From a bacterium (GTDB taxonomy: Bacteria > Zhuqueibacterota > Zhuqueibacteria > Oceanimicrobiales > Oceanimicrobiaceae): DNA of 18,241 bases. Position 1 is the stretch's first letter; each line of letters starts with the position of its first letter. The notes beneath the pieces are model-generated. The model saw only the letters and a list, made by a program, of their open reading frames with translations, was not told the DNA's origin and ran no database searches. Positions 1 to 18,241 of the stretch are shown piece after piece. The stretch is taken from contig JBHHYI010000087.1 in assembly GCA_046757525.1 (NCBI GenBank), positions 1-18,241 on the forward strand, in the 5' to 3' direction. A program made the translations under genes and the position numbers.

Positions 1-47
1 CTAATTTAGGAGCATTGTTACATTATGTTAAATAATTAACTTTTTCC

Positions 48-75
48 TTGACATTTTCTTATTTTATTATATATT
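48..75 (+). promoter_or_regulatory. Candidate sigma70-type promoter for amtB-glnK-glnA: TTGACA (48-53), 16-bp spacer, TATATT (70-75)
   Basis: Read directly: perfect -35 hexamer and 5/6 -10 hexamer with 16-bp spacing in an AT-rich leader about 55 nt upstream of the amtB ATG. The groES and folB candidate promoters in this window have the same architecture. Confidence 0.4.
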
Positions 76-131
76 TCAACAATTGTTTTTAATTAAGTGA
101 AGTACTTCATTTTTTTAACAGTCTCAAGATC

Positions 132-1484
132 ATGAACAAGAATGTTAAGCGAATATGGAGAAACATGTACCTCGAGTCCGGACTAACGGTCGGTCTGCTG
201 CTAACGGTAGCCGTGCCAGCTTTAGGGGCAGAGAATGGGAGCAGCCCCGCGATCGCCCTGGACACGTTCTGGGTTTTGATGGCAGCCTTCCTGGTATTCT
301 TCATGCAAGCGGGTTTTGGCATGGTGGAGGCTGGTTTAATTCGCGCTAAAAACGCTGGCAACATTTTGATGAAGAACATGATGGATTTCTGCATGGCGTC
401 CCTGGGGTTTTTCATTTTTGGCTATGCGTTGATGTTTGGCGGCAACCATGCCTTATTTGGCAGCAAGGGCTGGTTTTTGATCGACGCGGCGTCGCCAACT
501 CGATTGCCGCTTTACGCGTTCTGGATGTTTCAGGCAGCCTTCTGTGGGGCTGCTGCCACGATCGTGGCTGGCGGCATGGCCGAGCGCATGAAATTCATCG
601 CTTATTTGATGTATTCGTTTGTGATTTCCGCTGTGGTCTATCCCATCATTGGGCATTGGATTTGGGGCGGCGGCTGGTTGGCGCGTCTCAATTTTCACGA
701 TTTTGCCGGTTCCACGGTGGTGCACGCGGTTGGCGGCTTTGCCGCGTTGGTTGGCACCCTGTTGCTCAAACCCCGCACGGGAAAGTTCAATTCCGACGGT
801 TCGCCAAATTTCATCGCGGGCCACAACATGCCCCTGGTGTCGTTGGGGGTGTTTATTCTTTGGTTTGGCTGGTTTGGCTTCAATCCCGGCTCGGCGCTGG
901 GTTTCCGCGACCCTGAGTTAGTGGCGCGCATTGCCATCAATACCAACTTAGCCGCAGCCTCCGGGGCCATTGCCGCCATGTTTACGGCGTGGTCCAAATT
1001 CGGCAAACCGGATTTAACGTTGACCCTTAACGGCGCCCTGGCGGGTCTGGTGGCCATCACCGCGCCCTGTGCCGCAGTCTCCCCGGGTAACGCGATCTAC
1101 ATCGGGGCTCTCGGCGGCATCTTATGCATTTACGGGGTCAAATGGCTCGACCGCTTGCACATCGACGATCCGGTGGGTGCCGTCGCAGTCCATGGCTTGA
1201 GCGGCGTCTGGGGCACCCTCGCCGTGGGTCTGTTTGGGCAAAAGCTGCTGGGTGCTCCCAGCAATGGCTTGTTTTACGGGGGCGGATTCGCCCAACTCGG
1301 AATTCAGGGACTCGGTGTTGTTTCGGTGGTCGCTTTCGTCATCGCCAGCATGTGGCTGGTTTTCAAGACCATCGATGCTCTGGTTGGACTGCGCGTCTCA
1401 GAGGTAGAAGAGCTGCGCGGCCTGGACATCGGGGAGCACGGCATGGAGTCTTACAGCGGATTTCAGATTTTCATTACGGAATAA
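132..1484 (+). CDS. amtB: Ammonium transporter (Amt/MEP family) with N-terminal signal peptide
   Basis: 450 aa. Cleavable signal-like N-terminus (LLLTVAVPALGAENG), then the Amt signature regions (DTFWVLMAAFLVFFMQAGFGMVEAGLIRAKN; FAGSTVVHAVGGFAALVG; GFNPGSAL; HGLSGVWGTLAVGLF) and about 11 TM helices. Followed by a PII gene, the classical amtB-glnK pairing. Confidence 0.95.
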   Translation: MNKNVKRIWRNMYLESGLTVGLLLTVAVPALGAENGSSPAIALDTFWVLMAAFLVFFMQAGFGMVEAGLIRAKNAGNILMKNMMDFCMASLGFFIFGYALMFGGNHALFGSKGWFLIDAASPTRLPLYAFWMFQAAFCGAAATIVAGGMAERMKFIAYLMYSFVISAVVYPIIGHWIWGGGWLARLNFHDFAGSTVVHAVGGFAALVGTLLLKPRTGKFNSDGSPNFIAGHNMPLVSLGVFILWFGWFGFNPGSALGFRDPELVARIAINTNLAAASGAIAAMFTAWSKFGKPDLTLTLNGALAGLVAITAPCAAVSPGNAIYIGALGGILCIYGVKWLDRLHIDDPVGAVAVHGLSGVWGTLAVGLFGQKLLGAPSNGLFYGGGFAQLGIQGLGVVSVVAFVIASMWLVFKTIDALVGLRVSEVEELRGLDIGEHGMESYSGFQIFITE

Positions 1485-1528
1485 ACCGTTCTCAGTCAGA
1501 CACCAAATCAAACTGAGGGAAAAAATAC

Positions 1529-1870
1529 ATGAAGCTCATTATCGCCATCATTCAACCACACCAACTGCCTGCGGTCAAAAAATCGCTTTACGACCGGCAG
1601 GTGTACAAGATCACTGTGACCAATGCGCTGGGGTGCGGCGAGGAAAAAGGGTACCAGGAAACCTTCCGGGGGGTTGAACACGAAGTGAATCTGCTCAAGA
1701 AAGTGCGACTGGAAATTGCGGTAAACGAAGACTTCGTTGAATCCACCGTTGCCGCTATCATCAACGGGGCGCGTACGAATCATGTAGGCGACGGGAAAAT
1801 CTTCATCATGGATTTGCAGGAGTGCATCCGCATTCGCACCGGCGAACGAGGCGGCCTGGCCATCGGATGA
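1529..1870 (+). CDS. glnK: PII nitrogen regulatory protein (GlnK/GlnB family), T-loop variant with His51
   Basis: 113 aa, aligns along its full length with PII proteins: [10 protein letters not shown]..., B-loop [11 protein letters not shown]-terminal RIRTGE. SD GAGGGA lies upstream. Position 51 in the T-loop (RGVEH) is His, not the canonical Tyr (RGAEY). Confidence 0.9.
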
Positions 1871-1966
1871 TGCATCTCGAATCGGTCGTTTACATTCGTT
1901 GCACATTTTAGCACGTCGCACAGAAAAAAAGCTGAGTTAACGACACCGTCATGTAGAGGATTTATT

Positions 1967-3406
1967 ATGCAGACCCACAATGGTAACCATATTATACCCA
2001 GAGATGTTTTTCGCACCATTAAAGAGCGAGACATCAAGTTTATCGATCTGAAGTTTGTCGATTTACCCGGGATTCTGCAACACATCACCCTGCCGGTGGA
2101 GGTTTTCGATGAAAAGATGTTCATCGAGGGCGTGGGTTTTGACGGCTCTTCCATTCGGGGTTTTCAGCGCATTCACGAAAGCGACATGCTCCTCAAACCC
2201 GACGCCTCCACCATGTTTGTGGATCCTTTCATGGACGAAGCGACGCTCTCGTTTCTTTGCAACATCAAAGATCCCCAAACCCACAAAATCTACTCGCGAG
2301 ATGCCCGTGCGGTGGCGCAGCGGGCAGAGCGCTATTTGGTGAGCAGCGGTACGGCAGATCAAGCGTTCTTCGGGCCTGAGCTGGAGTTTTTCATTTTTGA
2401 TGATGTGCGCTTCGAGCAAACCACCAACCGGGGTTACTATTACGTCGACTCGCACGAGGGTTCCTGGAACACGGGACGCGAAGAGAGTCCCAATCTTGGC
2501 TACAAGCCCCGCAACAAAGAGGGCTACTTCCCGGTTCCGCCCATGGACAGCTATCAGAATCTGCGCTCCAAGATGGTCAGTGTCATGCGGGCCATCGACG
2601 TAGATGCGGAAGCACATCATCACGAAGTTGCTTCTGGCGGGCAGTCCGAAATCGATATCAGATATAATACCATGGTTAACATCGGCGATCAGGCGTTAAA
2701 GTACAAATATGTGGTCAAGAATGTGGCCCGTCGCTACAATAAGTCCGTGACTTTTATGCCCAAGCCATTGTTCCAGGACAACGGCTCCGGCATGCACGTT
2801 CACGTCAGTTTGTGGAAAAGTGGGCACAATCTGTTCTACCAAAGCGGCAAATATGCGGAGCTCAGCGATTTGGCCGTGCATTTCATTGGTGGGCTTTTGA
2901 AGCACGCGCCAGCTTTGTGCGCCTTTTGCGCTCCGACCACCAATTCGTATCGGCGCCTGGTGCCCGGCTATGAGGCGCCCATTAATCTGATCTACTCACA
3001 GAGCAACCGCAGCGCCTGTGTGCGCATCCCCATGTATTCCGGCAGCGAAAAGGCCAAGCGCCTGGAATTCCGCACGCCCGACCCTTCGTGCAATCCGTAT
3101 TTAGCTTTCGCTGCCATTCTGATGGCCGGGTTAGACGGGGTGAGGAACCGCGATGTGCCGCCCGATCCCATTGACAAAGACATCTACGAGCTGGCAAAAA
3201 ATGGCGGTCCTGAAATCAAGAACACACCTGCCTCGCTTGAAGAGGCCATCGACGCGCTGGAAGCAGACCACGAATTCCTGTTTCAGGGGGAGGTCTTTAC
3301 AGAAGACCTTATCCGGGTGTGGCTCGATTACAAGCGGGCCCGTGAGGTGGATTACATTCGCCTCAGGCCGCATCCGAGCGAGTTTGCGTTGTACTACGAT
3401 GTTTAG
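1967..3406 (+). CDS. glnA: Glutamine synthetase type I
   Basis: 479 aa. GSI motifs are present (FDGSSIRGF; DPFMDEATL; KPLFQDNGSGMHVHVSLW; NSYRRLVPGYEAP; SACVRIP). The C-terminal region DKDIYELAKNG aligns with the adenylylation-loop Tyr of GSI-beta enzymes. Strong SD AGAGGA 7 nt upstream. Confidence 0.95.
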   Translation: MQTHNGNHIIPRDVFRTIKERDIKFIDLKFVDLPGILQHITLPVEVFDEKMFIEGVGFDGSSIRGFQRIHESDMLLKPDASTMFVDPFMDEATLSFLCNIKDPQTHKIYSRDARAVAQRAERYLVSSGTADQAFFGPELEFFIFDDVRFEQTTNRGYYYVDSHEGSWNTGREESPNLGYKPRNKEGYFPVPPMDSYQNLRSKMVSVMRAIDVDAEAHHHEVASGGQSEIDIRYNTMVNIGDQALKYKYVVKNVARRYNKSVTFMPKPLFQDNGSGMHVHVSLWKSGHNLFYQSGKYAELSDLAVHFIGGLLKHAPALCAFCAPTTNSYRRLVPGYEAPINLIYSQSNRSACVRIPMYSGSEKAKRLEFRTPDPSCNPYLAFAAILMAGLDGVRNRDVPPDPIDKDIYELAKNGGPEIKNTPASLEEAIDALEADHEFLFQGEVFTEDLIRVWLDYKRAREVDYIRLRPHPSEFALYYDV

Positions 3407-3454
3407 TGTTGTCACAAGTTTGCACGTTACCAAATCTATTTCCAGGAGGTAATC

Positions 3455-4750
3455 ATGAGTGAGATTATCGGCATTGTCATTGGCGTCGGGGCGATCGCAG
3501 TCATGCTGACGATTGTGTTCATCAAAGCCAATCTGGTTATTTGTCAGCCCAACGAAGTGCTCATCATTTCCGGCCGGCGTCGCAAATTTCCGGACGGTAC
3601 GGTGCTGGGCTACCGCATCATCAAAGGGGGGCGCGGCTTTAAATTTCCCATCATCGAATCCGTGAAGCGCCTACCGTTGAACACCATGCCCATCGAAATC
3701 AGAATTACCAAGGCGCTGGCCAAGGGCATCATTCCAATCAACGTGGACGGTCGGGCCAATGTGAAAATTGCCGGCAGCGAGAAGGACGGCTTGACCAATG
3801 CCATTGAACGCTTTTTGGGCAAGAATCTCAATGAGATTGCTCAGGTGGCCAAGGAGACCGTGGAAGGCAGTCTGAGGGGCGTGTTGGCCACGGTGACGCC
3901 GGAAGAAGCCAACGCTCAACGTCTGCAACTGGCGGAGCGCGTGGCTGAGCAGGCGCGCAACGATTTGCAAAAGCTGGGTCTGGTGTTGGATTTCGTAAAA
4001 ATCCAGAATATCTCAGACGATCACGGGTATCTGGAGGCTATCGGAAGAAAGAAGAATGCGGAAGTGGTGAAAAACGCCCGCATCGCCGAAGCCACTGCCG
4101 AAGCCGAAGCCCGAAAAGTGGCCGCAGAACAGAAACAGAAAGGCAGTGTGGCCGAAGCGGAAGCCGAGATGGTCATCACCGATGCTGAACACAAACTCAA
4201 GGTGCATCGTGCCGAATTGGCTGCCGAAACCAATCGCGCCGAACAACGCTCCAAAATCGCTGGCGACATCGCCCGGGTCGAAGAAGCACGGCGTTTAGAG
4301 GCTGAGCGTATTGAGCTGAATCGCAAAAAATACCAGGCCGACGTAGTCATTCCGGCAGAAGCTGAGAAAAAAGCCGCTGAGCTGAAAGCCAACGGCCAGG
4401 CTGCGAGAATCCTGGAGGACGGCAAAGCTACGGCTGCGGCCATCGAACTCATGCAAGCCCAATGGCAGAATGGCGACACGCGCGAGTTGTTTCTCATCCA
4501 ACTGCTGCCAGAGTTGTTGGACAAAGTGACGCGGGTGGTGGCCGACAATCTGCACATCGACAAGCTGACCGTGCTGGACTCTGGTGACGGCAACGGACTA
4601 CCCACCACCGTCAAGAATCTCACCGGTTCAGCCGTTACGATCCTGGAACAGTTGAAGAATGCCACAGGCATCGATCTGCCAGGCCTCTTACAGAATTCGG
4701 CAAAGAAAAACATGACCAACGGCAGCGAGCTGCCGAAAGAGCTCCTTTAA
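3455..4750 (+). CDS. SPFH/Band-7 domain protein, flotillin-like (YqiK/FloT-type)
   Basis: 431 aa. Has an N-terminal TM helix, an SPFH core (NEVLIISGRRRKF...VKIQNISDDHGYLEAIGRKKNAEV), and a long Ala/Glu-rich coiled coil with EA repeats (AEATAEAEARKVAAEQ...AEAEAEM) typical of bacterial flotillins. SD AGGAGG upstream. Confidence 0.85.
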   Translation: MSEIIGIVIGVGAIAVMLTIVFIKANLVICQPNEVLIISGRRRKFPDGTVLGYRIIKGGRGFKFPIIESVKRLPLNTMPIEIRITKALAKGIIPINVDGRANVKIAGSEKDGLTNAIERFLGKNLNEIAQVAKETVEGSLRGVLATVTPEEANAQRLQLAERVAEQARNDLQKLGLVLDFVKIQNISDDHGYLEAIGRKKNAEVVKNARIAEATAEAEARKVAAEQKQKGSVAEAEAEMVITDAEHKLKVHRAELAAETNRAEQRSKIAGDIARVEEARRLEAERIELNRKKYQADVVIPAEAEKKAAELKANGQAARILEDGKATAAAIELMQAQWQNGDTRELFLIQLLPELLDKVTRVVADNLHIDKLTVLDSGDGNGLPTTVKNLTGSAVTILEQLKNATGIDLPGLLQNSAKKNMTNGSELPKELL

Positions 4751-5241
4751 TGCACGGTCTCAAACTGGACGCTATCGACCTCAGGATTCTCGAAATCCTG
4801 CAAACACACGGCCGTACCAAACGCAACGAACTGGCTGAAGCCGTCAAGCTCTCCATACCCTCGGTGAGTGAACGGCTTCGAAAATTGCAGGAAGCAGGCA
4901 TCATACGGGGCATTAACGCGGTGCTGGAGGCGCGCAAGGTGGGGCTCGAAGTCACGGCGTTTATTTTTGTGGCTTCGGAATCTTCGAAATACTACGCCAA
5001 AATAATCCAACGGGCTTCGGAAAATGCGGAGATTTTAGAATGTCATGCCGTCACGGGTGAAGGGTCGCATTTGCTGAAAGTCCGGACACAAAGCACGGCG
5101 ACTCTGGAGAAGCTCCTGTCGCAGATTCAGTCCTGGCCTGGCGTTACTTACACGCGCACTAGCGTAGTCCTTTCCAGTCCAAAAGAAACGACGGTGCTAC
5201 CGCTGGGTCATTTGCGTACACGCGACGTGCCTGCCCAGTGA
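4750..5241 (+). CDS. Lrp/AsnC family transcriptional regulator
   Basis: 163 aa. N-terminal HTH (LDAIDLRILEILQTHGRTKRNELAEAVKLSIPSVSERLRKLQEAGIIRG) followed by a RAM/ACT-like C-terminal domain. Its start overlaps the flotillin stop (TAATG). Confidence 0.85.
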   Translation: MHGLKLDAIDLRILEILQTHGRTKRNELAEAVKLSIPSVSERLRKLQEAGIIRGINAVLEARKVGLEVTAFIFVASESSKYYAKIIQRASENAEILECHAVTGEGSHLLKVRTQSTATLEKLLSQIQSWPGVTYTRTSVVLSSPKETTVLPLGHLRTRDVPAQ

Positions 5242-5353
5242 GGTGCTTCTGAGGTTCAGCACAGTTTTGCCAACCCCGTTGTTTTGCGCCGCCGGAGATC
5301 GTGCAGTGACGATCCTGGCGTGCGACCCCCATCAAACATGCCAAATTTTTTTC

Positions 5354-5381
5354 TTGACTTTTTGGAAAATGTTTTTATATT
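5354..5381 (+). promoter_or_regulatory. groESL sigma70-type promoter: TTGACT (5354-5359), 16-bp spacer, TATATT (5376-5381), preceded by a T7 tract
   Basis: Read directly from the sequence. It sits immediately upstream of the CIRCE operator, the arrangement typical of HrcA-controlled groESL promoters. Confidence 0.55.
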
Positions 5382-5393
5382 TGTGTTTCGATG

Positions 5394-5420
5394 TTAGCAC
5401 TCTTTAGCGGTGAGTGCTAA
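5394..5420 (+). promoter_or_regulatory. CIRCE operator (HrcA binding site) TTAGCACTC-N9-GAGTGCTAA
   Basis: Perfect match to the CIRCE consensus inverted repeat (TTAGCACTCtttagcggtGAGTGCTAA), positioned between the promoter and the groES RBS. Confidence 0.9.
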
Positions 5421-5450
5421 TAACCAACCAATCCATAAGGAGGTGAAAAT

Positions 5451-5735
5451 ATGAAAATTAAACCATTGTCTGATCGTGTAGTCATTAAACCAGTTGAGCT
5501 GGAAGAGAAAAAAGCCGGGGGCATTATCATACCAGATACGGCCAAAGAAAAGCCCCAGGAAGGTGAGATCGTGGCGGTGGGTCCTGGCAAATTCAGCGAC
5601 TCTGGCACCAAAGTTGAAATGGAAGTCAAGACCGGCGACCATGTGCTGTACGGCAAATACTCGGGAACAGAAGTGACCATCGACGGTGAAGAATATCTGA
5701 TCATGCGGGAAAGCGACATCCTGGCCATTGTTTAA
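5451..5735 (+). CDS. groES: Co-chaperonin GroES (Hsp10)
   Basis: 94 aa ([46 protein letters not shown]...). Strong SD AAGGAGG. Directly upstream of groEL. Confidence 0.97.
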
Positions 5736-5777
5736 GGCTATTAGACGGAACCTTATTGTTGAATTTCAAAAAACTAA

Positions 5778-7421
<1,644 letters not shown>

Positions 7422-7450
7422 TCACGTCTTCCCGTGTAGACACAAACCAC

Positions 7451-7482
7451 GGCCGCTCGTTTCCAGACGGGCGGCCTTTTTT
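7451..7482 (+). terminator. Rho-independent terminator of groESL
   Basis: GGCCGCTCG-tttccaga-CGGGCGGCC stem (9 bp, one mismatch) followed by TTTTTT, about 30 nt after the groEL stop. Confidence 0.7.
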
Positions 7483-7485
7483 GTC

Positions 7486-7514
7486 TTGACAAAGTCTTGT
7501 AATTTTGATATATT
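7486..7514 (+). promoter_or_regulatory. Candidate sigma70-type promoter TTGACA (7486-7491), 17-bp spacer, TATATT (7509-7514)
   Basis: Read directly. Perfect -35, good -10, 17-bp spacer. Located directly after the groEL terminator and about 80 nt upstream of folB. Confidence 0.35.
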
Positions 7515-7560
7515 CGTTTGAATTTGAAAATTGTAGACTTGCGAGAGTTTTTCTAAATAC

Positions 7561-7588
7561 AAAAGGCGTTTAATTCGCCTTTTTGTTT
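7561..7588 (+). terminator. Terminator-like palindromic hairpin AAAAGGCG-tttaatt-CGCCTTTTT-g-TTTTA in the folB leader
   Basis: Read directly: 8-bp stem with a U-rich 3' flank, ending 5 nt before the folB ATG. It could be an attenuator, or the 3' end of a roughly 65-nt leader or small RNA started at the 7486 promoter. Confidence 0.4.
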
Positions 7589-7593
7589 TAAAA

Positions 7594-7971
7594 ATGCCTG
7601 CTGATATCTTAAAGCTCAAGAACATGACCTTTCACGCCTTTCACGGCGTTTGGGATGAAGAACAGGAGATCGGGCAACGCTTTGAGGTCGATGTCGAGCT
7701 TCGGATTGACGCCCGCGCCGCTGCCAGGCACGATAAGTTGCAAGACACCGTCGACCTCTGTGCTATTTTTGATGCCGTCGAAAAAGTCGTGACCACGGGC
7801 AAATTCCGCCTGGTTGAAACCATGGCCGAAAAAGTCGCGGAAACCATCCTCGACAATTTCGAGGTTGCGGAAATCCTGGTTCGAGTTCGCAAGCCACATG
7901 CACCCATTCGAGGAATCCAGGACGGCATCGAAGTGGAAATTACCCGCGAAAACAGATATGCCAATCGATGA
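7594..7971 (+). CDS. folB: Dihydroneopterin aldolase
   Basis: 125 aa. The N-terminal pattern (ILKLKNMTFHAFHGVWDEEQEIGQRFEVDVEL) matches the FolB/DHNA family. Stop overlaps the folK start (ATGA). No recognisable SD; the alternative start Met11 at 7624 is possible. Confidence 0.85.
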   Translation: MPADILKLKNMTFHAFHGVWDEEQEIGQRFEVDVELRIDARAAARHDKLQDTVDLCAIFDAVEKVVTTGKFRLVETMAEKVAETILDNFEVAEILVRVRKPHAPIRGIQDGIEVEITRENRYANR

Positions 7972-8486
7972 AATTCAGACATGTTTACCTGGGGCTGGGT
8001 TCAAATATGGGCGATCGCTTAAACAATCTGCAGGAAGCCTTGTCCCAGATTTCAAACCTGTCTCAAACTGTAATTGACGATTATTCATCTGTGTATGAAA
8101 CCAAACCCGTTGGATATGCTCAGCAAGCAGATTTTCTTAACATGGTTGTTGAAATCTCGACCGACTCTCCTCCGCAGCCGTTCTTGTGTGAAGTGCAAGA
8201 AATCGAAAAGCGACTGGGTCGGGTGAGAGGACGTAGATGGGGTCCTCGAACAATCGATATCGACATTTTGTATTGGGGACGCGAGCTCGTCAACACTCAC
8301 GATCTAACGATTCCTCATGCAGAAGTCGAAAACCGCAGATTTGTGTTGCAGCCTCTGAATGAAATTGCGTCCTATTTCAAGACGCCGCCGCGACAGCAAG
8401 TTGTAAAACATCTCTTAGAAATCGTTCAAGATGAGAGTTGGGTTATATTGTATCTGCCAAAAGAAAAAATCGAATTTACTAAATGA
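7968..8486 (+). CDS. folK: 2-amino-4-hydroxy-6-hydroxymethyldihydropteridine pyrophosphokinase (HPPK)
   Basis: 172 aa. HPPK motifs are present (VYLGLGSNMGDR; PRTIDIDIL; Q--VL-PL-EIA). Translationally coupled to folB. Confidence 0.9.
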   Translation: MKFRHVYLGLGSNMGDRLNNLQEALSQISNLSQTVIDDYSSVYETKPVGYAQQADFLNMVVEISTDSPPQPFLCEVQEIEKRLGRVRGRRWGPRTIDIDILYWGRELVNTHDLTIPHAEVENRRFVLQPLNEIASYFKTPPRQQVVKHLLEIVQDESWVILYLPKEKIEFTK

Positions 8487-8498
8487 CAGGTAAGCCCA

Positions 8499-9131
8499 TT
8501 GCGTCTTCAATACATTGGCATCGAAGGGGTCATTGGTGTTGGCAAAACCAGTTTAGCAAGTCTTTTGGCCGATCATTTTGGTGGTAAGGTTCTCCTGGAA
8601 AAACACGAAGAAAACCCATTTTTGCGAGATTTCTACCGCGACCCACGCCAGTTCGCCTTTCCAACCCAGCTATTTTTTCTCTTAGGCCGCTACCGTCAAC
8701 AACAGGAAATCTATCAGATAGACTTATTTCACCAACTGCTGGTGTCAGATTACATCTTTGCAAAAGATCGAATTTTTGCTTCGATCAATCTGGAAGAACG
8801 GGAACTTATTTTATATGAAAAAGTGGCATCTATGTTGGAACGGGAAATTCCGAAACCGGACCTGGTGATTTATCTTCAATCGAATACGCAGCGGCTGATG
8901 TCTAACATCAAAAAGCGCAATCGTTCCTATGAAATAAATATTACCGAAGCGTACATTCGTGGATTAAACGAGGCTTACAACCGGTTTTTCTTGAATTATG
9001 GTGACACACCGCTGCTAATCATCAATGCGACTGAAATTGACTTTGTCAACAAGCCTGAAGACTTCGAAGATTTAGTCAACCAACTGCAAAGGCCGATTTC
9101 AGGTACGCAATACTACTCACCTGTAAAGTAA
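8499..9131 (+). CDS. Deoxynucleoside kinase (dNK/dCK/dGK family); TTG start
   Basis: 210 aa. P-loop IGIEGVIGVGKTS near the N-terminus, and the dNK-family ERS-like and LID-like regions (NLEERELILYEKV...KKRNRSYEI). The start is TTG, with AGGT about 10 nt upstream. The gene is AT-rich compared with its neighbours. Confidence 0.8.
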   Translation: MRLQYIGIEGVIGVGKTSLASLLADHFGGKVLLEKHEENPFLRDFYRDPRQFAFPTQLFFLLGRYRQQQEIYQIDLFHQLLVSDYIFAKDRIFASINLEERELILYEKVASMLEREIPKPDLVIYLQSNTQRLMSNIKKRNRSYEINITEAYIRGLNEAYNRFFLNYGDTPLLIINATEIDFVNKPEDFEDLVNQLQRPISGTQYYSPVK

Positions 9132-9141
9132 ATGGATCCAC

Positions 9142-9327
9142 ATGATTTTTTTGTTGCGGGTACTTTTATTTGGGATGTTGTTCTATTACGCCTTTAAATT
9201 CTTGAATAGCCTTTTGAGCGGACCCAGCAGCAAAGTAGAAGTTAAAGGCAAGAGTAAAGGTCACCCTCCAATGAATCTTGAGGATGAAGATGTAGAAGAT
9301 GCAGAGTTTGAAGATTTGGATGACTAA
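9142..9327 (+). CDS. Small membrane peptide: one TM helix plus a strongly acidic C-terminal tail (hypothetical)
   Basis: 61 aa (MIFLLRVLLFGMLFYYAFKFL...EDEDVEDAEFEDLDD). Starts 11 nt after the dNK stop, same strand. The architecture resembles small TM-plus-acidic-tail proteins common in FCB-group genomes. No homology check was possible. Confidence 0.4.
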   Translation: MIFLLRVLLFGMLFYYAFKFLNSLLSGPSSKVEVKGKSKGHPPMNLEDEDVEDAEFEDLDD

Positions 9328-9627
9328 TTGATCTCGCCCATAATGAAAGCATTCTTGCAAATTTTAACCTTTCTCTCTCGAAATTCTGCTCTCCTTGTAG
9401 CTTCAATCTTTCGTATTGACAGCTTCTCAAGTTTGGCCGATCATTTCTGATTACGAAAATATTAAGGTTTCTGAGTTTGTTATGGTATTACCAGTTGAGT
9501 CTTCATTGTTTTCGCAAGAGAAATTTTGGGCTTCCGTGCAGTCGATTGTGTTTAATTGCTTGCAGCTTCGCTGCGCCAGGGTGTTGGCCAGCGGGGTTGC
9601 CGGGCACTTTTAAGTAGGGAATTGAAA

Positions 9628-10164
9628 ATGAGGTATTCACTGATCTTTTTGACTTTTTTGTTTCTTGCGGTTGTTTGTGCCGGAAACTCGGCGATGAGCG
9701 CTGAAAAGAATTCAGAAAAAAAAGCGTTTTTGACAAAAGTGCTTGAAGATTCCACTCAAAATTCTATATTAAGGAAACCGAGAAAAAAGTCTCCTACTGG
9801 CGCGCTGGTGCGTACATTGTTTATTCCAGGTTGGGGGCAGTGGTACAACGAACAAAAGGTTAAAGCGGTTGTGGCTTTTTCTGCGCGAGCTTTCCTGGTG
9901 GGGTTGGCCATCTACTACAACAACCGGGTTCAAAATGCAGCGAACTCCTCCGCGAAGGAGACCTACAGAGACCGGAGAAATCTAACCTACTGGCTGATAG
10001 GTGGCGTCACCCTGATCAGCATGTTAGACGCTTACGTCGATGCTTATCTATTTGATTTTGATGAGGGACCCGATTTGTCCATGAGAATGGGGGTTATTCG
10101 ACAGACAAATGAAGCAGCCGTGAATCCAGCAATCGTCGGTTTTTCACTTAGAGCAAAGTTTTGA
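9628..10164 (+). CDS. Exported hypothetical protein, DUF5683-like (conserved PGWGQWYN motif)
   Basis: I take the start as ATG 9628 (MRYSLIFLTFLFLAVVCAGNSAMSA, a signal peptide) rather than the track's 9556, which lacks an RBS and runs through the hairpin region. The motif LFIPGWGQWYNEQKVKAVVAF...GLAIYYNN resembles the Bacteroidetes/Chlorobi DUF5683 family; this is from memory and unverified. Confidence 0.6.
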   Translation: MRYSLIFLTFLFLAVVCAGNSAMSAEKNSEKKAFLTKVLEDSTQNSILRKPRKKSPTGALVRTLFIPGWGQWYNEQKVKAVVAFSARAFLVGLAIYYNNRVQNAANSSAKETYRDRRNLTYWLIGGVTLISMLDAYVDAYLFDFDEGPDLSMRMGVIRQTNEAAVNPAIVGFSLRAKF

Positions 10165-10194
10165 CAAGCGCCACTAATCAGAGGGAGGCATTTT

Positions 10195-11577
10195 ATGGGC
10201 GTAGACGGTAATGAACGTGGAGCATGGTCGTCGAAGCTTGGGTTTATCCTGGCGGGCGCCGGTTCTGCCATTGGACTGGGCAACATCTGGAGGTTCCCGA
10301 CCACAGCCGGGCAAAACGGAGGCGCTGCCTTTGTTTTTGTTTATCTGCTCGCCGTGGTGTTTATCTGCCTGGCAGTCATGATAGCAGAGTTGACTTTGGG
10401 GCGCCACACTCAGAGGAATCCGGTTGGCGTTTACAAAACCCTGGCACCGGGCAGTAGCTGGAAGTATTTAGGCATCCTTGGGGTGTTGACCGGTTGGGGT
10501 ATTTCCTCTTTTTACAGTGTGGTTGCCGGTTGGACTTTAGGCTATATTTTTAAGACGGCTGTGGGTACTTTCAGTCACGCGAACCCGGACCAGATTGCCT
10601 CCATGTTTACCCACTTTGTGAGCAATCCCGTAGCCACCATTGGATTTCACGCGGCATTCATGGCCATTACCATGTACATTCTTTTTGGCGGTGTGAGGGC
10701 AGGCATTGAACGTTGGTCCAAAATATTAATGCCGATCTTGTTGGTCATACTGGTCTTATTGGTCATTCGTTCTGTTACCTTAGAAGGCGCGGAAAAAGGT
10801 TTGGCGTTTTATATGAAACCTAAATGGAGTGAGCTGACCGGACGGGGTGTGCTGGCTGCCGTGGGACAGGCGTTTTTTTCACTGAGCTTGGGTATGGGCA
10901 CGATGATCACCTACGGCAGTTATTTGACCAAGAAAGAAAACATCGTTTCCTCTGCGGCCTGGGTTTGTTCTCTGGACACCCTCATCGCCTTGTTAGCCGG
11001 TTTGGCCATCTTTCCAGCCATCTTTGCTGTGGGTCTAAAACCGACCATCGGTGCCGGTTTGATTTTTGTGGTCCTACCGAACATTTTCAACAAGATATTC
11101 CTGGGCAATCTATTCGGCGCTGGCTTTTTTATTTTGCTGGCCATTGCTGCCGTAACCTCTTTGATTTCAATTGTTGAAGTGCCGGCGGCTTATTTCATCG
11201 ATGAGCTGAAATGGTCCAGAAAAAAAGCAGTTTGGGTGTCCGGCGCCGGCGCGTTTGTCGCCGGAATTCCTGCGGCCTTGAGTCTTGGAGCCGTGGGTTG
11301 GTTGTCGGGTTTGCTCAACATCGAAGGCAGAAACTATGGCTTTTTAGATTTAATGAATCTGCTTTTTGGGCAATACTCACTGATCGTCGGTTCCCTGGGC
11401 GTTGCCATATTCCTGGGTTGGAAATGGGGGACAGCTAACGCCAACACCGAGATTTTAGAGGGGCACCCGCGCTTTAAGAATAAGATGACGTTCGCTTTTT
11501 TTATTCGATTTTTTGCCCCCATCGCGATTGCTGGTTTGCTGATCTATTTGATTCTGAATCCTAATGCGTTTGCTTAG
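10195..11577 (+). CDS. Sodium-dependent transporter, SNF/NSS (neurotransmitter:sodium symporter) family
   Basis: 460 aa. NSS signature GLGNIWRFP near the N-terminus (WSSKLGFILAGAGSAIGLGNIWRFPTTAGQNGGAAF) and about 11-12 TM helices. SD GAGGGAGG upstream. Confidence 0.92.
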   Translation: MGVDGNERGAWSSKLGFILAGAGSAIGLGNIWRFPTTAGQNGGAAFVFVYLLAVVFICLAVMIAELTLGRHTQRNPVGVYKTLAPGSSWKYLGILGVLTGWGISSFYSVVAGWTLGYIFKTAVGTFSHANPDQIASMFTHFVSNPVATIGFHAAFMAITMYILFGGVRAGIERWSKILMPILLVILVLLVIRSVTLEGAEKGLAFYMKPKWSELTGRGVLAAVGQAFFSLSLGMGTMITYGSYLTKKENIVSSAAWVCSLDTLIALLAGLAIFPAIFAVGLKPTIGAGLIFVVLPNIFNKIFLGNLFGAGFFILLAIAAVTSLISIVEVPAAYFIDELKWSRKKAVWVSGAGAFVAGIPAALSLGAVGWLSGLLNIEGRNYGFLDLMNLLFGQYSLIVGSLGVAIFLGWKWGTANANTEILEGHPRFKNKMTFAFFIRFFAPIAIAGLLIYLILNPNAFA

Positions 11578-11995
11578 GTGGTTGTCAGAACAAAGGAATA
11601 GCTCTCTGCTGGTTTTGTTGGTCCTGGTGCACACGTTGCCGGGCGTGGGCATCTGCTACGGGCAGAGCCCAGGCTCGTCCCAGAAATTTGAACGTTTCAG
11701 CCCGGCGCTTGTTGTGAAAAAAGACCGCCCCCCGGACCGCTGGTTGGGCCACGACAAAGTCAAGCACTTTTTGGCCAGCGCATTCATCACCGGTGCTGGG
11801 TTTCTGCTGATGCACGATCCGCTGGATTGGTCGGAAAACGATGCGGTTTACGGCAGCAGCGCGCTCTCGTTTAGTGTGGGTCTAAGCAAGGAACTCTATG
11901 ACTGGAAAAGCAAGAAGGGACAGGCCAGCTTTAAGGATTTGTTTGCAGATCTGTTAGGCTTGGGCTTTGCCGTGTTTCTTATCAAAATAACATGA
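11564..11995 (+). CDS. Hypothetical exported protein or lipoprotein with a conserved-looking DKVKHF...KELYDW core
   Basis: 143 aa. Overlaps the SNF stop by 14 nt. Signal-peptide-like region (SSLLVLLVLVHTLPGVGICYGQ), then two amphipathic or TM segments. The family is unknown to me (possibly a small DUF lipoprotein family). Confidence 0.5.
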   Translation: MRLLRWLSEQRNSSLLVLLVLVHTLPGVGICYGQSPGSSQKFERFSPALVVKKDRPPDRWLGHDKVKHFLASAFITGAGFLLMHDPLDWSENDAVYGSSALSFSVGLSKELYDWKSKKGQASFKDLFADLLGLGFAVFLIKIT

Positions 11996-12004
11996 AGGTT
12001 GGCA

Positions 12005-13420
12005 TTGTCAAGACAGGGTAACGAACTCGACAAACCTCGGTGTAATTGTGCGGTTGTGGGCGTGTACGGCCATCCGGACGCTTCGGTATTTGCGTACCAG
12101 TGCCTCTACGCTTTGCAGCACCGCGGACAGGAGAGCTCGGGCATCGTTTCCAGCGATGGTGCCAAAGTGTACCGCCACGTTGGCATGGGCTTGGTCAACG
12201 ACGTCTTCTCCGATTTTACACTGCTGAGAAGCCTGCAAGGCCCCCTGGCAGTGGGCCACAACCGCTACTCTACCACGGGTTCAACTTTGCTGCACAACGC
12301 CCAACCGTTTCTGGTCGATTTTAAAGATGGCCCCCTGGCCATTTCCCACAACGGCAACCTGATCAACTCCACGGTTCTGCGGGAAAATTTAGTGGAAGAG
12401 GGTTCCATCTTCCAAACCACCACCGACACCGAGGTGGTTTTGCATCTGATGGCACGATCCAGGGAAAAGAACCTGGTTGGCAAAATTCAGTACGCCTTCT
12501 CGCGGGTCTGCGGGGCCTATTCCATGGTGCTGATTACGCGGGACAAGATCGTTGGCGTGCGCGATCCGCGGGGCTGGCGCCCACTTTGTTTAGGGAAAAA
12601 GGAGGAGGCTTATTTCATCGTGTCGGAGTCGTGTGCTCTGGACCTCATCGGGGCTGAATATTTGCGGGAAATCGAACCCGGTGAGATTTTGGTGCTGGAC
12701 CAGAAAGGCCCTCATTCCTACTGGCTCAAGGAAAAGGCGCCGCGCACCGCGTGTATTTTTGAATACGTCTACTTCTCCAGGCCGGACAGCAAGATCTTCA
12801 ACGAAAACGTGGACAAGGCCCGCAGAAAACTGGGCAAGAATTTAGCCCTGGAGCATCCGGTGGAGGCCGACATCGTCATCGCCGTGCCGGATTCTTCCAA
12901 CACGGCTGCCCTGGGGTACGCCAGCAGATCTGGGATTAAGTTTGAGATCGGCCTGATCAGAAATCACTACGTGGGCCGCACCTTCATTCACCCCGATCAA
13001 ACCGTGCGGGACTTTAAGGCGCGCGTAAAGTTCAATCCGGTAGAAGGGGTTCTCAAAGGTCGACGGGTGGTCGTGGTGGAGGATTCCATCGTGCGCGGGA
13101 CCACCCTCAGGCAATTGACAAAGATGTTGCGCCGGGCCGGGGCCAGGGAGGTTCACGTGCGCGTAAGTTCGCCTCCCATTGTGGCGCCCTGTTTTTACGG
13201 CATGGATTTTCCCACTAAAGAGGAACTCATCGCTTCTAACAAAACCGTCGAAGAGATTCGAGAATATTTAGGGGTCGATAGCCTGGGCTACCTTTCTTTG
13301 CAGGGCATGGTCGATGCGGTCTCTGATGGGCAGCAAGGCTTTTGTGACGCCTGCTTCACAGGAAATTACCCGGTTCCACCGCGAACTGAGGTGAACAAAT
13401 TTCAATATGAAAACAAGTGA
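12005..13420 (+). CDS. purF: Amidophosphoribosyltransferase (glutamine PRPP amidotransferase) with N-terminal propeptide and [4Fe-4S] Cys ligands
   Basis: Ntn catalytic Cys in ...PRCN|CAVVGVYG (compare B. subtilis ...EEC|GVFGIWG). Motifs QHRGQESSGIV, the PRTase motif VVVVEDSIVRGTT, and cluster cysteines (CFYGMDFPT; CDACFTGNYP). The start is uncertain: TTG 12005 has GAAGG 6 nt upstream, while TTG 11999 is the first in-frame start but directly abuts the SD. Confidence 0.92.
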   Translation: MSRQGNELDKPRCNCAVVGVYGHPDASVFAYQCLYALQHRGQESSGIVSSDGAKVYRHVGMGLVNDVFSDFTLLRSLQGPLAVGHNRYSTTGSTLLHNAQPFLVDFKDGPLAISHNGNLINSTVLRENLVEEGSIFQTTTDTEVVLHLMARSREKNLVGKIQYAFSRVCGAYSMVLITRDKIVGVRDPRGWRPLCLGKKEEAYFIVSESCALDLIGAEYLREIEPGEILVLDQKGPHSYWLKEKAPRTACIFEYVYFSRPDSKIFNENVDKARRKLGKNLALEHPVEADIVIAVPDSSNTAALGYASRSGIKFEIGLIRNHYVGRTFIHPDQTVRDFKARVKFNPVEGVLKGRRVVVVEDSIVRGTTLRQLTKMLRRAGAREVHVRVSSPPIVAPCFYGMDFPTKEELIASNKTVEEIREYLGVDSLGYLSLQGMVDAVSDGQQGFCDACFTGNYPVPPRTEVNKFQYENK

Positions 13421-14372
13421 CAAAATCTTAAAACCACTTGATTACATTTTTGTTCTCAGACCCACGCTGTTCTTTCCGGTCTGGACCGTATTTTTGTCCG
13501 GGTTTTTTGTCCAGCAAAAGTTCGGCACGAGCGTTGCAGGTTCCAACGACCATACACTGGTCCTTGGTCATCTGCACCACACTTATTTCTGGGTCGGTCT
13601 GTCTTTGACGTTTTTGATGGGTGCCGTTTTTATCCTGAACCAGATTGAAGACCGGGTCACGGACCACCAGAATCGCAAGTTATTTTTGATCGCGCACGGA
13701 CATTTAACGCCCAAAGCCGCCGCCATCGAGGCAGCCATTCTTATTGTGCCCTCGCTGATTTTCGCGTTTGTTTTTGCACCCCTTATGGGGCTGCTCTTTC
13801 TTGCCTTGTTGCTGTTTACCGGATTGATTTACAGCCATAAGCCTTTTAGCTGGAAGGACAAGCCGCTTTTGGGGTTGCTCACCAATATCCTGGGCGCTTA
13901 TTTGATCTTCATCGGCGGTTGGATCGTTGCGGGCAAGGTGAACCGGAACCTGATGGTGCACGCGCTGCCCTATGCCGCAGCGGTGGCAGCCGTCTATTTG
14001 TACACCACCTTGCCGGACCTCGAAGGAGATGCCGCTTCCAAAAAGGTGACTTTTGGGGTCAAATATGGCTTTAACGCGACCGTCTATTGCGGCCTCCTGT
14101 TTGAGACCCTGTCCGTGATTGCCGCTTACATGTTGAACGATGAAATCATATTCTACCCTGCTTTCTTTTCCTGGCCCTTTTTCATGTGGGCGGCGATTAA
14201 GTTGAAGCCGCGGGATGTGATTCGGGCCATCAAGTATCCTATTCTGCTGTTGTCGTTGACAGTCTGTATTAAACTGCCAAATTATTTTTTCTTGCTGGTA
14301 GGGGTTTATTTTATTTCTAAGGTTTACTACAAATTGAGATTTGGGCTTGATTACCCCAATATGGCGGCTTAG
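13407..14372 (+). CDS. UbiA-superfamily membrane prenyltransferase (divergent first Asp motif)
   Basis: 321 aa, about 8-9 TM helices. First Asp-rich motif in the TM2-3 loop is NQIEDRVTD (N-x-x-x-D-R-x-x-D, like the heme O synthase/DGGGPS variants). Second motif is LPDLEGDAASKKVTFGVKYG (D-x-E-G-D...K-K-T...G), typical of the UbiA family. Overlaps the purF stop. Confidence 0.75.
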   Translation: MKTSDKILKPLDYIFVLRPTLFFPVWTVFLSGFFVQQKFGTSVAGSNDHTLVLGHLHHTYFWVGLSLTFLMGAVFILNQIEDRVTDHQNRKLFLIAHGHLTPKAAAIEAAILIVPSLIFAFVFAPLMGLLFLALLLFTGLIYSHKPFSWKDKPLLGLLTNILGAYLIFIGGWIVAGKVNRNLMVHALPYAAAVAAVYLYTTLPDLEGDAASKKVTFGVKYGFNATVYCGLLFETLSVIAAYMLNDEIIFYPAFFSWPFFMWAAIKLKPRDVIRAIKYPILLLSLTVCIKLPNYFFLLVGVYFISKVYYKLRFGLDYPNMAA

Positions 14373-14444
14373 CTTAACTCGGCAACGTGGGGCAATGGTT
14401 AGAAGGTGGTGCGCCCCTCATAAAACACTAGTGGAAAAGGAGAT

Positions 14445-14795
14445 ATGGAACCCAAGATTCTAATGATCGGCAGGACTCAGAAAGTGATTGACATACTATT
14501 GACTGAACTGCGAAAGTTTGGTAGAGATGTCATCGGAACAGATTCAAAAGAAACGGTGGAGGACATCCTAAGAAATCAGCCTACTGACCTGGTTGTGATG
14601 GGTGCCGGATTGCCTGAGCAGGTTCGGGAAGAAATGACCGCATTTATTCATTCCATTAAACCGGGGTTACCCGTTCATTTAATACAGCGTACCAAAGACG
14701 GCGGTCCCAGCAAAATGATTCCCTTTACCAATGAAAAAGCGGTAGAGTTCAAAATAGAAAAGACGCTGGGCAACAAAGCTTCTAACCTACTATGA
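14445..14795 (+). CDS. Small alpha/beta (pseudo-receiver-like or flavodoxin-like fold) hypothetical protein, translationally coupled to the ferredoxin
   Basis: 116 aa. Perfect SD AAGGAG. Alternating beta-alpha pattern (KILMIG / DVIGT / DLVVMGAGLP / PVHLIQ / KP) resembling a CheY-like receiver with the acidic pocket and phospho-Asp replaced (GR..., MGAG). Stop overlaps the ferredoxin ATG (ATGA). Noticeably lower GC than the flanking genes. Confidence 0.55.
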   Translation: MEPKILMIGRTQKVIDILLTELRKFGRDVIGTDSKETVEDILRNQPTDLVVMGAGLPEQVREEMTAFIHSIKPGLPVHLIQRTKDGGPSKMIPFTNEKAVEFKIEKTLGNKASNLL

Positions 14796-15001
14796 TTGGC
14801 ATCATCAACGACAAATGCGATTTTTGCGGTACTTGCGTGGCTGTTTGCCCCGTCGATTGTATCGATTTGTACGAAGCGAGGATCGAGATCACCGAGAAGT
14901 GCATCGACTGCATGCTGTGTGTTTGGATTTGTCCGGTTGAAACCCTGGCGCCGCTGCAAGAGATGGAGGAGGCATCTTGCGAGACAGCTATGACTGCATA
15001 G
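14792..15001 (+). CDS. 2[4Fe-4S] ferredoxin (clostridial type)
   Basis: 69 aa with two CxxCxxCxxxCP motifs (CDFCGTCVAVCP; CIDCMLCVWICP). Overlaps the GGR start, so it is co-translated with GGR. Confidence 0.8.
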   Translation: MIGIINDKCDFCGTCVAVCPVDCIDLYEARIEITEKCIDCMLCVWICPVETLAPLQEMEEASCETAMTA

Positions 15002-16161
15002 TTGTGGGTGGTGGCCCTGGCGGGGCGTGGGCTGCAAAATATGCGGCAGAGAAAGGGGCGCGGGTGCTGCTGTTGGAGAAGGACCGCGAAATCGGAACGC
15101 CGGTGCGTTGCGCCGAGGCTGTGGGCGAACGCGGGCTCAATATGGTGGTGGAGCCACAACCGCGCTGGGTCACCAACGTCATCGAAGGGGCGGTTCTCGT
15201 GGCACCAGACGGCAAGGAAGTGGTGTTGGAAAGCGAAAAAGAGGGCGACCGCGGCCTCATGCTCGACCGGAAGATCTTCGATTATGACCTGGTTCAGTTG
15301 GCCACCATGCAGGGCGTCGAGGTGATGACTAAAGCCTATGTTTACGGACTGATTAAGAACAACGGTGCGGTCAAAGGGGTCCGGGTGCAGCACATGGGCA
15401 GCAATCTGGAAATTCGTTCCAGACTGGTCATCGGCGCTGACGGCGTCGAATCGCGTGTGGGCCGCTGGGGTGGCCTGCGCACCAACATCAAAATGAAAGA
15501 CATGGAAAGCTGCCTCCAGATGACCCTTTCTAACATCAAGGTGGAACCAAAATATGTCTATTTTTACTTTGGCCATGAGGTCGCACCCGGCGGCTACCTT
15601 TGGGTGTTTCCCAAGAATGACCGGGTGGCAAATGTGGGCCTGGGCATTTCAGGAGAATACGCCCGCTTCAAATCTGCCAGGCAATACCTAAAGCAGTTTA
15701 TCGACAAGCATTTCCCGCACGCCGCGGTGCTGTACACGGTGGTAGGGGGCGTACCCTGTGCTCCGACCTTGAAAAAAATCACGGCGGACGGGCTGATGCT
15801 GGTGGGAGATGCCGCCCATCAAGTGAATCCGATTTCGGGTGGTGGCATCGTGACCGCCATGATTGCCGGCAAAATGGCCGGATGCGTGGCGGCCCAGGCG
15901 ATCGCCACCGATGACCTGTCGGATAAGGCCCTGGCAAGATACGCAGCCGATTGGCATCAGGCCGAGGGAAAAAACCACGAAAGGTTTTACAAAATTAAAA
16001 AGGGGGTGTACAAACTGACCGATGAGGATTTGAACAAAACGGCTGACGCGGTTTTGCGTTTGCCGCCTGAGAAGCGGACCATCATCAACATATTCAAATC
16101 GGCGCTGGTGAATCACCCCCGACTTATTCTGGATGTGCTCAAAGTGTTTATGAAGAATTAA
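14977..16161 (+). CDS. Geranylgeranyl reductase family FAD-dependent oxidoreductase (archaeal GGR/ChlP-like); TTG start
   Basis: 394 aa. Rossmann motif YDCIVVGGGPGGAWAA...LLLEK; catalytic-Cys motif PVRCAEAV; GGR signature YxWxFP-x7-GxG (GGYLWVFPKNDRVANVGLG); FAD motif LVGDAAHQVNPISGGGI. SD GGAGGAGG lies 4 nt before TTG 14977. Confidence 0.9.
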   Translation: MRDSYDCIVVGGGPGGAWAAKYAAEKGARVLLLEKDREIGTPVRCAEAVGERGLNMVVEPQPRWVTNVIEGAVLVAPDGKEVVLESEKEGDRGLMLDRKIFDYDLVQLATMQGVEVMTKAYVYGLIKNNGAVKGVRVQHMGSNLEIRSRLVIGADGVESRVGRWGGLRTNIKMKDMESCLQMTLSNIKVEPKYVYFYFGHEVAPGGYLWVFPKNDRVANVGLGISGEYARFKSARQYLKQFIDKHFPHAAVLYTVVGGVPCAPTLKKITADGLMLVGDAAHQVNPISGGGIVTAMIAGKMAGCVAAQAIATDDLSDKALARYAADWHQAEGKNHERFYKIKKGVYKLTDEDLNKTADAVLRLPPEKRTIINIFKSALVNHPRLILDVLKVFMKN

Positions 16162-16179
16162 TGACGCTCAGGAATTCTC

Positions 16180-16734
16180 GTGAAGGTTAAGGATATCTTT
16201 TACATTTCCAATTTGCTCAGTCTTTCGAGAGTGGTTCTCGTGGGCCCGATTTTTTATTTTTTGAAATTGCAGACGCCCACCGCCAAGTATTGGGCTGTCG
16301 TGTTTATGCTGGTAGCCGCAGCCACAGACATATTCGATGGCCGTCTGGCCAGGAGGTTAAATCAGGTTTCCGATTATGGCCGCATTATCGATCCCGTAGC
16401 CGACAAGATTGGGATTGCCGTGGTGGCGATCGTTTTGGTGACTACCAGAGGTTTGCCTCTATGGTACCTCATCGCAATTGTGGCACGCGATGCGACCATA
16501 TTGGTTTTCGGTCTGTTCTTGGTTCAGCGAACCAAAAGAGTGGTCGAATCCAACAAGATCGGCAAGGTGACGGTGACGGCGTTGGGCGCCGTAGTGATCG
16601 TGTTTACGCTGCAAATCGATGCGGTTAAATGGGTCTTCCTTTGGATCAGTGTGGGACTGCTGGCCCTGTCCTCCGCGAGTTATTTTTGGAAACTAATTAC
16701 TTTGTTGAAGCAGCAAAGCCAGGAGTTTGCTTGA
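16180..16734 (+). CDS. pgsA: CDP-alcohol phosphatidyltransferase, PgsA-like (phosphatidylglycerophosphate synthase); GTG start
   Basis: 184 aa. Family motif D-G-x2-A-R-x8-G-x3-D-x3-D (TDIFDGRLARRLNQVSDYGRIIDPVADKIG). Size and TM layout closely parallel E. coli PgsA ([32 protein letters not shown]). Confidence 0.85.
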   Translation: MKVKDIFYISNLLSLSRVVLVGPIFYFLKLQTPTAKYWAVVFMLVAAATDIFDGRLARRLNQVSDYGRIIDPVADKIGIAVVAIVLVTTRGLPLWYLIAIVARDATILVFGLFLVQRTKRVVESNKIGKVTVTALGAVVIVFTLQIDAVKWVFLWISVGLLALSSASYFWKLITLLKQQSQEFA

Positions 16735-16743
16735 GAAACGGCG

Positions 16744-17682
16744 ATGGCATCTATTCTCGATAAATTCAAAAAAGGTCTGGCGAAAACGCGCGAGGGCTTT
16801 GTTGAGGAAATCGTCAAGTTGGTGAAGAACAAGTACGCCATCGACGATGAGCTTTTGGAGCAAATGGAAGAGACCCTCATTGCTGCCGACATTGGAGTAG
16901 AAACGTCTGTTGGAATTATCGAGCACTTAAAACAGTATATTAAAAGTGAAGGATTTCGTGAGCCAGACGAGATTGTTAAGGCATTGAAAGAACAAATACG
17001 TAGCCGGTTGATCGAGGCAAGCTCTGCTTTTGGCCGCAACAGCGTCCTGGAGCTGTTCGATGCTCCGGTTAAACCTTTAGTCGTCATGGTGGTGGGCGTC
17101 AACGGAACCGGCAAGACGACGACGATCGGGAAATTGGCGAAGTTGTTTCGTGACCGGGACAAAAAGGTGTTGTTGGCCGCCGCCGACACGTTCCGCGCCG
17201 CCGCTTCCGAGCAGTTGGAAGTCTGGGCGAAACGCTCTGAAGTGGATGTGGTGCGCAACCTGACCGGCAGCGATCCCGCTGCTGTGGCCTTCGACGCGCT
17301 CAAGGCCGCCATCGCCCGCAACGTCGACGTGTTACTCGTGGACACGGCTGGTCGGTTGCACACCAAAACCAACCTCATGGAGGAACTCAAGAAGATTCAT
17401 CGGGTTTTGGGGAAAGCCATGGCGAGTGCTCCGCACGAAGTGTTGTTGGTCCTGGACGCTACCACCGGGCAAAACGCCCTGGCGCAGGCGCGTCAATTCA
17501 AGGAAGCCGTGGATGTCACCGGCATCGTCGTCACCAAGTTAGACGGCACGGCCAAGGGCGGCATCTTGTTGGCCATTCAAAATCAGTTGCACCTGCCCGT
17601 GTGCTTTGTTGGACTGGGGGAATCTCTGGACGATTTGAAACCCTTTGAACCTGAAACGTTTGTCGAGGCTTTGTTTCAATGA
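16744..17682 (+). CDS. ftsY: Signal recognition particle receptor FtsY (NG-domain form)
   Basis: 312 aa. N-domain followed by a G-domain with GVNGTGKTTT (G1), DTFRAAA, DTAGR (G3), TKLDG (G4), and the SRP-GTPase insertion box. The ALLVDTAGRLHTKTNLMEEL region is typical of FtsY. Confidence 0.93.
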   Translation: MASILDKFKKGLAKTREGFVEEIVKLVKNKYAIDDELLEQMEETLIAADIGVETSVGIIEHLKQYIKSEGFREPDEIVKALKEQIRSRLIEASSAFGRNSVLELFDAPVKPLVVMVVGVNGTGKTTTIGKLAKLFRDRDKKVLLAAADTFRAAASEQLEVWAKRSEVDVVRNLTGSDPAAVAFDALKAAIARNVDVLLVDTAGRLHTKTNLMEELKKIHRVLGKAMASAPHEVLLVLDATTGQNALAQARQFKEAVDVTGIVVTKLDGTAKGGILLAIQNQLHLPVCFVGLGESLDDLKPFEPETFVEALFQ

Positions 17683-18241
17683 AGATCAATTTGACCACAT
17701 TGGGATGTCCCAAAAATCTGGTGGACTCCGAGGTGCTGCTGGGCGGACTCAAGCATGACGGCGTAGAATTTGTGGAGGACCCCCTGGAAGCGGAGACCAT
17801 CATTTTGAACACCTGCGGGTTTATTCAAGGGGCCAAAGAAGAGTCCATCGATGCCATTTTGCAAGCCGTAGAGTTGAAAAAGCAAGGCTCCTGCAAAAAT
17901 GTCTTTGTCACTGGATGTCTTTCGCAGCGCTACCGAGAGGAGTTAATGCAAGAAATACCGGAAGTGGACGGCTTTTTCGGCAACCGGGACATGCAGCAGG
18001 TCCTTGGGCAATTGCTCTCTGAACTGGATTTAAAGCACGAAATCCTGGGGGAGCGACTCATCACCACGCCGGCCCATTACGCCTATTTGAAAATTTCCGA
18101 AGGGTGTGAAAATCCTTGCACCTTTTGCTCAATACCGGGCATTCGCGGCAATTTTCGCAGTCGCTCAATCGAGTCGCTGGTGACCGAGGCTGAGAAGCTA
18201 ACAGCGCAGGGGGTCAAGGAACTCATCCTGGTGGCGCAGGA
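17679..18241 (+). CDS. rimO: Ribosomal protein S12 methylthiotransferase RimO (MiaB-family radical SAM), 5' partial; runs off the window end
   Basis: Start ATG overlaps the ftsY stop (ATGA). MTTase N-domain (LGCPKNLVDSE...NTCGF...VTGC) followed by the radical-SAM CxxxCxxC (EGCENPCTFCSIP). Overall it is most similar to the RimO N-terminus (KINLTTLGCPKNLVDSEVLLG; AHYAYLKISEGC). Confidence 0.85.
   Translation, partial: MKINLTTLGCPKNLVDSEVLLGGLKHDGVEFVEDPLEAETIILNTCGFIQGAKEESIDAILQAVELKKQGSCKNVFVTGCLSQRYREELMQEIPEVDGFFGNRDMQQVLGQLLSELDLKHEILGERLITTPAHYAYLKISEGCENPCTFCSIPGIRGNFRSRSIESLVTEAEKLTAQGVKELILVAQ

Follow-up and report, generated by a model that had tools for sequence, protein, structure and literature searches.

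A conserved UbiA–ferredoxin–geranylgeranyl reductase unit in FCB bacteria probably makes a saturated isoprenoid membrane compound

In an uncultured KSB1/Calditrichota-like bacterium, three neighboring genes encode a UbiA-superfamily prenyltransferase, a ferredoxin and an archaeal-type geranylgeranyl reductase (GGR). The three genes form a conserved unit, whose product is probably a saturated isoprenoid compound of the membrane, possibly an archaeal-style ether lipid. We assign a probability of about 0.4 to the reading that they act as one functional unit building a saturated isoprenoid membrane lipid, with synthesis of an archaeal-type ether lipid as the best single, albeit unproven, interpretation.

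Results

Gene layout of the locus

The window, i.e. the whole stretch of 18,241 nucleotides that was analyzed, had been described in the initial annotation as carrying five co-directional, partly overlapping genes. All five open reading frames are found where they had been placed, and the domains named for UbiA, ferredoxin, GGR and the CDP-alcohol transferase are correct, with matches far beyond chance (Table 1). The gene for PurF overlaps that of UbiA by 14 nt, the 116-aa ORF overlaps the ferredoxin gene by 4 nt, and the ferredoxin gene overlaps that of GGR by 25 nt. Between the five genes, no promoter-like or terminator-like sites exceed shuffle expectation, and scans for Rfam families and tRNAs yielded nothing above chance. 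The identical gene array is present on two independent assemblies.

Table 1. Features of the locus, with positions given in the window.
Feature	Position	Strand	Product and best evidence
UbiA-superfamily membrane prenyltransferase	13407..14372	+	321 aa; Pfam UbiA E 1.4e-20
116-aa CheY-like pseudo-receiver ORF (predicted)	14445..14795	+	receiver-like predicted fold; no Pfam or NCBIfam match
2x[4Fe-4S] ferredoxin	14792..15001	+	69 aa; Fer4 E 3.4e-13
Archaeal-type FAD-dependent geranylgeranyl reductase (GGR)	14977..16161	+	394 aa; GGR_cat E 4.8e-28
PgsA-like CDP-alcohol phosphatidyltransferase	16180..16734	+	184 aa; Pfam CDP-OH_P_transf E 6.9e-35

The small protein between UbiA and the ferredoxin had been counted as a member of the cassette, which its confinement to the lineage of the window does not support: among 69 loci, the 116-aa ORF is limited to the window and two copies identical to it. 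It is preceded by a strong AAGGAG ribosome-binding site. Its AF2 model (pLDDT 79.8) matches receiver domains in Foldseek (E about 1e-4); GRT follows strand 1 and VVMG occupies the acceptor position, so that the phospho-acceptor Asp and the acidic pair are absent. The model suggests a CheY-like pseudo-receiver, i.e. a flavodoxin-like fold that lacks the phospho-acceptor Asp. The ORF is probably a lineage-specific insertion outside the pathway, and a role as redox partner or regulator of the pathway was rejected on account of this lineage specificity. The same junctions in other loci are occupied by toxin-antitoxin, TIR-like and HAD genes.

The reductase and its ferredoxin

Judged by its sequence, the GGR is convincingly a reductase of the archaeal lipid type, as had been proposed. 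It aligns over residues 3–384 with the DGGGPL reductase of Thermoplasma acidophilum (3OZ2; E 5.4e-78) and passes TIGR02032 (227.8 bits vs a cut-off of 158.8). The best NCBIfam model is that of the Thermoplasmatales DGGGPL reductase with 274 bits, compared with 120 for BchP/ChlP and 39 for MenJ. The scores lie below the archaeal equivalog cut-offs of NF041160 and NF041080 (273.8 vs 780 and 187 vs 580, respectively), models that are lineage-specific and nevertheless the best-scoring ones for this protein. All motifs defined for the family (PMC10821996) are present in the alignment to 3OZ2, namely GGGPGG, PVRC45, R98KIFD, PGGYLWVFP and LVGD. Of the hallmarks named initially, PVRC45AEA and YLWVFP are confirmed, while the GxG follows after 8 residues and not after 7, likewise in the Thermoplasma GGR.

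The ferredoxin contains two complete CxxCxxCxxxCP motifs (C9/C12/C15/C19-P and C37/C40/C43/C47-P), as expected for a 2x[4Fe-4S] protein, and its gene lies immediately upstream of that of GGR in 39/39 GGR-bearing loci. It is presumed to be the electron donor to GGR. The same adjacency is known from Methanosarcina acetivorans and T. acidophilum (PMC10821996), in agreement with the earlier suggestion of a dedicated ferredoxin. The likeness to MA1484 with its ferredoxin MA1485, and to 3OZ2, comprises the FAD-dependent GGR itself, the PVRC Cys, PxxYxWxFP, RxxFD and LxGD, as well as a small 4Fe-4S ferredoxin encoded alongside, which is likely to reduce GGR in vivo. The locus differs in its bacterial host, in the operon that joins ferredoxin and GGR to a UbiA gene, and in a GGR score of 274 against the lineage-specific equivalog cut-off of 780.

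The UbiA prenyltransferase

Membership of the prenyltransferase in the UbiA superfamily is clear: it obtains 74.1 bits on PF01040 (gathering threshold 34.2), and its all-helical fold with nine transmembrane segments and a cytoplasmic cap is that of the superfamily. The N-x-x-x-D-R-x-x-D first motif noted before is present as N78-Q79-I-E-D82-R-V-T-D86, followed by Y142...K150 as motif 2 and T201-x2-D204-x3-D208 as motif 3. At least 96% of 256 family members keep N78, D82, D86, Y142, K150, D204 and D208, and a C-terminal YYxxRFxxxYP is conserved and family-specific.

What is more challenging is the assignment to a subfamily. The initial annotation took the first motif to be of the DGGGP synthase (DGGGPS)/heme-O-synthase type. 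In its N-(non-D)-x-x-D form, however, the motif departs from that of DGGGPS, because the M. jannaschii enzyme (MjDGGGPS, 6M31) has N62-D63. The position of D63 is Gln in 99.6% of the family, and that of D180 is T201 in the window protein and Thr in 89% of the family; the equivalents of D183 and D187 are retained, leaving the catalytic Asp triad incomplete. Mutation of D180 cripples MjDGGGPS (PMC9385802). Furthermore, the RPxPSG loop of MjDGGGPS (RPLPSG) is replaced by K-L-F-L-I-A. What the two proteins share is the UbiA fold, an N-x3-D-x3-D motif 1, the Y...K of motif 2 and D-x3-D in motif 3. They differ in these substitutions, in the additional C-terminal motif, in an identity of only 14–17% and in HMM scores of about 1/7 of the cut-off.

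On the DGGGPS models PRK12882, PRK12883 and PRK12884, the window protein scores 34, 18 and 44 bits, where the cut-offs are 296, 353 and 269; MjDGGGPS reaches 298, 212 and 260, and the non-member ChlG 86, 63 and 101. Because a chlorophyll synthase is thus nearer to the DGGGPS models, the acceptor is not assignable by homology, the substrate of this key enzyme cannot be read from its sequence, and the DGGGPS assignment made initially is not sustained. PRK12884 is nonetheless the subfamily model that fits best and most consistently (24/26 members), and since a genuine DGGGPS obtains 260 bits on it, the protein may be called DGGGPS-like. The family profile lies about as far from ChlG (29.7 bits) as from MjDGGGPS (25.7 bits). 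Against PDB, this profile finds chlorophyll synthase (E 6e-6) and DPPR synthase (2e-5), with no sequence match to MjDGGGPS, whereas MjDGGGPS is the top PDB match in Foldseek (E 4e-6, TM 0.61).

Other known identities were rejected. The protein obtains 35 bits on the MenA model (cut-off 277), 31–32 bits on those of ChlG/BchG (cut-offs 212–313), and scores far under the cut-offs for CyoE and MqnP. Related Marinimicrobia genomes possess a separate, genuine MenA that passes TIGR00751 (116 vs 102), in line with the initial view that a chlorophyll or menaquinone pathway is unlikely. We classify the protein in an orphan clade of the UbiA superfamily with the signature N-Q-x2-D-x3-D, T-T-x2-D-x2-G-D and the C-terminal YYxxRFxxxYP. 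The clade resolves into at least 338 clusters at 50% identity; an outward homolog walk from its most divergent family member (L072) gave 9 matches.

Conservation of the unit

UbiA, ferredoxin and GGR occur in invariant order in 39 of 55 species-level loci (some searches covered 69) from KSB1, Calditrichota and Marinimicrobia, which bears out the proposed coupling of UbiA to the ferredoxin–GGR pair as a long-conserved unit. The genes are closely spaced or overlapping, and the unit is kept where downstream genes vary. GGR homologs with 58–69% identity again lie beside a UbiA of the orphan clade. In the NJ tree, the linked state is found in all major clades; the gene order is ancient, and the unit appears to be ancestral. 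The genome scan yielded no Cloacimonadota locus. Adjacency by itself counts for little, since the unit lies in a conserved block of housekeeping genes, with PurF likewise a direct neighbor in 46/51 loci.

The same block also puts the PgsA-like gene into perspective. Its product clearly belongs to the Pfam family and scores 85.8 bits on its best model, TIGR00560 pgsA (cut-off 109.1); the syntenic ortholog in locus L003 reaches 98.5 bits. The gene sits in the series PurF-...-PgsA-FtsY-RimO and occurs with GGR in 17 loci and without it in 14, and is missing from 17 GGR loci. Hence, as a gene of the housekeeping block that occurs independently of GGR, it adds little to a lipid role, contrary to what had been concluded from its place in the operon, and it is doubtful whether it belongs to the module.

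Further genes of the archaeal lipid pathway were sought around the unit. In none of 69 loci does a GGGPS of group I or II occur at a distance of up to 10 kb, and CarS, G1PDH and GGPP synthase are absent from the genes that recur up to 7 kb downstream. A metagenome scan with group II GGGPS (M. thermautotrophicus 4MM1, 6NKE) at 50% identity or more returned archaeal loci only and no FCB-type GGGPS. To our knowledge, KSB1, Calditrichota and Marinimicrobia are not phototrophs. KSB1 and Calditrichaeota have been reported to possess GGGPS and DGGGPS homologs, and enzymes of Cloacimonetes to be active (PMC7852524).

Discussion

The preferred reading proposes that the membrane-bound UbiA, with its Mg2+/Asp-rich site, would take a polyprenyl group, probably geranylgeranyl, from the corresponding diphosphate and attach it to a lipid acceptor. 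This acceptor would most likely be based on glycerol phosphate, as in DGGGP synthase, yielding an ether-linked isoprenoid glycerolipid. GGR, an FAD enzyme, would next receive electrons from the 2x[4Fe-4S] ferredoxin translated together with it and saturate the double bonds of the chain, as in Methanosarcina and Thermoplasma. Head groups would come from the ordinary CdsA/PgsA of the cell; the adjoining PgsA-like gene may serve here without specific coupling.

A lipid product is favored by the reductase, which with all its motifs is closest to experimentally characterized archaeal lipid reductases, by the ferredoxin–GGR adjacency that mirrors M. acetivorans and T. acidophilum, and by the recurrence of the three-gene order. 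PRK12884 as best model, MjDGGGPS as top Foldseek match, the separate MenA and the homologs in the FCB superphylum (PMC7852524) point in the same direction. Against it stand the DGGGPS scores below those of chlorophyll synthase, the altered D180, D63 and RPxPSG, the lack of GGGPS within 10 kb, the clade that keeps UbiA without a neighboring GGR, and the silence of the lipid record, as we found no report of an isoprenoid ether lipid from cultured relatives. The description of Caldithrix reportedly used fatty-acid methyl esters (FAME) only. That of Fidelibacter likewise gives FAME only, a method which ether isoprenoids escape, and the Caldithrix genome paper is without lipid data.

Another explanation, which we regard as possible though rather doubtful, is that the acceptor of the UbiA enzyme is not glycerol-based. 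It could then be an aromatic or quinone-like head group, a carboxylate of the tetrapyrrole kind or, as for DPPR synthase, a sugar linked to polyprenyl phosphate, and ferredoxin and GGR would saturate the side chain of the product or supply a phytyl-type donor, in analogy to ChlG with ChlP, HPT with ChlP, or MenA with MenJ. The PDB matches of the family profile agree with this, as do the similar HMM scores of the family on the BchG/ChlG, MenA, HPT and DGGGPS models, the missing GGGPS nearby, and the promiscuity of GGR-family enzymes (PMC9385802); the changed Asp motifs and the absence of the RPxPSG loop suggest that substrates are handled in an unusual way. However, no genes of aromatic, quinone or tetrapyrrole pathways adjoin any examined locus, these loci contain no bch or other photosynthesis genes, the canonical MenA is encoded separately, and the GGR is far nearer to lipid GGRs than to ChlP/BchP or MenJ. 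The pairs ChlG/BchG with ChlP/BchP and MenA with MenJ do resemble our unit, in that one isoprenoid side chain is handled both by a UbiA prenyltransferase and by a reductase of the GGR family, and ChlG is the best PDB sequence match of the family profile. The differences are the lack of a pigment or quinone context, the widely missed cut-offs, and a GGR of the archaeal lipid type instead of ChlP or MenJ.

More far-reaching, and in our view unlikely, is the idea that the orphan UbiA represents an unrecognized bacterial isoprenoid-lipid synthase which, together with ferredoxin and GGR, makes saturated phytanyl-type glycerolipids constitutively in KSB1, Calditrichota and Marinimicrobia, independently of a canonical archaeal DGGGPS. 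Such an enzyme might even dispense with a PcrB-type GGGPS, for instance by prenylating G3P or lyso-/acyl-glycerol phosphate to give mixed acyl/isoprenoid lipids.

That the linkage is historical only, with UbiA, ferredoxin–GGR and PgsA as unrelated genes of a stable superoperon-like block (FolB-HPPK-dNK-...-PurF-UbiA-...-PgsA-FtsY-RimO-...-PurN-PurH-MreBCD), would fit the equally tight and wide linkage of the unrelated PurF, FtsY and RimO, the overlap of PurF with UbiA, and the clade of about 14 loci with UbiA and PgsA and no neighboring ferredoxin–GGR, but is very improbable, given that the unit has outlasted its adjacency to PgsA and/or FtsY in Marinimicrobia and in a subclade of KSB1, that two isoprenoid-acting enzymes among about 15 block genes are unlikely by chance, and that ferredoxin and GGR were gained or lost jointly, always at exactly the same junction.

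The closest precedent for synthesis of an archaeal-type ether lipid is found in Cloacimonetes and other FCB bacteria (Villanueva et al. 2020, PMC7852524), which share with our locus the superphylum of the host and a UbiA-family enzyme with a euryarchaeal-type GGR, proposed to make archaeal-like ether lipids beside the bacterial membrane. The DGGGPS of Cloacimonetes is co-localized with GGGPS and described as close to DGGGPS of TACK archaea, whereas the UbiA of the window is co-localized with ferredoxin and GGR, has no GGGPS nearby and belongs to a remote orphan clade; the two are set apart here on the published description of the former. The general idea of archaeal-like lipids in the FCB superphylum was thus published in 2020, while no description of the UbiA–ferredoxin–GGR operon or of the orphan UbiA clade was found in the literature.

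The ‘lipid divide’, with isoprenoid-ether membranes in archaea and fatty-acid-ester membranes in bacteria, has a central place in thinking on how early cells evolved. As far as we know, Cloacimonetes are so far the sole bacterial counter-example with enzyme evidence. If our interpretation is true, a conserved, apparently ancestral operon in three further FCB phyla would define three genes that could be expressed and assayed as a unit, and chain saturation, the step missing from E. coli reconstitutions, would be genetically wired to the prenyltransferase in bacteria. The cultured organisms Caldithrix and Fidelibacter are candidates for a direct search for the product. Should UbiA use another acceptor, the clade would add a functionally new branch to a thoroughly studied superfamily of enzymes.

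Gene organization of the window

The window forms one long array of co-directional genes in the order amtB, glnB, glnA, SPFH protein, Lrp, groES, groEL, folB, folK, deoxynucleoside kinase (dNK), DUF5683, SNF-type symporter, DUF2279, purF, five genes considered here, and ftsY; the identical array is present in two independent assemblies. These five genes encode a UbiA-family prenyltransferase (UbiA), a 116-aa protein, a ferredoxin (Fd), a geranylgeranyl reductase (GGR) and a PgsA-like protein, and they lie exactly where the initial annotation had placed them. Overlaps occur between purF and ubiA (14 nt), the 116-aa ORF and the ferredoxin gene (4 nt), and the ferredoxin and GGR genes (25 nt). 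Scan counts of promoter-like and terminator-like sites were not above shuffle expectation. The compact nitrogen-assimilation cluster at the 5' end (amtB, glnB/P-II, glnA) has no relation to the five genes. In the region spanning HPPK, dNK and small ORFs, G+C drops to 0.40-0.43, compared with 0.50-0.58 elsewhere. A family-less 61-aa ORF immediately follows the dNK gene; at its position, four of the retrieved loci (L003, L005, L007, L077) have 60-65-aa ORFs, known from size and position alone.

Features of the window and of the retrieved loci (L-numbers) compared with it
Feature	Position	Size	Observation
UbiA	window 13407-14372 (+)	321 aa	Pfam E 1.4e-20
116-aa ORF	window 14445-14795 (+)	116 aa	no match in family searches
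Ferredoxin	window 14792-15001 (+)	69 aa	two complete CxxCxxCxxxCP motifs
GGR	window 14977-16161 (+)		GGR_cat E 4.8e-28; exceeds TIGR02032 cut-off
CDP-alcohol phosphatidyltransferase	window 16180-16734 (+)	184 aa	E 6.9e-35; PgsA-like, 85.8 bits vs cut-off 109.1
Nitrogen-assimilation cluster	window 132-3406
Low-G+C region	window 8000-9500
61-aa ORF	window 9142-9327	61 aa
Other junction inserts	L015:11264-11977, L032:11502-12370, L040:11211-11913, L016:11048-11269, L008:5402-5747
TPR + CsgG-like lipoprotein gene	L019, L025, L038:12968-13975, L052, L060, L071, L076:9197-10210	~335 aa
Fragmentary UbiA call	L076:6455-7461	194-aa fragment	CP070762.1, 5.2-Mb genome
PNPOx-like + MenA protein	L046, L063:15732-17120, L064	462 aa	Marinimicrobia
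Ether-lipid gene clusters	L151:573-4344, L154:2222-5993		metagenome contigs

Reductase and ferredoxin

The GGR matches the digeranylgeranylglycerophospholipid reductase of T. acidophilum, whose structure is solved (3OZ2), over residues 3-384 (E 5.4e-78), and among NCBIfam models it scores highest on those for archaeal DGGGPL reductases (274 and 187 bits), followed by BchP/ChlP (120) and MenJ (39). It possesses GGGPGG, the PVRC cysteine, RKIFD, PGGYLWVFP and LVGD, motif types that define archaeal lipid GGRs (PMC10821996). The Fd-GGR pair resembles that of M. acetivorans, in which the GGR depends on the ferredoxin of the adjacent gene, and that of T. acidophilum, whose GGR locus also encodes a 4Fe-4S protein (PMC10821996). 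The annotation as an archaeal-type GGR with its own ferredoxin is well supported. Published surveys relate FCB GGRs to euryarchaeal GGRs (PMC7852524 and supplement; PMC6431249).

Placement of the prenyltransferase

Of the models scored on 26 UbiA members, PRK12884 ranks highest and most consistently (24 of 26; best E 1.9e-17), with BchG/ChlG, MenA, DGGGPS (PRK12882) and HPT close behind. For calibration, the M. jannaschii DGGGPS (MjDGGGPS) and one chlorophyll synthase sequence, recovered from PDB alignments, were scored on the same models. MjDGGGPS reaches 298 bits on PRK12882 and 260 on PRK12884, which is therefore a DGGGPS-type model; the chlorophyll synthase, with its different acceptor, reaches 86 and 101 bits, and the window UbiA 34 and 44. 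A search of 1.84 billion representatives assigns 338 clusters at 50% identity to the family at E 1e-30 or below.

A role of UbiA as a menaquinone enzyme is ruled out, for in three Marinimicrobia loci UbiA-Fd-GGR is followed, about 4.5 kb further downstream, by the gene for a second, separate UbiA protein, which scores above the MenA cut-off (TIGR00751, 116 bits vs 102). In this protein a weakly matching N-terminal PNPOx-like region (Pfam E 1.2e-4; 22.9 bits vs cut-off 28.1) is joined to the genuine MenA, an architecture that looks unusual.

Residues of 256 family members were mapped onto MjDGGGPS. N78, D82 and D86 of the window UbiA correspond to N62, D66 and D70, and these three as well as Y142, K150, D204 and D208 are each conserved in 96% of members or more. 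Gln takes the place of MjDGGGPS D63 in 99.6% of members, and Thr that of D180, whose mutation strongly lowers MjDGGGPS activity (PMC9385802), in 89%. Furthermore, the RPxPSG loop after motif 1 of MjDGGGPS is replaced by N-x-K-L-F-L-I-A, and the window family has a C-terminal YYxxRFxxxYP of its own. The main rival reading is that UbiA serves another acceptor, following ChlG/ChlP or MenA/MenJ logic; the close ranking of BchG/ChlG and MenA models is in line with it, the model ranking of the GGR speaks against it, and we regard this rival as somewhat less likely than the lipid reading proposed below.

Conservation of the module

MAGs with KSB1 and Calditrichaeota labels contain UbiA homologues (44-69% identity). 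In a scan in which a single genome represented each GTDB species, 67 loci were obtained; they belong to KSB1, Calditrichota/Caldithrix, Marinimicrobia and FCB-type MAGs without a label, and none is from Cloacimonadota. ORFs were called in every locus and matched against the window proteins. The non-redundant loci that include 2 kb or more of sequence after the UbiA gene number 55; in 39 of them, Fd and then GGR directly follow UbiA, invariably in this order and mostly with overlaps or gaps of a few bases. PurF immediately precedes UbiA in 46 of 51 loci, and by such counts the region as a whole is a stably maintained housekeeping block, FolB-HPPK-dNK-...-PurF-UbiA-[Fd-GGR]-PgsA-FtsY-RimO-...-PurN-PurH-MreBCD. 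Where this block is disrupted, UbiA-Fd-GGR is the unit that remains intact: in Marinimicrobia, the gene after GGR encodes a DinG-like helicase, and neither PgsA nor FtsY is adjacent. When GGR homologues (58% and 69% identity) serve as the starting point, the search arrives at this UbiA neighbourhood again. In a neighbour-joining tree of UbiA proteins, the linked state occurs in all major clades and GGR-less loci mainly in one, which suggests ancestral linkage with later local loss or relocation. That the linkage is merely historical synteny would suit so stable a block, but the unit persists where the block breaks, and this explanation is improbable. In L076, the UbiA gene before an intact Fd-GGR is called as a fragment followed by short ORFs, which could reflect a pseudogene or a frameshift error.

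Downstream sequence reaches 3.5 kb or more in 49 loci, of which 17 contain GGR and PgsA, 17 GGR without PgsA, 14 PgsA without GGR, and one neither. Because the PgsA-like gene comes and goes independently of GGR, the earlier argument for a lipid role from a head-group transferase in the operon is weak. In at least seven loci, a TPR + CsgG-like lipoprotein gene directly after GGR replaces or precedes the PgsA-like gene.

The 116-aa gene, initially counted as a cassette member, is restricted to the window's lineage and not part of the module; its product is predicted to adopt a CheY-like fold without the phospho-acceptor aspartate. At the same junctions, within or beside the UbiA-Fd-GGR-PgsA array, other loci carry recurrent unrelated small inserts, for example a HAD-like hydrolase gene, two TIR-like ORFs and toxin-antitoxin genes (a nucleotidyltransferase/HEPN pair, a HicA-like ORF and PemK toxins). 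Such sites resemble hot spots for insertion within a block that is otherwise rigid.

Other ether-lipid genes

No group I or II GGGPS, searched with queries checked against PDB 2F6U and 4MM1, was found within 10 kb of the UbiA gene in 69 loci, nor were CarS, G1PDH or GGPP synthase genes among the recurrent neighbours. Published surveys report GGGPS and DGGGPS homologues in the same genomes for Calditrichaeota and KSB1, in separate genomes only for Marinimicrobia, and co-localized only for Cloacimonetes (PMC7852524 and supplement; PMC6431249). In Calditrichaeota, KSB1 and Marinimicrobia, the reported DGGGPS homologue may be the window's UbiA clade or another UbiA.

Two metagenome contigs (L151, L154) cluster all three core ether-lipid genes: a DGGGPS gene (minus strand, 134 bits to MjDGGGPS) adjoins a ~930-aa ORF containing a GGR (177 bits to the window GGR), seemingly fused to extra sequence, and an archaeal-type GGGPS 56% identical to that of M. 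thermautotrophicus.

Proposed function

We propose, with a probability of about 0.4, that UbiA, Fd and GGR act on one isoprenoid lipid, combining a glycerol-phosphate-type acceptor with chain saturation. UbiA would transfer a polyprenyl group to the acceptor, most likely of glycerol-phosphate type, the ferredoxin-driven GGR would then saturate the chain, and ordinary phospholipid enzymes would attach head groups. Strong homology points to the saturation step, conserved, ancestral and tightly packed synteny couples the three genes, and the ether-lipid acceptor is what we infer.

The idea that FCB bacteria possibly make archaeal-type lipids is already published; the literature searched yielded no description of this UbiA-Fd-GGR operon or of this divergent UbiA clade and its altered catalytic motifs. 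Caldithrix lipids were reportedly described by FAME alone. The Caldithrix genome paper contains no lipid data, and the Fidelibacter description covers fatty-acid methyl esters only. With relatives in culture, the proposed reading is directly testable.
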